Below are positions 1 to 64,000 of a DNA stretch of 64,000 bases, piece after piece (within the stretch, counting starts at the first letter, position 1; the number at the start of each line of letters is the position of its first letter). The notes under the pieces were generated by a model, which saw only the letters and a list, made by a program, of their open reading frames with translations, did not search any database and was not told the origin of the DNA. A program made the position numbers and the translations under genes. Where the stretch lies: positions 12,323 to 76,322 of IMG/VR virus record IMGVR_UViG_3300047678_000276; one strand, given 5' to 3'. Source of the stretch: a virus.

Positions 1-400
1 TTTTTTTGTTTGAGGTTGTTTCTATTCCGCACAAAAAACAACCATTGCTATTCATATGCCTATCAGGTGTTTGTTCAAATTCGCCATGTTTTGAGCATAT
101 GATTTTTACTTTATTAAAAACTCCAGCATAGTTTACTAAAGAATAATTGTATCTGTTGTTATGTATTTTATTAGCTCTGTTAATAAACTCTATTGTATTC
201 ATTTTATAACCAGAACATGCTGGGCATTTTCTTCCTTTAAAGTGTTTACAAGGAGGAATCCAAAAACTCCCATGCACAGGACAAATTATTTCTACCAATT
301 GTTGATTATCCTTATATTCAACTTTTGAGTAATCGTATGTTTCACCATGTACTATTACACTTTTATTAATAAATTCTTCTTTAGTTAATTTTTTTGGCAT
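1..400 (-). CDS. Partial (runs off window) DUF723/zinc-ribbon repeat protein, probable homing endonuclease
   Basis: Manual translation from ATG at 400: MPKKLTKEEFINKS..HGETYDYSKVEY..IICPVHGSF..CPAC, with the motif repeated; TATTTAT upstream. Confidence 0.7.
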   Translation of the reverse strand, partial: MPKKLTKEEFINKSVIVHGETYDYSKVEYKDNQQLVEIICPVHGSFWIPPCKHFKGRKCPACSGYKMNTIEFINRANKIHNNRYNYSLVNYAGVFNKVKIICSKHGEFEQTPDRHMNSNGCFLCGIETTSNKK

Positions 401-448
401 ATTATTTATTATAAATATACAAAAAATTTATTAAAATGAAGAATGGCA

Positions 449-1513
449 TTATATTATTTTATAGTAAATTGCTTTTTCTCTACCTTTTGCCTTGTCATTA
501 ATTATAGTTCTAAATAAATCAGTAAGTTCAGAATAAGATAATTTAGTTATTTGCAATATTGCATTAGGTATGAGATGGCTATCTATGTGTAATACATCTA
601 ATAAATCAACCCACAACGTCGGCGACAACAAGTAGTGATAGAATTCATGTTGGTAATTATCCGCCTTGCTATAGTAATACGCCAGCTCTTCTTTAGAATA
701 ATGCTTTGGTATACTGTGACAGATCAGATAATCAATAACTCCTTTATTCACCTCATGTAGAAGTGCAGGAAAATTTATAGCCTTACAAAGAACGGTTGCT
801 TGAGGTTTTCCAGGCTGGTCAAATTTTATTTCATTAAACCCCTGTGTTAATTGTTGCCCATTTTCAATTGCATTTTGAATTCCTTCAGGGTTCATCATCC
901 AAAATTGGAAATTGATTCCTGCTGTGAACTCATCATATAATTCCACCAGCTGTGGATTCATCTCATCCAGTTTATCTTTGACCAGGTAGTAAACTCCTTT
1001 CCAAATATGCATTGAGGATCCATGAACCAGCCCGTTTAAAATAACACGCTTTTGAATCTCATCTCTCATGGTGTTCTTTTGCTCCAGGCTGAGTTCTAAG
1101 AACGGTTCAGGATTATTATCTTGTTCTGTATCTAAATGAATCCTGGGCTCAATGAACGCCTTTAAATCGACATGTTCAGGAACATCATAAAGGTCTCTGA
1201 TTATTTCAACTGCTAGGCTCTGGAGATCTGCAACAAATGGTTTCTCTTTTCTGGAGATATATTCGAACAGGCCCATAACTTTTAAAAGAACGTCGGAGGG
1301 TTTAATCTCATCTCCGAATCGGCGCTGGAATAAATCACAAACTGATTTAAATTCTTGTCCAGCCAGGTATTCAGGTTTATAGCTGTATACATTATTTGCA
1401 TCCAAGGAAAATAGTTTAGCATCTAGTTTCTTTATTATTCCCCTGTTTGGAGTATAAGGAAGATTCTGGATTGTCTTAGAGAATTCTTTATTGCCTATGT
1501 CTATTTTTGCCAT
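449..1513 (-). CDS. Hypothetical large-phage protein (354 aa)
   Basis: Long ORF with FPALLHEVNKG motif, preceded by a host-type promoter. Confidence 0.75.
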   Translation of the reverse strand: MAKIDIGNKEFSKTIQNLPYTPNRGIIKKLDAKLFSLDANNVYSYKPEYLAGQEFKSVCDLFQRRFGDEIKPSDVLLKVMGLFEYISRKEKPFVADLQSLAVEIIRDLYDVPEHVDLKAFIEPRIHLDTEQDNNPEPFLELSLEQKNTMRDEIQKRVILNGLVHGSSMHIWKGVYYLVKDKLDEMNPQLVELYDEFTAGINFQFWMMNPEGIQNAIENGQQLTQGFNEIKFDQPGKPQATVLCKAINFPALLHEVNKGVIDYLICHSIPKHYSKEELAYYYSKADNYQHEFYHYLLSPTLWVDLLDVLHIDSHLIPNAILQITKLSYSELTDLFRTIINDKAKGREKAIYYKII

Positions 1514-1517
1514 TTCA

Positions 1518-1549
1518 GCAAAGATACGATTTTATTCCTTTAAGCCAAA
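1518..1549 (-). promoter_or_regulatory. Bacteroidota housekeeping-type promoter (-33 TTTG / -7 TAnnTTTG)
   Basis: Minus strand TTTG-N19-TATCTTTG just upstream of the 1513 ATG; similar sites at about 12305-12335 (+), 48665-48695 (-), 61561-61592 (-). Confidence 0.7.
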
Positions 1550-2137
1550 TTTCAATTCTTTATATCCTGCTGGTATTTCTTTTTCCATAGATATGATGTT
1601 GCGAGCCCAAGAGCCGATTAATCCTTTTGGATCTCTGCCTCTGAAATCTCCACCGCCTCCACCGTTTCCTTCTGCTGTTAACAGGGAGAGAGGATGAATT
1701 TGATATCCGTCTTTCTCAGGAGACTTTGATTTATCCACATATTGTTTTGTGGTATGATTCACAACAAACTTATATTTGCTTGATTGTGCTAAGGTTAAAG
1801 CTTTTGGACTTTGAATCTTGAAAGATAATTGTTCTCCTTCTGTTCTTTCTTCATCAGACATTGAATATAAATTATCTTCAGATCCTTCTTCAGGAGCTGC
1901 ATAATCACCTGCCCAAACAATTGGTTTTTTATACCAAGCACCGCCAGGGATTAATAATTTCTCAACACAGTGCATGAGTTTGTTTTTAACGTAGGAGTGT
2001 TCCATTAATTTCAGGCCCTCACCTATCATGAATGATTTACCGTCATCACGTGTGAATTTTGATTTAACATCGTGGCTATAGATCCATTCAATAGCTTTTT
2101 TGTTTTCGATTTGGCAAGGTTTATAATATTGTCCGAT
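1532..2137 (-). CDS. Conserved phage protein (GQYYKP...GLKLMEHSY type); start uncertain
   Basis: Frame is open upstream of the 2029 ATG to ATC-GGA-CAA-TAT-TAT-AAA-CCT at 2137; a duplicate MGQYYK stub lies at 2982-3005. Confidence 0.65.
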   Translation of the reverse strand: MGQYYKPCQIENKKAIEWIYSHDVKSKFTRDDGKSFMIGEGLKLMEHSYVKNKLMHCVEKLLIPGGAWYKKPIVWAGDYAAPEEGSEDNLYSMSDEERTEGEQLSFKIQSPKALTLAQSSKYKFVVNHTTKQYVDKSKSPEKDGYQIHPLSLLTAEGNGGGGGDFRGRDPKGLIGSWARNIISMEKEIPAGYKELKFGLKE

Positions 2138-2225
2138 AATTTTAACCCTCTTTTGGATGGGCCCTCATTTTAATTGTTAAACATTTATTTACTTATACTT
2201 GTATAGACACATTTAAATTAAAAAC

Positions 2226-2954
2226 TTAAAAATATTTCCACAAATAATTTCCTGCACTTTTTCTTTTGTTAACACATACTTCTCTAATATGACCACCGCT
2301 TATTTTTAATTTCCTTGAAGCTTCTTCTGTGGATTTCCAGATTTTAATTTCATTTCCTTCTCTATCCAATTGAATTACTTTTTTAGAAAGTCGATCTGAT
2401 AGTTTTTCTTTTAAATTTTTAATTGGATCGACTGTATTTGATTTATAATTTTTTACAATATATCCTTTTATTAAGTGATTTTTGTTTATACTTAAAGACA
2501 AAGAAACTCTTTTAACCTCTAAAAAATCAGCACAATCTATGTGTGCATCGAATTGTCTAAAAAACGTACCATCTTTTTTATAGAGGAAAACTGATTTTAT
2601 AGCATTCTTGTCTCTGAAGCCTACCATCCCATCTCCACCATCAGTCAAATTAACTAAAGAACCTTTTTTATTATCAATTTTTTTGCCGTAAAACTTTATT
2701 AATTCTTTTTCTTTGTTTTTTATCTGGTCATGGTCATCACTTTCAAAGATAATATTTATAGAATATTCTGTTTTAGAAGTTATATTATTCCAAAATTTAC
2801 TTCTATATCTGCCTTTTTGTTTAGATCTAGAATAATCTTTCGAATTATTATATTTAGCCCCTATGCCAATATAGAATATTTCATTAGTGTCTAACCTTAA
2901 ATGTGAGTACACATAATACTTACCATTTAAATCTGTTGTCTTAATTATAATCAT
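2226..2954 (-). CDS. Free-standing homing endonuclease, GIY-YIG-like with NUMOD1 repeats
   Basis: YVY..FYIGIG..R..E..NLTDGGDG; C-terminal KVIQLDREG..WKSTEEASR..SAGNYLWKY. Confidence 0.8.
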   Translation of the reverse strand: MIIIKTTDLNGKYYVYSHLRLDTNEIFYIGIGAKYNNSKDYSRSKQKGRYRSKFWNNITSKTEYSINIIFESDDHDQIKNKEKELIKFYGKKIDNKKGSLVNLTDGGDGMVGFRDKNAIKSVFLYKKDGTFFRQFDAHIDCADFLEVKRVSLSLSINKNHLIKGYIVKNYKSNTVDPIKNLKEKLSDRLSKKVIQLDREGNEIKIWKSTEEASRKLKISGGHIREVCVNKRKSAGNYLWKYF

Positions 2955-3086
2955 GTTTTTAATTATAAATATACAAAAAAATTATAGTTTATAATACTGT
3001 CCCATGTTGTTATTTTTTAAAGTTTATATATGAATAGAAAGGTTTATAGGGAGAACTTAAAAATTTCTCAAAAAAAAAGAGGAGAT

Positions 3087-4022
3087 TTAATTCTCCTCTT
3101 CTACATTTGATACTTCCGTTATTTTTGTGTCGATTCTACCGACAAGTTCGTACAGTTCTTTTTCGAGCAACTCTCCCTTTAATGCTTCAAGCAATGTTGT
3201 TGTGTTGTAGTAATTATCATTTGCAATAGCAACTTCAACAACTCTTTCTGGACTTAACTTACTAAGCAAGACAGCTACAATATCAGAGGCAAACTCCTCA
3301 TCTTCACAACTACCATACATATCAATCAAATCCGTAATATCATATCCTTTAACTTCTGTAGCAAGGATTAAAGCTTTAGGGCTTCCGCCTTTTGGTACAT
3401 TTTCTTCTGTTACAATACCTTTTTGAAAAGTTAATTCACCGCAGTTATGTCCAAAGTCCTCATCAGCATAGCGCACAAATAATTTAACTTTTGGAAACAT
3501 TTCAGAAAGCTTTTTGATAATAGGATATGGAGTACCCCATGCTGTATTGAAACTGAACGAATCGATGCTTTCCTCTGTTTGAGAATAAGCATTCCATTTT
3601 GTTCCCCACTTATCGTTGCACCAAGAATACCAATCCTTATGACCGTATTTCTTTATGTTGTCAAGAGCTTGTTGACCAGTAACCAGATTAGCACGATTTT
3701 CTTTCAAAAGATAATCCGTCAATGTGCTTATATCTTTTATTCCTTCAGCTTTAACCCAAGGCCAAGATAACATGTTTGTTAATTCTGCTGAATCCCCTGT
3801 TTTTCTAAAGATAAGTATCGCCATTCCGTTGTCTGTAGAAGAACCCGATTCTATACGTAACTCTTCTGGCATTGGAATAATCTTATTGAAATCGATTATG
3901 GTCCCAACGTCGTCATCTTCTTTTCCGTCCGCAGTTGCATCAGGTCGAATTGCGTTTCTTAAGGCGATGATATCTTCCTTGGCCCCTTTTAATTTTATTT
4001 GTGTTGTTACGTGATTAGGCAT
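3087..4022 (-). CDS. DUF1281/Api92-like (YubB ferredoxin-like) phage protein
   Basis: MPNHV..DFNKIIPMP..WY.W...WGTKWNA..F.TAW.P motifs. Confidence 0.7.
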   Translation of the reverse strand: MPNHVTTQIKLKGAKEDIIALRNAIRPDATADGKEDDDVGTIIDFNKIIPMPEELRIESGSSTDNGMAILIFRKTGDSAELTNMLSWPWVKAEGIKDISTLTDYLLKENRANLVTGQQALDNIKKYGHKDWYSWCNDKWGTKWNAYSQTEESIDSFSFNTAWGTPYPIIKKLSEMFPKVKLFVRYADEDFGHNCGELTFQKGIVTEENVPKGGSPKALILATEVKGYDITDLIDMYGSCEDEEFASDIVAVLLSKLSPERVVEVAIANDNYYNTTTLLEALKGELLEKELYELVGRIDTKITEVSNVEEEN

Positions 4023-4077
4023 GATGTATTGTTTTTATATTAATATATAATGATTAATAGGGAGAACTTAAAAACTT

Positions 4078-4839
4078 TTATCCTTTTAATTCAGTAATGT
4101 TTTTGCCTTGTTTAACAGAGTATGCTCTTTCCTTTTTATCAACCAACCCTTCTGTATATTGACGAACAACATTCATAAGAGTTCTCAATTGTTTGTCATC
4201 AAGATTTTCTTTTAACCCATCAATTTTGATTGTAATAGGTTTTGGCTTTGAAACTTTCTTTGCAGCAGTTTTCTTCTCAGTAGTTTTTTTATCAATCAAG
4301 AATACTACATCAGTCTGCATAAAATTGCTCTTGCTTTGTGGATAAGCATATGCCTCACAATTTTCAGGAGTAATTTCTTTTTTAGTTCCTTTATAAGGCT
4401 CAGTAAACACTTTATTGTTTTCAATATAAATTTCACCAACATCCCCTGTTTCTTCACCTTGCCAAGTTACCTGTCCGTTTAAGACATAACCATTTGGTGC
4501 AAGTATTTTATGAATGAGATAAACCAACCATTCAGTATAGTAATAGAATTTCCCACCACCATCCCACACAATTTCTGTCCCATCTTCATTTGGAACCCAT
4601 TGACACCATAATCCTGGTTGAGTTCTTGGTGGTTTGTTATGGTCAATAACATCAGGCATTGTGCCTTGACCTGAATTTCCTGTGCCTTCAATGAAGAATT
4701 CACCTTCAACACCAAACTCTTTTGATTGTTTGCGTGCCATTCTACGAGTTCCTGAGAACTTTGTGATGAAATCTTTCATCTTTTCTGATAGTGGCTTGTT
4801 TAATTCAAAACTGCCATCGAAGTCTGTTGTATATCCCAT
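4078..4839 (-). CDS. Conserved hypothetical phage protein (MGYTTDF..QPGLWCQW)
   Basis: ORF with own class-1 motif. Confidence 0.75.
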   Translation of the reverse strand: MGYTTDFDGSFELNKPLSEKMKDFITKFSGTRRMARKQSKEFGVEGEFFIEGTGNSGQGTMPDVIDHNKPPRTQPGLWCQWVPNEDGTEIVWDGGGKFYYYTEWLVYLIHKILAPNGYVLNGQVTWQGEETGDVGEIYIENNKVFTEPYKGTKKEITPENCEAYAYPQSKSNFMQTDVVFLIDKKTTEKKTAAKKVSKPKPITIKIDGLKENLDDKQLRTLMNVVRQYTEGLVDKKERAYSVKQGKNITELKG

Positions 4840-4885
4840 ATTTGTTTTTTTATTAATAGAATGATTTGTTTGTGAAACTTAAAAA

Positions 4886-5197
4886 TTAAATGTGTGGTAA
4901 ATATCTGCTTGGCCCAGTCTCCATATAGTACTTGCCATCCTTTTCTTTGCGAACCATTTTAAACCCCTCAATAATATCCTGACAAGTTTGCTTCGCACCA
5001 TCATTTCTGCCATCAGTCCGATAACCCTGGTCTGCTGCAGCTTCGATTGTTTCCAGAAATAATCTGATTGTTGATTGTTGTAAAGTTCTGTGCTGGTTAA
5101 ATAGAGCTTTAATAAAAGCCTTTCTGTTCTCATCACTGAATGTGTTCACAAAATCTGTGATTGTTTCTGCTAATTCTTCTGGTGTTAATCGTTTCAT
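4886..5197 (-). CDS. Hypothetical protein (HRTLQQ motif)
   Basis: ORF with nested class-1 and class-2 promoters. Confidence 0.7.
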   Translation of the reverse strand: MKRLTPEELAETITDFVNTFSDENRKAFIKALFNQHRTLQQSTIRLFLETIEAAADQGYRTDGRNDGAKQTCQDIIEGFKMVRKEKDGKYYMETGPSRYLPHI

Positions 5198-5253
5198 GTT
5201 TGTGTTTTTATATTATACGTAAGGATAGAATAAAGATTACAGGAACTTAAAAA

Positions 5254-5514
5254 TTAATATATCCAGGTCTCAAGGATTCTTATTTCATATTCCAACCCGT
5301 CAATGTTAACCAGGAAATCTTCATATGGAGAGCCAGCGAACAGGTCAGGAATTTCCGTAAGCTCTATATCCATAACATCGTAATGTTCACATATAGCTTT
5401 TGTAAGTCTTTCTATAAATAATTGTTTGCCGACTTTGTTGTTTGTTACATTATCAATTGTGCCGATCATTGGAGATTCATTATCTCCTAATTCTATAATT
5501 GTGAAATGTTTCAT
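5254..5514 (-). CDS. Hypothetical protein
   Basis: ORF with class-1 motif. Confidence 0.65.
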   Translation of the reverse strand: MKHFTIIELGDNESPMIGTIDNVTNNKVGKQLFIERLTKAICEHYDVMDIELTEIPDLFAGSPYEDFLVNIDGLEYEIRILETWIY

Positions 5515-5617
5515 ATTGTTTTTATTTAATAGAATGAAACTTCTGGGAAACTTAAAAATAAAAAGGGAGAGCTATTAACTCTCCCAATTTACCCGTACCA
5601 AGATCAAGTCTTGTTTG

Positions 5618-5691
5618 TGAGAAAGGCGTGGAGTTGAACCAGCGACACAAGACTGTTCAGGTCTTTGCTCTACCACCTGAGCTACTTCCTC
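5618..5691 (-). tRNA. tRNA-Phe(GAA), atypical (C37, bulged T-stem)
   Basis: Acceptor GAGGAAG/CTTTCTC; anticodon arm AAGAC-CTGAACA-GTCTT; GGTTCAACTCC. Confidence 0.7.
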
Positions 5692-5740
5692 ATTTATTAA
5701 AGTAAATATAATAAAGGGAGAGCTTAAAACAAAATATTTT

Positions 5741-6565
5741 TTAATTTTCTTCTTCGAATTCTGGTTCGTTAATTTCTTCTAAATAACCTGCTGCCTCACC
5801 GAAAGTATCCCACATTTCAGGGCGATAGCATCCAATAAGTTGTGAAGGTCTGCCTTCATTTCCAGAAGGGAATATGAATTTGCTATTGAAAAAACCTTCT
5901 TCAGTCATTTGTCCTTTGATATTCACAAGGTTATCAAAAGCTAAGGCCGCTATTGTCAAGTCATGAATTCTGTCATGGCTGTGTGCGCCGTGTCCAAAAT
6001 AATTGCCATAAGCAAGATGTTCCTGGAATAACTTATAAGCCCTGTCATATCTTTCTTGAAAGTCTTTTCTTCTATTGCCTGTGAAATTCTCCAATGGTTT
6101 GCCGATTGGATTAACATTTCTTTTTGAGAAGCTTTTTGAAGCTGCAATTATACTTTGTTGTTTTGGATCAATTTTACATAATTGGTGAATTCTTTTAACC
6201 ACTTCTGTATGGCCAACAACATCTCTGAAATAATTATTTGCTCCTCCAGAATAATCTTTCATATTCTTTATGGTGCGATATAAGAATGTGCATCCACTAT
6301 GATTAAAAGCTCCTTTTGAGATGGTGATATAAATACCCATAACATCATTAAACATCCCCATAAGATGGAGGTCACCTGAAACCGCAATTCCGCCTGCATT
6401 AAAACTAACTTCAAATTCTCGAAGCTTCAGAGCGCTTGCCAGATGTTTCATTGCTTTAAGACCTCTTTCTTTAAATTTGTCTTTTGCAGATTGATCATAA
6501 GAAAGGTCATTATACTGTACGAATCTTATAAGTCTTGCCAATTGGCTTGTGCTTGTTGTTTTCAT
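5741..6565 (-). CDS. Hypothetical protein (NAGGIAVSGD motif)
   Basis: 274-aa ORF with class-1 motif. Confidence 0.75.
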   Translation of the reverse strand: MKTTSTSQLARLIRFVQYNDLSYDQSAKDKFKERGLKAMKHLASALKLREFEVSFNAGGIAVSGDLHLMGMFNDVMGIYITISKGAFNHSGCTFLYRTIKNMKDYSGGANNYFRDVVGHTEVVKRIHQLCKIDPKQQSIIAASKSFSKRNVNPIGKPLENFTGNRRKDFQERYDRAYKLFQEHLAYGNYFGHGAHSHDRIHDLTIAALAFDNLVNIKGQMTEEGFFNSKFIFPSGNEGRPSQLIGCYRPEMWDTFGEAAGYLEEINEPEFEEEN

Positions 6566-6595
6566 GTTGCTTAATTTATATGAATAGAAATTATT

Positions 6596-7066
6596 TTAAG
6601 AAAACTTAAAAATGTATTTGTCTGAATCTGAAGTTTTTATAAACTGACCGTATTCTTTGTCTTCACCTCTAGATTTAATTTTAACATAATGCATGCCCGT
6701 GGTTGTATGTTTTTCTTCTGTTTCGAAGTTAAAGATTGAAAGTAATAGTCTCATCTCAAGTTTATCAATTGTTCTTCTGTCAGTGTGAATTCTCATTACC
6801 AATTCTTTAAAGTCTTTGCATTTTAAGAATGAGTTAATTTTTTCGCAAGCAGTTAAATAATCTTCAGTGTCGTCAATCAATTCGTTCAAGCGCTGAAAAG
6901 CATATTCTGTTTGTTCTTTGGTGCCAATATTCATTCTGCCAAAACTCAATTGTGAGTTGGCCACATCAATCCCGTATGTACCGCTGTCAACAAATACCAA
7001 TACAATAAGGCTATCCTTTTTGTATTTGTGTGTTTGTTCTTTTATTATTCTAAATCCTCCGCTCAT
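6596..7066 (-). CDS. Hypothetical protein
   Basis: ORF with class-1 motif. Confidence 0.65.
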   Translation of the reverse strand: MSGGFRIIKEQTHKYKKDSLIVLVFVDSGTYGIDVANSQLSFGRMNIGTKEQTEYAFQRLNELIDDTEDYLTACEKINSFLKCKDFKELVMRIHTDRRTIDKLEMRLLLSIFNFETEEKHTTTGMHYVKIKSRGEDKEYGQFIKTSDSDKYIFKFS

Positions 7067-7136
7067 ATTAAACCGTATTGTTAATGCGCTCTTTTCTTTG
7101 ATAGAAAGGAAACTGTGTAAAACTTAAAAAACTTTA

Positions 7137-7223
7137 TTTTTAAGTTCTGGTCAGAAACTTTCTATTGGTTGGCACTTACAGATCCAGGAAAGAAATAAAA
7201 AAAAGGAGAATGATCTCCTCTTT
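7137..7223 (+). other. Counter-oriented non-coding unit 1 (class-1 motif + GTTGGCAC..GATCCAGG + hairpin)
   Basis: 7154-7189 is 35/36 identical to 36965-37000; related copies at 17463, 23737, 29968, 33866, 36947, 40767. Confidence 0.75.
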
Positions 7224-7227
7224 TAAT

Positions 7228-7581
7228 TTATTTAAACATTTCCATTTGAGTTCCAATTCCTGTGAAGTCTGCAAGTTGCATTTCGAAAACCTCATCAATG
7301 AAACCTCCATACTGGTCTAGCATATCAGGATGATATAACCCGTCTTTATCAGCAACCCAAAAACCTTTCTCATAATCTTCCTTAATGAGCTTGGCTAGTT
7401 CTTTATGGTCTTTTTCTGTTGAGGCTAATTTTGGTTCGAACTGAATTGACTTCTCGCCGAACTTATCATACCAGTCTCTGGCCATCCAGTGTCCATCAGG
7501 GTCATTTCCGATTGATTCATTCTCTAATTGGAATAGTAATTCAGCTAGACCAATAAATTCTTTCATTGTGTATTTTTTCAT
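7228..7581 (-). CDS. Hypothetical protein
   Basis: ATGA overlap with the upstream gene suggests start at 7581. Confidence 0.6.
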   Translation of the reverse strand: MKKYTMKEFIGLAELLFQLENESIGNDPDGHWMARDWYDKFGEKSIQFEPKLASTEKDHKELAKLIKEDYEKGFWVADKDGLYHPDMLDQYGGFIDEVFEMQLADFTGIGTQMEMFK

Positions 7582-7799
7582 TTTAATTCTTTTAAGAGTT
7601 TTTGATATTTCTTTGTATTCATCCATTTAATAACTGTGGTCGCATTATGTCCGATATTTTTATCTCCGCTTACAGGATAATCAACCAGGATATAATCAGG
7701 CTTGTCAGAATTAAAAGACGCTGCCTGGATTATGCCTCTCTCTTTACGAAAGGGGTTATAAAAATCTATGCCGCTACTTATTGCAAATACTTTGTCCAT
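7578..7799 (-). CDS. Hypothetical protein
   Basis: ATG 6 nt after TCTAT. Confidence 0.65.
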   Translation of the reverse strand: MDKVFAISSGIDFYNPFRKERGIIQAASFNSDKPDYILVDYPVSGDKNIGHNATTVIKWMNTKKYQKLLKELK

Positions 7800-7815
7800 G
7801 TTTTAATAGAATGAT

Positions 7816-8055
7816 TTATTTGCGAAACTTAAAAATACGATCAACTAATTCCTGAGGATTGGTATGAAACAAGTGAACTGCATTCACCATTGGTATAGCA
7901 ACCGAAGCGTCCTCCTCAATTTCATCCAGGTGATAATAAACCACATGAATAGGATCCTTGGTCTCGCCTTTGTCGATGTAAATTCCTACACTTTCCTGGT
8001 CGATAGAAATTTCTAACTTTTCTTTTTTTCCGTTTATGATTACTTGTTTTCTCAT
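7816..8055 (-). CDS. Hypothetical protein
   Basis: ATGA-coupled to 8052-8384. Confidence 0.6.
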   Translation of the reverse strand: MRKQVIINGKKEKLEISIDQESVGIYIDKGETKDPIHVVYYHLDEIEEDASVAIPMVNAVHLFHTNPQELVDRIFKFRK

Positions 8056-8384
8056 GCTACCCAAAATATATCTTTAATTTCTTTATTTTTTATTGTGAAA
8101 TGAACCTCCACATCAATGAAGCGTGTTAGTGATTCATGTTGGTCTGTAATACTTTCAACATGAACCTTGCCGAATTTAACAGCTAGTTCAGTTTCAGGAT
8201 TTTCAACATAATCCTTTGATAGTTTCATTACTTTAAACTCCTCAATGCCAAGACTTACAAAAAACTCACTAAAGTCTTTTTGTGAAGGATGTTTAGCAAT
8301 TGAAATAATCTTGTTTTTAAGTTTATCAACCACTCCAAACAATTTAACTTCTTCTTCTTTTTTTAAAGGATAATGTCCAGCCAT
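8052..8384 (-). CDS. Hypothetical protein
   Basis: ORF with class-1 motif. Confidence 0.65.
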   Translation of the reverse strand: MAGHYPLKKEEEVKLFGVVDKLKNKIISIAKHPSQKDFSEFFVSLGIEEFKVMKLSKDYVENPETELAVKFGKVHVESITDQHESLTRFIDVEVHFTIKNKEIKDIFWVA

Positions 8385-8430
8385 GTTATTTTTATTTAAT
8401 AGAATGATTTGTTTATGAAACTTAAAAAGA

Positions 8431-8721
8431 TTATTTTGTTATAAGCAATTCAACTTCACTTGGCGCAACTTCAACGAAACCAAGTTTTTGAATATCTTTT
8501 TCAAATTCATATTCAGAAATGTTTTCAAAGAAGTCTGGATAAACTCTTAAGAACCCTCTCATTGTGTCAATGAAACAATCTACCATAACTCCCATGTAAG
8601 TATTGCTTATACTGTTATAGGTGTAAATAAATGATATAGTTGAATCTCTGTAGTGATGAACATTAAATACAATGTCCTTATTTTCTTTTACGATCTTCGA
8701 ATAATTTGGCTTAAATTCCAT
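8431..8721 (-). CDS. Hypothetical protein
   Basis: Start moved to MEFKPNY, downstream of the class-1 motif. Confidence 0.6.
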   Translation of the reverse strand: MEFKPNYSKIVKENKDIVFNVHHYRDSTISFIYTYNSISNTYMGVMVDCFIDTMRGFLRVYPDFFENISEYEFEKDIQKLGFVEVAPSEVELLITK

Positions 8722-8763
8722 GTTGTTTTTATTTAATAGAATGATTTGTTTGTGAAACTTAAA

Positions 8764-8976
8764 AACTAAACGTACTGGCACAGCGCTATCAAATGAGGGT
8801 GCAGTTCTCTAAGACAGTCCACTTACAGTATCGTGGAGATAACCTATAACTCAATGCTCTGAATTCAATCTTTGATAAGATCTCTTTCTATAGGTTGCTT
8901 CATGGAAGTGCCAAGCTTTCGAGTCAAATTATGTCTACCTATGCATTACCTCAGCACTGCACCAGTACGTTTAGTT
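8764..8976 (-). ncRNA. Candidate structured ncRNA (about 213 nt)
   Basis: 24-bp closing stem fully paired on the minus strand with three G-U pairs; nested inner stems; no convincing ORF. Confidence 0.65.
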
Positions 8977-8982
8977 ATTTAT

Positions 8983-9192
8983 TTAAAAACCTTCTCCTCT
9001 TTTTTCTTCCTCTTCATCAAATGGACATTCCAGGTCATCAACGATTTGTTCGATGTGTTCAAATGGATTATCCATTAATTTCTCAGACAACTTTGGAACA
9101 GCTGCTTCCATAATATCTTGTTCAGTGGCATTCTCATCCACAATTACCCTGGTCAATAAAGACACATATACTAACTTTGCTACTTTTTTCAT
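8983..9192 (-). CDS. Hypothetical acidic protein
   Basis: ATG 6 nt after TCTAT. Confidence 0.65.
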   Translation of the reverse strand: MKKVAKLVYVSLLTRVIVDENATEQDIMEAAVPKLSEKLMDNPFEHIEQIVDDLECPFDEEEEKRGEGF

Positions 9193-9229
9193 ATTTGAAT
9201 AGAATTAAATTAAACCAGAACTTAAAAAC

Positions 9230-10278
9230 TTATCTCTCTGCTTTATAAATGATTTGTTTCATTGTGCAATCTGTCAAATCGCTGTCAGGTCGCTTGCCTA
9301 AATATACAGGTTGAAATATAGCACCGCCTTTATAGGCATATAAATATCTTACTTCAACCAAGTCTCCAATTTCAGGTACGTCGTAGTTTGGAGAGATAGT
9401 TACCTTGCCCATAAATATCCTCTCTGAGCCTTCTATAAGCTCTAAGCCAACACTTCTTTTGGCTTTGGTAATGTTTGCCACAATGAATGTTGCAGTCTTT
9501 TGAAACTTGAATTTTAACTGGTCTCCGCCACTTGCTGGTCTACCATGTTTATAAGTAGCATTTTTCTTTTTAAATACAATCCCCTCTTTATTCTCCTTTT
9601 TGAGTTTGTCAAATAAAGCTCTTTTTTGTTCTGTGGTATAAGCTGTTTCAACAACTTGAATGTTCTCATCAAATTTTAAAGTTCCTAAAACATTTAACCT
9701 ACCAACACAAGGTTGGCTTTTCATATCATTGCCATTAAGAGATAGAATATCAAATACATATAATTTGTTTCCGATAATCTCTCCATCAAGAATGAAGTCT
9801 GCTGCGTGTGAACGCTCGCCGAGAACTGAATTGATAATTGTATCAGGTAATGGAACTTCTGTTCCTTTTTTGTTCAGACCAAAGATTTTTGGTCCAGTGA
9901 TAAGCATTCTTCTTTCGCCGTCTTGTTTTTCTTGAGCGATGTATTCGTCGTTTGTAATATATTCTTCCACGTCCTCAATAGTATTAAGGAGCTGTGGAAG
10001 AATAATAACTTCTTTAGAAACAACAGTTACATTAGAGAATTCTTTTTTTTTTCGCCTTCAGTGTAACCTTTTCTTAGCTGTTCTTTTAATTTGCTTTCAT
10101 AAACCTTGTCAGCCTCTTTTAAAGGTAAAGGAGTAGGAGTTTTTGTTCCAGCCGAAAGGTTGCTGCCTCTGCGACCATACTGAAAGTTAACCACAAAGCC
10201 ATCACCAGATTTTTCTAACTGGATATGGTATTCTTTGTCGCTGTTTCCTTCTTGAAAATAAAGTGATACGTTTTTCAT
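9230..10278 (-). CDS. WGR-domain ATP-dependent DNA ligase, interrupted by a frameshift at the A10 run (10043-10052)
   Basis: WGR-like SDKEY..QYGRRG..KGY (10027-10278); ligase motifs EKQDG, DGEII, FDIL, EGIVFK, KFK plus OB fold (9230-9970); -1 frame joins them via ..KEFSNVTVVSKEVIILPQLLN.. Confidence 0.8.
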
Positions 10279-10322
10279 ATTGTTTGTTTTTATATAAGGA
10301 TAGAATGAAAATTAGGGAGAAC

Positions 10323-10592
10323 TTAAAAATCTATTAATTTTTTATCTAATAATTTACTACCACTATTTAAAAGAGAGGCTAAATTATTAATTAATAACCC
10401 CATGTGTTTTACACCTCCAAATCCTTTTAATTCAGCTGCGCTAAAACTACTTAAAAAATACCCTAACTGTGAAATATCTGTCGTTAATGCCTCACGTAAA
10501 GTGTTGCTTTCTTCGTAATTTGAAAGGAAATCATTTATTTTGCTTTTACAACTCAAGCCTAAATTTTGTAATCTTTGTTCTTGTTCTTTCAT
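10323..10592 (-). CDS. Hypothetical protein
   Basis: ORF with class-1 motif; stop codon inside the next motif. Confidence 0.65.
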   Translation of the reverse strand: MKEQEQRLQNLGLSCKSKINDFLSNYEESNTLREALTTDISQLGYFLSSFSAAELKGFGGVKHMGLLINNLASLLNSGSKLLDKKLIDF

Positions 10593-10652
10593 ATTGTTTG
10601 TTTTTATATAAGGATAGATAGAAATTCAGGGAGAACTTAAAAACTTTTAAAT

Positions 10653-11519
10653 TTATTTTAACCCCTGAAAAAGAAATGCTATTGTATCTACATTCCAACC
10701 ATTGCCAAGAGCTTTATATCTTGCCCCGTCGCTTACCATTGCTGTATGTCCTTCAGGAACGCCTTGAAGTCTTTCGTATTCAGTTGGAGTTAATTTTCTA
10801 ACTCTACCATCCTGGATAACTTTCTTTTGTTGATTACCTCCACAAACTGCTGTTAAGGTTTGGCATTTATGTTTTGTTGAATTAACACGCTTTAAAATAT
10901 CATGTCCATTGATTGCAAGTGTGGCGCAAACAACTTTATCATCGCCGTGGAATACAAATGGCTCTTTATAGAAATACTTCTCCGCCACAGTTGGCTCTAA
11001 TATATCTCCAAGAACCAAGGAGTTTTTTTCTGTTGGTAATTCTAACAATGGAATGTTGGTCCAGTATAATCTAGGACGACTTTGTGCCGAAAAGATCTCA
11101 GAATTGATTTGTATAGGCTCCACGCCGAGAATATCTGTGATAACTTGTTCCCATTGTTTTTTCATTACAACATTCTCCAAGAAGAAATACTTTGGCTTCA
11201 GTTCTTTTAATAATCGAACATATTCGAAAAATAATTTTGATTTCCCGTCAAACCCAGTATTAGATGAGATGGCAGGTGAAAAGCTTTGGCAAGGTGAACC
11301 GCCGATTAATAGATCAATCTGAGGGAGTCCTTGAGCTGTAACCTTGGTAACATCTCCTAATTGAACTGTTCCAGGAAAGGTGTTTTGTGTAACTTTAATA
11401 GAAGCTTTCTCGATCTCAGAAGCGAAATATTGCTTCACTTGGATTCCTAATCTCTGTAGAGCCAATTGGCCACAGCTAATGCCATCGAATAATGATAATA
11501 CGTTTATTGGTTCTTTCAT
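10653..11519 (-). CDS. DNA cytosine-5 methyltransferase
   Basis: VLSLFDGISCG, GGSPCQSFS, ENV, QSRPR, LGNGW motifs. Confidence 0.92.
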   Translation of the reverse strand: MKEPINVLSLFDGISCGQLALQRLGIQVKQYFASEIEKASIKVTQNTFPGTVQLGDVTKVTAQGLPQIDLLIGGSPCQSFSPAISSNTGFDGKSKLFFEYVRLLKELKPKYFFLENVVMKKQWEQVITDILGVEPIQINSEIFSAQSRPRLYWTNIPLLELPTEKNSLVLGDILEPTVAEKYFYKEPFVFHGDDKVVCATLAINGHDILKRVNSTKHKCQTLTAVCGGNQQKKVIQDGRVRKLTPTEYERLQGVPEGHTAMVSDGARYKALGNGWNVDTIAFLFQGLK

Positions 11520-11537
11520 ATTGGAATAGAAAGAAGC

Positions 11538-11957
11538 TTAGTTAGAACTTAAAAGTAATTTTATTCTAGCTCTTTCTTCTTCTTCTATTCTTTGTGCTTC
11601 TATTCTTTTATTTGAAGCTCTGATGTACCAAATCCAACGAGAGATATTATTTTTAAAATCTACTGGTCTGGCAACTGTTTTCTCAATCTTTAACTCAGGA
11701 ATATACTCATCATTTGGATTGAATAATTTATAACGTGTGTACCCTTTATTGTCTTTGTATTTTATCAGTTTCTTACCAACAATTAATTCAATAGCTTTAT
11801 GTTTGAAAGTTTTGTTTTGGTCTAAACTTTCATTATAAAGATTTCTAATTAAATTCTTATCTCCTTCAGAGATAAATACAAGGTCATCATTTTTCTTTGA
11901 AGCCATTACTCTTCCGAGTAAATCTTCATTAATTCTGAATTTATTAAATATTGGCAT
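11538..11957 (-). CDS. Hypothetical protein
   Basis: ORF with class-2 promoter upstream. Confidence 0.65.
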   Translation of the reverse strand: MPIFNKFRINEDLLGRVMASKKNDDLVFISEGDKNLIRNLYNESLDQNKTFKHKAIELIVGKKLIKYKDNKGYTRYKLFNPNDEYIPELKIEKTVARPVDFKNNISRWIWYIRASNKRIEAQRIEEEERARIKLLLSSN

Positions 11958-12009
11958 GGTATATTATTATACGTTAAAATTAATAAATTGTTACATTAAT
12001 GCAAAATTT

Positions 12010-12249
12010 TTAGTTCTTGCATATCAACTGCAAATACATATCTCTTGCATCCTCAATGAATTGTTCAAAAGAAATATTTTCAATATACTCTTGGTCAATT
12101 CCGTTTTTTTGGTCATAGGTCTTAACAATTAAACCAATATCATCTCTACGAATGGTAATGTTTTGTTCTGTCTTAGATAGAACAGCATACAATCCAAATC
12201 CGATTAAAGGATATACGAATGTGTTTTTTGAGGCTTTGGTTGCTAACAT
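12010..12249 (-). CDS. Hypothetical protein
   Basis: ORF with class-1 motif. Confidence 0.6.
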   Translation of the reverse strand: MLATKASKNTFVYPLIGFGLYAVLSKTEQNITIRRDDIGLIVKTYDQKNGIDQEYIENISFEQFIEDARDMYLQLICKN

Positions 12250-12304
12250 AGTTCTTGATTTATAAGAGGATAGAAATATATTTTAAACAAACTTAAAAAT
12301 TTAT

Positions 12305-12344
12305 TTTGTTTTTGTTGTAACTTTTATTATCTTTGTACGTATAA
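12305..12344 (+). promoter_or_regulatory. Overlapping host-type (TTTG-N19-TATCTTTG) and class-2 ECF-like (TGTAAC-N16-CGTATAA) promoters for the tRNA cluster
   Basis: TTTG 12305-08, TATCTTTG 12328-35; TGTAAC 12316-21, CGTATAA 12338-44. Confidence 0.7.
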
Positions 12345-12384
12345 ATTGATAAGAAACAAAAATTTTAACTATTTAAAGATATAT

Positions 12385-12457
12385 TGCGGGTTGGAGAAGG
12401 GGTTATCTCGAATGGCTCATAACCATTAGGTCGGTGGTTCGAATCCATCACCCGCTA
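12385..12457 (+). tRNA. tRNA-Met(CAT), initiator-like 1:72 mismatch
   Basis: TGCGGGT/ACCCGCT acceptor; AATGG-CTCATAA-CCATT; GGTTCGAATCC. Confidence 0.88.
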
Positions 12458-12557
12458 CTAAAAGCCTGAAAGGGCGGACACCTAAAACTACCCAATTAAA
12501 GCTAGGATATACAAACGGGGACACTAGTACAAGTTTAGGTTAAAGAAATTAAAAGAA

Positions 12558-12632
12558 ATGAACAGAATAATTAACATATTAAATGAACGTGAGGAAAGCC
12601 AGATGACTGACCTCACTTCGACTATATGTTAA
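12558..12632 (+). CDS. Putative attenuator leader peptide MNRIINILNEREESQMTDLTSTIC
   Basis: A-rich start context; GAA-CGT-GAG-GAA cluster overlaps the 5' arm of a long hairpin upstream of a terminator and tRNA-Glu genes. Confidence 0.6.
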   Translation: MNRIINILNEREESQMTDLTSTIC

Positions 12633-12656
12633 TTTAAAAATATAACTTATCAAGTC

Positions 12657-12690
12657 AAAAGGGTGGTCGCTAAGCGTCTGCCCTTTTTTT
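12657..12690 (+). terminator. Intrinsic terminator between the leader ORF and tRNA-Glu genes
   Basis: AAAAGGGTGG-tcgctaagcgt-CTGCCC followed by T7. Confidence 0.7.
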
Positions 12691-12695
12691 ATTAT

Positions 12696-12768
12696 GCTCC
12701 ATTCGTCTAGAGGCCCAGGACGATGCACTTTCACTGCATAAACACGGATTCGAATTCCGTATGGAGTA
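12696..12768 (+). tRNA. tRNA-Glu(TTC)
   Basis: GCTCCAT/ATGGAGT; ATGCA-CTTTCAC-TGCAT; TTCGAAT T-loop. Confidence 0.9.
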
Positions 12769-12777
12769 CAAATTTAT

Positions 12778-12863
12778 CGTCCGTTAGACTAGCGGTTATG
12801 GTCGCTGTGCTTTCACCACAGTGTTTCGAAAGGAGCTCATGGGTTCGAATCCCATACGGACGA
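12778..12863 (+). tRNA. tRNA with Glu(TTC) anticodon and long variable arm
   Basis: CGTCCGT/ACGGACG; CTGTG-CTTTCAC-CACAG; 17-nt variable region; ATGGG-TTCGAAT-CCCAT. Confidence 0.85.
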
Positions 12864-12877
12864 CAATTTTAACATAT

Positions 12878-13060
12878 TTATTTGTATGAGTAAAAATTGC
12901 GCAAAATGTAACTTGCACTCAACATACGTCCGTGTACATTTGTTGGAATGTGTGTAGGACTGTCCTCAACAAGTGTTTTGCTTAGTGCTTTATTTTCTTT
13001 TGAGTAAGCACCTTTGCCGTCCAAGTATGTTTTGTCAAGTGGGGTTGATTTTCTTTTCAT
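12878..13060 (-). CDS. Hypothetical protein
   Basis: ATG 6 nt after TCTAT. Confidence 0.6.
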   Translation of the reverse strand: MKRKSTPLDKTYLDGKGAYSKENKALSKTLVEDSPTHIPTNVHGRMLSASYILRNFYSYK

Positions 13061-13095
13061 ATTAATATAGAATTAAAACAGGGAGAACTTAAAAA

Positions 13096-13350
13096 TTAAA
13101 GACCGATTCTACAATCTTTTTCAATGCTCTCCTCAAAATTTCCATTGATAATAGCCTGGTCCAATATCTTATCTTCAAACTTATTCCAATCACTTGGTTC
13201 ATTTGTAAATTGAGCATTGGCAAACAAATCATTCAACTCATCAGTATTAACGTCTTCGTTGCTACCGTCATAAAATCCCAAGATTTCACATAACTCATCT
13301 AAAGTGTAATGTTTCTTTAGAATTTCTTTTTTCTCTTTGTTTGATTGCAT
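13096..13350 (-). CDS. Hypothetical acidic protein
   Basis: ATG 6 nt after TCTAT. Confidence 0.65.
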   Translation of the reverse strand: MQSNKEKKEILKKHYTLDELCEILGFYDGSNEDVNTDELNDLFANAQFTNEPSDWNKFEDKILDQAIINGNFEESIEKDCRIGL

Positions 13351-13379
13351 ATTGATATAGATATTAATTCAGGGAGAAC

Positions 13380-13621
13380 TTAAATAAATTCCTTATATTC
13401 TTTTAGGCGAGTTTCTAAATGTTTTAAACTGTTTGTTGAATTGGTGATGAATTCATCAGCTTTATGGCTTGTAGAACCATTATAAAAAGTCTCCTTAAAA
13501 AGGACATATTTATAATACGTGCTTTTATAGCCTGGAGTGTTGCTAAATGAACCCTCTCTTTTTCGATCATCCTTTCTACTGAAGGTATGATAATTGTTCT
13601 CATTTCGTCTTTAAATTCCAT
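13380..13621 (-). CDS. Hypothetical protein, probably frameshifted at a T5 run near 13484-13488
   Basis: Alternative frame (..YNGSTSHKADEF..YKEFI*) ends on the TAA of the next class-1 motif. Confidence 0.5.
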
Positions 13622-13684
13622 GATTGTTTTTATATATGAATAGAAATAAAAAAGGAGAAACTTAAAAATTTCTCCTCAATTTTT

Positions 13685-14140
13685 TTACCAAGATGCTCGA
13701 TAATAATAGTCGCCTTCTTCTTTTAAGAGTTCCTCAAGTAATACAATAGTTTCTTTCACATCCTGAAAGTAATACTCATCATAATCAGTTCCGCCAAAAA
13801 AGAACCCGCTTGCAGTTGGCAATACTTTCTTTGCAGTTTTTGCATCTGCAGCAGCAATAGTTTTCAAAGCATCAAGCAACTCTTTAAGTTTTTCTTCACT
13901 TACATAAGTTTCCTGACATTCATCTCTGCCTCCTTGACAATTTTGAACGAACCAATTATGAAGTGCATTGAATTTTCTCCAATAACCAACTTGTTCAGTT
14001 ATTTCTGAAATTCGTTCAGGTTTAATATCCTTGCGAACCTTACCACCCTTCTTAACAGTGATTTGATGTTTTTCTTCTTTAGACATATGGTTCCAATTCT
14101 TCACATAAGTCTTTTTGTGCAAATACATATCTAATCCCAT
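13685..14140 (-). CDS. Conserved phage protein (MGLDMYL..YWRK.N.LH.WF..GFFFG..YDEYY)
   Basis: Recognisable widespread phage motif set; class-1 motif. Confidence 0.8.
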   Translation of the reverse strand: MGLDMYLHKKTYVKNWNHMSKEEKHQITVKKGGKVRKDIKPERISEITEQVGYWRKFNALHNWFVQNCQGGRDECQETYVSEEKLKELLDALKTIAAADAKTAKKVLPTASGFFFGGTDYDEYYFQDVKETIVLLEELLKEEGDYYYRASW

Positions 14141-14200
14141 GATTTCTTTTTTTTAATTGTTTATATGTTTATAGAATAATTTATAGGGAGAACTTAAAAA

Positions 14201-14479
14201 TTAAATTTCTCTGAAACGACAACAATCTTGTAGGTCTGCCAAAGGTATTCTGCCATATGAAGCAGAGCTATAATAACCTTGACCTTCATATCTCTTTGCC
14301 CATTCTTTAAAAGACGCAAGGGCTGTAGCCATGTTCTTATATGAGCTTTTATCAAACTCGATTGTAAACCCATCAGGGGAGATTACTTCAACTCGTTTTT
14401 CTTTTATTTTTGTCTTTGCCATAATTGTTTGTTTAAATAATAATTGATTTGTTGTTGTTGCTATTAAGACTTTTTTCAT
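14201..14479 (-). CDS. Hypothetical protein
   Basis: ATG 6 nt after TCTAT. Confidence 0.65.
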   Translation of the reverse strand: MKKVLIATTTNQLLFKQTIMAKTKIKEKRVEVISPDGFTIEFDKSSYKNMATALASFKEWAKRYEGQGYYSSASYGRIPLADLQDCCRFREI

Positions 14480-14529
14480 ATAAAGATAGAAACAAAAAAG
14501 GAGAAACTTAAAAATCTCTCCTTTTAATT

Positions 14530-15081
14530 TTATTTATCTGCTTTTTCTGCAAATGCCATAAATTCTTTTATTGTTGGCAATTTGTCTAGTGAGAACTTTT
14601 TGATAAGTCTTGGAGGAAAATATTCCCCTTTTTTGCTATCCTTATTGTATTTGGCAAAGCGATTATTTTTTGCCACAGGATGTACATTAAATCCTTTATA
14701 CACCTCAAAAGTTTTCTTGTCAAGGTCAATAACATATGCCCACTCACACATTAATCCATCACCCACGAATTCTTCGTTATTGACAAGCCCAAGCACTTTC
14801 TTTTTGTAAACCATTTCCAGTATTTGCGCACCTGCATCTCTGCTTAGGTATGGATAATTTTCTGTCCAATTTGGATCAGCATTTACTTTTTCCACTTCTT
14901 TGTCTGTAAGCCAACGAAGTCCTCTAATTTTCTCTGTGAATTTTTTTAAATTAAAACCTTTTGACCTTAAGAATTTCAATGCTGTTAAACCTTGTCCTCT
15001 TGGATACCCATCCCATTGTCCATATTGTGCAATTTTTGTTTCTGCACTTTCAATAACCATTGTTACATTTCTTGTTCCCAT
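14530..15081 (-). CDS. Conserved phage protein (MGTR..QWDGYP..EWAYVIDLD)
   Basis: Motifs shared with 25439-25855. Confidence 0.75.
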   Translation of the reverse strand: MGTRNVTMVIESAETKIAQYGQWDGYPRGQGLTALKFLRSKGFNLKKFTEKIRGLRWLTDKEVEKVNADPNWTENYPYLSRDAGAQILEMVYKKKVLGLVNNEEFVGDGLMCEWAYVIDLDKKTFEVYKGFNVHPVAKNNRFAKYNKDSKKGEYFPPRLIKKFSLDKLPTIKEFMAFAEKADK

Positions 15082-15139
15082 TTTTCTAGTTTTTGTTTGT
15101 TATATGAATAGAATGATTTATCTGTGAAACTTAAAAAGA

Positions 15140-15427
15140 TTATTTAAGTGTTGGTACGTGAACATAAGATACCCAAAAATGTTCCAGGTTAATTTGTTGT
15201 TCGTTGCAGTCCTCCATAAAATTATTCATTTCATATACAAGTATTTCTAAGTCATCGAACGCATCACCATTACCTTCATCTCTGCCAACACCATTGCTCT
15301 CAACAATTTTCTTTACATCAGCAATAGAAGGCAGTCTTTCTCCTTGAATTAAATTTGCAACCTTTCTACCATTTGAGTAGCGGTCTACTGGTATTAATAC
15401 CACCCTGACTTCATATTGTGTTTTCAT
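15140..15427 (-). CDS. Hypothetical protein
   Basis: ATG 6 nt after TCTAT. Confidence 0.65.
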   Translation of the reverse strand: MKTQYEVRVVLIPVDRYSNGRKVANLIQGERLPSIADVKKIVESNGVGRDEGNGDAFDDLEILVYEMNNFMEDCNEQQINLEHFWVSYVHVPTLK

Positions 15428-15456
15428 ATTGTTATAGAATTAAAATTAGGGAGAAC

Positions 15457-16299
15457 TTAAAACTTTAATAAAGGTATCAAGTGATTGTTGAAAGAATCAT
15501 CCGAACTATCAATGGTATGGCACATTCTTTTTAATTCCTGACAAGCCTTCAAAATCTTTCCTGAGCCACCAAAAGGGTCCAGCACCCAATCTCCAATCTT
15601 TGTCCCCTGAGCAACCAAAGTCTTAATCATTTCATAAGGCTTTGAAGTAGGATATTCTCTTAAGTCAGGAGTTAATTTAAAGTCCATTATCCATTGGTCA
15701 AGATTTTCAACCTTGCCTGACTTACTAAATACATAAATATGTTCCTCAGGCATCAAATACTTGCCCATATTCATGCGATTACCATTGCTCCATAGCTTTG
15801 TGTAGCTACCAATCTTATCGCATTGCTTAAGGCTTGTCTTATTGAATTGAGACATATATTTGTCATGTGCCGACTTGCTTGTCTTTCCTGAGGTGAACAT
15901 GAATAATAAAGGACTTACATCAGTTTTTAAAAGTCCTTCAAGTTTTTGAACAAATGTTCCAAATTCCTCAGGAGATATTGTGTCTCTAGCAAATAAATTT
16001 CTATTGCCACCTTTTTGACCTGCAGCTGAATATGGAATATCCAAGAAGATAAAATCAAATAAGTCCCCTTCTGAACTTATCCTATCAATAACTTCAAGGG
16101 AGTTTCCATGTTCGATTATTGCTTGCTCCGATACATATAAGCCTTTGCCCACACGTTGAATGCCTTTGCCTAGACTGTCATATACTCTCCCTCGAACAGT
16201 GGTTTTTGCGATTTCAGGAAACTTTGTATAGATTTCCTGCATTGTCATTTTATCATTGCTATTATTTAATAGCGCTAAGATTTTGCTTTTTAAACTCAT
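15457..16299 (-). CDS. N6-adenine/N4-cytosine DNA methyltransferase (beta order) with N-terminal HTH-like region
   Basis: FIFLDIPY (DPPY-like) before YPTSKP and VLDPFGGSG. Confidence 0.82.
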   Translation of the reverse strand: MSLKSKILALLNNSNDKMTMQEIYTKFPEIAKTTVRGRVYDSLGKGIQRVGKGLYVSEQAIIEHGNSLEVIDRISSEGDLFDFIFLDIPYSAAGQKGGNRNLFARDTISPEEFGTFVQKLEGLLKTDVSPLLFMFTSGKTSKSAHDKYMSQFNKTSLKQCDKIGSYTKLWSNGNRMNMGKYLMPEEHIYVFSKSGKVENLDQWIMDFKLTPDLREYPTSKPYEMIKTLVAQGTKIGDWVLDPFGGSGKILKACQELKRMCHTIDSSDDSFNNHLIPLLKF

Positions 16300-16373
16300 G
16301 GTTTGTTTGTTTGTTATATGAATAGAAACAAAAAAGGGAGAACTTAAAAATTCTCCATTTGTTTTTTAACTTT

Positions 16374-17123
16374 TTATTTAAGGACCTTCACCTTGGTAGG
16401 GAGCGTTCGAATTGCAAACCCTGTATCAAAAGCTTGTTGTTTGCCTTTTGTATTTTTAAACTTCAAACCAACAATAACACCTTCTTTGTCTAAGAAACGC
16501 AAGTCCGTTTCGTCTCCATCTATAACCTTAAAGCCTTCAAACTTTTTTGGTGGAGTGTCAAATACCATTGCTACCTTAATACCTTTCTTAAGCAACTCAA
16601 TTGATTTATCATGATTGTATTCTGAACGAGAAAATAAAAGTGAGTAATTTTTTGGCATTGCTTGTTCAAAGCGAAGATGATTTTTTGTATAATCATAGAA
16701 TTGAACATTTGGAAACAACTCAAAGATATTTTTGTTATCCTTAATTTTAAACTTCTCCCAACGAATATCAGAGGTTCCGTTTAAACGAATTGCCACATTA
16801 TCATTTTTGTGTCTCTTCTCAATTAAGATTAACTCTCTGTAGATCTGTTCCATAAAAGCCGTTCTGTCTGCAAGAAAATATTCTGTCTTATTTAATCTCG
16901 CACGTTCCACGCTTGTAAAGCGACCACGTCCTGCTCCAACTAAACACGAAGCAACGCAACCTGCAGATGCATGAGGACATATGTTAATGCCTTTTGAGTT
17001 TGCCGTATAAGGAGACATATACATGATATATGTTATCCAACCTTTTTTGAGACCTTTAATTGTTTTTGCGTCTCCATTGGCATTCAGTAATTTTGTTGGG
17101 ATGTAGTAATTTGTCTTTTTCAT
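16374..17123 (-). CDS. Gp88-like protein
   Basis: CPHASAGCVASCL, IRLNGTSD, FYDYTK, DGDETDLRF; start reassigned to MKKTNYY. Confidence 0.75.
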   Translation of the reverse strand: MKKTNYYIPTKLLNANGDAKTIKGLKKGWITYIMYMSPYTANSKGINICPHASAGCVASCLVGAGRGRFTSVERARLNKTEYFLADRTAFMEQIYRELILIEKRHKNDNVAIRLNGTSDIRWEKFKIKDNKNIFELFPNVQFYDYTKNHLRFEQAMPKNYSLLFSRSEYNHDKSIELLKKGIKVAMVFDTPPKKFEGFKVIDGDETDLRFLDKEGVIVGLKFKNTKGKQQAFDTGFAIRTLPTKVKVLK

Positions 17124-17650
17124 GTTTTGTTTTGGTTTATATGAGTATAGAAAGATATACGTATGAAACTTAAAAAGATTACTCTTCAACTTTATTTTCT
17201 ATCATGTAGATATACATTTCCATATCAGTCATGTGAAAATAGTCTATATCATTTTCATTAAAAAAATGAATTAACTCCTGTCTGTCAATTTCTCTATTCA
17301 CTCTTCTAAGAGCTTCTAAGTCAGGTAAAAGTTTGTATATTGCCATGATTTAAAAAAACAACCAGTTTGAGTGTGGAGAGCTATATTATCCCTTTCAATT
17401 CCCGATATTGGCTGGTTGTCTATTATATAGAAACAAACATAGGATAAACTTAAAAATAAAAGTTTTTAAGTTTTGATCAGGAAGTTTCTATATGTTGGCA
17501 CAAAATAAAAAAGGTGCCGAATTATAGGAATAAAAAAAGCCCCTGTTTCCAGGAGCTTCCTAATGATAGTCTACGCATTTGGCACTAGTTGCATAGTGGC
17601 AACCCATTTGCGGACAGTATCGACCCGCCGTTAAACCTTACATCGACTTA

Positions 17651-17935
17651 TCAATTTTCTTGTAATTCTTTGTGCTGTTCAGCCAATTCCAAAATTTCGT
17701 TTAAAACATCTGTCTTAAGGTCTTCGTATTTTATGTAATCCGAACTAGTTTCGTTCTCATGGACATAAATAACAGCTTCTATTTTATGAAGTTCAAAACG
17801 TTCAGCGAGCATACAAGTATCTTTTCCAAGAGTTTTAATGACAGGACTTGACGTTGCTTCAACATCAGCAGTTGTAAATCCACCATAGTTTTCTATGATA
17901 GTTTTAATTTTTTTGATTATGTTTGCTTTTTTCAT
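17651..17935 (-). CDS. Hypothetical protein
   Basis: ATG 6 nt after TCTAT. Confidence 0.65.
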   Translation of the reverse strand: MKKANIIKKIKTIIENYGGFTTADVEATSSPVIKTLGKDTCMLAERFELHKIEAVIYVHENETSSDYIKYEDLKTDVLNEILELAEQHKELQEN

Positions 17936-17953
17936 ATTGTTATAGAACTAAAT

Positions 17954-18163
17954 TTAAGGATAACTTAAAAAGTCAATGTCATCACAAAGGATTAATTGAT
18001 ATCTTTCGCCGTCTTTACCAACCCATCTCTCAAAGCCCACATTTGTCCCAGAAGGAACTTTTTTACCTGTAGCTTTATAGATATACTCCTGAAAATCTTC
18101 TCCATCCTCAGCCTGAACTATGTTCTCTAATGGGACGATCCTTTCTATTGTTTTGCTTGTCAT
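17954..18163 (-). CDS. Hypothetical protein
   Basis: Follows 18168-18587 closely. Confidence 0.6.
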   Translation of the reverse strand: MTSKTIERIVPLENIVQAEDGEDFQEYIYKATGKKVPSGTNVGFERWVGKDGERYQLILCDDIDFLSYP

Positions 18164-18167
18164 AAAA

Positions 18168-18587
18168 TTATCCCTCTAATTCAACGTTAATTTCATATTC
18201 CTTTTCGCCCACATAAACTGTGCAACCTATTTCAGCAGCTTCAAAATCGAAGGCATCCTCAATATCCACATCACAATCAGAGCAATAAAATTCAGCTTTT
18301 AATTTGTCGCTTTTTAAATCTTCTTCTGTCAGCTTATAATTATATTCTTTGCCTTCTTCAAAAGTATCAAGGTCAACAAATAATCTAGCTGAGAATTCAA
18401 AATTCTTTCCTTTCTTTCTAGGATTTGTAAAATCTGTGTTATCAGCGTCCAGAATGAAATTTCTGCCGCCAAGGCTTAATGTTAATGCCCCTGTGTTTAA
18501 AGAGAAACCATTATCAGGCAATGTCTTTAAAATTGGAATTGATACAGAGATTTCCGCAGTTGTTGTGTCTTTGTTTAGCTTGCTCAT
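18168..18587 (-). CDS. Hypothetical acidic protein
   Basis: Start MSKLNK downstream of the class-1 motif. Confidence 0.65.
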   Translation of the reverse strand: MSKLNKDTTTAEISVSIPILKTLPDNGFSLNTGALTLSLGGRNFILDADNTDFTNPRKKGKNFEFSARLFVDLDTFEEGKEYNYKLTEEDLKSDKLKAEFYCSDCDVDIEDAFDFEAAEIGCTVYVGEKEYEINVELEG

Positions 18588-18631
18588 GTTTATTTGTTTT
18601 ATATGTGAATAGAACAAACTTTAGGCAAAAC

Positions 18632-18883
18632 TTAAAAACCCATAATTTTCTTTTTGAGTTCAATGATTGACTCCTTCTCATTTATAATGTCCATTATTAA
18701 AGAAAGAGCATCTGCCGAGTCCAACTTCCCTTTTGAACTGTATCTTTTTTTGACAAAGGCAATAACTTCTGCTCCAGAAACATTACCGTATAAAACTTTG
18801 TGAGCATCTTCTTTGGCCATCATTTGTGAACCAACCAAGATGTGAGTTATTTGGCCGTCTTGGCCTCTTTTTACTGTTTGCAT
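18632..18883 (-). CDS. Hypothetical protein
   Basis: Class-1 motif; stop inside the next motif. Confidence 0.65.
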   Translation of the reverse strand: MQTVKRGQDGQITHILVGSQMMAKEDAHKVLYGNVSGAEVIAFVKKRYSSKGKLDSADALSLIMDIINEKESIIELKKKIMGF

Positions 18884-18911
18884 ATTGTTATAGAAATTTT
18901 ATTTGTGAAAC

Positions 18912-19196
18912 TTAAAACAAATGGTATATGATATAATCATCTTTCTTGCCTTCGTCTTTTAAAGACTTAATTTCATCTTTAAGAGTTTCTATTTCAAAAT
19001 CATCCAAGCCTAATTCATCTGCACTTTCTAATGCTTCTTCTAAAACATGAAACTGAGTTTCAATCTGTCCTCCGCCATCACTTTCAGTTGTATCATCGTG
19101 TTTCATTATGAAATCACCTAATTTACTTTGACCTAACTTAAATAGCGTTTGTTCAGTATATTCAATTACCTTAACTCTGTGCGCTCTAATTCCCAT
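18912..19196 (-). CDS. Hypothetical protein
   Basis: Class-1 motif; stop inside the next motif. Confidence 0.65.
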   Translation of the reverse strand: MGIRAHRVKVIEYTEQTLFKLGQSKLGDFIMKHDDTTESDGGGQIETQFHVLEEALESADELGLDDFEIETLKDEIKSLKDEGKKDDYIIYHLF

Positions 19197-19247
19197 GATT
19201 ATTTGTTTTTTAGTTTATATATGAATAGAATGTTATTTGATTGAAAC

Positions 19248-19712
19248 TTAAAAGTATTTTATTTTTGTCCAAGCAATAGGAGTTATTTTATATCCTTTAC
19301 CATCGCTACCAACAACGAACAACCCCTCATTATCATAAACAGGATATTCTTCTCCTTTGATAAATTTGTCGTTTACTGAAAGTTTTGCTAATTGTCCTGT
19401 GAATTTATCTCCTTTAAACTTCATTGTGCCTATGGCAAATAAAGGACGCATTGGAAAGTTTTTTGGTACAGCAGGAAAAATAACTCTTAATTGTTTTTCT
19501 GTAAGATAATTTCTTTGTGGAATAACCATTGATATTTCACTATCAATACTTAGATTATGAGTTACTGCCCAAGTAAAGATTTTATGCACTTCATTTACAG
19601 GAGTTGTAAATCCATGAGGGAGTTTTTCTCCTTTGAATATCAATTTGGCCGCATCTGTTTGAGGCTTAATTATTGCTTGCTTGCCGTTTTTTGTTATAAT
19701 GATGTCTTTCAT
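19248..19712 (-). CDS. Hypothetical protein
   Basis: Class-1 motif; stop inside the next motif. Confidence 0.7.
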   Translation of the reverse strand: MKDIIITKNGKQAIIKPQTDAAKLIFKGEKLPHGFTTPVNEVHKIFTWAVTHNLSIDSEISMVIPQRNYLTEKQLRVIFPAVPKNFPMRPLFAIGTMKFKGDKFTGQLAKLSVNDKFIKGEEYPVYDNEGLFVVGSDGKGYKITPIAWTKIKYF

Positions 19713-19766
19713 GTTTGTTTGGTTTTGTATATGAATAGAATGATTTACAGGGAGAACTTAAAAACT

Positions 19767-19982
19767 TTACATTGCTTTATTCCATTGCCGATTAACAAGG
19801 TCATAAAAATCCAGGATCTCCTTATCAGTTATCCACCCATCAGCAAAATCATCATTTGTCAAATCAGAAACATGAACGTTCCTGAACTCAACATTCTTCC
19901 ACTTCATTGTTTGCTTTGTGGATTGTCCACCATCCTTCTGAATGATGTACATTATTCTTTCAATCATTAAATGCTTAAACAT
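19767..19982 (-). CDS. Hypothetical protein
   Basis: ORF in array. Confidence 0.55.
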   Translation of the reverse strand: MFKHLMIERIMYIIQKDGGQSTKQTMKWKNVEFRNVHVSDLTNDDFADGWITDKEILDFYDLVNRQWNKAM

Positions 19983-20152
19983 TGGCTTTTATTTTAACGA
20001 GTGTATAAGGTCTGTCCCAACATTCTCTAATCCATTTCTTTGCAGATGCAATACTTTTAAATTCGCCAGTTAAGATTTCTCTTCTAGAACCATGCAGTCT
20101 TATTTTGCATTTTTGTGCTTTCATATTGGTATAGAATTAAATTAGATGAAAC

Positions 20153-20368
20153 TTAAAAATTATTATCGACAAGCCAATTAATTACTTCGTTATCGAATTT
20201 TATATTCTCCTCTTCATCCTCAATATCAGGGATTTCTAATCCAACGATTGAGCCTAAGCGCTCCCCATCTTTAAATACTTCGACTCCACTCAAATCAGGG
20301 TCTACATCAGTGAATGATTGGCATTGATATTCATCGCCAAATTGGAATACAGATTTTTGATTTTTCAT
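20153..20368 (-). CDS. Hypothetical acidic protein
   Basis: ORF in array; stop inside motif. Confidence 0.6.
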   Translation of the reverse strand: MKNQKSVFQFGDEYQCQSFTDVDPDLSGVEVFKDGERLGSIVGLEIPDIEDEEENIKFDNEVINWLVDNNF

Positions 20369-20373
20369 ATCTT

Positions 20374-20592
20374 TTATTTTTTAATTTCACGTAATCCACA
20401 AGGGACTAATTTAATTTTTGGAAATTGTTTTTCAGGAGTCCAAGTTTTAGCTTCTCTTTCTTCTAGCCAATAAGTTGCTTCGTTAATATCTTTTACAAAA
20501 GTTGTAACAAAAGTGCCTCCAGTTTTCTTTTTATTTGTACTTATTTTTAGATAAGTATTATTTATTTTATAGACGTAAAATACTGTTTTCAT
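20374..20592 (-). CDS. Hypothetical protein
   Basis: ATG 6 nt after TCTAT. Confidence 0.6.
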   Translation of the reverse strand: MKTVFYVYKINNTYLKISTNKKKTGGTFVTTFVKDINEATYWLEEREAKTWTPEKQFPKIKLVPCGLREIKK

Positions 20593-20645
20593 ATTGGTAT
20601 AGAAATAAAAAAGAGGGGAACTTAAAAATCCCCTCTTTTAATTTG

Positions 20646-21155
20646 TTATAATTTAATTCCCAATTTCTCCAAGTTCGTATTTAAAAATACTTCTCCTTTT
20701 TTAAACTCCATTTTATATTTGTTAATGTACGTTTGTAATTGAGCCAAAGGAATTTGAGATAATGGAACTTTAAACTTTACTTGTTGATAGCGAAAGCCAT
20801 TTGGAACACCCCACATAATAGACTTCTCCATTTGCTTCTCCATTTTCTTTTCGCCTTTATTTTTTAACTCAGCTTCAACCAAATCATCAACGAAGTTTAT
20901 TAAATTCATTTTGATTTCAAATGGCTTACCACTAAGTCCATCCAATACAGTTGGAGGGAGAGATTTACAGAATTCTTCTGCCTTTTTTAGCATACCATTG
21001 TTATTTGATGCAGGATGATAATAGGTCTCCCCCCCATGCCCATCATTTTTTGCATGAGCAACTAGAACTCCATTAGCATAAACGTCTGAAACAAAAGCAT
21101 TTGTTTCTTCACTCATTCTTTCAAAGAATTGGAACTTTTTTAATTCAATTTTCAT
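20646..21155 (-). CDS. Conserved hypothetical protein (SEETNAF..NDGHGG)
   Basis: ORF with class-1 motif. Confidence 0.75.
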   Translation of the reverse strand: MKIELKKFQFFERMSEETNAFVSDVYANGVLVAHAKNDGHGGETYYHPASNNNGMLKKAEEFCKSLPPTVLDGLSGKPFEIKMNLINFVDDLVEAELKNKGEKKMEKQMEKSIMWGVPNGFRYQQVKFKVPLSQIPLAQLQTYINKYKMEFKKGEVFLNTNLEKLGIKL

Positions 21156-21240
21156 ATATTGTTTTTTTAAGGTTATACATGAATAGAAACAAAAAAGGAG
21201 AAACTTAAAATTTCCCCTCTTTTAATTTGTTAAATTTTTA

Positions 21241-21792
21241 TTATTCTGCTGCCCAACCAAAGAATACAAATGTACCTTCTTTTTCGCTTGTAGATTGTTT
21301 ATAGCTTACTTCTGCAACTTTTGAACCTCCGCCATCCAAAACTTTTTCCATGTGAATAGAGCAACGTGTTTGATTTTTTTCAGCATAAGCACGTGCAACC
21401 TTAACTGCATCGCCTTTTGTACGTTTTGAGTCAATGGTTCCGTTTCTGTCTGATACAACAAACTTCAATACCCACTTCTTTGTACCTTTACTTACAATAT
21501 GTTCAACTTGGCTCTTAACCTTATTTGTATTGCCTTTTGGTTGTTCAATACAGATCGCCAGGCAAGAACCCCATTTTTCTGCTCTGTCAATATTCTTATT
21601 GATAAAGGCATTTAATTCTTGTTTACTACGTTTAAATTCATCAGTAACGTCTCTGAAACCATGTGTGGTTGAAATTGTGCCATTGTAACCATCTTGATGT
21701 CCGTATTCCTCTCTTGCATCTTCGCAAGCTCTGTTATACGCATCATTCATTGTTTTACCTCTTCTTTTTGTTGTGAAACTACAAGCTCCCAT
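21241..21792 (-). CDS. Conserved phage protein (MGA..EYGH.GYNGTIST..FFGWA)
   Basis: ORF with class-1 motif. Confidence 0.75.
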   Translation of the reverse strand: MGACSFTTKRRGKTMNDAYNRACEDAREEYGHQDGYNGTISTTHGFRDVTDEFKRSKQELNAFINKNIDRAEKWGSCLAICIEQPKGNTNKVKSQVEHIVSKGTKKWVLKFVVSDRNGTIDSKRTKGDAVKVARAYAEKNQTRCSIHMEKVLDGGGSKVAEVSYKQSTSEKEGTFVFFGWAAE

Positions 21793-21853
21793 TTTGTTTT
21801 AGTTTTTATTGGTTTATATGAGTATAGAATGAATTGTTATTGAAACTTAAAAA

Positions 21854-22264
21854 CTATTTTCCACGTGGATATAAAAATGAAATATCTTTATTTTTTTCTT
21901 TGCACCATTGTATTAAAACTTTGCTTGCATTTAAATACTCTGCATGGCTTATTTTCTCAGGTTTAAGACTACCAAATACTTTAACACCCTCATTGTCCCA
22001 AAAAGCAGTATAAAGGCTCTTAGACGTTTTAAATGGCTTTGACAAGGTAGCATCATCAACATTAGCATTGTGAAACCCAATCCAAGTAAAATCTTTTAAT
22101 TGAAAGAATGTGTGGCAATGATTTCCACCCGATTGAAAAGATGAGGTAATGCCGTTTAATTGGTCAGTGTATTTGTTTAATGTTTTATACACTTTTTTCT
22201 TTTCATCTTCGTTGAAACCAATTAGGTTATTATCAACCAATGTTTTTATATATGCTTTTTCCAT
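21854..22264 (-). CDS. Hypothetical protein
   Basis: ATG 6 nt after TCTAT. Confidence 0.65.
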   Translation of the reverse strand: MEKAYIKTLVDNNLIGFNEDEKKKVYKTLNKYTDQLNGITSSFQSGGNHCHTFFQLKDFTWIGFHNANVDDATLSKPFKTSKSLYTAFWDNEGVKVFGSLKPEKISHAEYLNASKVLIQWCKEKNKDISFLYPRGK

Positions 22265-22300
22265 ATTAGTATAGAATTAAAATTAGGGAGAACTTAAAAA

Positions 22301-22651
22301 TTATAATGCTCTTACTGAACTCTCAGAAATAATTGTATTCATTTTTGGAGTTTTTACTGTATAGGCATATCCCTTGAATTTTGAGATGTGAGTACGAGCC
22401 TTTATGATTATTTCACCCAAGTCAGATTGAGGCATTTCAATGGTTAAAGTCTCTCCATCAAACGTATAAGGCAATCTAATGCTGTTTATGGTTGACTCTA
22501 ATGTTGTCAAGCCACCAACTTTAAATTCGCCATTACGATCCAGTTCATGGAATATCTTTTCTACTTCAGTGATCTCTCCTTCGTTTTCGCCGTAAAGATT
22601 TTTGCTCGTCATCCTTACTTTATCGCCGACTTTATATTTTGGTTGCTTCAT
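22301..22651 (-). CDS. Hypothetical protein (KYKVGDKV SH3-like start)
   Basis: ATG 6 nt after TCTAT. Confidence 0.65.
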   Translation of the reverse strand: MKQPKYKVGDKVRMTSKNLYGENEGEITEVEKIFHELDRNGEFKVGGLTTLESTINSIRLPYTFDGETLTIEMPQSDLGEIIIKARTHISKFKGYAYTVKTPKMNTIISESSVRAL

Positions 22652-22679
22652 ATTGGAATAGAATGAAATTTAATAGAAC

Positions 22680-22916
22680 TTAAAAATCAGTTAAACATAA
22701 ATGAGGATTTGCCTTAAGAACGTCTTTTAACTGTTCTTGTTTTTCTGCAATCTCCTGCTCTACAGTCATTGTAGCTTCCCATATATCAACTTTTTTGAGC
22801 ATATAGTATGTCAAGTCCCAAACCTTGCGAATTAGCTTCAAGGCTTCTTTTTCAGAATTGGCATGAATGTCATATGCATTCCAACTGCCAGGTAATTGAT
22901 ATTTATAGCGTATCAT
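22680..22916 (-). CDS. Hypothetical protein
   Basis: Coupled to 22918-23148. Confidence 0.55.
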   Translation of the reverse strand: MIRYKYQLPGSWNAYDIHANSEKEALKLIRKVWDLTYYMLKKVDIWEATMTVEQEIAEKQEQLKDVLKANPHLCLTDF

Positions 22917-22917
22917 A

Positions 22918-23148
22918 TTAAGCAATTTTACAACGTTTTCTCACCAATTCATTAAATACTTGTTGAGTTACTTTAAAGTTTCCTTTTGGATGCCTACGAC
23001 CATTCTTTGTTAATTGGTAATAGCCCTTGCCGAATATACCTGTCCACTTCCATTCCCAGAAATGTTGTATGTCCCCTTTTTCTCCGACGTATTCATAAAC
23101 AACTTTTGGATGTTCTTTTAAAAAGTCTATGTATTTTGGTGTTTCCAT
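22918..23148 (-). CDS. Hypothetical protein
   Basis: ATG 6 nt after TCTAT. Confidence 0.6.
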   Translation of the reverse strand: METPKYIDFLKEHPKVVYEYVGEKGDIQHFWEWKWTGIFGKGYYQLTKNGRRHPKGNFKVTQQVFNELVRKRCKIA

Positions 23149-23183
23149 ATTAAGATAGAATGAAATTATTTGAAACTTAAAAA

Positions 23184-23393
23184 TTAAAGTTCATCTATTG
23201 TATCTAAATACAAAATAGAGTCATTTAGAGTGATGTACTCTCGTTCTTCCATCTCAGCGTCATACCAAACTTTAAACCATCCCAATTCGCCTTTAATATC
23301 GTCATGGAGGCATATAACATCTCCTTTGTGTTCAAAGAATAGATTTTCTTCTGAAGAAATATCAGCGTGTTCAATTGTTTTTATTTTTCCCAT
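23184..23393 (-). CDS. Hypothetical acidic protein
   Basis: ATG 6 nt after TCTAT. Confidence 0.6.
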   Translation of the reverse strand: MGKIKTIEHADISSEENLFFEHKGDVICLHDDIKGELGWFKVWYDAEMEEREYITLNDSILYLDTIDEL

Positions 23394-23429
23394 GATAACA
23401 TAGAAACAAATAAAAAGGAAACTTAAAAA

Positions 23430-23693
23430 CTAAAGTTCATCAATATCAACCAACTCTCCATCAACCTCAATGAATTGGAATTCACTTTCATCCTCCCATG
23501 CAGTCCAATAAGAGTCTGTCTCTCCATCTGCATACATTTCCTTCCATTCTTTTTTGGTGTAATGTTTATGGAGACATTTATCAGAACAATAATACTCCTC
23601 TCCTCCGTTTACAACAAAGCCTTCATTCATGCCTTGTTCACATTCATCGCATTTGCGTGCGTATTTCAGATTGGTTAAATTTTTCTTGCTCAT
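23430..23693 (-). CDS. Zinc-finger-like protein (CDEC..YYCSDKC)
   Basis: Start MSKKNL 6 nt after TCTAT; four Cys. Confidence 0.65.
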   Translation of the reverse strand: MSKKNLTNLKYARKCDECEQGMNEGFVVNGGEEYYCSDKCLHKHYTKKEWKEMYADGETDSYWTAWEDESEFQFIEVDGELVDIDEL

Positions 23694-23875
23694 GTATGAA
23701 TAGAACCAAAACAAGGGAGAACTTAAAAAGAAAAAGTTTTTAAGTTTGGGCCAGAAACTTTCTATTTGTTGGCGCTTAGGATCCAGATCTGAAAAAGGGA
23801 GAGAAAACAAAAAACCCCTCCTTGTGAGAGGGGCTTTTCGAACCAAACCAAAACTAAGAGAACCACCACTTAGTG

Positions 23876-24166
23876 CTATTTATAAAAGAAACATTTTCTT
23901 TCAGGAATTTCTTTGCCTTTCCAGGCGCATTTATACATTTCTAATAACTCATCCAAAGACGAACTTTTAAGACGATGACTGCGAAACTTACCTTTCTTAT
24001 CAGTGTAGTTTACACAATAAGTAACTCCGCCGACAAACTCAATAACACGTGTATCTCTATTGAACTTGCGTTCTAATCTTTCAAATTCTTTTTCAGAGAA
24101 CACAACATCAGCTGCTTGTATTTTAACAGTCTTTGAACCGTCTTTTGTATTTACTGTAGCTTTCAT
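23876..24166 (-). CDS. Hypothetical protein
   Basis: Coupled to 24170-24538. Confidence 0.6.
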   Translation of the reverse strand: MKATVNTKDGSKTVKIQAADVVFSEKEFERLERKFNRDTRVIEFVGGVTYCVNYTDKKGKFRSHRLKSSSLDELLEMYKCAWKGKEIPERKCFFYK

Positions 24167-24169
24167 ATC

Positions 24170-24538
24170 TTAAATACTCTTTGAGTTAATTTTAATCAAT
24201 TCATCTGCCTTGCCCATTTTAACGAAGTCGCAAATAATATCAACTCCTTCGTTTGTTTTTGGATTAATCCAAAAGAACATTTCAAGACTTTCAATTTGTT
24301 CCACTTGCCAACTTGTGCCATGCGTACACCATTTCTTTGTGTGAGTTACGAATGTGTCCCCAAGTTCAATAATTTCTTCTTTATATTCAACCTCAATCTC
24401 ATCCAAACACACATTGAATTGGATTGCCATTGTGCATTTTAAATCCTCGATTTCACATAGACTTTGTTCGTCTGCATTTACTGAGGTAATAATTTCATTG
24501 TTTATTCTAAAAATGGTTCTTCTGATTTTGTGTAACAT
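24170..24538 (-). CDS. Hypothetical protein
   Basis: Class-1 motif. Confidence 0.65.
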   Translation of the reverse strand: MLHKIRRTIFRINNEIITSVNADEQSLCEIEDLKCTMAIQFNVCLDEIEVEYKEEIIELGDTFVTHTKKWCTHGTSWQVEQIESLEMFFWINPKTNEGVDIICDFVKMGKADELIKINSKSI

Positions 24539-24599
24539 TTGTTTTTGGTTTATTTGGTTATATGAGTATAGAATGATTTGTTATAAGAACTTAAAAATA

Positions 24600-24800
24600 T
24601 TAAGGAAAAGTTCGCCAAGCCTTTTCTATATTCACAACCCAATCCTCAACTTTTTTTGGATCGACACCTGCGCCCAATTTCCTTAAGGCTTCTTTAAAAA
24701 GAACTTGTTTAAAACTTCCTGGCATACTAAAATTTACCTCATCAGCATACATGATGACAAGTCCGTTTCTGTGTTCTTCTTTTGTAATTGTTTTTCCCAT
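24600..24800 (-). CDS. Hypothetical protein
   Basis: ATG 6 nt after TCTAT. Confidence 0.6.
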   Translation of the reverse strand: MGKTITKEEHRNGLVIMYADEVNFSMPGSFKQVLFKEALRKLGAGVDPKKVEDWVVNIEKAWRTFP

Positions 24801-24829
24801 GTTTATATAGAATGATTTGTTGTAATAAC

Positions 24830-25042
24830 TTAAAAACGTTTTAAGTGAAATTCAGTCCCTCTATCATCAATAACTCGATAGATTATGTTTTCCACAATTA
24901 AATCCCATGTCCCCGTAGGGTCATTTTCTTCTTCTCCAGGATATTCATCTATAATGAATTGGATTTCTTCATCAGTTACTTCTTGTTTGATTGACTGTGC
25001 AACGTTCTTAACGTCCTCAGGAGTTATTTTTGGTGTTTCCAT
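24830..25042 (-). CDS. Hypothetical acidic protein
   Basis: Start METPKI 6 nt after TCTAT. Confidence 0.6.
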   Translation of the reverse strand: METPKITPEDVKNVAQSIKQEVTDEEIQFIIDEYPGEEENDPTGTWDLIVENIIYRVIDDRGTEFHLKRF

Positions 25043-25438
25043 GATAAGATAGAATATGAACTGGACCAAACTTAAAAAGAAAAACCCCTCATGGACTTTT
25101 ATCGTCTACCAAAGGGGTTTTTATTATCTAGTTATCTTTATGTGATTAATAAGTAAAGAACTTATTTAGGGATTGTCTCTTGCTCTGTTCATATCCGAGT
25201 TATTAGCGGGTAATTTAATTTTTTTAATTGTTGTCACCTTTAGGAAGTATGTTTAGTGCCGTCTCTAATTCTGTTCATATAATATCTTTTTAGGCGTTTT
25301 TAATTAATTTACTTGTCAGTGGACAGTTTGTCTTGGGTGATGGCCACACCCTTAAATGTTACTTCTTCATGATTTCCAGGTTTTCGTTTGTTTGTTGCAT
25401 TAAGATAGAACGTTATTTGGCCAAACTTAAAAACTTTT

Positions 25439-25855
25439 TTAATCTCTTTGACACATTTCTTTTGTCAGCAACTTTAACTTGCCTCCGTGGTCGCTTACAT
25501 ACCATTTCTTTTCATCTTCTTTGTATATGTAATCAAATTCCTCGCCCATATTAGAAGGAAGTTTATTTTTAAAAGACTTTGCCTCAATGCCAGTTTCTCC
25601 CCTGTCTCTACCATAAGCATTTACAACACCTTTAATAGGATTGTCGAATGTATGTCCATCTCCTTTTTTTGGAGCCACGTTTGGAGCTAAAGAACTAATA
25701 TCGCCCACTGCAATAAGTTTCTTTATTTTTGCTGCAGTCTTATAATGTTCCAATAAGATTGTGCCGTTATTTGAAGGATAGCCATCCCAGTGGCAATAAA
25801 TTCTTTTGCCATTTCCTTCTTTGTCAATTATTGATATTGTACTTCTTGTTGCCAT
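25439..25855 (-). CDS. Conserved phage protein (MATRS..IYCHWDGYP)
   Basis: Motif shared with 14530-15081. Confidence 0.75.
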   Translation of the reverse strand: MATRSTISIIDKEGNGKRIYCHWDGYPSNNGTILLEHYKTAAKIKKLIAVGDISSLAPNVAPKKGDGHTFDNPIKGVVNAYGRDRGETGIEAKSFKNKLPSNMGEEFDYIYKEDEKKWYVSDHGGKLKLLTKEMCQRD

Positions 25856-25906
25856 GTTTTGTTTATTTAAATGAATAGAAAGGTTTATAGATAGAACTTA
25901 AAAAGA

Positions 25907-26164
25907 TTATCGTCTTTTGTGAATATAATCCGAACTCTTATCATCCAAATAGCGATTAACTTCTTGGTGCAAAATTTCAGTATCATTGATTTCTTCAATT
26001 TTATAATACAACGCATGGTCATATTTGAATAGCTCGTCAATACCTATGCTATGGTCGCCTCCTTTAAATACAGAGCCACTCATAAATTCCTCATCAGGAG
26101 TTTGTTTCCTTGACTCAAAGAATTTGTCAAGCAGTTTCTTTTGTTTTGAAGTTAATTGTCTCAT
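25907..26164 (-). CDS. Hypothetical protein
   Basis: Class-1 motif. Confidence 0.6.
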   Translation of the reverse strand: MRQLTSKQKKLLDKFFESRKQTPDEEFMSGSVFKGGDHSIGIDELFKYDHALYYKIEEINDTEILHQEVNRYLDDKSSDYIHKRR

Positions 26165-26202
26165 GTTGGTATAGATTGGTTTTTGATTGAAACTTAAAAA
26201 GA

Positions 26203-26487
26203 TTATGCAGCTTTTAACATTCCTCTAATGTCTCCACAAGGAAGTTCTTTAAAGGTTGGAGTTACTGCGTAATAACGATATACAAACATTTTCTTCTTAC
26301 TAGGTATCATTACTCTAATGCGAGTGATTAATTTCTTTTCCATAGCAACCGAAAGAAGTGCATTATGACTTTTCTTTCTTTGTTGGTGCCAACATTCTCT
26401 AGCAATTTCGTATTCAGACTTGTGAGGATTTGCGATAATGAATTTAACCAAATCCTTTACACTATTTCTTTGTGGTTTGTTTCTCAT
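26203..26487 (-). CDS. Basic, winged-helix-like hypothetical protein
   Basis: Class-1 motif; basic composition. Confidence 0.55.
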   Translation of the reverse strand: MRNKPQRNSVKDLVKFIIANPHKSEYEIARECWHQQRKKSHNALLSVAMEKKLITRIRVMIPSKKKMFVYRYYAVTPTFKELPCGDIRGMLKAA

Positions 26488-26555
26488 ATTGGAATAGAAT
26501 AAGATCCAGGATAAACTTAAAAAGAAAAAAGGGGAATTTTATTTCCCCTCTTTAT

Positions 26556-27233
26556 TTAACTTTCAGCTACAAGCAACTTTTTATATTCTTTTTCAGTCAG
26601 GTGTCGTGGAGTTTCCAACATTTTTTCTTTCATATCTTTTGGCTTAACAAGTACACAGTCCCCTTGTCTTAAAATTTTCTCAATGTTCCCCTCTGCAACT
26701 GTTGTTTGAATTGTCCAAGCAATACATTGAATTGCGTTGATTGTTTTAATGTCAACGTGCCATCTTGAACCTCCATTTGTTTCAGAAACTCTTTTTATGT
26801 CAACCCAAATAAGGTATTCTCTTTTTGTTGAGGTATCTTTACATTTTACGAAGTGGCAATTTTCCATTTTTTGGTGGCTTTGTAAGCCTTGACTGAAATA
26901 TGCACCCTCAACTTCAAAAAGTTCATAAGTATCATTAAATTTACTTACAACAACCTTGCCTTCCTTATCAATATAAGTTGTTGTCTTTTTGATTGTTTGT
27001 TTATCAATCAACTTTGGCTTAACTTCTTTTATTAATCTTTCAATTCCCAAACAAAGAATACCAACTCGTCTTTGTTCCAAATTTTCCATCTTTGCGATTT
27101 CTTTGAAAGTTAATGGCTTAATGTTGTTCCACTCACCTTTCAATTCTTTAAAAGGACAAACTTCATTTTTTAATTTTAGAAGTCTGCAACCTAAGTCATA
27201 AGGAAATTCTGTATTTTCAATTACTATTTTCAT
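26556..27233 (-). CDS. DUF6745-like protein
   Basis: FVKCKDTST.REY..AI.CIAWT and N.EQRRV motifs. Confidence 0.6.
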   Translation of the reverse strand: MKIVIENTEFPYDLGCRLLKLKNEVCPFKELKGEWNNIKPLTFKEIAKMENLEQRRVGILCLGIERLIKEVKPKLIDKQTIKKTTTYIDKEGKVVVSKFNDTYELFEVEGAYFSQGLQSHQKMENCHFVKCKDTSTKREYLIWVDIKRVSETNGGSRWHVDIKTINAIQCIAWTIQTTVAEGNIEKILRQGDCVLVKPKDMKEKMLETPRHLTEKEYKKLLVAES

Positions 27234-27301
27234 TTGTTTTGGTTTATAAGTTTATAGAAATAAAAGAGAGAGAAACTTAAAACTTCTCTCCCTTAAAATG
27301 T

Positions 27302-27940
27302 TTAATCACTATCTTTAAATTCTGTATAGCTATTTCTTATTGATATTTTCAAAGAATTTCCTTTGATTGTTAAAACATCTCCTTCTTCGTTTGTTGTGTA
27401 TGTAAACCATTCTTCCATCTCCCCATCTTCATTCTCCAACTCAGGAGTGAACTCAGAAGTTTCTTTTTCTATTTTTGCTTTGATTTCTTCTAACAGAGTT
27501 TCTTGTTCATCTGTCATAATAAAATCTCTGCTAAAATTCACAACAACATCACTACCCTCACCTCCATTGATATTCAACACATTCTCCTTAATGAATTTAA
27601 CCATTTTAGGGGAGAGTTCAACTTCCATTTCGCTTGTTTGAGTTTCGCTATATTCACTTTGAGCAGTTTTAGAATACTCAAAATTTTCTTCTTCCTCGTC
27701 TAAGGTTATTTCAACCGTTCCACTTTCTCCTTGATAGTGTCCATCAGAGTTTACATAAAATTCAACGTGGTCATAGACTGCATTATCAAAGTAGGTTGTC
27801 AATTCCTCACTTTCAACTTCTTCTCCATCTTTGTCAAAGAAAGTAAAAGAGGTATTCCCCATACTATCTCCGCCACAGTCAAATTCCAATGTAGATGAAA
27901 CTATGCCGAGTTTTTTCCAAATTTTTATTGCGTTTTCCAT
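27302..27940 (-). CDS. Acidic DUF6878-like protein
   Basis: F.CGGDS..G.G.V motif; coupled to 27942-28343. Confidence 0.6.
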   Translation of the reverse strand: MENAIKIWKKLGIVSSTLEFDCGGDSMGNTSFTFFDKDGEEVESEELTTYFDNAVYDHVEFYVNSDGHYQGESGTVEITLDEEEENFEYSKTAQSEYSETQTSEMEVELSPKMVKFIKENVLNINGGEGSDVVVNFSRDFIMTDEQETLLEEIKAKIEKETSEFTPELENEDGEMEEWFTYTTNEEGDVLTIKGNSLKISIRNSYTEFKDSD

Positions 27941-27941
27941 T

Positions 27942-28343
27942 TTATTTTTTAGTGTTAAGTTTTTCAATAAGTTCTTCTGCTACTTTTGTTGCCTCAGGAT
28001 TTTCAACATCCTTTACCCCATTACACATCCAAGCCTGAACTTGCATATGTTTTAAATAATCTTGTGGTGTTGGCACAAACTTCATTCTAAAGTCCTCTGC
28101 AACGTGCAACATAGCAATATCAACCGTATCCACTGACCTGCCATCAGAGTTTGTAATGTTATATCCAAATATCTTTGGAATAATTGAATAACAGAACCAA
28201 GTGTTGTGAGTAAGTGTACGAGAAGTGTTGTTGTTCATAGATGCCTTTGGGCTATCTATTAATTCGTGGATTGCTAAATAATCTTCAACTTTGCCACCCC
28301 AGCGTTTTACGCTTGATTTTGAATGTATTAGTGGATTTGCCAT
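27942..28343 (-). CDS. DUF6915-like protein
   Basis: P..H..SS..RWGG..EDY..IH...D..K..H...HV.ED...PT..DYL. Confidence 0.7.
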   Translation of the reverse strand: MANPLIHSKSSVKRWGGKVEDYLAIHELIDSPKASMNNNTSRTLTHNTWFCYSIIPKIFGYNITNSDGRSVDTVDIAMLHVAEDFRMKFVPTPQDYLKHMQVQAWMCNGVKDVENPEATKVAEELIEKLNTKK

Positions 28344-28416
28344 TTGGTTTTAGTTTGTTGGTTTATATGAGTATAGAACAAAAAAAAGAGGAACTTAAAA
28401 AATTCCCCTTAAAATT

Positions 28417-28677
28417 TTAATCCCAAACTTGAGATATAGTTTGCTTAAATGGATTGTATTCCACTTGTCTACCCATAACCCATTCGCCCTTATCCACTTT
28501 TAAAGCGTTGTGTTCGCCAAATGAACCATCAGGTTGTTCGTGTTTTAAAACAGTTTCTTTTAGCACTATAACTTCTGCAAAGTCAGGTTGCTTATCTTCC
28601 ATCTTAAATTCTCCATACAAAGTATGTTGGTTTGCACCACTTCCTTTAAGAATGATTTTATTATTGCTTTTTTTCAT
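28417..28677 (-). CDS. Small His-containing beta protein (H..LKHE..EH..RQVEY.P)
   Basis: Motif type that I recall as a neighbour of DUF6745-like genes. Confidence 0.6.
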   Translation of the reverse strand: MKKSNNKIILKGSGANQHTLYGEFKMEDKQPDFAEVIVLKETVLKHEQPDGSFGEHNALKVDKGEWVMGRQVEYNPFKQTISQVWD

Positions 28678-28719
28678 ATGTTTATTTTTATAGAAATTTA
28701 TTTAAGGAGAACTTAAAAA

Positions 28720-28887
28720 TTAAACTTTATCGTATTTAATCGCACAGCCATTCATCCCATCAATCATCCCAGATAGCTCTACGCCATCTATAAAGGCATC
28801 AGCTTCTTGTTTTGTGGCAAATGAACGTACTTTTTTTGTCTTTAACGAATCTTCGAAGTGAAGTGTTACTTTGTGTGGCTTTTTCAT
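28720..28887 (-). CDS. Hypothetical protein
   Basis: Start MKKPHK 6 nt after TCTAT. Confidence 0.55.
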   Translation of the reverse strand: MKKPHKVTLHFEDSLKTKKVRSFATKQEADAFIDGVELSGMIDGMNGCAIKYDKV

Positions 28888-28900
28888 ATTTGAATAGAAA

Positions 28901-29158
28901 TTATTTTTCTTGTAACTTAAAAGATTTATTCTGAATTTGCAGTTTTTCTTCTTTGGTTGGTCGATAATATACCTCAAAGTCATCCTTTAAAAATGTGTTT
29001 ACACAAGGAATAGAAAGTTTTTGATGAATCTCCATAACATCCATACGATTATGATTGTCATCAGGAGTTTTATCCACCACAAGAAAGATTTGATCTTTCT
29101 CATAATCTGCCATTGGTGTATGGAATTTTACAAAATCCAGGTGTTTAAATTTGCTCAT
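28901..29158 (-). CDS. Hypothetical protein
   Basis: Start MSKFKH after class-1 motif. Confidence 0.6.
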   Translation of the reverse strand: MSKFKHLDFVKFHTPMADYEKDQIFLVVDKTPDDNHNRMDVMEIHQKLSIPCVNTFLKDDFEVYYRPTKEEKLQIQNKSFKLQEK

Positions 29159-29202
29159 GGTTGGTTGGTTTATATGAGAATAGAAAGAAAACAAGGGAGA
29201 AC

Positions 29203-29532
29203 TTAAAAATCGTCCTCCGTAAATAATTCTTTTTTGCCACCATCTTTTGTGATAGAGAAACACTCCCCGTGCAAACTGTTTTTATCAAGGTAGTTCTCAA
29301 TATATTCTTGTAATTCAGGATAAATTTTTTTCTTGTCCTTTACCTCAATAGTAAAATTTTCCTCAATTAAACCGTAATTGTGTTGGTCAGGTTCTCCTTC
29401 ATATTCCACCCCTTCAACAGTGATTATCCTATTGTTTTTAGCGTATGTTTTATAGAACTTTTCAAGAGTGCCGAACTCACTGCAAGTGATTGCTATTTTT
29501 AATTCGATTTTTGTTTTTGCTTTCGTTTTCAT
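29203..29532 (-). CDS. Hypothetical protein
   Basis: ATG 6 nt after TCTAT; stop in next motif. Confidence 0.65.
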   Translation of the reverse strand: MKTKAKTKIELKIAITCSEFGTLEKFYKTYAKNNRIITVEGVEYEGEPDQHNYGLIEENFTIEVKDKKKIYPELQEYIENYLDKNSLHGECFSITKDGGKKELFTEDDF

Positions 29533-29567
29533 GTTGATATAGAATGTTTATTTATGAAACTTAAAAA

Positions 29568-29925
29568 TTAATCAACAACGCCACCACCATAATACAAATT
29601 AAAACTCTTTGCCTTATAGTCATCTGAATTTAGCCAAGCATTATATTTGATTTCCCAATTGTGTTTTTTATCATAGACAAATTTATAATACGAGCCATTA
29701 CAATAGCGTAAAGAATTATTTAGTTTATAGAATATCTCAAACAATTCTATTTCAGTATCAGCTTGAATAAGTTCTTGTCTTACAATTTCAGAAGTTTGGT
29801 CTTGGTAATATCCACCACCCGATAAATACTTTCCGTTCGCATCATATTTTATTGGATATTGCTTTGTTTTGCGTAAGCAGTCCCAGTAATCTAAAATCGC
29901 TTTTAATGGTTTTTTTTGTTGGCAT
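29568..29925 (-). CDS. Hypothetical protein (LRYCNG..YYGGGVVD); apparent 1-nt indel in A-run near 29910
   Basis: ATG 6 nt after TCTAT is one base out of frame with the long ORF. Confidence 0.55.
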
Positions 29926-30362
29926 ACTATAATAGAAACAAACATTGAGCAAACTTAAAAGAAAAAGTTTTTAAGTTCTGATCTGAAATGTTCTATTGGT
30001 TAGCACTTAGAACGGATCTCCAGAAAAAAAGAAAGGCGATGAGAATTAACCCACCGCCATTTAAAGACGGGAACCACCCACGTCTTATTGATAAACCAAC
30101 CTAGAAAACTTTAATCTTTTTTGCGAAGTGCTAATGCCTCCGTGTATTTTTTGAGGTAATCTTCATATAATCCCTCGTTAATGCCTTTTAAACGATTTAA
30201 ATGAGGTGCAATGTCTTTTGGTTCTTTCGTTCCGTTTTTAATCCCCATTATTCCGCCTGTGATTTTTTTGATTAGTTGCTCTTGCATAGTGTTTTGGTTT
30301 ATTTGGTTTATATGGTTATAGAAATAAAAGGGAGAGAAACTTAAAAATCTCTCCCCAATTCT

Positions 30363-30692
30363 TTAATCTTCTTCTTCAACGTGAACTCCACGTTCTGTCC
30401 AAGGATTTTCAGTTACAATGTAACCAATCCGATTAACAAACCAGCACCCAGTTTGAATAACCAAGTCGCCATCGCAATCCACAACAGTCCACACAAGATT
30501 TTCTTTGCCTTCTTTACAAAGTGAACGTATGTATTCCACGTCCTCTCCATAAGTTTCGTACATCGTACCTCCATAAGATGCCACGTCCTCGTCATCAACG
30601 CTCTTTGGCTGCTTTTTTCTCTCAATGTGATTGATAACTGGCTTATACTTGTCGTAAAAGTCCTCTTCTGAAATTGGTTTATATTCGCTCAT
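30363..30692 (-). CDS. Conserved phage protein (MYETYG..VWTVVD..G..FVNRIGY.VT)
   Basis: Class-1 motif. Confidence 0.7.
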   Translation of the reverse strand: MSEYKPISEEDFYDKYKPVINHIERKKQPKSVDDEDVASYGGTMYETYGEDVEYIRSLCKEGKENLVWTVVDCDGDLVIQTGCWFVNRIGYIVTENPWTERGVHVEEED

Positions 30693-30736
30693 AAGTTGTT
30701 TGGTTTATATGAGTATAGAAAGAAAATGATTAGAAC

Positions 30737-31108
30737 TTAAAAAATATGATTGAACTTTTTTGGCTCAGGTTTAGGTTCAGACATTTGTGGCATTGCGCAA
30801 CCTTGTGGCGCAGGCTCACCTTTTATTTCTTTATTCTCTAAAGAATTTAAAAAATGAACCAAGTATTCATTGTTAAGTGTGTGTCTAACAGTTTCAATTT
30901 CACCTTGTTTATTTACAAAGTTAGCTCCCACAACATACATTGGATTTCCAGGTGTGTCAGTGATTGAAATAATGCCAATGAATTTGTTTGTTGAAAGTTC
31001 AAAAGTTAATCCTAAAAAACTTTCATAGGCACTTTCTATCATCCAATTTTTTGTTACATCCACATTTTTTTTGAACTCCTCGATTATTGATTGAATTAGT
31101 ATTTTCAT
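30737..31108 (-). CDS. Hypothetical protein
   Basis: Class-1 motif; stop in next motif. Confidence 0.65.
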   Translation of the reverse strand: MKILIQSIIEEFKKNVDVTKNWMIESAYESFLGLTFELSTNKFIGIISITDTPGNPMYVVGANFVNKQGEIETVRHTLNNEYLVHFLNSLENKEIKGEPAPQGCAMPQMSEPKPEPKKFNHIF

Positions 31109-31161
31109 GATTGGTTTGGTTTATATAAGAATAGAATAAAATCCAGATAAAACTTAAAACT

Positions 31162-31452
31162 TTAATTTAAAACTTCAGAAAATATATATGCAGCAGTGTA
31201 TAATTCTATGCAATGATTAACTTCTTCAAGTTCATTATTGAACTTTGTTTGCATAAACTTTTTGTTTTTTTGAAGTCTGTTATAAATTTCAATCAATATA
31301 TTGTCAGGTTTCAAAGTTCTTTGTAAAAGCAATTGATAACTTTCGTCAAATAAGCCTTGCATAAAATCAATGTTTGTGATCTTGCCATCTGTTTTCTCTA
31401 TTAAAACATATCTGTCATAACCTTTGATAGCCGTTATTTGTAATTCTTTCAT
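31162..31452 (-). CDS. Hypothetical protein
   Basis: Class-1 motif. Confidence 0.6.
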   Translation of the reverse strand: MKELQITAIKGYDRYVLIEKTDGKITNIDFMQGLFDESYQLLLQRTLKPDNILIEIYNRLQKNKKFMQTKFNNELEEVNHCIELYTAAYIFSEVLN

Positions 31453-31494
31453 GATTGGTTGGTTTATATGATTATAGAATAACTAATAAGAAAC

Positions 31495-31725
31495 TTAATA
31501 AATAAAATCTTTAAGATGATTTACTGATTTAAGATGATTTACCAATTCTTGTTTTTCGTTTGGTGTTAGAGGAGAACCTGATATCCAAAAGTTTGGATAC
31601 ATACCCATGGCATCTATAGGAAGTCCGTGTTTAGAGTTTTCTTTTTCGAAAAGAAGTAAGGCCGCACCATGACTCCTGTCTAACCACAATTCATATCCGC
31701 CTAAGGTAATTTTTTCTCTGATCAT
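31495..31725 (-). CDS. Hypothetical protein
   Basis: ATG 6 nt after TCTAT. Confidence 0.6.
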   Translation of the reverse strand: MIREKITLGGYELWLDRSHGAALLLFEKENSKHGLPIDAMGMYPNFWISGSPLTPNEKQELVNHLKSVNHLKDFIY

Positions 31726-31754
31726 ATTAGAATAGATAAATTTATAGGGAGAAC

Positions 31755-32117
31755 TTAAAACTTTCTCCTCTTTTTTCCTTTAGCAAATTTCTCATACCAT
31801 TGCTTATTCATATCATCCCTCTTAATATGAATCTCAGGGAGATGTTCATGGTAGTTTCTAATTGGAATTGGTGGAGGTGCAAACATCTCCTTATTCTTTT
31901 GAATGATTTTATCCTGATTAATTTTATCTTGGTCAGCTTGTGGCAAATCCCCCATGCCGATAATCATTATCTCATGTTTTTTGCTCATTCTCGCAATTAA
32001 TTCAGCGTGCTTTAAACCCGCCCCTTCATCTTCGATAATAATGAGCTTAATGCCTTTTTTGTCAGTTTCCTCTATAAGCTCGCTAAGAGATTTTCCTGAG
32101 GGGTTTGTGTTTTCCAT
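31755..32117 (-). CDS. Hypothetical protein
   Basis: ORF ending in the next motif. Confidence 0.6.
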   Translation of the reverse strand: MENTNPSGKSLSELIEETDKKGIKLIIIEDEGAGLKHAELIARMSKKHEIMIIGMGDLPQADQDKINQDKIIQKNKEMFAPPPIPIRNYHEHLPEIHIKRDDMNKQWYEKFAKGKKRRKF

Positions 32118-32551
32118 ATTTTTACGTTTTCAAATTTATAATGTTTTGTACCTTTATCTTCTAAAAAATCAATCCTATTCTTAAATCGCTTATTCATTGT
32201 ATCAACAACTTTATAAACCCCATCCTTATGCCCCGCTCCTGAAATTTGAACTATGTCCCCATAATGAAACTCTCCGCCCCACCGTGCAATCATATCTCTA
32301 CTCATTGCAATCCACTTCTGTTCACTTGCCTTTCCAGGAATGATCTTGTACATTCCAGCAGTAACCAAAGGGTCAGAATCACATTGAGATGACACAGGGT
32401 AATACATTGTGGCTGTTACCTCATAAGTGTTCACCTTTTTAACTTCAGTGTTTGTACGCTTGAATATGAATGTTTTGAAGGTGTTGTGAGTTAGCTCATT
32501 TATGAAAAGTGATAGAGCTATGATGACTAAGGTGATTTTAATTTTTCTCAT
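32072..32551 (-). CDS. Membrane-anchored 3D-domain (MltA/RlpA-like) cell-wall protein
   Basis: N-terminal hydrophobic helix; VTATMY..TAG..IAMSRD..VDTMN..RIDF. Confidence 0.75.
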   Translation of the reverse strand: MRKIKITLVIIALSLFINELTHNTFKTFIFKRTNTEVKKVNTYEVTATMYYPVSSQCDSDPLVTAGMYKIIPGKASEQKWIAMSRDMIARWGGEFHYGDIVQISGAGHKDGVYKVVDTMNKRFKNRIDFLEDKGTKHYKFENVKIWKTQTPQENLLASL

Positions 32552-32596
32552 TGGTTGGTTGGTTTATATGAGAATAGAAAGAAACGGAGGGAGAAC

Positions 32597-32929
32597 TTAA
32601 AAATCCCCCTCAGTTAAATGATTTTCTTTCATCAAGCGAATAAATGTTTTACGAGCATTTTTGATGTTTGAAGATACTATACAATACTCATTTACCTTAT
32701 AAACTTTCCACCCTTTAAACCTCTCCCCCATATCAGCATTGTGATTTACAATAGCAGTAGCAAGATTAAATAATCTATCTGCCTTTAGCTTGTCCATCTC
32801 CTCAGGGGAGAGTTTTCTTGGCTCAGGCTCGTTATAACGTCGTTTTGGTGATGAATAGCTTGGCATAGAGTTTCCTCCCATCATCATAGCCATTGCCATC
32901 ATCATATACATACTTCCTTTTAAACTCAT
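32597..32929 (-). CDS. Hypothetical protein with Met-rich N-terminus
   Basis: Class-1 motif; stop in next motif. Confidence 0.6.
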   Translation of the reverse strand: MSLKGSMYMMMAMAMMMGGNSMPSYSSPKRRYNEPEPRKLSPEEMDKLKADRLFNLATAIVNHNADMGERFKGWKVYKVNEYCIVSSNIKNARKTFIRLMKENHLTEGDF

Positions 32930-32959
32930 GTTGTTTGGTTTTTATAAATTAATAGAAAA

Positions 32960-33538
32960 TTATTTTTTAGAACTTAAAACTTCATACTTAAATTTGTTTG
33001 CCTGAAATTTTACAAGATTACCAATTTCTCTGAATTCTCCGCTTATTTCAAAAACAGGCTTCCAAACATTTGTGCGACTTGTCTTTTGAAAAGTATCATA
33101 AGAGATACCGCTTCTAAATTCTAATGGCTCACTTACTTTTATAACGTCCCCTTCTTTTACTTTTGGCTTTGAAGTTCTATTGTTGATTTTCGCCCAACAA
33201 CGCTCTCTCCAATTCTTTGCCCATGTAGTTGAACTATCGTCGTTATCAGGAAGAGGAGTTAATAATTCTAAAATTCTTTTTGGACATTCACTTTGAACAG
33301 GTCCAGCGAATTCACTCATATCCTTATACCCAAAATTATCCCATGTTCTGCTATAAGTAAGCATATAAACAAGTGCAATAACTTCTCCTGTATCTTTCAA
33401 GCGAACTGCCATGTAAGCTGTCATTCGCTTTACAATAGCAATATCAAGCAATTCGTGGTTAGGTTCGTGTTTAAAAGCATCTCTGAAATAATCAGAAGGT
33501 GAAATGTGTTTTGGTTTATTGAATGTTGTCCAGCCCAT
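32960..33538 (-). CDS. DUF6927-like protein
   Basis: MGW..FGYKDMSE..GP...CP..IL.LLT...WR.RC. Confidence 0.7.
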   Translation of the reverse strand: MGWTTFNKPKHISPSDYFRDAFKHEPNHELLDIAIVKRMTAYMAVRLKDTGEVIALVYMLTYSRTWDNFGYKDMSEFAGPVQSECPKRILELLTPLPDNDDSSTTWAKNWRERCWAKINNRTSKPKVKEGDVIKVSEPLEFRSGISYDTFQKTSRTNVWKPVFEISGEFREIGNLVKFQANKFKYEVLSSKK

Positions 33539-33593
33539 TGGTTTATTTGTTTAATTGGTTATCTATTGTAATAGAACTTATTTGAGATGAAAC

Positions 33594-33803
33594 TTAAAAA
33601 CTTTTCAGCTTTTCATCAATCATTTTAATCCTTCGTTGATAGCTTTCAATATACCCTTGCATATCGTCCATCATAGCGAATTCAAGCCCCTCAACCGCAA
33701 TCGCTCTCAATTGCTCATAAACTTCCTTATCTGTTGGAATTCTGCCAAGATCCTCAGTCATGTATCCTTTAACTTTATCGAATCTTCTTTGTAAATCTTC
33801 CAT
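33594..33803 (-). CDS. Hypothetical protein
   Basis: Class-1 motif. Confidence 0.6.
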   Translation of the reverse strand: MEDLQRRFDKVKGYMTEDLGRIPTDKEVYEQLRAIAVEGLEFAMMDDMQGYIESYQRRIKMIDEKLKSF

Positions 33804-34178
33804 ATTTTGGTTTGTTGGTTTCTATTGTAATAGAACGAAATAACACAGAACTTAAAAACAAAAACTTTTTAAGTTTGGGGCCGAAAGTTTCTATTGGTTA
33901 GCGATTTGGGATCACCAGGAAAAAAAAGATCAAAAAAAAGGGGGAAATTAATCCCCTTCAGTTTTTTAACCTTGTCTGTCAGCTTTACGACGCAATGTGC
34001 GTTTATCTCTGCCACTCATAACCAATTGTGGACAACGAACCACTGAAGGACGTAAGATTGGTAAACGTGTTGCTGATTCAATTACTGCGATAAAGATTGC
34101 TAATAAAATTACTAATGTTTTCATGGTTTTGTTTGTTTTTATTGGTTTATATATGAATAGAACTTTTTTTGATGAAAC

Positions 34179-34463
34179 TTAAAAAATTCTTATTGTTTTT
34201 ATTACTCTTTTGTCTGCACTTGCATTTATTATAAATGGTCGTTTTGAAGTCCATTCGCTAAATCCAAGTGTTGCTCTTTTAATGACCGCCCATAAAGGCA
34301 CGTCCTCAACAAAAATCGTTTGTCTGTATATTGGTATCTTACCAAATAAAAGATAATCGAGATAAACAATGTTTTCACAAAATTCTTCTTTATCCTCATA
34401 TCCACGTACATAACGAAGATGAGTAACTAATTTGCCACAAAGGCGCTTTTTTAATAATATCAT
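34179..34463 (-). CDS. Hypothetical protein
   Basis: Coupled to 34466-34708. Confidence 0.55.
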   Translation of the reverse strand: MILLKKRLCGKLVTHLRYVRGYEDKEEFCENIVYLDYLLFGKIPIYRQTIFVEDVPLWAVIKRATLGFSEWTSKRPFIINASADKRVIKTIRIF

Positions 34464-34465
34464 AA

Positions 34466-34708
34466 TTATGCTCTATAAAATCTTACATAAGTTAAATCCT
34501 TTGTGTATTCAACACGCAACTGATTTCCTGGACCACCCAAGCCCCAATACGCTCCGCCTTTATCATAAGCCGAATCTGAACTCATTGGAACTTTTCTGTC
34601 AAAGATTTTTTTGTCTGTTGGCTTTTCTGAAGGTAAGTTTGAACCTCTGCCCATTGGCGCACCGAATTTGCAGTTAACAGGGTGAACGATTTTTGAAATT
34701 GCGTACAT
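34466..34708 (-). CDS. Conserved phage protein (GAPMGR..YDKGGAYWG)
   Basis: Class-1 motif. Confidence 0.7.
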   Translation of the reverse strand: MYAISKIVHPVNCKFGAPMGRGSNLPSEKPTDKKIFDRKVPMSSDSAYDKGGAYWGLGGPGNQLRVEYTKDLTYVRFYRA

Positions 34709-34759
34709 TTGATTTTGGTTTGTTGGTTTATATGAGAATAGAAAGAAAATGTCAGAAAC

Positions 34760-34972
34760 TTAAAGAATTAAAACTTTATAGTTATCAACTTTTTCATGTT
34801 CAATACCAAGCTTTGTTAACCCCTCACAAATGCGAACAGAATCCATGCTCTCAATCATCCAGCCTCTACCAGCTTTTAACCGAGCATCATCCACATCAAG
34901 CGCATTAAACGCCTTAAGCATTCGTAGCCAATTCGATTTGCCTTTTTCCTTTGGTGCTAATAATACATCCAT
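34760..34972 (-). CDS. Hypothetical protein
   Basis: ORF ending in next motif. Confidence 0.55.
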   Translation of the reverse strand: MDVLLAPKEKGKSNWLRMLKAFNALDVDDARLKAGRGWMIESMDSVRICEGLTKLGIEHEKVDNYKVLIL

Positions 34973-35188
34973 ATCTTATTTGTTTTTCTTTTTACGTTGT
35001 TCATTTGCGTATTCCTTTAGTCTTTTCTTTTCATAGAAATCTAAAAACTCCCCTTTTCTTTCTTTTCTTAAAAGGTCTTTAATTAGGTGGAAATACATGG
35101 TCGATTCGCCACGTGTTCTGAATGATTTTAAAATACTTGCTCTCATGGTTGGTTGGTTTATATGAATAGAAACAAATGAAGGGAGAAC

Positions 35189-35509
35189 TTAAGATTTTCT
35201 TCTCCCTTTTTCAATAATTTTTGCAGTCAATTCCTTATCCTGATTAGGATTATAAGGGTCTGAAATTTCATAGATTGCAAGTCTGCACATCAAGGCATTT
35301 AATTGGTCATCATTTAATTCAGCAGCTCTCTGGCCCACCTCAAATAAAATGTCCCCAAATATCTGCAAAGGAATTCTTAATGCAAACCCCTCTTTTGAGT
35401 ATTGTGCAATTTCTTTTAAAAGTCCAGGAGTGTTAACTCTCCACTGAAGTCCACTATCTTTTTCGACTTTGTCTTTGAATTGTGCTTTTCGCTTAGGTTC
35501 TTTTGGCAT
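35189..35509 (-). CDS. Hypothetical protein
   Basis: Class-1 motif. Confidence 0.65.
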   Translation of the reverse strand: MPKEPKRKAQFKDKVEKDSGLQWRVNTPGLLKEIAQYSKEGFALRIPLQIFGDILFEVGQRAAELNDDQLNALMCRLAIYEISDPYNPNQDKELTAKIIEKGRRKS

Positions 35510-35558
35510 GGTTGGTTGGTTTATATTAATAGAAAGGATTTAAGAGGAACTTAAAAAT

Positions 35559-35852
35559 TTACATATCCAAAAAGCTAAATAAGCTTGGATGAATTTCTCT
35601 TGCTTGTTTTTCAGAAATGCGTTTGCACTTCTCTCTTAAATAATCATTATGAACCGACGTAGAACCAACGCCTGAGTTTCTTGTGTAAAATACTGCTCCA
35701 ATGGCATCGTAATGAGCGCCATCTTTATTTATGCGCAATGTATCATCTAACACCGCAACAACGTTTCCTGAGTGATTTCCTGGATTCTTACGAGTCCCTT
35801 TATTTTTTTCAGTCTTATTTTCGTATTCTAAGAAAAATTTGATTCCGTTCAT
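35559..35852 (-). CDS. Hypothetical protein
   Basis: Start MNGIKFF after class-1 motif. Confidence 0.65.
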   Translation of the reverse strand: MNGIKFFLEYENKTEKNKGTRKNPGNHSGNVVAVLDDTLRINKDGAHYDAIGAVFYTRNSGVGSTSVHNDYLREKCKRISEKQAREIHPSLFSFLDM

Positions 35853-35914
35853 GATTTCTTTGGTTGGTTGGTTATATTGGAATAGAAACAATTCAAGGGA
35901 GAACTTAAAAACTC

Positions 35915-36139
35915 CTATAAAGGAAATGCTTTAATGATTGCCTTAATTTCTTTTTTATAGCCCATCATAGCACACTTAATAAAAAACTTACCATTCTCCT
36001 CTCTACCAAAACAAGTGCCTCCTAGTTGATTCATAATGATGTCATGAGCCTTTTGAGATACCTCAACTTGTGTATCATACTTCAACTTGAATGGTTGAGG
36101 GGTTATTTCGTTCATAAAATTTTGTCTTTCAATATCCAT
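35915..36139 (-). CDS. Hypothetical protein
   Basis: Class-1 motif. Confidence 0.6.
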   Translation of the reverse strand: MDIERQNFMNEITPQPFKLKYDTQVEVSQKAHDIIMNQLGGTCFGREENGKFFIKCAMMGYKKEIKAIIKAFPL

Positions 36140-36184
36140 GATTGGTTGGTTTTATAAATTAATAGAAAGATTATTGATTGAAAC

Positions 36185-36541
36185 TTAATAACCCGTAACA
36201 ATTATTCCTTGTCCTGATACTGATTGCTCACGTCCAAACGCATCCACAAAACGAATGAAGTTTGAACTTTGACTCAAAATTGAGTCTGTTACAAATGTTT
36301 GGTGGTCGCCATAATTTATTACCTCGACTGTGTAAAACTTTTTGCCGTGCTTTTTTGAATTTGCATAAGTTACGCCATTTAATGCGAACTTCGCCACAAT
36401 AGCAATGATTGCTAATGCGAATACTACTTTAAACATTATTCCAAAATTATTCATAGTTTTTTTGTTTTTTTTAAACGCATCATCAAACTCCTTATCAAAA
36501 TTTTCGAATTCTTTATCGAATTTATCCCAGTCTGTGTGCAT
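36185..36541 (-). CDS. Single-TM membrane protein
   Basis: Hydrophobic FGIMFKVVFALAIIAIVA; class-1 motif. Confidence 0.65.
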   Translation of the reverse strand: MHTDWDKFDKEFENFDKEFDDAFKKNKKTMNNFGIMFKVVFALAIIAIVAKFALNGVTYANSKKHGKKFYTVEVINYGDHQTFVTDSILSQSSNFIRFVDAFGREQSVSGQGIIVTGY

Positions 36542-36596
36542 TTGGTTTAGTTTTGTTGGTTATATGAATAGAAACAAATTGATTAAAACTTAAAAA

Positions 36597-36890
36597 TTAT
36601 TCAGCCATTACATGAGCAAATAAAAACCCCTCTCTTTTCATTGTTCCATACAACTCACTCAATTCTTTTTTTTGCTCTAAACACTCCTTAATGATATTGT
36701 TATTGCTTGTTGCATAACTACGCTCCTCTAATTTTTTCATCATATTCTCAACATTCCATTCCAAGCAAATAAAAACCTCTCCCATCATAATAGACTTAAC
36801 ATCCATAAATGGTGCATTGTGTTTTACAAATTCAAATGTTGATTTTGAAACACGTACATTTATAAGTTTATATTCGCTGATTACTTTCAT
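36597..36890 (-). CDS. Hypothetical protein
   Basis: Class-1 motif. Confidence 0.6.
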   Translation of the reverse strand: MKVISEYKLINVRVSKSTFEFVKHNAPFMDVKSIMMGEVFICLEWNVENMMKKLEERSYATSNNNIIKECLEQKKELSELYGTMKREGFLFAHVMAE

Positions 36891-37064
36891 GGTTGGTTGG
36901 TTTATTGTAATAGAATCAAATCCAGTTAGAACTTAAAAAGTATTTGTTTTTAAGTTTGGCCCCCGAAACTTTCTATTGGTTAGCACTTACAGATCCAGGA
37001 TAAACAAAAGCGAGTCGGAACCACCCGACTCGCTACCTTTAGAAACCAAGAAACCAACTACACT

Positions 37065-37241
37065 TTATTTCCCCTTGCTCACCACTTTGTCAAGAATTTT
37101 GACGTGGTGAAAAATATGATGTTCTGACTTGCCATGCTCCGCCATGTGTTCTTCATAGTGAGTGCTTTCAGAGTCATTCATATACTCCAATACTTTTTTT
37201 AATGCTTTTATTTCTTTTGGTGTTAATGTGATTGTTTTCAT
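37065..37241 (-). CDS. Small His-rich protein (58 aa, not in the ORF track)
   Basis: ATG 6 nt after TCTAT; ..HYEEHMAEHGKSEHHIFHH.. Confidence 0.55.
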   Translation of the reverse strand: MKTITLTPKEIKALKKVLEYMNDSESTHYEEHMAEHGKSEHHIFHHVKILDKVVSKGK

Positions 37242-37270
37242 ATTGGTATAGAAAGATTATTGATTGAAAC

Positions 37271-37708
37271 TTAAAACTCATCTAACACATTTGTCATTTT
37301 AATGATATAATCAGAATGACACTCTGACACTTCAGTTATTGCCTTAATCAGAATACAATAGAACTTTTCATTATAAAATTCCATTATGTTTTTTGGAAAC
37401 TTTGAAGGCATGACATTATTAAGCATATCAGTTAATAACTTATGAGGTTTTCTATATTCGTTCAAATAATCTACTGGACCCCAATGATAATTAATAGATA
37501 TATTATATGGTTGAGTTTCATCAAAAATTATAAATACCCTTGCATCTATTGAAGAATTTTTTGGTACATAAGAAAATACTCCATCTCCCTCTCCATACTC
37601 CATTGGATAGCCTGGATGAATGTGAGTACCCTCAAGTATATTAAGAGCATTTGAAATGTTCTTAAATAACTCTTTTGTTCTTGACTTTTCTAGTGTGGTT
37701 GTTTTCAT
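37271..37708 (-). CDS. Hypothetical protein
   Basis: ATG 6 nt after TCTAT; stop in next motif. Confidence 0.65.
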   Translation of the reverse strand: MKTTTLEKSRTKELFKNISNALNILEGTHIHPGYPMEYGEGDGVFSYVPKNSSIDARVFIIFDETQPYNISINYHWGPVDYLNEYRKPHKLLTDMLNNVMPSKFPKNIMEFYNEKFYCILIKAITEVSECHSDYIIKMTNVLDEF

Positions 37709-37736
37709 GTTTGAATAGAAAGGAAATGATCGAAAC

Positions 37737-37997
37737 TTAAAAATCTTTTGCAGTTACCAATTCCAATGCCATGTACAATCCCAATGGCACATTGATTTGC
37801 ATAACATCAACCGAGTTCATCATTTGGTCTGCAATCTTAACGCTATTGAAAAACTCAAACTTCATCTCCTTAATGTATTTCAAACCTGTTTCAGTTACAC
37901 CTGTTGCTTTTTCTCCTTCATCACCAACAAGCTGACGAATTGTTAAGAAATGGCTTAACTGTTCTTTTTTATGAATGAATATCGAAACTGTGATCAT
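37737..37997 (-). CDS. Hypothetical protein
   Basis: ATG 6 nt after TCTAT. Confidence 0.6.
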   Translation of the reverse strand: MITVSIFIHKKEQLSHFLTIRQLVGDEGEKATGVTETGLKYIKEMKFEFFNSVKIADQMMNSVDVMQINVPLGLYMALELVTAKDF

Positions 37998-38012
37998 ATG
38001 GTTATAGATAAT

Positions 38013-38291
38013 TTATTTGTTCAAACTTAAAAACTTCTCCTCATTCAATAAGTCAAACTTTCCTGTCCACCCTTTTATCTTTGTCTCTCCCTCAGGATTA
38101 CCAATGGCAATAATATCTTCGTTCTTAATGAACTCCCCAAGCGAATGATGCCCATAAAGAAAATGAACCAAAACTCTGTCCTCGTATACCTTTGTGATAT
38201 TGGTAACTTGTATTTCAGTTGGCTCACCTCCGTGGTAATTAAATCCAAATGCGATAAAATCCCCTTCTTTTAAATCTGAAACTTTTTTCAT
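38013..38291 (-). CDS. Hypothetical protein
   Basis: Start MKKVSD after class-1 motif. Confidence 0.6.
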   Translation of the reverse strand: MKKVSDLKEGDFIAFGFNYHGGEPTEIQVTNITKVYEDRVLVHFLYGHHSLGEFIKNEDIIAIGNPEGETKIKGWTGKFDLLNEEKFLSLNK

Positions 38292-38325
38292 TGTTGGTTG
38301 GTTTAAATGAATAGAAACAAAATGA

Positions 38326-38550
38326 TTAGAACTTAAAACTTTCAAAGTCAATTATTGTCCAATTAATTTCCCCGTTCTCCCAAGCCTCATTACCATCATT
38401 CTCAGCGTTCAGTATCTCTCTTGCTGAATCCATTAAGGCAGTCATCAAATCATCCTCAGAGGTGCTATCAGGCACTTCCACGTGATAAGGGTCAGTCCCT
38501 ATGTATTCGCCGTTATGAACGAAACGTATATCTACTTTATAAACAATCAT
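38326..38550 (-). CDS. Hypothetical acidic protein
   Basis: ORF ending in next motif. Confidence 0.55.
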   Translation of the reverse strand: MIVYKVDIRFVHNGEYIGTDPYHVEVPDSTSEDDLMTALMDSAREILNAENDGNEAWENGEINWTIIDFESFKF

Positions 38551-38786
38551 TTTATTTTTGTTTAATTGAGAATGGAAACGCACCTTTGCCTTTTAAGCAA
38601 CACACACGAATGAAAGACTTTGCTTTCTTGTCATCTCCACCGATGAACATTGTGTTTGTTCCGCCTGAATAGTTTGCTAAAACTCCGTAGTTGTTTGCTT
38701 GTTGAATGAATGCTAATTTTGACATGGTTTATTTTTTTATGGTTTATAATTTAATAGAATGATTTTTGAGGGGAACTTAAAAAGAA

Positions 38787-39128
38787 TTATAATGAAGTTA
38801 GTTGACATTTTTCCCAATAAGTAGGTATAGACCTTTCTAATGTTTTCAAAAGTTCTTTACAAAATTTATCTCCCTTTTTTGCTTTAGACAACATAATAAA
38901 ATGAGAATAGATAGCATTTCTAATAAGAGGGTTTAACTCTTTCATTTGCTCATCAGTTAAATGTTTAACATGAAAGTTCTCTATATTGTTTCTAACTGAC
39001 AAAGCCAAACATTTTGCTACAAATTCTAATACGACTAATTCATCATCAGACAAAAGAGATAAATCGCTAAGCTTCTTTTTTGTTTTTGCTATATCTTTTT
39101 TAAGATTTTTTATGAAGTCTTTTGACAT
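38787..39128 (-). CDS. Hypothetical protein (RN.IENFH...L.D.QMKELN)
   Basis: Class-1 motif. Confidence 0.65.
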   Translation of the reverse strand: MSKDFIKNLKKDIAKTKKKLSDLSLLSDDELVVLEFVAKCLALSVRNNIENFHVKHLTDEQMKELNPLIRNAIYSHFIMLSKAKKGDKFCKELLKTLERSIPTYWEKCQLTSL

Positions 39129-39181
39129 GGTTGGTTGGTTGGTTTAAATGAATAGAAAGAAAAATCCAGGAACTTAAAAAA

Positions 39182-39382
39182 TTATTTCTTAACCTCAACT
39201 CCCATAGATTTATAATACTCCTCACTCGTTAATGGCTTGGCATATGCTCTATGTTTGCAGTCAGGACACTCATAAGAACCATGAAGTCCAATTCCAGCTT
39301 GCCACTCTCCAATGGTTGCATATCTTCCGCATCTGCATCGAGCGTGTGAGCTTGGCATTAAATTGTTGTTGTGTTTACTCAT
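39182..39382 (-). CDS. Small zinc-ribbon protein (CRCG..CPDC)
   Basis: Class-1 motif; two Cys pairs. Confidence 0.6.
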   Translation of the reverse strand: MSKHNNNLMPSSHARCRCGRYATIGEWQAGIGLHGSYECPDCKHRAYAKPLTSEEYYKSMGVEVKK

Positions 39383-39480
39383 GGTTGGTTTGGTTTATCT
39401 ATTGTAATAGAATAAAAAAAAGGGAAACTTAAAAAAATTTCCCTCTCCCAGATAAACAAAAATTTATAAACCCCTCTCCC

Positions 39481-39717
39481 TCAATTCTCAAACATTGGAA
39501 CCGCCACATCAATAATAACAATATCACAATGATGGTCAACCAAATCATCTTGACGATAATTCACAATATCTCCCTCCACAAGCCCATTATCATCCAAAAC
39601 ACTCCCTCCAATAGCAAACTTCTCCCCAGTCATAATATCCTTTAAAATGTGAGTTAAATCACTCCAGAGAAAATTAATCTCTCCCTTTTTGGCTCTTAAT
39701 AGAATTGCTTTTTTCAT
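39481..39717 (-). CDS. Hypothetical protein
   Basis: Class-1 motif. Confidence 0.6.
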   Translation of the reverse strand: MKKAILLRAKKGEINFLWSDLTHILKDIMTGEKFAIGGSVLDDNGLVEGDIVNYRQDDLVDHHCDIVIIDVAVPMFEN

Positions 39718-39971
39718 ATTGGTTGGTTTCTATTGTTATAGATAAATAACCCACCAAAACTTAAAAACTCTCCCTTTGCCATTTGCCCACCTTTTTGGAT
39801 CTACACAAACTCCCACCAAAAGCGCTAACATATAGAAACAATAAGCCATAAACTTAAAAACTCTCCCCAATATAAAGTTATAAACATTCTGTCAACAAAA
39901 AAACCCCAAGCGATCTGCAAGGGGTTTTTAAAACTTAAAAAGAAAGGGGAATTTTAACTCCCCTCACTTTA

Positions 39972-40550
39972 TTAATCTTCGATGATGTAATTTGTACCTT
40001 TGAAAGTAAGTGCGATAATGTTTGTAAGTGTGATTGTTAAGCGAAAGAAATTATTTGCCTCGTCAACCAAACCACGACCCGCTGTCTTTTTTTCAGCGAA
40101 GTAAGCAGGTGCAAACAAATTCTTTGCGATTGCATCCTCCTTAGAGATTTTTTTGCCTTCATTGTATAACCATACATTTACTTTTGCCTTTTTTTCTTGG
40201 TCGCATACCAAATACTCAACATTTGCATTTTTGTTCATAAAGGCTAAACAATTTGAGCCTTCAACAAAAGTCTTTCCACTCATTTCCTGACTTTCAAAAC
40301 CTACTTCATCCCCTTGCTTCTCTAAACGTGTATTAACACGATTTTCGTAATTAGAGCCGATTGTGATGTTTCTGAAAGTTAATTTTTGAAGTAAGCGTTT
40401 ACCCTTTACTACACGACTGCCATATTCATCAGTGAACGCTACAATGTGAGCAAATGTTGTACCCTTGTGCTTTAATAACATTTCACGTAATTCAGCAAGT
40501 GTAATTGTTTTTTGATTTTTTCTTTTACTTGTACGATTGATTTTAGCCAT
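39972..40550 (-). CDS. Hypothetical protein, first gene of the leftward array
   Basis: Preceded by two class-1 and one class-2 promoter motifs. Confidence 0.75.
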   Translation of the reverse strand: MAKINRTSKRKNQKTITLAELREMLLKHKGTTFAHIVAFTDEYGSRVVKGKRLLQKLTFRNITIGSNYENRVNTRLEKQGDEVGFESQEMSGKTFVEGSNCLAFMNKNANVEYLVCDQEKKAKVNVWLYNEGKKISKEDAIAKNLFAPAYFAEKKTAGRGLVDEANNFFRLTITLTNIIALTFKGTNYIIED

Positions 40551-40933
40551 TTTTTCTTTTTTTTAAAGGTTTATATTGTTTGTTTATCTATTGTAATAGA
40601 ACGTTATTTGTTTGAAACTTAAAAACTTTTTTGTTAACCTTATTGCAATAATTATACGAATTAGATACAAATAAGTTACAAAGTAAATTGTTAAAATTTC
40701 AGATTGTCAATTAACGTGTTATCTATTGTAATAGATATAAACCCACCCAAAACTTAAAAACTTTTCTTTTTAAGTTTCACCCAAAAACTATCTATATGTT
40801 AGCACAAAAAAATAACCACATAATGATCAGCGCCAACATATAGAAACAAAAAACAATAAACTTAAAAACTCCTTTTTTTTAAGTTCATATAAAGATTATA
40901 TCTATAACAATAGAAACCAATCAAAACCAAAAT

Positions 40934-41230
40934 ATGAAAAAAATAACCACATTAGAACAATTACAAAAGGCAGTTGAGGGAACAAAATTCGCTCAGGACA
41001 TGACAACCAGCATGAGCGTAAATGGTAACCCAATGCCACACGGATATTGGAATTTAATATGCTCTATTAGAGATTGTAAGCTCTACTCAAAAGGAATTAA
41101 ACCAACTCGCAGTTGGAAGATTTCAGATGTGAAATGGTATTTCAGTGTGAGTGGTAGTGCTGAGAAAATTGCTGAAACTTTGGAGATGTATAAAAATATC
41201 TTAGTGCCAGAGAAAAAAGAAGCTGCTTAA
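40934..41230 (+). CDS. Hypothetical protein
   Basis: Class-1 motif in + orientation at about 40876-40905. Confidence 0.7.
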   Translation: MKKITTLEQLQKAVEGTKFAQDMTTSMSVNGNPMPHGYWNLICSIRDCKLYSKGIKPTRSWKISDVKWYFSVSGSAEKIAETLEMYKNILVPEKKEAA

Positions 41231-41290
41231 TTGCAGTTTCTTTTTAAGTTTCAGTTAGTTTTCTATCTATAACAATAGAAACCAACCAAC

Positions 41291-41479
41291 ATGGCAAAGA
41301 ATAAAAATAAAAAACTAAAAATTACAGCAGAACAAATCTATAACATAGAACGTACTGCTCGCAGACAAGCTGATATTGAAATGGGTGTCCCTTTCTTTAA
41401 ACATAAAGCTCATAAGACTGCAAAAGACTACACACGAAAGCCAAAACATAAAAAATACATTGACAGAGGGGACGAATAA
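41291..41479 (+). CDS. Small basic protein ending K.YTRK.KHK (ArfA-like tail)
   Basis: Class-1 motif in + orientation; 10-bp hairpin 41462-41489 overlaps the stop. Confidence 0.6.
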   Translation: MAKNKNKKLKITAEQIYNIERTARRQADIEMGVPFFKHKAHKTAKDYTRKPKHKKYIDRGDE

Positions 41480-41497
41480 CCCCTCTGTCCTTAGTTA

Positions 41498-41773
41498 AGG
41501 GGTCTATATAAGGCTTTGACTTGACTAGGGGTCTAAAGATAGCCATAAGCCTATTAAGGGTCTTAATATAGGCAATTAGGGGTCTAATTTAGGGGTCTAT
41601 CCTAATGGTGCTAATTTTGCGCCCTAGTTTAAGGTTCTGCCCTGGGGGCCACCCAGGCCTTCACACATTTTTTTCCCAATTTTTTGTCCTAAATTCTCAA
41701 CCAACGAAATAGCCAATATATTAGCTATTTAGACAATATATCGGTTATTTAGACAATATATTAGCTATTTAGA
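41498..41773. repeat. Iteron-like repeats: AGGGGTCTA x4 (plus one variant) and 3 x 20-bp CAATATATTAGCTATTTAGA
   Basis: 41498, 41527, 41556 (variant), 41578, 41591; tandem 41714-41773. Confidence 0.8.
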
Positions 41774-41905
41774 CACCCACCCCCTTTTCCTTTTGACCTC
41801 TAAATAAAGTGATCTGAAAAAAATTTTTCCAAAAAAAATCAGACATAAAAATCCAAAAAAATTATATGTAATTTTTTTTAATGTATTTATATAAAACAAT
41901 ATAAT

Positions 41906-42382
41906 ATGTTTAAGTGTAAAATATGCGGATGCGATGATATAGACATGTTCTATAAAACAAACAAATCTAACTGTAAAGTTTGTATTTCTAAACAAATGAA
42001 AACAAAATATACAACAATGTCTGCTTCAGACAAAAATGCATATAAAAATAAGCAAACAGTCTGGCAAGAAAACAATATGTTAAAATATAGAATGTTAGTA
42101 GCAAAAGATAGGGCCAAAAAGAAAAAGATAGCATTCGATATTACAGAAGATTTTCTTTATGAATTATGGGATTTACAAAAAGGCAAGTGTTATTATTCTA
42201 AAATAGATTTAAGTCAAAAAATAAAAGACTTACATTCTGTGTCAATAGATAGAAAAGATAGCAATATTGGGTACACCACGCAAAATACAGTCCTGTGTTC
42301 TAGTATAGTTAATAGCATGAAAAATGATTTAGATATTAATAAATTTAAAGAAGTAGTTAATATTCTACATAACAATCTTTAA
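41906..42382 (+). CDS. HNH-like endonuclease
   Basis: CKIC..CKVC; Q.GKCYYS..SIDR.DS..GYT..N.VLC...VN.MK; TATTTAT upstream. Confidence 0.75.
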   Translation: MFKCKICGCDDIDMFYKTNKSNCKVCISKQMKTKYTTMSASDKNAYKNKQTVWQENNMLKYRMLVAKDRAKKKKIAFDITEDFLYELWDLQKGKCYYSKIDLSQKIKDLHSVSIDRKDSNIGYTTQNTVLCSSIVNSMKNDLDINKFKEVVNILHNNL

Positions 42383-42386
42383 TTAA

Positions 42387-42544
42387 GCGATTATTTTCTA
42401 CTAAGACGACAAGTAATGTCGGAAATGGCGATTATTTTCCACTAAGAGGCTCTTTTAGGCGAATATTTTCTATTATACCGAATCTGTATAGTTTATATGC
42501 AATGGCGTATAATTATACCAAATCTGTATAGTTTATATGCATGG
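42387..42544. repeat. Direct repeats GCGATTATTTTCYACTAAGA (x2 plus partial) and TTATACCRAATCTGTATAGTTTATATGCA (x2)
   Basis: 42387, 42428, 42459; 42473, 42513. Confidence 0.8.
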
Positions 42545-42613
42545 ACATATAATCTTGTCACGGTTCAGCGTCTTATAAGATGTCACGCTTAGGTATATAT
42601 ATAAAAAGACCAT

Positions 42614-42799
42614 ATGAAAAAAGAAAAAGAACAATTTGCCCAAGCCTTATTAAAGGCCATGAGGAGTTATGGGTATCTCTTCCCACAAACAGAGGACGAA
42701 GTAGAATTATTTTACAAGACATTCGGCCATGAAAAGGCAGAATTGCCAGAGTCTCTAAAAGACGCAAGCTTCTTATTTAAGGAGAAGATTCGAAAATAG
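42614..42799 (+). CDS. Hypothetical protein
   Basis: Short ORF with A-rich start. Confidence 0.5.
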   Translation: MKKEKEQFAQALLKAMRSYGYLFPQTEDEVELFYKTFGHEKAELPESLKDASFLFKEKIRK

Positions 42800-42930
42800 G
42801 CCACCCCTTTTTCTTTTCACTTATTTTAAAAGGTGTCCCAAAAAAATTTTTTTCCAAAATTTTGAGGTTAAAAATCTAGGATAGGGGTTTTTCTTATTAT
42901 TTATCTGTAAACAAATTAACCCAAATAAAC

Positions 42931-44487
42931 ATGACAACACAACCAATCCAATTTAACATTGTAAATCTTAGAAATCTTGTAGAAGATAACTTAGATTTAA
43001 ACTTTGCCATTACTTCAAATAATGGTCCTAGTGACCCTGCCACAACTATCGTATCTAATTCTTCTGTGGCTATTCAAATGAATACTTCTTATCCTTTATC
43101 TGTCTTTACAGGCGATACAATGGAACTTGGAATGAATTTCATAAATTCAGGAAGAATGTATTTTGGTTATGGTGAATTGCCAACTAATGTATCGGGTTCA
43201 ACTGCTCCAATTCCTGAAGGTCAACAATATTATGGTTGGATTGAATTTTCTAGAAAGGCAACTGATATGTGCTTGTGGATAAACTTATCTAATGTGGATA
43301 TTGTAGGTCTTCCAATTTCTTTATCTTCTTCAACTTGGTCTTTAGGCTATAAAAATCCAGTTACTGCCATTACAAATACTCTAGCAACTGCTTACCCTGG
43401 ATGTTCTGTGGTGTGTAGTGGAGGAACCAAGACAAAGATTGTGGCGCCAGGGATAAACAATGCACCATATCCAAGTTTTAGTGATTATCTTTCAAATTTA
43501 TATAATTCAGGTGTTGACCTATGTATTAATTCAGATACATTATCTGATGGAACTCAAAAGCAGTTCGTTGGTTATTTTATGGGATGGGATCCAGAGCCTT
43601 GTATTTTCCTTGAAAGTAATTCAGGGGACACTTTTATATTATCTTTCAATCAATTTACAAATGATATTGTTTATAGGGGTGATGGCGGAACTATTACATA
43701 TAACGGAGTGGTTATAGACCAAAACAGGGCAGGCGGAAGTGATGATGTTATTTCATCAAACTCTGTATTTAGAAATTTGGTTATTGGGATGAATGAGGGG
43801 TATTTTGAATCTAATCCTACTTATTCTGATGGGATTAACTATAGCATGAATTATTCTTATCTTAAGCCTTTTGGTGATAATGGAGATAAAGGAAGTATGT
43901 ATGCAAAGATTATACATGAGAATTCAAATTCTTATGGTTTTGCTTATTCTGATTCAAATTTAAAAACATTAATACAATCTCCTTTGAACCAAGTTGTGAC
44001 TCTATACATTGTAAAGGATGATGATGCTAGTGGATTATGTTATAAGGATGATGAGAGTTCTACAACAAATTGTCCAGGACTTGGATCTACATATATTAGT
44101 TTTGGTCAGAATTCAGATTCTCTTGGTAATATTAGAATTGGTAATTGTAATTATCCTGCTACACAACCTTTAGTTGGAACTTCAGGTGTATTACCTTGGG
44201 TTGACGGTTATGTTCACGTTCGCTTTATGGGAACTATTGGAGCTGATGGCAAGCCGAATTACATATTGGTTAACACAAAGACTCTTGACTTTATCGTAAC
44301 AGATGAAAATGGTAATGCATGCTTGACAGGAGGCAATCCAACGATTACCAATGTTCAGAATTCTCAGGGGCAAGTTATTGGTCAGGAATTAAGTTGGGGA
44401 GCTAATATAACTTGGAATCTAGGAGCGGGTAATGCTTATTTAGCGCCACCAGCACCAAGTCCAAGTCCAAGCGGAATGCCTAATTAA
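42931..44487 (+). CDS. GH64-like beta-1,3-glucanase
   Basis: SGRMYF, WIEFS..LWINLSNVDIVGLP (Glu/Asp pair), IVAPG, YAKIIH..YGFAYSD. Confidence 0.65.
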   Translation: MTTQPIQFNIVNLRNLVEDNLDLNFAITSNNGPSDPATTIVSNSSVAIQMNTSYPLSVFTGDTMELGMNFINSGRMYFGYGELPTNVSGSTAPIPEGQQYYGWIEFSRKATDMCLWINLSNVDIVGLPISLSSSTWSLGYKNPVTAITNTLATAYPGCSVVCSGGTKTKIVAPGINNAPYPSFSDYLSNLYNSGVDLCINSDTLSDGTQKQFVGYFMGWDPEPCIFLESNSGDTFILSFNQFTNDIVYRGDGGTITYNGVVIDQNRAGGSDDVISSNSVFRNLVIGMNEGYFESNPTYSDGINYSMNYSYLKPFGDNGDKGSMYAKIIHENSNSYGFAYSDSNLKTLIQSPLNQVVTLYIVKDDDASGLCYKDDESSTTNCPGLGSTYISFGQNSDSLGNIRIGNCNYPATQPLVGTSGVLPWVDGYVHVRFMGTIGADGKPNYILVNTKTLDFIVTDENGNACLTGGNPTITNVQNSQGQVIGQELSWGANITWNLGAGNAYLAPPAPSPSPSGMPN

Positions 44488-44491
44488 AATT

Positions 44492-45112
44492 ATGAATCTT
44501 AGGAAAATCATAAGGGGTATATTAAACGAGAGCAAGTTTGGGATGTCGTGGGCTTCGCCCATTGATGAGGCTATGGTTGCTCATGGTAATGTTGGTTCTG
44601 ATGTGGCATTATTTATTAAGGGCAATGGCACAGTGCGAGATATGACTTTATATGATCCTAAGGAAAATAAGGTATATGGTCATATTGGCATTCATAAATT
44701 GTCCAGCGGTAATTGGGCTGTTGGAGGAGTTGCAGCTGAGCGTGGATATGGGCCATTATTATATGAGCTTGCTATGACTTATGTTTACCCTACTGGACTT
44801 ATGCCGACAAGAGATGGTGATGTTCGTGGTGTGGCTGAAGGTGTGTGGAAAAAATTCTTGGGTAGGGATGATGTTAGAAAGGAATTTATTGAAGAAGGGG
44901 ATTCTGATTTTCCTATTAGATATTATGAAGACATGGGAGGGCTTGAGGAGAATCCTGGTTCTGAGTTTATGTATAATAGATTTTATTATGATGGCGCAGG
45001 GGATTTATTGAAGAGGTTAAAAAGGAAGATGTTTGAGTATTTGAGAGCAGGGGTTTCTATAAAGGATGTAGATAGGAAGGGTAATGAGTATTGGTTAGAG
45101 AAATACGATTGA
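44492..45112 (+). CDS. Tagged GNAT-like protein
   Basis: MNLRKIIRGILNE tag; VAAERGYGPLLYE; paralog of 56161-56853. Confidence 0.6.
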   Translation: MNLRKIIRGILNESKFGMSWASPIDEAMVAHGNVGSDVALFIKGNGTVRDMTLYDPKENKVYGHIGIHKLSSGNWAVGGVAAERGYGPLLYELAMTYVYPTGLMPTRDGDVRGVAEGVWKKFLGRDDVRKEFIEEGDSDFPIRYYEDMGGLEENPGSEFMYNRFYYDGAGDLLKRLKRKMFEYLRAGVSIKDVDRKGNEYWLEKYD

Positions 45113-45277
45113 TGAAGTGAAATTAGGATGGGACTCTGGGAAAAAAATATGCGGGTGCCGCCTTCGGCGAAAAAAATGAATATTTATAAAAAAGGAAAAA
45201 TAAAGATAATGGCGACCTAAATAAAAAACAAACTCTTTTAACCCTCTGAAAAAACAGGGGGTTTTTAATTTACAAAA

Positions 45278-45592
45278 ATGAAATATTGGGTGACCATATT
45301 ATTTATCTTATTTTCATTCCTTGCTTATTCTCAGAGTGGCGGAAGGATGAAAGAGAGAAAGAATCAAAAGAGACTTGTGCATCACATTGCAAAGAGTGGA
45401 TGGCATTACAATCCGACAAGACCTGGCAAGACTCAAAACTACAGAAGAGAGGGGAGAAAATTATTTCATCGAAGCATGACAAGAGGGGAAGTATTTAGGT
45501 CCAAGTATCAAACTAGGATAAACAGGGATAGGGCGAGAAAAAGAGTGAGGGGTAATTTGGTATTTGCTAAAAAGAAATATAAGAGAGTTTAG
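45278..45592 (+). CDS. Signal-peptide basic protein
   Basis: MKYWVTILFILFSFLAYS then Arg/Lys-rich. Confidence 0.6.
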   Translation: MKYWVTILFILFSFLAYSQSGGRMKERKNQKRLVHHIAKSGWHYNPTRPGKTQNYRREGRKLFHRSMTRGEVFRSKYQTRINRDRARKRVRGNLVFAKKKYKRV

Positions 45593-46341
45593 GATTCTTT
45601 TCTCTCTTGATTCATATTTATGTTTTGCATTTTGGGTGATAAGTTTTGATCACCATAGCCAAGGTCAAACATGGCGAGGTTTCCGCTTTTTTTAATTCCA
45701 AGATTTGAAACTCCCCAATCTGTTGATTTTATTTTCCATCCTTTTAATTCTTCTATAATACCGAACATTCCTGTCATGAACCATATAGTTTTCTCAGCGT
45801 CCATATTATTGGAATATTCTGATCTTGCAAAATTACGAATTTCTTTTTTGTATTCTTTTATTTGGTTTTGATCTACGTGACCATCTATTGCATCTTGAAA
45901 TATCCACCAAAGAGAATGCCCAAATGTACCTTCAACAAAATCAGATAACCAATCACGACCATTATCAATATCTTCGCTCTTATCTAGAAGCTCAGAGATG
46001 ATGACATAGGTTCCTTCGTATTTTCCATGGAGTGCATATACATCATATACATTTGCAAGATGTTTTAAATTCTTGCCCTTGATCTTAAACGCTTCTACAG
46101 CTTCAGATTTATCCTTGGTGATTTTTAGAACTTTGTTGTTTGGAATATAATAGGCAAATCCGCCTGTTCCTTGACCTAATGGAGCGACTTTTGATATACC
46201 TAGGTGTTTGGTTAGCTTATTTAAGATCTCTGTCTCTTGACCCTTAAATTGATCAACGGGAGACCCTTCTTCAATCTTCTTCCAAGTTGTGTAATAACTT
46301 TCTTTGATGGTGGTTCTAACTATCTTTCTTATGGATTGCAT
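45589..46341 (-). CDS. Tagged protein-kinase-like protein
   Basis: GQGTGG, VLKIT, E, DWGVSN (DxxxxN), FDLG (DFG-like). Confidence 0.7.
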   Translation of the reverse strand: MQSIRKIVRTTIKESYYTTWKKIEEGSPVDQFKGQETEILNKLTKHLGISKVAPLGQGTGGFAYYIPNNKVLKITKDKSEAVEAFKIKGKNLKHLANVYDVYALHGKYEGTYVIISELLDKSEDIDNGRDWLSDFVEGTFGHSLWWIFQDAIDGHVDQNQIKEYKKEIRNFARSEYSNNMDAEKTIWFMTGMFGIIEELKGWKIKSTDWGVSNLGIKKSGNLAMFDLGYGDQNLSPKMQNINMNQERKES

Positions 46342-46486
46342 CTTAAGAATAAATAGCTGAAAATTTAAGAAGATTTAAAGGCTTTTAGTAAGCTATATGT
46401 CGGGATTTGTCTTATAATAATATATTTTATTAACAATTTGTTAATATGATTATTTTGTTGTATATTTATAAATAAAGGAGGTTAAA

Positions 46487-46756
46487 ATGAAAACTATGAA
46501 AACAGTTTTGTTCTGCCTTATGTTAACGCTATTATTTTCTGGATTTAGATTTAAAGAAAAAAGCACATCAAGAGTTCTTCTTGTTTTGGAGAATGTCAAT
46601 AAAAAAGAAAGTTTCTCAATGTTCTCAATACAAGAAGTGAATGGTATTTTTGTTGGGACCAATATTGATGAGTACAAAGTTGCGGATGGTATTTATTATA
46701 TCACAGGCACATCAAATGATAAATTCTATCACAAGAAGATTATCGTTGTTTCTTAA
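46487..46756 (+). CDS. Signal peptide plus T9SS C-terminal-domain-like mini-protein
   Basis: Hydrophobic N-terminus; ends DGIYYI..YHKKIIVVS. Confidence 0.55.
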   Translation: MKTMKTVLFCLMLTLLFSGFRFKEKSTSRVLLVLENVNKKESFSMFSIQEVNGIFVGTNIDEYKVADGIYYITGTSNDKFYHKKIIVVS

Positions 46757-46979
46757 ATAGGGCTATCACAGCTAGTACAGACCAAATGAAGTTTACGATT
46801 GCAGGGGGATAAGACTCTTTGTAAAGGGAAAATATTGTGAGCGTAATCCCTCCGATCAGGTTGGCCACTTTGTATTTTAATGATAGGGGACTTATTTTAT
46901 TTAGAGCAACAAAAGAATAGGCCCACATAACGAGTGCTGATCCAATCCAACCTGTTGCTTCTAGAATATAATTAATCAT
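46740..46979 (-). CDS. CBU_0592-like small membrane protein
   Basis: GWIGS.LV..AY..Y...NL.G...YP...VN..W; 3 TM segments. Confidence 0.65.
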   Translation of the reverse strand: MINYILEATGWIGSALVMWAYSFVALNKISPLSLKYKVANLIGGITLTIFSLYKESYPPAIVNFIWSVLAVIALFKKQR

Positions 46980-47135
46980 TTTAAGAGAAAGTAAAATATA
47001 GCAAAGACAACAATTGTGGTCACAACTGTAAGAATTGCGCCTGGGAAACTTTCTTCCAGCTCTTCATTGGTTGCATAAATTCCAAATCTAATCAGATTCC
47101 AATTTCTTTCTTCGTCTTTGTTTTTGAATTCCATG

Positions 47136-47345
47136 TTAATAAATATGCGTTATTTCTCTTCCGTCAGGATAACCTATTCTTATCCAAGCTGCTTGTCTAA
47201 ACTCTTTGATAATCATTCCTTTAAAATGTTTATTAAGGAGTTTGTTTGCTTCTTCCCAACTGTATGCGGTAAAGTCTTTTTTTTGGGTTATTCCTGGTGA
47301 GTCTGGATGTGAATATTCGACTCTATACATTTTTAAATCATTCAT
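47136..47345 (-). CDS. Hypothetical protein
   Basis: Overlaps the stop of 47338-47790. Confidence 0.5.
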   Translation of the reverse strand: MNDLKMYRVEYSHPDSPGITQKKDFTAYSWEEANKLLNKHFKGMIIKEFRQAAWIRIGYPDGREITHIY

Positions 47346-47790
47346 CGTCATCGTCATCAACCATCCAACTAGCTTTTTCCATTCCAAGTTCTTCGAGTGT
47401 GTATTTTCCTTCAGAAAGTAATCTCTCGGCGGTCCTAATTCTACACCAGCGGAATAGTTGGTCAAAGCATGGTCTGTCGAATCCTGCCTCCTTGGCTTGT
47501 TTAATAACATCTTCCATGTCCACATCATTTTCATCAAAAATATATGGTGATCCAAATAGGAAGTCGTGTATTTCAATTTTCCATTTCTTAGCAAATTCAT
47601 TCTCGCCAACTCCGCAACCTCCGCATGGATCTAGGGAGTTATATTCTAGGGTATATTCAGTCCCAAGGCCTTCTGGAAATTCTTCAGACTTTCCTGTGAA
47701 ATCGCAAATGACTCCGCATTGTTCCATTTGTGGTTTTAATTTCTTTCCTGTCTTGGGGTCGAATCTATCGACCATTTTATATAATCTCAT
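47338..47790 (-). CDS. Hypothetical protein (Cys motifs)
   Basis: Operon with 47787-48643. Confidence 0.65.
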   Translation of the reverse strand: MRLYKMVDRFDPKTGKKLKPQMEQCGVICDFTGKSEEFPEGLGTEYTLEYNSLDPCGGCGVGENEFAKKWKIEIHDFLFGSPYIFDENDVDMEDVIKQAKEAGFDRPCFDQLFRWCRIRTAERLLSEGKYTLEELGMEKASWMVDDDDDE

Positions 47791-47999
47791 ATTTTATTTG
47801 GCTTTGGTATGTTCATCATTTTGTTTTCTGGGATGGGCATGGCCTGTGGATGTATTCTTCTATCAACTATATTTCCATTTGGAAGAATGCCTGCATAACC
47901 TTCTCTGTTTGCTTTCATGATGTCGGCTAGATCTGTTCGGCCCATTTGGCGAAGTTGGTCTTCTCTTTCTGAGGAGTTATTAAAAAATTCGTCTTTCAT
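47787..47999 (-). CDS. Hypothetical protein (GYAG.LPNG.IVDRR)
   Basis: Translationally coupled. Confidence 0.6.
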   Translation of the reverse strand: MKDEFFNNSSEREDQLRQMGRTDLADIMKANREGYAGILPNGNIVDRRIHPQAMPIPENKMMNIPKPNKI

Positions 48000-48643
48000 T
48001 ATTTGTTTTTATATTCAATGATTGGACAAAATTTGTTTTTTACAGCCATGATGTATTCAAATACAAACCATGTTTTTTTCTCTTTATCGGTTACTTCTTT
48101 AGGAATGTGATACCAATCTTTGGCTTCAGGGTGTTTGGCTATATAATCTGCCTTTCTCTTTTCTTCTTTGATTTCTTTACGGCGTTCTAACATGTTGCCT
48201 ATTAAAATTACAATGCCAATTATAGCGCCTAGAGCTGCGACTAAAAGAACAATAAATACAAATGAGTAATAATAAAGTGATAAGGCATCTATTATTAAAT
48301 CATGCCAATTCTTAGATCCTGGGTTTGTTGGTAGGTGTAAAAACGTAAGTGTTGTGCAACATAGTTTCCACCCGAATGCGCCACCTGCAGCAAGCATGGC
48401 AAATCCAACACCAAGAGCATTACAAAGACCTGTTTTATATTGGTGACTGGGGTCACGCTCGTCTTTTCCATATAATTCTCTTATATTCCAAAGATGGCCC
48501 CAAAGGGATATTGGGAATAAAATAATTGAGGATAGGAATACCCAAAAGAACGAGCAAAGACTTTTTGGCAAGCTATCTGAGTCTTTTATGGCATAGGTTG
48601 ATCTGATTAATTGTACTTTCCAATTTCTGATATTTAATTGCAT
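47999..48643 (-). CDS. Membrane protein
   Basis: Three hydrophobic segments; host-type promoter upstream. Confidence 0.7.
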   Translation of the reverse strand: MQLNIRNWKVQLIRSTYAIKDSDSLPKSLCSFFWVFLSSIILFPISLWGHLWNIRELYGKDERDPSHQYKTGLCNALGVGFAMLAAGGAFGWKLCCTTLTFLHLPTNPGSKNWHDLIIDALSLYYYSFVFIVLLVAALGAIIGIVILIGNMLERRKEIKEEKRKADYIAKHPEAKDWYHIPKEVTDKEKKTWFVFEYIMAVKNKFCPIIEYKNK

Positions 48644-48748
48644 AATTTTTTAATTTAATTTAGGTCAAATATAATAAAAACAAAGGAGATGACAAAATTT
48701 TGCATGAAGGGTTTTTTGGACTATTTATTGGAAACCTTTTCTGTCATA

Positions 48749-49936
48749 ATGTCAATTAGAAAACTAATAAGAGAAACCTTAGAGAACCATCTTAATGAGA
48801 TTGATTGGAATAGGGCATTTTCTGACGTTAAAGGCACTTGTTTAAGTCCTGTGGCGGTTGTTAAGTGGTTAAATGATGAGCTCGCTAGAATCGATTATAA
48901 TAAGGAAAATCCCCAAGGAGATAGAATTAAGAGAGGCAAGAAGGATATTATTGTAACAAGAGGGACAATTGAGGATGTAATGGATGAGAAGGGGACAATT
49001 AATATTGACCAATTCATTAAGAACATAACTGCAGAACCTGATTCTATTTTTGAACATAACCCTAAAATGGAGAAGAGTGATGTGGGTAGGCCACAAGTTA
49101 CAATGAATACAGGGCTTCCTGCAATTGTTGGTATTGTATATGATCTAGAAAATAAGAAATTTTATTCTGTATCAACATGTCCTGGAGCTGGCGCTTGTCA
49201 GCTTGGTTGTTATGCGAGAAAGGCGTTTTATGGGATGGACAATTCAAAGACCATGAAACTTACAAGGAGATTAAATTTATTATTTAACAATCCTGAGGGG
49301 TATAAGGCTAGAATTTTAAGTGAGATTGAGCCAATGGCCAAAAATCTAAAAGTAAGTTCAATTGGAATGCCTCAACAAATGCAATTGGTATTAAGATGGA
49401 ATGATGCTGGAGATTTCTTTGGAGATGCGTATTTTAATATCGCTGTGGAAGTTACAAAGGAGTTGATTGATAAGGGGTATAATGTGAAGTCTTATGCTTA
49501 TACGAAGAATAGCAAGTATTTAATTGCGATGGATAAGAATAAGAATTTCGTTGTAACATTTTCTAGTGATGCTAAACCTGGAGAATTAAAAAAAGCTCAG
49601 GATTATGATGTTAAGGGTAAAATGAAGATGGCTGAGAACGTTCCAAAAGATTTATTTTCAGATATCTTTATTAAAGAACATTCTAGCTATAAAAAAGGAT
49701 ATAATGGACTTCCATTATTTTCAAACGAGCAAGCTCCTGAAATATTGAAGAAGAGAATTTATGAAGCTTATAAAGACAAATATAAGTTTAGTAAGAACAG
49801 TTTAAAATATACATTTGAAATGCCTCCGCAAGAAGGTGGAAAAAATGAATATAATTTAATTGTATTGCCGACTGGAGATAGTGATATAGGGGCTCAAAGA
49901 AAAGACGTTCAGATATCATTCTTATTACAACATTAA
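48749..49936 (+). CDS. Tagged Gp88-like protein
   Basis: Start MSIRKLIRETLE after TATTTAT; TCPGAGAC..GCYA, RWNDAGDF, YAYTK. Confidence 0.75.
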   Translation: MSIRKLIRETLENHLNEIDWNRAFSDVKGTCLSPVAVVKWLNDELARIDYNKENPQGDRIKRGKKDIIVTRGTIEDVMDEKGTINIDQFIKNITAEPDSIFEHNPKMEKSDVGRPQVTMNTGLPAIVGIVYDLENKKFYSVSTCPGAGACQLGCYARKAFYGMDNSKTMKLTRRLNLLFNNPEGYKARILSEIEPMAKNLKVSSIGMPQQMQLVLRWNDAGDFFGDAYFNIAVEVTKELIDKGYNVKSYAYTKNSKYLIAMDKNKNFVVTFSSDAKPGELKKAQDYDVKGKMKMAENVPKDLFSDIFIKEHSSYKKGYNGLPLFSNEQAPEILKKRIYEAYKDKYKFSKNSLKYTFEMPPQEGGKNEYNLIVLPTGDSDIGAQRKDVQISFLLQH

Positions 49937-49946
49937 AAATAAAAAT

Positions 49947-50855
49947 ATGAAAAACAAAAAAACGCTTAACGAAGAAATGAATAGAATGAAAAAACTTTCT
50001 GGACTTCTTAAAGAATCAGAAGGAGATTTTATGGAAGAAAAATCTATTCAAGAGTTTCACAATACAACTTCAAACATTGAGATCAATGGAAAAAAAGTTG
50101 ATGTTGGTTCTATTAAAATTGACGGTATTGACAGAGGAGATTATCCTGATTTTTCTGATGCATATGTAACGAGTGCTCAATTTGAAGATGGTTCTGAGTT
50201 AGATGAAGATGAATTAATGGAATTAGACTCTAGTCATGGAGATAAAATTCATGAATTGATTTTTGACAGACAACTTTATCTTGAAGAGAGTGAGAAAAAC
50301 GAATGTATGAATGAAGGCGTTGATGGTGGTGTTCTTACTTATGATGGTCTACCAAATAAAGTTAAAGAATATTTTCAAAGAAACATTACTATAAGCGTGG
50401 CCTTTGTAAAGAAAGATGGATCTGTTAGACATATGGCATTTAGAAGAAGTTTAAAAGCATATGAAAAAAGCGATAAGGAAAAAACTGACGCTCAGATGAA
50501 TGTTCTTAAAAACAATAATTTAATGAATGTTTATGACACAAACGTATACATCAAAACCAAAAAAGAAACTGGAGACCCCGCATTGGCAGCAAAGAGTAGT
50601 TTTAGAAACTTCAAACTAGAGAATGTTTTGGCGTTTCTTTGTGGTGGAGAGGTTTTTGACATGAGAGAAAACAACAAGATCAAAGAGAGATTTGGAGAAG
50701 TGGTTTATGATTCATTAACAAGAAATATGGTTTCGGCCCTAGAAAAGGATGAGGCTGAGGGTGAGATGGGAATGAAGACAGATGAGACTATGAATGAATC
50801 TATGATTAGGAGAGTTGTAAGGGGTATTATGTTAGATTTTATACCTAAAAAATAA
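49947..50855 (+). CDS. Tagged protein with WYL_2/Sm-like SH3 domain
   Basis: LNEEMNRMKKLSGLLKE; F.KKDGSVR.M..VYD..FRNF. Confidence 0.65.
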   Translation: MKNKKTLNEEMNRMKKLSGLLKESEGDFMEEKSIQEFHNTTSNIEINGKKVDVGSIKIDGIDRGDYPDFSDAYVTSAQFEDGSELDEDELMELDSSHGDKIHELIFDRQLYLEESEKNECMNEGVDGGVLTYDGLPNKVKEYFQRNITISVAFVKKDGSVRHMAFRRSLKAYEKSDKEKTDAQMNVLKNNNLMNVYDTNVYIKTKKETGDPALAAKSSFRNFKLENVLAFLCGGEVFDMRENNKIKERFGEVVYDSLTRNMVSALEKDEAEGEMGMKTDETMNESMIRRVVRGIMLDFIPKK

Positions 50856-50917
50856 ACGGCTTTTGGTCTAAAATTACTTTTTTTGATATATTTATAAACA
50901 AACAAATCTATTATACT

Positions 50918-51502
50918 ATGAAAAAACAAATTATATCTGAGTCTAAACTTAGAGAAATAATCAAAGAAGAAGCTCTTAGAATGAAAAAGAGAATCACTCT
51001 TGAGAACGAAAAGAAGACTCTTTTAAAGAAGCTTAATGAAATGTATATGGAAGATAGCGCTTCTGACGACAACACTGACGATGGTGAGTGTGACGGTTCA
51101 ATGGCAGGTGCAATGGGAGAAGGACAAGTAGAAGAAGGCGTTTTTAGTAAGCCTGATTATGCTGCTGACGCTGATCAAAAACTTGCGCTTCCAGCGTATA
51201 AAAAAGCTGCACAAGGACTTATATCTGCTCTTGTTAGAAAAGGCGCAGAAGCTGTTGGTGATTGGGCTAAACACTTCTTTGAAGGTAAAGACATAACTGA
51301 TCAAGCTCAAGCTAATGAAGTATTCAGAAACATGCTTGGAACTTATAAAAACCTTTGGAAATCAGCTTATATTGCAAACGAAGGAAACATGGCAAATATG
51401 TCATTTAATCCTTTAACTGGAGCATTTGAAAAAGGTGCTGGTCCTAGCTCAGGAACTTGGTTTACAGGTTTAACTGGAGAAGGAAAAGAAGTTAAAAAAT
51501 AA
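50918..51502 (+). CDS. Tagged hypothetical protein
   Basis: ISESKLREIIKEE; TATTTAT upstream; hairpin terminator 51520-51545. Confidence 0.7.
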   Translation: MKKQIISESKLREIIKEEALRMKKRITLENEKKTLLKKLNEMYMEDSASDDNTDDGECDGSMAGAMGEGQVEEGVFSKPDYAADADQKLALPAYKKAAQGLISALVRKGAEAVGDWAKHFFEGKDITDQAQANEVFRNMLGTYKNLWKSAYIANEGNMANMSFNPLTGAFEKGAGPSSGTWFTGLTGEGKEVKK

Positions 51503-51548
51503 TATTAAAACATATAAAAAAAGCCCTCAACTTGAGGGCTTTTTTGTT

Positions 51549-51962
51549 TTAAATCGTTTTGTTTATTCTGTCTAGATCATCTTGACTTAGGAACAGAAAA
51601 CTAATGAATGAGTGTTTCGTTTCAGCTGAAACTTTTCTGTCTTCATATAGCTTATATATGATAAAAGACATGGCAAAAATAGGTATACAAATTAAGGATT
51701 TTGAAAACAATAATGCAAATCCAAGAATTTCAACAAACATAAACAATCCAAGAAATAACCATTGTGTGAACACATTCACATTATAGTCCGTTCTTAATTC
51801 CAATAAATTTTCTTGCCTCTTAGCTTCATACTGACTCTCTGTCATTGTGAACACATCCATGTCAATACTATCTTCTTCTGTTTCTTTGTGAGGCGTTGGC
51901 TTTCCGAATAATGATTTGCAAGCTTCGATGATTCCTGATATAAACAATTTTACTGCTTTCAT
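51549..51962 (-). CDS. Two-TM membrane protein
   Basis: Class-2 promoter upstream. Confidence 0.65.
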   Translation of the reverse strand: MKAVKLFISGIIEACKSLFGKPTPHKETEEDSIDMDVFTMTESQYEAKRQENLLELRTDYNVNVFTQWLFLGLFMFVEILGFALLFSKSLICIPIFAMSFIIYKLYEDRKVSAETKHSFISFLFLSQDDLDRINKTI

Positions 51963-52100
51963 ATGTTTGTTTTTATTATTATACGATTAAGGCTTGTAAA
52001 AGTTACAACTTTCTTATAAATATGTTGATTTTTGGTTTGCCATTGCCTATATTTATTATAGTTCTTTGCGATTCCTTAAAAAAAAGAAAGGAAAAAAATT

Positions 52101-52448
52101 ATGGAAACAGTTATTATAGTATCAGTTTTATCGACACTGTGTGCAGTTGCATTGGTAGGATCCATTGTGGTTTTGTATAGAAAGTCGAAAAGTAAGGTTG
52201 ATGTTGGTGAACTAAATGAATATCGAAGAGAGGTGGATGAAAGGTTAAAAAACATTTCAGACAGAATCGACGAAGATGTTCGAAATATCTACAATCATGT
52301 AGATGAAAGAGAAAGAGAGCTTCGAAGTGAAAACGACGGAATAAGAAGTTCAATTGATTCGAGGTGTGATAAACTACATTCTCTTATTACAAATACTTCG
52401 GCTCATGATCAAGTATCTACAAAGCATAAACAAATTTTAAAATCGTAA
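52101..52448 (+). CDS. TM-anchored coiled-coil protein
   Basis: N-terminal TM; terminator 52478-52505. Confidence 0.7.
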   Translation: METVIIVSVLSTLCAVALVGSIVVLYRKSKSKVDVGELNEYRREVDERLKNISDRIDEDVRNIYNHVDERERELRSENDGIRSSIDSRCDKLHSLITNTSAHDQVSTKHKQILKS

Positions 52449-52542
52449 ATTAACAAATCAGAATTGCAAAGAATCAGAACCTGTCAGAAATGGCAGGTTT
52501 TTTTATTTATAACTTTTTTGATTGTTTTTCGTATAATATGGT

Positions 52543-52842
52543 ATGTTCATAAACAAGACTATATTAATCCATAAAAACAAAAAAACTTTAGAAGATATTA
52601 TTAGTCAATTGTCTAAATTCTGTGTGTCTATGGAATTTGTCTCAAACACAATATTAATGATTGAATCTTATCTAACAACAGAAGAAGTGGGTGAGGTGTG
52701 TAAAAGCTCAAATATCAAGGTTTTTGATGTAGAGAAAGATGTCTTAAATATAGATGTAATTTTAGATAAAATAAGCAAAACTGGTATTGATTCTTTGAGA
52801 ACTGAAGAATACTATTTTCTTACATTAAATTCGCAAGAATAG
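52543..52842 (+). CDS. Hypothetical protein (ILDKI...G..SL..EE)
   Basis: Class-2-like promoter upstream. Confidence 0.6.
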   Translation: MFINKTILIHKNKKTLEDIISQLSKFCVSMEFVSNTILMIESYLTTEEVGEVCKSSNIKVFDVEKDVLNIDVILDKISKTGIDSLRTEEYYFLTLNSQE

Positions 52843-53491
52843 CGTCTTTAGTTTCTTCGTAGATTTCAACTCCTTCTATTTTATTATCGAGAACATCCCA
52901 TACACTAACGATTTCTGAAGGTTTATTTTTCTTATAAAAAGTTTCATTAGCAGGATCTAAAACCCATTTTGTTCCTAGCATATTTATAATAATACCTTTT
53001 TCGGCCTCTGGCTTTGCAGTTGGTGCAAGCATGCTTCTAATATCTTTTGCGGTAATTGTCATATCACCACCTTTTTTATTATAAACATAATCTCTTACCT
53101 GATCAACAACTAAATGTATTTGAGTATTCTTAGGTACGTATGATGCATCTCCAAAAACAATTGTTTCTAATTCATCAAACCTAGCAACGGCCCATATAAA
53201 TTTACCTTCTGAGTGTTCTATTTTACCTTCTGGGGTAACTCTGTGGTAAACATATTTATTAGGACTTTTCATTACTAAAAATCCTACATTTGCGTTTGAT
53301 TTTAGATTTAACTTTCTTAAAAATTCTATGTTTTTATAGACTGCATCTTTAATAGGTTGTTTTTCATCTTTAAAAGTTGTGTCATCACTATCTAGTCTGT
53401 CGTAAACCCTGTCTCCAAAATGGTCTTTTTCATCCATTTCTTTAAACAGTCTTTCCAGGGCTTCTCTTATTATTTTTCTGATTGGATTCAT
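52820..53491 (-). CDS. Tagged hypothetical protein
   Basis: MNPIRKIIREALE; TATTTAT upstream. Confidence 0.7.
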   Translation of the reverse strand: MNPIRKIIREALERLFKEMDEKDHFGDRVYDRLDSDDTTFKDEKQPIKDAVYKNIEFLRKLNLKSNANVGFLVMKSPNKYVYHRVTPEGKIEHSEGKFIWAVARFDELETIVFGDASYVPKNTQIHLVVDQVRDYVYNKKGGDMTITAKDIRSMLAPTAKPEAEKGIIINMLGTKWVLDPANETFYKKNKPSEIVSVWDVLDNKIEGVEIYEETKDAILANLM

Positions 53492-53546
53492 TTCTGTATA
53501 TAAATAGATAAAAAAGAGAATTTATCAATATTTATATATAAATTAA

Positions 53547-54641
53547 ATGGACAATAAGTTAAGAAAGATAATTAGAGAAATGATCATGGCGGAAGCTTAT
53601 GAGCATACTGATGATGAAATTGTTACATTTGAGAATATTGACCTAGAGCATGAGTTTAATAAAATGAATAAACTTGTGTTTAACAATGAACTAACAATGG
53701 TTCCTCTTGATTGGAGTACAAGTAAAGCCAGACATGGTCATGTAAGTTTTCGTAGATGGTTTGATGGTACAGTTGAAAGGATACATGGGTTATTTTTATC
53801 CAAATTTTTTAAAATACCTTATTCAAAATTTAAAGATACATTGGCTCATGAAATGATCCATGTAAAGACTTTACAGGATGACATGAAATTAAAAAGAAGA
53901 ACCGAGAAGGGTCATGGATATAATTTCATAAGAGAGATGAATAGAATAAACGCTATGAATCTAGGATTTACAATTGATGTTACGGAAACTGCAAAATTTG
54001 ATGTGGCTGATGATGTTAAAGGTAAAAATGTGTATTTTGTGATTATAAAACTAAGTGGAATTAAGAATGGTGATTTTCTTGCTGTTATGACTCCTAGCGC
54101 TTTTGGAGAAAGAAAAGAATCGTTAGAGAGAATTTTCAATAACTTAATAAAATCAGGAAAATATAGAAGTGTAACGCTTGAATATTATCAATCAAATAGC
54201 CCTAAATTATTGGCCCATAAAGTTCAAAGAAGTTTTGCAAGATCAATATCTTATGCTCCTATTAAACCAGAAGAAATTCCAGGATTTAAGAGTCTTGGTA
54301 CTTTTGTTGAAAAGATTGAATTGGGTGAAGACACAGCTAGCGCTCAGTCAAATAAGGAAAAAGAAAAAAGAGAATTAAGCGGTTTTTATTCACAACCAAC
54401 TGCAAAAAATACTTTAACTCAAGTTGATCCTCCTAAAAAAACTGAAGTACCAAAAGAATTGGCCCCAACTTCAGAAAAAACAAAAGAGTTGAATAAAAAG
54501 ATATTGGCTATGTTCAAGGCATCGAATGATAAATGGCAAAAAGAAGCTTTATTCAACATTCTTAAATCTTATAATGACAAGACAAGAGAGGGTTTAATTG
54601 ACGCTTACAATCAAAGATTTGGCAAATTAGGATTTATTTAA
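53547..54641 (+). CDS. Tagged SprT-like zinc metalloprotease
   Basis: N..VF...L; LAHEMIH..HG..F; LRKIIREMIMAE tag. Confidence 0.75.
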   Translation: MDNKLRKIIREMIMAEAYEHTDDEIVTFENIDLEHEFNKMNKLVFNNELTMVPLDWSTSKARHGHVSFRRWFDGTVERIHGLFLSKFFKIPYSKFKDTLAHEMIHVKTLQDDMKLKRRTEKGHGYNFIREMNRINAMNLGFTIDVTETAKFDVADDVKGKNVYFVIIKLSGIKNGDFLAVMTPSAFGERKESLERIFNNLIKSGKYRSVTLEYYQSNSPKLLAHKVQRSFARSISYAPIKPEEIPGFKSLGTFVEKIELGEDTASAQSNKEKEKRELSGFYSQPTAKNTLTQVDPPKKTEVPKELAPTSEKTKELNKKILAMFKASNDKWQKEALFNILKSYNDKTREGLIDAYNQRFGKLGFI

Positions 54642-54665
54642 ACTATTTATAATAAAACACGCAAA

Positions 54666-54896
54666 ATGAGACAAAAAAAGGAATTTCTATCAGAAGGTCT
54701 AAAAAAAATGCAAAGACTAGCTGGTATTATAGTTGAGAGTATTGAAGTAGGAAAAGAACCTATTGCAGAAGGAAAAACTCCTGTTAAAATCGACGATAAT
54801 CAACCTGAAACTAAATTTGAAAAGAGAAGTACTAAATTATTTGAAAGTGTTGAAAGAATGAAGCAACTTGCAGGTCTTTCAAAAAACGAAGAGTAA
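54666..54896 (+). CDS. Small protein with two RM.xLAG tags
   Basis: KMQRLAGI and RMKQLAGL. Confidence 0.65.
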   Translation: MRQKKEFLSEGLKKMQRLAGIIVESIEVGKEPIAEGKTPVKIDDNQPETKFEKRSTKLFESVERMKQLAGLSKNEE

Positions 54897-55619
54897 TTAA
54901 AGTATTTTTATTTCGTTTAAAACTTTTCTAACAAATCTTCTTATTTCATTTAATTGGCTTGCTATCTTCCTTAATTGAGGAAGAGTATTAACATTTTTAA
55001 TAGCATCAAATCCTTCAGATTCTTCTGGTGGTTCATAAGAAGATATTATTTTAGCAAAAACCTCAGGAGTTATTGTTTTTTTAAGTCCTTTTTTCAAGTC
55101 TTCAATTCTCCTTTTTTCTGCTACTTTTTTCAATATATCCATCGTGTCAGGATCTTGAAAATTAAATACGACGGCTACCACTTTAATGTTTTCATTTTGT
55201 GATTTAGCTCTATCTATAAAATCTTTTCTTCCTTCTTTTTTTACGTTTGTCATATCTATTACAAGATCTTTGCCTGACGATATGGCTGAGTTAAATTGGT
55301 TATATAGTTTTTCTTCAGCAACTTTATTTATATCTAAAATATTTGAATAGCTTACTGGGTAAGAAGATTTAAATCTACCTTCGGTTTCAACTGTCTTCCC
55401 GAATTTTTCATATCCTGGAACAACCACTCCTATTGGAGTATCTGTTGGCGGAAAAGTAAATAAATCATCATACGTTAAGCCATATGATAAAGCAACGTCT
55501 TGTACAATATCATCTCTAGATATGATGATTGTTGTAGATGTGTCAAACGCACTTTTGATATACGTTGACTTGCCTATTGATGGTGGTCCTATTAGTAAGT
55601 ATATTGTTTGATCATTCAT
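54897..55619 (-). CDS. P-loop (AAA_33/PNK-like) kinase with C-terminal tag
   Basis: LIGPPSIGKST, ISRDDI, VIDMTN..R; ends LNEIRRFVRKVLNE. Confidence 0.75.
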   Translation of the reverse strand: MNDQTIYLLIGPPSIGKSTYIKSAFDTSTTIIISRDDIVQDVALSYGLTYDDLFTFPPTDTPIGVVVPGYEKFGKTVETEGRFKSSYPVSYSNILDINKVAEEKLYNQFNSAISSGKDLVIDMTNVKKEGRKDFIDRAKSQNENIKVVAVVFNFQDPDTMDILKKVAEKRRIEDLKKGLKKTITPEVFAKIISSYEPPEESEGFDAIKNVNTLPQLRKIASQLNEIRRFVRKVLNEIKIL

Positions 55620-56110
55620 TATGCCATTGCGTAATATGTAAGCTCATACACATCATCAACCATTGTTCCTGTTTGTCCAACGAAAGCACAAGTGACTTTG
55701 TATGGTATTGTTATGGTGGTTCCTTTTTTATTTCTAACTGTTACATTAAAAATATAAATTTTTTTGGTTGGCATAGACTCATAGTCTTTTACTGTTCCAT
55801 GCCCTTCGTATACACTTTTTTCTAAACTTACTTCTGCGCCAATTTCGGTCAATACCTTAGTAAATTTATTTACACCTTGCCAGTTATCATCATGATACCT
55901 GCCTTCAACTTTTTCAATTTGAAGTATCTTATAAAGAGCTTTTTTTATGCCATCTTTTGTTGATAACTTTGTGTTTATAGATTTTTTGTTTTGAGGCAAT
56001 TCGAAAGTTTGATCGTGTGGTGGTTCATCTATATAATGTTCTTCCTTAATTAGACCTGCCAATTTTTTCATTCTATCTAATTCTTCGTTAAGAGGTTTTT
56101 TACTTTCCAT
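55619..56110 (-). CDS. Tagged hypothetical protein
   Basis: LNEELDRMKKLAGLIKE; TATTTAT upstream. Confidence 0.7.
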   Translation of the reverse strand: MESKKPLNEELDRMKKLAGLIKEEHYIDEPPHDQTFELPQNKKSINTKLSTKDGIKKALYKILQIEKVEGRYHDDNWQGVNKFTKVLTEIGAEVSLEKSVYEGHGTVKDYESMPTKKIYIFNVTVRNKKGTTITIPYKVTCAFVGQTGTMVDDVYELTYYAMA

Positions 56111-56160
56111 TATAATTTGTTTATAGATAAATAGTTGTCTTTTTTTGGATATTTATATAC

Positions 56161-56853
56161 ATGAGTTCCAAACTACGCACAAAGATACGAAAAATACTTG
56201 AGGAGAATTATGACTATTACCCTGACTTCTTTGATCCGCTGTCCAATCCTGCTATTCATGGATTTAAGGGTTTTACAGACAGATTAGGCAAGCAACAATT
56301 GGGTGAAGAAATTATAGAAGAGAAAGCTGCAACCTTTATAGATATACCGCCAAGCGTTGGGCTCGTAAAATATAAAACAACACTTGGGGTATCGCTTCAT
56401 TTGTTTGATTTTAAGGCTAAGAAATGTTTTGGTCATATATCTTTGCAAGAATTGTCAAAACGCTCTTATATGGTCACTACAATAGCCACAGAGAAGGGTT
56501 TTGGACCTCTAATGTTAGAAATTGGAATGATGGGTGTTCACCCTGCTGGAATTTGCATAGACCGAGTTGGTCCGACAAAAGCATCTGTATGGAATATATT
56601 TAAAATATTTTTCAACGAAAGATCTGACATTAAAAAGATACCCATAAAAAAAGGCGATGAGGAATATGATAACAGATATGAAGAAGATGAAAGTCGTCAT
56701 TATTTATACAATACCATCTTTTTAAGATCTCCTTCGAGCTGGTATAACAAAATACTAGAAAGAAGTGCGAGACTATCTCAAGATAGCGGAATTGGGCAAA
56801 AAGAAATAGTAGATATTTGTAGGGGTTATTTTACAGATAAATACGGAAATTAA
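56161..56853 (+). CDS. Tagged GNAT-like protein
   Basis: LRTKIRKILEE; IATEKGFGPLMLE; paralog of 44492-45112. Confidence 0.6.
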   Translation: MSSKLRTKIRKILEENYDYYPDFFDPLSNPAIHGFKGFTDRLGKQQLGEEIIEEKAATFIDIPPSVGLVKYKTTLGVSLHLFDFKAKKCFGHISLQELSKRSYMVTTIATEKGFGPLMLEIGMMGVHPAGICIDRVGPTKASVWNIFKIFFNERSDIKKIPIKKGDEEYDNRYEEDESRHYLYNTIFLRSPSSWYNKILERSARLSQDSGIGQKEIVDICRGYFTDKYGN

Positions 56854-56861
56854 AATGCTTT

Positions 56862-57116
56862 TTATTTTTTTCCGAATGCATTATTAAAATCGTCTTTTAA
56901 CGACTTTCCTGTTTTTCCAATTACATCTGACGCTTTGTTTAAGAGTGAATCAAGCTTTCCTGGAATTGCATCTGCTAACTTCTGAGTGTTGGATGCCATG
57001 TCTTTTCTGATCTGACCATCAAGCCATTCTTGTAAGTTGATTTTTTCTTCATAAGACAATACATTTACATGTATCTTTGCTGTCTCAAAATTTTGAGAAG
57101 GTGTTTTGTTTTCCAT
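56862..57116 (-). CDS. Hypothetical protein
   Basis: Operon with 57118-57342. Confidence 0.55.
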   Translation of the reverse strand: MENKTPSQNFETAKIHVNVLSYEEKINLQEWLDGQIRKDMASNTQKLADAIPGKLDSLLNKASDVIGKTGKSLKDDFNNAFGKK

Positions 57117-57117
57117 A

Positions 57118-57342
57118 TTATTCATGTTTTTGTTGTTCTTCTAGGTTAATTATTTCATCATACATCTCTGAAAATTTATGTCTTTCTTGATCTATTCTTT
57201 CTAGATCATTTTTGAACATTTCATAAGTCGCCTTTGCTTGTTCGTATTCTTTCTTTTTATCTTCTACACGACCAAACATTTTATGATATTCATTATCATA
57301 ATATTCAAATTGATGTTTGATATACTCTATTGTGTTTTTCAT
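57118..57342 (-). CDS. Coiled-coil protein
   Basis: Class-2 promoter upstream. Confidence 0.6.
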   Translation of the reverse strand: MKNTIEYIKHQFEYYDNEYHKMFGRVEDKKKEYEQAKATYEMFKNDLERIDQERHKFSEMYDEIINLEEQQKHE

Positions 57343-57382
57343 TTAGGGGTTATTATACGTTTAGACTTAATAAAAGTTACAA

Positions 57383-57586
57383 TCAATATCCAGGCTCTAT
57401 AAATGGTTTTAAATCAGTATCATACACGTAAATATATTTAGCGCAAGACTTTACAACAACGCAAGGATATGACTTAGGCTTGTCTATCATATCCCAGGCT
57501 GATTTAGCATTTTCAATTGTTTTAAATTGCTCTGCGAATATTTCACAATATTGTTCTTCTGACGTGACAAATGTTTTATCTTCCAT
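57383..57586 (-). CDS. Hypothetical protein
   Basis: Coupled to the IMPDH/GMPR gene. Confidence 0.55.
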   Translation of the reverse strand: MEDKTFVTSEEQYCEIFAEQFKTIENAKSAWDMIDKPKSYPCVVVKSCAKYIYVYDTDLKPFIEPGY

Positions 57587-58722
57587 TATTTATTAAATCT
57601 TTTATATGAGTTCTCAGAAATTAAATTCATATCAACTTCTCCTCTAAACTCTTTAAGCGTTTTTTTGTTTGTGTAAGACATTGCTGATCTCAAATATGAT
57701 TCAAAATTTTCAGTCCATTGAGGCAGAGTGTATTCAACAGGCCTATATCTTATAACGCCTTCAGAAGTTTTTATATTATCTTTTCCCCAATCTTTTTGAA
57801 CTTCCTTTGTTGACATTCCTCTAAACTTTTTTGTCAAAGTAAAACCTTTTTTTAGGAGCCATTTTGCAAATTTTCCATTTGGATTTACTTTAATTTTTTT
57901 AAACAAATATGTTGGGCCTGCAGATTCTAGGGCTTTATTTAAAATAGATCCAACCATTACAAAATCAGCACCTAATGCAATAGCTTTTATGATATCAGAG
58001 TAAGATTTCATTCCTCCGTCAGCAATAATTAAGGCTGGGTTATGCATCGTTAGAGACTTATAATAACACTCTCTGATTAAAGATGCTATAGGATAACCAA
58101 CACCTGTTTGTTCTGATGTTAGACATCCATTTCCATTACCTATTCCAATTCTAATAGCGTCAGCACCTGCATTTGAAAGGTTCTCATATGCGCCTGGGTG
58201 TGCTACGTTTCCTGCCATGATAAATATCCTAGATCCGTATATTTTCTTAGCATCAATAATAGCATTCTCCATTTTTTTCATATGGCCATTCGCAACATCG
58301 ATAAGAATATATAAAGTATTTAAATCTGACCACCCATTAACAAAAGCATTATAAACAAGACCTCCTTTTGTATTATATTCTTTTATGAAATCATCTAATG
58401 AAACAGAAGCTATTACACAATGTGTGTTTGACCATAATTTTTCTCCCCTTGGTAAACATACATTTATTTTGTTTTTAATAAAGTCATGACTATTATATAA
58501 ACTAACAACCGTATCCATAGGAGCTGCAAACAAAGGTAGTCTTCCGTATTGCTTTCCATTAAATATTCCGCTAACATACAAATTATTTGTTACATACGGA
58601 TTTATTTCTTGTCTTGAAACCACGTCTGTTGTTACAGCTGGTTGTATTAACAAGTCATTAAAATCCATTTTTGTTTCTGTTGAAATACCTGCCATGTGAT
58701 TAAACATTTTATCAAATTTCAT
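57586..58722 (-). CDS. IMP dehydrogenase / GMP reductase family protein
   Basis: APMDTV, IDVANGH, AGNV, GIGNGNGCLT, IIADGG, FRGMST, LRSAMSY. Confidence 0.9.
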   Translation of the reverse strand: MKFDKMFNHMAGISTETKMDFNDLLIQPAVTTDVVSRQEINPYVTNNLYVSGIFNGKQYGRLPLFAAPMDTVVSLYNSHDFIKNKINVCLPRGEKLWSNTHCVIASVSLDDFIKEYNTKGGLVYNAFVNGWSDLNTLYILIDVANGHMKKMENAIIDAKKIYGSRIFIMAGNVAHPGAYENLSNAGADAIRIGIGNGNGCLTSEQTGVGYPIASLIRECYYKSLTMHNPALIIADGGMKSYSDIIKAIALGADFVMVGSILNKALESAGPTYLFKKIKVNPNGKFAKWLLKKGFTLTKKFRGMSTKEVQKDWGKDNIKTSEGVIRYRPVEYTLPQWTENFESYLRSAMSYTNKKTLKEFRGEVDMNLISENSYKRFNK

Positions 58723-58723
58723 A

Positions 58724-59092
58724 TTATTTTTTTATAGGTCCATGTTTCTTTTCGTGTGCTTTCCAGTGTTCAATAAAAACATCTATCTGTTTATTTAAAT
58801 CTAATTCTTTATTATTTAAAAGCCTGTGGAAAGATCTTAATATAAAAGTGGACATATCGTCTGGATGCCACAAGCCTAACTTATTAAGGTATATATACAA
58901 TTTATCTTTTTTAGTCCACAATCCCCAATTGGTCCTAATATATTCTCCAAGTCCATGATGAGTAGCGATTATTACTTCATCTTCATTAGATTTTTTAAAC
59001 CATTCTTCGTCTGTAGAATTGCTCATTATTAACCTAAGCTCTTTAAAGCATTCGGTTAAATCGGTTGGTATGTTATTGCTTGTAAAATCCAT
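58724..59092 (-). CDS. DUF6794-like protein
   Basis: HHGLG..IR.NWGLW..HPDDMS..IL. Confidence 0.65.
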   Translation of the reverse strand: MDFTSNNIPTDLTECFKELRLIMSNSTDEEWFKKSNEDEVIIATHHGLGEYIRTNWGLWTKKDKLYIYLNKLGLWHPDDMSTFILRSFHRLLNNKELDLNKQIDVFIEHWKAHEKKHGPIKK

Positions 59093-59175
59093 TTGTCTAA
59101 TAAAAATGACAAACAAATCTAATAATATTATTTTACTTTAACAAGAAAAAGTATTATATTCGTAAAAATTTAAAA

Positions 59176-59763
59176 ATGGAAAATACAGCAGAAATAAACA
59201 ACTTATCAACAGATGATTTAAAAATAAAAATTGTTGAAATGCAGGGTAAAATAGATGCTCAACAAGCTCAGTTGGATGCTCAAAAAACTCAATTAGATGA
59301 GGCAAAAAAAGCCTTACAAGAAGGAAGTGAATATAACAATAAATTAGCCTATTGTGCTAGATTATTTGCTGAAATCCATTTAACAGCAGAAGAAAAAATA
59401 GCAATAGCCCAAGAGTTTGAAAGAGCTTTATCTATAGAGCAGGTTGAGAGAATTTATAAAAAATACTACACACAAGTTAGACCAGACGGTGTTGATTTAC
59501 CTGATGATTTTATTTGGTCTCCAGGGTTCATTAGAGATCTTGAAAAATATTATTTCCACTACAGAGGGTATAATCCATTCACAATAATCGACGAAAGCAT
59601 ACAAAACATCAGAAATCAGTTTATGATTGAAGATGATATCAGCGTAGCCGAGAGCGATGAGAGAGTTGCTGAGCTTAGAGTTAGATGGGAAAACAATAGA
59701 ATGTTAGCCTTAAAAGGGGTTGACGATATTGTTAGTACAACCAACGATTTTATGAGGAAATAA
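59176..59763 (+). CDS. Coiled-coil protein resembling a large-phage prohead scaffold segment
   Basis: NKLAY..RLF.E..LT..EK..I...F.RA. Confidence 0.55.
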   Translation: MENTAEINNLSTDDLKIKIVEMQGKIDAQQAQLDAQKTQLDEAKKALQEGSEYNNKLAYCARLFAEIHLTAEEKIAIAQEFERALSIEQVERIYKKYYTQVRPDGVDLPDDFIWSPGFIRDLEKYYFHYRGYNPFTIIDESIQNIRNQFMIEDDISVAESDERVAELRVRWENNRMLALKGVDDIVSTTNDFMRK

Positions 59764-59811
59764 TACTTACCTGAGCTTTCTTTTTTTTGAATATTTATAA
59801 TAAAGAAAGCT

Positions 59812-60282
59812 GTGGAATTCCTAAAGAAAATAGTCCAAGAAGAGATACAAAAGGCTCTTACGATCATATCTGAAAATGAATATCGTAACAGTCCTAGTTT
59901 TGATGTTTTTGAGAAGTCTCAAAACGCAAATGATGCTATCATATATAATTATGAATTAGGCAGAGAGTTCGCAAGCAACACTTTACAAGTAGACATAGAC
60001 AATCTTAATAGATACAGCTTATCTGAATATTTACCAAAGAGTATAAACCAAGAAAAATGGAGTTTTGAGTTTGTTACAACCACAGCTTCAACATTGATTA
60101 TTGATATTTCTAAAGAAATAAGGGGCGGTAAAACATACTGGACATTAATGTTTGGAATTCTCTATAAAGGAGAAGTTGTACCTGACATGAAAGATATGAT
60201 AGAAGATGTTTTGGGGTATGATAATTTTGTGAAAGCTGTAAATTCAAATATAGCAAAGAAATTTGATCCTTCTAAGCTTTAA
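59812..60282 (+). CDS. Tagged hypothetical protein
   Basis: LKKIVQEEI..IISE; TATTTAT upstream. Confidence 0.65.
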   Translation: MEFLKKIVQEEIQKALTIISENEYRNSPSFDVFEKSQNANDAIIYNYELGREFASNTLQVDIDNLNRYSLSEYLPKSINQEKWSFEFVTTTASTLIIDISKEIRGGKTYWTLMFGILYKGEVVPDMKDMIEDVLGYDNFVKAVNSNIAKKFDPSKL

Positions 60283-60842
60283 GCCATACTTTTTTCTATA
60301 TCAGTATAGACTTCTTCTAAATTTTTATCACCATTAACTTCGACAATGTTTCTTCTGTTTTGGAAATAACCCAACACAAGAGCTGTTTTGTTTTTATAAT
60401 TATGAAGCCTTGTTGGAATAAGTTCTAATTTATCATCTGCTCTATTTTCTATTGCAGCTCTTTTCAATATTCTTTCTGTAATAACAGGATCAGAAACAAC
60501 AATGTTTATAACAGCACTAAGAGGAATGTGTCTATTGAAAAGAAATTCATCCAATGATTTAGCTTGATTAATGGTTCTTGGGAAACCATCAAATATAAAC
60601 CCAGCATCATTTTTTGAATCTATTATTCTCTGTTTAACAAGTGATGTAACAATATCATCTGGTAAGAAATTACCATTGTCAATAAGTTTAGTTGCAAGCT
60701 TGCCAATTGCAGTACCATTCTTTTGTTCTTCTCTAATCAAATCTCCTGTAGAGATGTGTTCAAATCCTAATCTTTGAGATAATAATTTTGATTGTGTTCC
60801 TTTGCCACAACCAGGAGGCCCAATTAAGATAATGTTTTTCAT
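60279..60842 (-). CDS. adk: Adenylate kinase
   Basis: GPPGCGKGTQ, HISTGDLIR, FDGFPRT..QA, R.DD. Confidence 0.93.
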   Translation of the reverse strand: MKNIILIGPPGCGKGTQSKLLSQRLGFEHISTGDLIREEQKNGTAIGKLATKLIDNGNFLPDDIVTSLVKQRIIDSKNDAGFIFDGFPRTINQAKSLDEFLFNRHIPLSAVINIVVSDPVITERILKRAAIENRADDKLELIPTRLHNYKNKTALVLGYFQNRRNIVEVNGDKNLEEVYTDIEKSMA

Positions 60843-61001
60843 GTTTATTTATTTAAGCTTTCTTTACTCTTCTATTGCTTCTTCTTTTGATAATTTTTTC
60901 TATGCTCAAAATAACAGGCTTAATGTCTTTATTTTGAAGTCCACCTTTTGATTTTAAAATTCTTACAGAATCTTCTAATGCTTTTTTAATTTCTTCTTTC
61001 A

Positions 61002-61556
61002 TTATACAAGTCTTTTTACTTTATAATTAGTTGAAAAATTTTGTTTTGAGATAATTTTTAATTTTCCTTCCAACATCATCTTTTGAACATTACCAATCTG
61101 TTTAATAAACGTTATTCCTTGTGTGTGATCATGTTCGTGCATTACACATCTAGCCGCAATGCCTTCAAACCACTCTTCTTTTTCTTCAAAGTTTTCATTC
61201 ATGTATTTTAGTTTAACTCTTTCAGGTCTTGTTACATTTATATGCATTCCTGGAAAACTTAAACAACCTTCTTCAAACTCTCTTCTTTCATCACTTGTTT
61301 CTGTAATATCTGAATTAATAAAAACTTTTTTAAAATCTTTAAGCGATTCATCTACTTTACCATATTCAGTAAGATCTATGACAAATAGTTTTATAGGCAA
61401 TCCAATTTGTTGAGCTGCTAGGCCAATGCCAAAAGCTTGCTTCATTGTTTGGAACATGTCTTCAATTAAAACATTAAGGTTTGGATAATCTTTTGTTATC
61501 TGTTCACCTTTTGTGTTTAATACATTTTGTCCATATGTGTATATAGGTAAAATCAC
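61002..61556 (-). CDS. def: Peptide deformylase
   Basis: GIGLAAQQIG, EGCLS, HEHDH. Confidence 0.95.
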   Translation of the reverse strand: MILPIYTYGQNVLNTKGEQITKDYPNLNVLIEDMFQTMKQAFGIGLAAQQIGLPIKLFVIDLTEYGKVDESLKDFKKVFINSDITETSDERREFEEGCLSFPGMHINVTRPERVKLKYMNENFEEKEEWFEGIAARCVMHEHDHTQGITFIKQIGNVQKMMLEGKLKIISKQNFSTNYKVKRLV

Positions 61557-61595
61557 ACTACAAATATAGTGAAAACAAATTAATAAAGCAAAAAA

Positions 61596-61850
61596 TTATT
61601 GGAGAGATACTTTAACTACAAAACAAGCCTCTTTTTCTTTATAAGACGCTGTTAGTTTTTTTATAGGGAATATTGTTGGCCATTCATATAAAGCAGACAG
61701 ATCAGTGTTTGACCCGAATATGGAATCTCCCATGTGGTCCTCGATAGTAATTTCAGTGTCTGTTTTTGACACTATGTATTTTTTTATTTGTGGGTGTTGT
61801 GTTTCTACAATCCACATAAAACTTTCTAAACTACTTATTTTGTTTTCCAT
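61596..61850 (-). CDS. Hypothetical protein
   Basis: Start MENKIS overlapping the end of the upstream small gene. Confidence 0.5.
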   Translation of the reverse strand: MENKISSLESFMWIVETQHPQIKKYIVSKTDTEITIEDHMGDSIFGSNTDLSALYEWPTIFPIKKLTASYKEKEACFVVKVSLQ

Positions 61851-62001
61851 TTTCGTTTTTTTTATAAGGACAGTGTCTGCAGTTGTTCCCACAACAATAA
61901 CCACGTTTTGAGAGATAGACTTCGGTAAAAACCTTAAATCTCAAACCGCTTGTTTCTTTCCAATAAAAGTCAATTCCTTCTATTAATTCACGGTTTCTCA
62001 C
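61831..62001 (-). CDS. DUF5522-like Cys-rich small protein (not in the ORF track)
   Basis: ..FTEVYLSKRGYCCGNNCRHCPY.. Confidence 0.7.
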   Translation of the reverse strand: MRNRELIEGIDFYWKETSGLRFKVFTEVYLSKRGYCCGNNCRHCPYKKNENGKQNK

Positions 62002-62097
62002 TACTTGTTAAATAAATTATTGTGACTGCTTACTCATAAATATATCAAAAAAAGAAATATAAAAAATTGAAAACTAATTATTAATAAAGGAGGTATT

Positions 62098-62367
62098 ATG
62101 GACAAAGATGGGATAGAAAAGGCGGCGGCAATAATCAACAAATTCAGAAGAGAGTCTAAACAATTTGATTTTAAGAAAAAAATAATGTTGACTAGGATTT
62201 GGATTGATATTCTTATAAAAGCAGAGGAGTATGAAATGGCCTGGGCTTTAGATAATGAAAGAGTTCATTTGGTAAGAATACGAGTAAAAGAAAAAAGAGA
62301 GTCTAGGACTTTTAAACAAAAAACAAAGTTTTACTGGATCAAATTAAAGAGAAAGTTTATAAAATAA
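62098..62367 (+). CDS. Hypothetical basic protein
   Basis: AGGAGG before ATG; bidirectional terminator 62367-62393. Confidence 0.6.
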   Translation: MDKDGIEKAAAIINKFRRESKQFDFKKKIMLTRIWIDILIKAEEYEMAWALDNERVHLVRIRVKEKRESRTFKQKTKFYWIKLKRKFIK

Positions 62368-62394
62368 AAAAGGCCCTAAATTAGGGCCTTTTTG

Positions 62395-63264
62395 TTATCT
62401 TAAATTTGACAAGTCGCATATTGGCGGCATTATCATTTTATGAGCATTTGCAACGTGACGTTTCCAATATACTTTAAGCACATTCTTTTGTCTTTCTGAA
62501 TACGGAGCAAGTAAGGAGTTCTCATGACCAATTGCAAGGCCTATAAGAGTTTCTAGGTGTAAATGCTCACAAGCATTCATCGCCCATTCAAGCTCGTCAT
62601 ATGTAGCTCCAATTTGATCCTCGTCCGTTCTTCCATCATCCCATAGACCATCTGTTGGACGGGCATTTAATATTTCTTCAATAACTCCTAGTTCTTTTCC
62701 AAGAGCATATGTTTCTGATTTAAGAAGTTCACCTATTGGAGAAACATCTATTCCGCCATCACCATATTTTGTAAAGAATCCAATTCCAAAATCTTCAACT
62801 TTATTTCCTGTTCCACAAACAAGAAGTTTGTGAGCGCCTGCAACACCATAAAGAGTCACCATGCGAAGACGTGATCGTGTATTTGCTGACGTTAAGAAAA
62901 TATCATCTGCACTAACACCATCAAAAGCGCCTGCTTTTCCAAGTAATTCAATCTCTTTATCATATGCTTCTGTAAGATCAATGTCTAAAGATTTTACATT
63001 TGGATAATTTGTTTTCAACCATTCAATGTGTTTTGCTCCACGATCAGCTTGGTCAGAGGCTTGATGGATTGACATTTTTACAACAGTAAGTGGCAATCCT
63101 GTCATAGCACAAAGAGTTGAGCATACTGCAGAATCAATTCCCCCAGACACACCAATAATGTATCCTTTTAAGTTTGATTTTGTTGCATAATTCTTAAGCC
63201 AAGCTGCAATGTGAAGTTTTACAATGGCATAGTTTAATGTTTTGTTTTCAGTTGTTGTTTCCAT
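62395..63264 (-). CDS. nadE: NH3-dependent NAD+ synthetase
   Basis: GVSGGIDSA, N..SRLRM..LY, GTGNKVE..GFFTKYGDGG, PTDGLW..TDEDQIG..Y. Confidence 0.95.
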   Translation of the reverse strand: METTTENKTLNYAIVKLHIAAWLKNYATKSNLKGYIIGVSGGIDSAVCSTLCAMTGLPLTVVKMSIHQASDQADRGAKHIEWLKTNYPNVKSLDIDLTEAYDKEIELLGKAGAFDGVSADDIFLTSANTRSRLRMVTLYGVAGAHKLLVCGTGNKVEDFGIGFFTKYGDGGIDVSPIGELLKSETYALGKELGVIEEILNARPTDGLWDDGRTDEDQIGATYDELEWAMNACEHLHLETLIGLAIGHENSLLAPYSERQKNVLKVYWKRHVANAHKMIMPPICDLSNLR

Positions 63265-63266
63265 AG

Positions 63267-63614
63267 TTATTTTAATTTAAGTTGTTCTTTTTTTAAGTTG
63301 TCGTAAGCCTCTTGGTTCCAACGTGTATCTTCATAAAAATTACAAAGATCTATTTGCGTCATTGGAACAATTTCCCATTTAAAGGTAGTCTTTTGATTGC
63401 TTTTGCCCTTAGCATCTTTTTCAATTCTTTTTATTAAATCCTTACATGCAGTTTTGGTTGTAGGTATCATAGCATACTTTCCATAATCAGACATATGCAT
63501 TTGAAATCTCCTGCCTGTTCCGCTGTGACCAGAATAAACCTGATTTCCTCTAGCGAAGCTTTTATCTACTACAAAATAAAGCTTTGTGTTTTTTCTAATT
63601 TTTCTATCTTTCAT
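63267..63614 (-). CDS. Hypothetical basic protein
   Basis: Between nadD and nadE. Confidence 0.65.
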   Translation of the reverse strand: MKDRKIRKNTKLYFVVDKSFARGNQVYSGHSGTGRRFQMHMSDYGKYAMIPTTKTACKDLIKRIEKDAKGKSNQKTTFKWEIVPMTQIDLCNFYEDTRWNQEAYDNLKKEQLKLK

Positions 63615-63618
63615 GATG

Positions 63619-64000
63619 TTATTTGTATAGGTTATTTTCTTTTATAAATTGATGTACAGAATCTGGTAATAAATGTTTTGTTGTTTTTCCATTCTTTATT
63701 TGTTCTCTTAAAAAAGTTGCTGATATTTCTAGGTTAGGTACACCATTTAAAAAATTGGTCTTACTCGCCATTTCTTCAGGAGTGTAATTGGTTGCTGTAT
63801 TTCTTGGATATACAAGAAAATTACAAGCTTCAATAACTTCTTTACCGCCATGCCAATTAGGAATGTCAACATAAACATCAGTGCCACAAATCAAATGAAA
63901 TTCAAATTCTGGGTGTTTTTCTTTTAATTTTCCAAGTGTGATATAAGTATAAGATGGCCCTTCTAAATAAAGTTCTGTAGTGTCAACAGCAAATTTTTTA
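63619..64000 (-). CDS. nadD: Nicotinate-nucleotide adenylyltransferase (5' part outside the window)
   Basis: Frame open to the window edge: PSYTYITL..L..KHP..F.LICGTD..W..VYPR..ISAT.LR..LLP.SV..FI...LY. Confidence 0.85.
   Translation of the reverse strand, partial: KKFAVDTTELYLEGPSYTYITLGKLKEKHPEFEFHLICGTDVYVDIPNWHGGKEVIEACNFLVYPRNTATNYTPEEMASKTNFLNGVPNLEISATFLREQIKNGKTTKHLLPDSVHQFIKENNLYK

Follow-up and report, generated by a model that had tools for sequence, protein, structure and literature searches.

The window analyzed here is a 64,000-nt stretch of DNA (positions given below refer to it unless another contig is named) and forms part of a 76-kb IMG/VR virus contig from a moss metagenome, with 33% G+C and an estimated completeness of 41%. 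The protein genes that flank the tRNA unit of interest are all encoded on the minus strand, which makes this unit a plus-strand transcription unit of its own. Motif search placed a Bacteroidota-type promoter at its head, at 12305..12335 (+), with TTTG at -33, a 19-nt spacer, and TATCTTTG at -7. This stretch is nearly identical in L043, a syntenic metagenome contig that was found using a profile of a neighboring gene for a 151-aa protein, and the same motif heads the homologous operon of the huge phage LR756502.1. The first gene is a tRNA-Met(CAU) at 12385..12458 (+), identified by ARAGORN and Rfam and conserved in L043; LR756502.1 has a tRNA-Met-like gene at the equivalent position. In both the window and L043 (4181-4254, minus strand), this tRNA has a U1-U72 mismatch atop the acceptor stem. 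A 1-72 mismatch is an initiator-like trait, yet the anticodon stem contains only two G-C pairs.

The tRNA-Met is followed by a spacer of 99 nt (12459..12557, +) that is A-rich immediately 5' of an ATG, is ~90% identical in L043, and has no significant structure (fold z = -0.07). Despite the absent fold, this spacer is as conserved between the window and L043 as the tRNA-Met itself, and it may have a role in processing or in ribosome loading. The ATG opens a leader ORF of 24 codons (12558..12632, +) that starts M-N-R-I-I-N-I and occupies the sole open frame of the three, both here and in L043. Its only Glu codons are clustered as GAA-CGT-GAG-GAA (E-R-E-E) at 12585..12596 (+), within the 5' arm of a hairpin. 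Based on folding, that arm (region 1) spans 12569..12600 (+), and the 3' arm (region 2) spans 12601..12634 (+), includes the stop codon at 12630-12632, and has an alternative partner in region 3. Regions 3 and 4, also defined by folding, make up an intrinsic terminator at 12653..12690 (+), which consists of an A-tract, an imperfect 10-bp GC-rich stem, and U7. Only 5 nt separate the end of the terminator from an ordinary class I tRNA-Glu(UUC) at 12696..12769 (+), and this is followed by an 87-nt tRNA at 12778..12864 (+) that also has a UUC anticodon, together with a long variable arm of 5 bp and A as its discriminator. ARAGORN and Rfam identify both tRNAs, and they are the genes that the terminator would gate. 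All of the elements described in the original prediction (promoter, tRNA-Met, 24-codon ORF, E-R-E-E cluster, hairpin, terminator, and two UUC tRNAs) were thus found where it had placed them.

There is no TAnnTTTG motif between the tRNA-Met and the tRNA-Glu, and no promoter motif of any kind that we recognized in 12459-12700. Given that there is neither a promoter motif nor room for one between the terminator and the tRNA-Glu, the conserved and intact tRNAs could be expressed only by read-through of the terminator. An Rfam cmscan of 11500-13500 (E up to 1) returned only three matches that reach the gathering score, all of them tRNAs. A hit to L20_leader inside the leader was rejected because it is below threshold (25 bits, compared with a gathering score of 58.7) and rests on the terminator. 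Three further and weaker sub-threshold hits all fall outside the leader.

Most minus-strand genes of the window lack a Shine-Dalgarno sequence. A TTCTATTCATATAA-like motif and an A/C-rich leader (ACCAACC...) recur upstream of them (e.g., upstream of the minus-strand starts at 16299, 19712, 31108, and 39128), and the combination looks like a phage-specific promoter cassette. The absence of Shine-Dalgarno sequences and the presence of this cassette, along with the TTTG/TAnnTTTG promoter of the tRNA unit, point to a Bacteroidota host. The start of the leader ORF has an A-rich upstream context similar to that of the other genes of this phage that lack a Shine-Dalgarno sequence. The first 11 nt of the leader (12558-12568, encoding M-N-R-I) are identical to the start of a micro-ORF at 25268-25278 (minus strand), which lies in a promoter-terminator unit near 25080-25430; taken by itself, the 11-nt match lacks significance (E = 3.3).

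Folding of the leader in the window and its relatives

In the minimum-energy fold of 12540-12700, a hairpin at 12569-12634 (-20.6 kcal/mol) is followed by the terminator hairpin at 12657-12686 and its U7 (-16.8 kcal/mol), and the region of the leader start codon is unpaired. The fold of the leader region has a z-score of -4.2, and none of 200 shuffled sequences equaled its energy. A simple terminator scan did not call the terminator of the window, owing to a single internal mismatch in the stem.

The evidence for an alternative structure is more equivocal. It had been proposed that region 2 can pair with the 5' strand of the terminator, and this 2:3 helix (12601-12623 with 12653-12671) does form when region 4 is omitted (-12.5 kcal/mol), sequestering 12 of the 13 nt of that strand; its energy, however, is no better than that of shuffled sequence (P = 0.27-0.29). 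Region 2 of the window pairs equally well with region 3 of L043, and part of the complementarity is therefore generic pairing of pyrimidine-rich with purine-rich sequence. Masking ribosome footprints around the Glu codons leaves 12605-12634 free, with the stop codon inside region 2 (the layout in L043 is the same). The equilibrium fold with region 1 masked still retains the terminator. The switch, if there is one, must consequently be kinetic, as in trp. The classical trp leader also keeps its terminator at equilibrium, the choice being kinetic there, and persistence of the terminator in the masked fold neither refutes nor supports the attenuator model. The codon evidence from this single leader is similarly slight: it has three Glu in 23 codons, the occurrence of three Glu within four codons has a probability of about 0.024 under the 7.7% Glu usage of this phage, and the leader scores higher on the codon set of one other array than on its own. 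Taken alone, then, the window is a weak case for attenuation. Because both the 2:3 helix and the Glu enrichment are weak here, the support derives from comparison with other loci.

A rival explanation, which we consider unlikely overall, is a constitutive partial terminator combined with a hairpin for processing or stability. Such an arrangement would do no more than fix how much tRNA-Met is made relative to tRNA-Glu, or direct processing by RNases, and the ORF and its Glu codons would be by-products of a purine-rich arm. The stem arm that contains the Glu codons is indeed rich in purines, the stem that contains the stop codon is conserved, and both the chance-level 2:3 pairing and the survival of the terminator in the masked equilibrium fold also speak for it. 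It has more difficulty with L043. That contig shares 90% identity with the window between the promoter and position 12595 and is strongly diverged beyond, and despite the divergence its leader is a 25-codon ORF in the sole open frame, with five in-frame Glu codons as compared with one in each of the other two frames. The control codons are GAA-CGT-GAG-GAG-GAA (four Glu in five codons), with one further GAA elsewhere. A partial terminator gives no reason for only the ORF frame to remain open in the diverged half of L043, or for the Glu codons to be specific to that frame. Thus, conservation of the ORF and of its Glu codons in a homologous locus, on which the original prediction depended, was borne out, the cluster being not only kept but enlarged in this syntenic contig.

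Other parts of the L043 leader changed in sequence while the arrangement persisted. The 1:2 hairpin is longer than that of the window (with an energy of -23.2), and the terminator differs in sequence, occupies the same position, and abuts the tRNA-Glu. The array behind it comprises three tRNAs with Glu anticodons (UUC, a long-arm UUC, and CUC), so that all tRNAs downstream of the leader in the window and in L043 carry Glu anticodons. In the nascent RNA without region 4, a 14-bp 2:3 helix (-20.7) covers the whole 5' strand of the terminator, and it surpasses shuffled sequence at P of about 0.02-0.03. The reading of the locus as trp/his-type attenuation gains support from this conservation in L043, from a terminator kept through sequence change, and from a 2:3 helix in both nascent RNAs. 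It should be noted that, judging from the predicted structures, the leader stop codon and the first seven codons sit in a conserved stem or spacer, and conservation of the ORF is thus partly confounded with conservation of structure. Moreover, only two full homologs of the window leader (those of L043 and LR756502.1) were available for comparison, and the three-way nucleotide alignment of the homologous leaders is unreliable in its 3' half. For this reason, structures were folded singly rather than as a consensus fold.

Searches for additional homologs yielded little. BLAST of 12250-12900 against 50,697 phage records retrieved generic tRNA parts only and no leader. Exact and gapped pattern scans of IMG/VR for the type II tRNA, spacer, promoter, and leader blocks gave no match, nor did pattern scans of JGI metagenomes and GTDB genomes. 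A search with the neighboring gene for a 139-aa protein gave no relatives, and the gene for the 151-aa protein has them at 41 IMG/VR loci, none of which is syntenic with a tRNA unit. Two metagenome phage contigs related through the latter gene (L060, 4519-4904; L092, 7074-7459) encode a full-length tmRNA (Rfam, 112-114 bits), the neighbors of which are a tRNA-Met and several small, promoter-led RNA units. Relatives do occur in public sequencing runs of lake water. One lake-water contig spans 12413-12689 and differs by 18 substitutions, without indels; in a second run, a stretch matching 12505-12679 differs by six substitutions. The sole leader difference displayed among these relatives is 12627 T>C. 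The lake-water relative is mosaic, in that its first tRNA-Glu is replaced by 79 diverged letters, with a leader that is 93% identical and a long-arm tRNA that is identical. Just 3' of the long-arm tRNA (region 12871-13084), two runs have 699 letters in place of 212 (from 12871) and 742 in place of 40 (from 12872).

Leader codons and tRNA arrays in huge phages

The long-arm tRNA(UUC) has weak BLAST matches in the huge phages LR756500.1 and LR756502.1. The homologous operon of LR756502.1 has the same type of promoter, the tRNA-Met-like gene, a leader that begins M-N-R, the same TAACATA/TATGTTA stem as the window, and a terminator. Its leader contains three Glu and three Tyr codons, and the tRNA genes beyond the terminator are tRNA(UUC), Tyr, Glu, Tyr, Glu(CUC). 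Tyr codons are present solely in the homolog that has tRNA-Tyr genes, and this is again something that a partial terminator with a processing hairpin leaves unexplained.

To look for leaders objectively, we defined a rule (a small ORF whose stop codon is separated by 20-36 nt from a downstream terminator that has an energy of -14 kcal/mol or below and adjoins a tRNA array) and applied it to all tRNA units of LR756502.1 and LR756500.1 (78 Rfam tRNA matches). Nine huge-phage units have a terminator of this strength, and eight of them contain exactly one qualifying ORF. The statistics exclude the ninth, a unit of LR756502.1 in which the terminator is 215 nt before a tRNA-Arg, and the units of LR756500.1 with weak terminators, as these do not conform to the rule. 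Beyond the homologous operon, these two genomes contain seven more leaders. The strongest of them, in LR756502.1 (L129, 2438-2491), has seven consecutive Gln codons before four tRNA-Gln genes, another has Phe and His codons before a Phe-His-Phe array, and a third has a run of Ser and Arg codons before Arg-Ser-Arg. In a fourth, three ATA codons plus Gly and Ala codons precede Ile(UAU)-Gly-Gly, then Gly and Ala. The remaining three pair Asn, Leu, Thr, and Val codons with an array of Asn-Asn-Leu-Val-Ile-Thr and more; Asp and Pro codons with Pro-Pro-Asp-Asp-Asp; and His, Glu, Val, and Trp codons with His-Glu-Val-Trp.

Ten leaders were therefore analyzed, the eight from huge phages and those of the window and L043, and over these ten we observe both the conserved anatomy and a correspondence of leader codons with downstream anticodons. 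When arrays were permuted among the nine independent leaders, the observed codon match had P = 5e-6, so the proposition that the codons enriched in a leader match the anticodons downstream held well outside the locus for which it was made, in related and in huge phages. Each of the eight huge-phage leaders (8/8) scores top on its own array. In the ten leaders, 57 of the 258 codons in the ORF frame are cognate, and the other two frames together give 19 of 496 (P = 2e-14); this frame specificity argues for reading by a ribosome and not for direct RNA pairing. All ten leaders fold as a 1:2 hairpin plus a terminator, and with region 4 omitted all ten sequester 8-13 of the approximately 13 nt of the terminator 5' strand; the antiterminator pairing surpasses that of shuffled sequences over the ten leaders (Fisher's combined P = 2e-7). 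Neither the tracking of arrays by ten leaders nor the frame specificity is accounted for by a partial terminator whose ORF is a by-product.

The arrangement is far from universal. The codons of one more leader, in LR756504.1, specify the amino acid of the tRNA-Thr(GGU) behind it but for the most part do not match it as codons. No such leader was found in LR745206.1, in Lak-B1, at the Glu array of LR756501.1, or at most units of LR756500.1, and there is none before the other tRNAs of the contig studied here (Arg/Met and Phe).

The comparison also bears on whether the stretch from the 3' end of the tRNA-Met to the terminator could simply be a separate small gene, that is, a small RNA or a 24-residue micropeptide, with the tRNA-Glu genes expressed by leakage. 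The window and L043 agree at ~90% over the spacer and first seven codons, M-N-R opens the leader in the window as well as in L043 and LR756502.1, and there is the 11-nt identity with the M-N-R micro-ORF near 25268-25278, all of which would suit a conserved peptide or RNA. Against this, the C-terminal half of the peptide is not conserved, no Rfam family fits, and the unrelated leaders of other arrays have no sequence in common and share only the rule that codons match tRNAs; we find such a gene quite improbable. Still harder to credit is a switch that does without the ribosome, with the leader RNA binding a tRNA directly (T-box-like) or acted on by a phage or host antiterminator protein. In its favor, alternative 1:2, 2:3, and 3:4 structures are common to all attenuators and riboswitches. 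Against it, no T-box or other riboswitch match was returned by the Rfam cmscan of 11500-13500 even at E up to 1, and the matching triplets lie overwhelmingly in one frame that runs from an ATG to a stop codon and ends at a set distance (20-36 nt) ahead of the terminator, an arrangement for which direct binding of RNA or protein has no need.

Proposed attenuation of tRNA genes and its precedents

We think it likely that ribosome-mediated attenuation of the trp/his kind controls the two tRNA genes with Glu anticodons at this locus, although we have no expression data, and no RNA run was listed as containing the locus. Translation of the ORF, stalling of ribosomes, read-through when charged tRNA is scarce, and the physiological trigger are all inferred; the triggers suggested in the original prediction (an RloC-type anticodon nuclease, or HipA acting on GltX) are purely conjectural. 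Under the proposed mechanism, transcription from the host-type promoter would always yield tRNA-Met, the gene for which is upstream of the attenuator and hence ungated. RNA polymerase would next transcribe the 24-codon ORF, the 5' half of which (region 1, with E-R-E-E) can pair with the 3' half (region 2, with the stop codon). If a ribosome reaches the stop codon, or if there is no translation, region 2 would lie under the ribosome or be held in the 1:2 hairpin, leaving regions 3 and 4 to form the terminator, and transcription would stop 5 nt before the tRNA-Glu. If decoding-competent Glu-tRNA(Glu) is scarce, a ribosome would be expected to stall on the Glu codons, masking region 1 and freeing region 2. 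Region 2 could then pair with the 5' strand of the terminator (2:3), and the ensuing read-through would produce both the tRNA-Glu(UUC) and the long-arm tRNA(UUC). Accumulation of these tRNAs would presumably relieve the stall and restore termination, creating a demand-driven feedback loop. The geometry (a stop codon within region 2, and a Glu-stalled ribosome that frees the 2:3 partner) fits the classical model. One caveat is that additional tRNA would not cure amino-acid starvation.

If so, such phages probably make spare tRNAs on demand. A broader proposition, that phages of several lineages gate each block of tRNAs by a codon-matched leader and so measure decoding speed codon by codon, is more tentative. 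Replacement tRNAs would be produced only when the host pool fails (e.g., owing to anticodon nucleases or host shut-off), and the long-arm tRNA(UUC) would be a Glu decoder that escapes whatever disables the host tRNA-Glu. We regard this as a possibility that is, for now, doubtful as a whole.

Leader-peptide attenuators are familiar from amino-acid operons (trpL, hisL, pheL, and leuL, as well as the multivalent leaders of thr and ilvGMEDA). Like the trp/his-type leaders, the phage locus has a short ORF with clustered control codons, a stop codon beside or within region 2, and a predicted set of mutually exclusive 1:2, 2:3, and 3:4 helices, of which 3:4 is the terminator and 2:3 is no better than chance in the window taken alone. 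Those huge-phage leaders in which several amino acids are combined have a parallel in the multivalent leaders of ilv and thr. Unlike classical attenuators, the phage locus regulates tRNA genes and not biosynthetic enzymes, so that the operon produces the very molecule that it senses. It differs further in its setting, a phage that lacks Shine-Dalgarno sequences and probably infects Bacteroidota, and in having a constitutive tRNA-Met upstream in the same transcript. In the E. coli pheST attenuator (with its pheM leader), leader-peptide attenuation controls a component of the translation apparatus that serves the amino acid of the control codons. The phage locus is similar in that respect, but the target in pheST is an aminoacyl-tRNA synthetase, and the system is cellular and not viral. 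T-box riboswitches likewise couple the state of a specific tRNA to terminator read-through via an antiterminator helix, but no ribosome takes part in their action, they are marked by conservation of a specifier loop and the T-box sequence, and what they respond to is uncharged tRNA.

Among published systems, the closest is the cryptic trn operon of Anabaena PCC 7120, a silent array of accessory tRNAs that is turned on when translation is impaired (PMC8421152, PMC10272220). Its control is exerted at the promoter by the repressor TrcR and is not codon-specific, and the 2021 paper on this array contains no mention of attenuation, a leader peptide, or a terminator. Countering of tRNA-targeting defenses by phage tRNAs has been put forward as a rationale for why phages carry them; to the extent that the accessible portions of these reports reveal, they address the action of the tRNAs, and nothing in those portions points to a leader-peptide sensor of transcription (PMC10264068, PMC11464382, PMC11555353). 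Our full-text literature search did not turn up any report of tRNA genes under the control of a leader-peptide attenuator.

The reason for the presence of tRNA genes in phages has been a matter of debate for decades; codon compensation is one proposal, and another is that they make up for tRNAs that host defenses have destroyed. If the attenuator model is correct, the phage itself gauges the shortage that its tRNAs should cure, and the debate about their role becomes an experiment on which condition opens the switch. Attenuation of the trp/his type would also be extended to a new class of regulated genes, one in which the sensed molecule is the product, as well as to viruses and to probable Bacteroidota hosts in which initiation is not led by a Shine-Dalgarno sequence. 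In practical terms, the rule (a small ORF, a stop codon 20-36 nt before a terminator, and matching codons) would allow regulated tRNA arrays in metagenomic phages to be annotated from sequence alone, and it could help in guessing what unusual tRNAs, the long-arm tRNA(UUC) among them, decode.

Long-arm and overlong tRNAs

A class II tRNA with a long variable arm and the Glu anticodon UUC adjoins an ordinary tRNA-Glu in four phages. In addition to the copy in the window (12778-12864), there are counterparts of 92 nt in L043 (3762-3853, minus strand), 85 nt in LR756500.1 (L123, 2512-2596), and 86 nt in LR756502.1 (L124, 3003-3088). The acceptor stems and discriminators vary among the phages, the discriminator being A in the window and U in L043. 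ARAGORN also reports overlong tRNAs beside normal ones in LR756502.1 and LR756501.1, including Lys (82-89 nt), Gln (85 nt), Asn (79 nt), Thr (81 nt), and Met (91 nt), and LR756500.1 has a tRNA-His of 84 nt. One array in LR756502.1 is itself interrupted: the Ile-Gly-Gly and Gly-Ala tRNAs behind the second leader are split by an ORF (L124, 4020-4646) that looks like a GIY-YIG homing endonuclease, and its location within a tRNA array recalls that of SegB in the tRNA region of T4.
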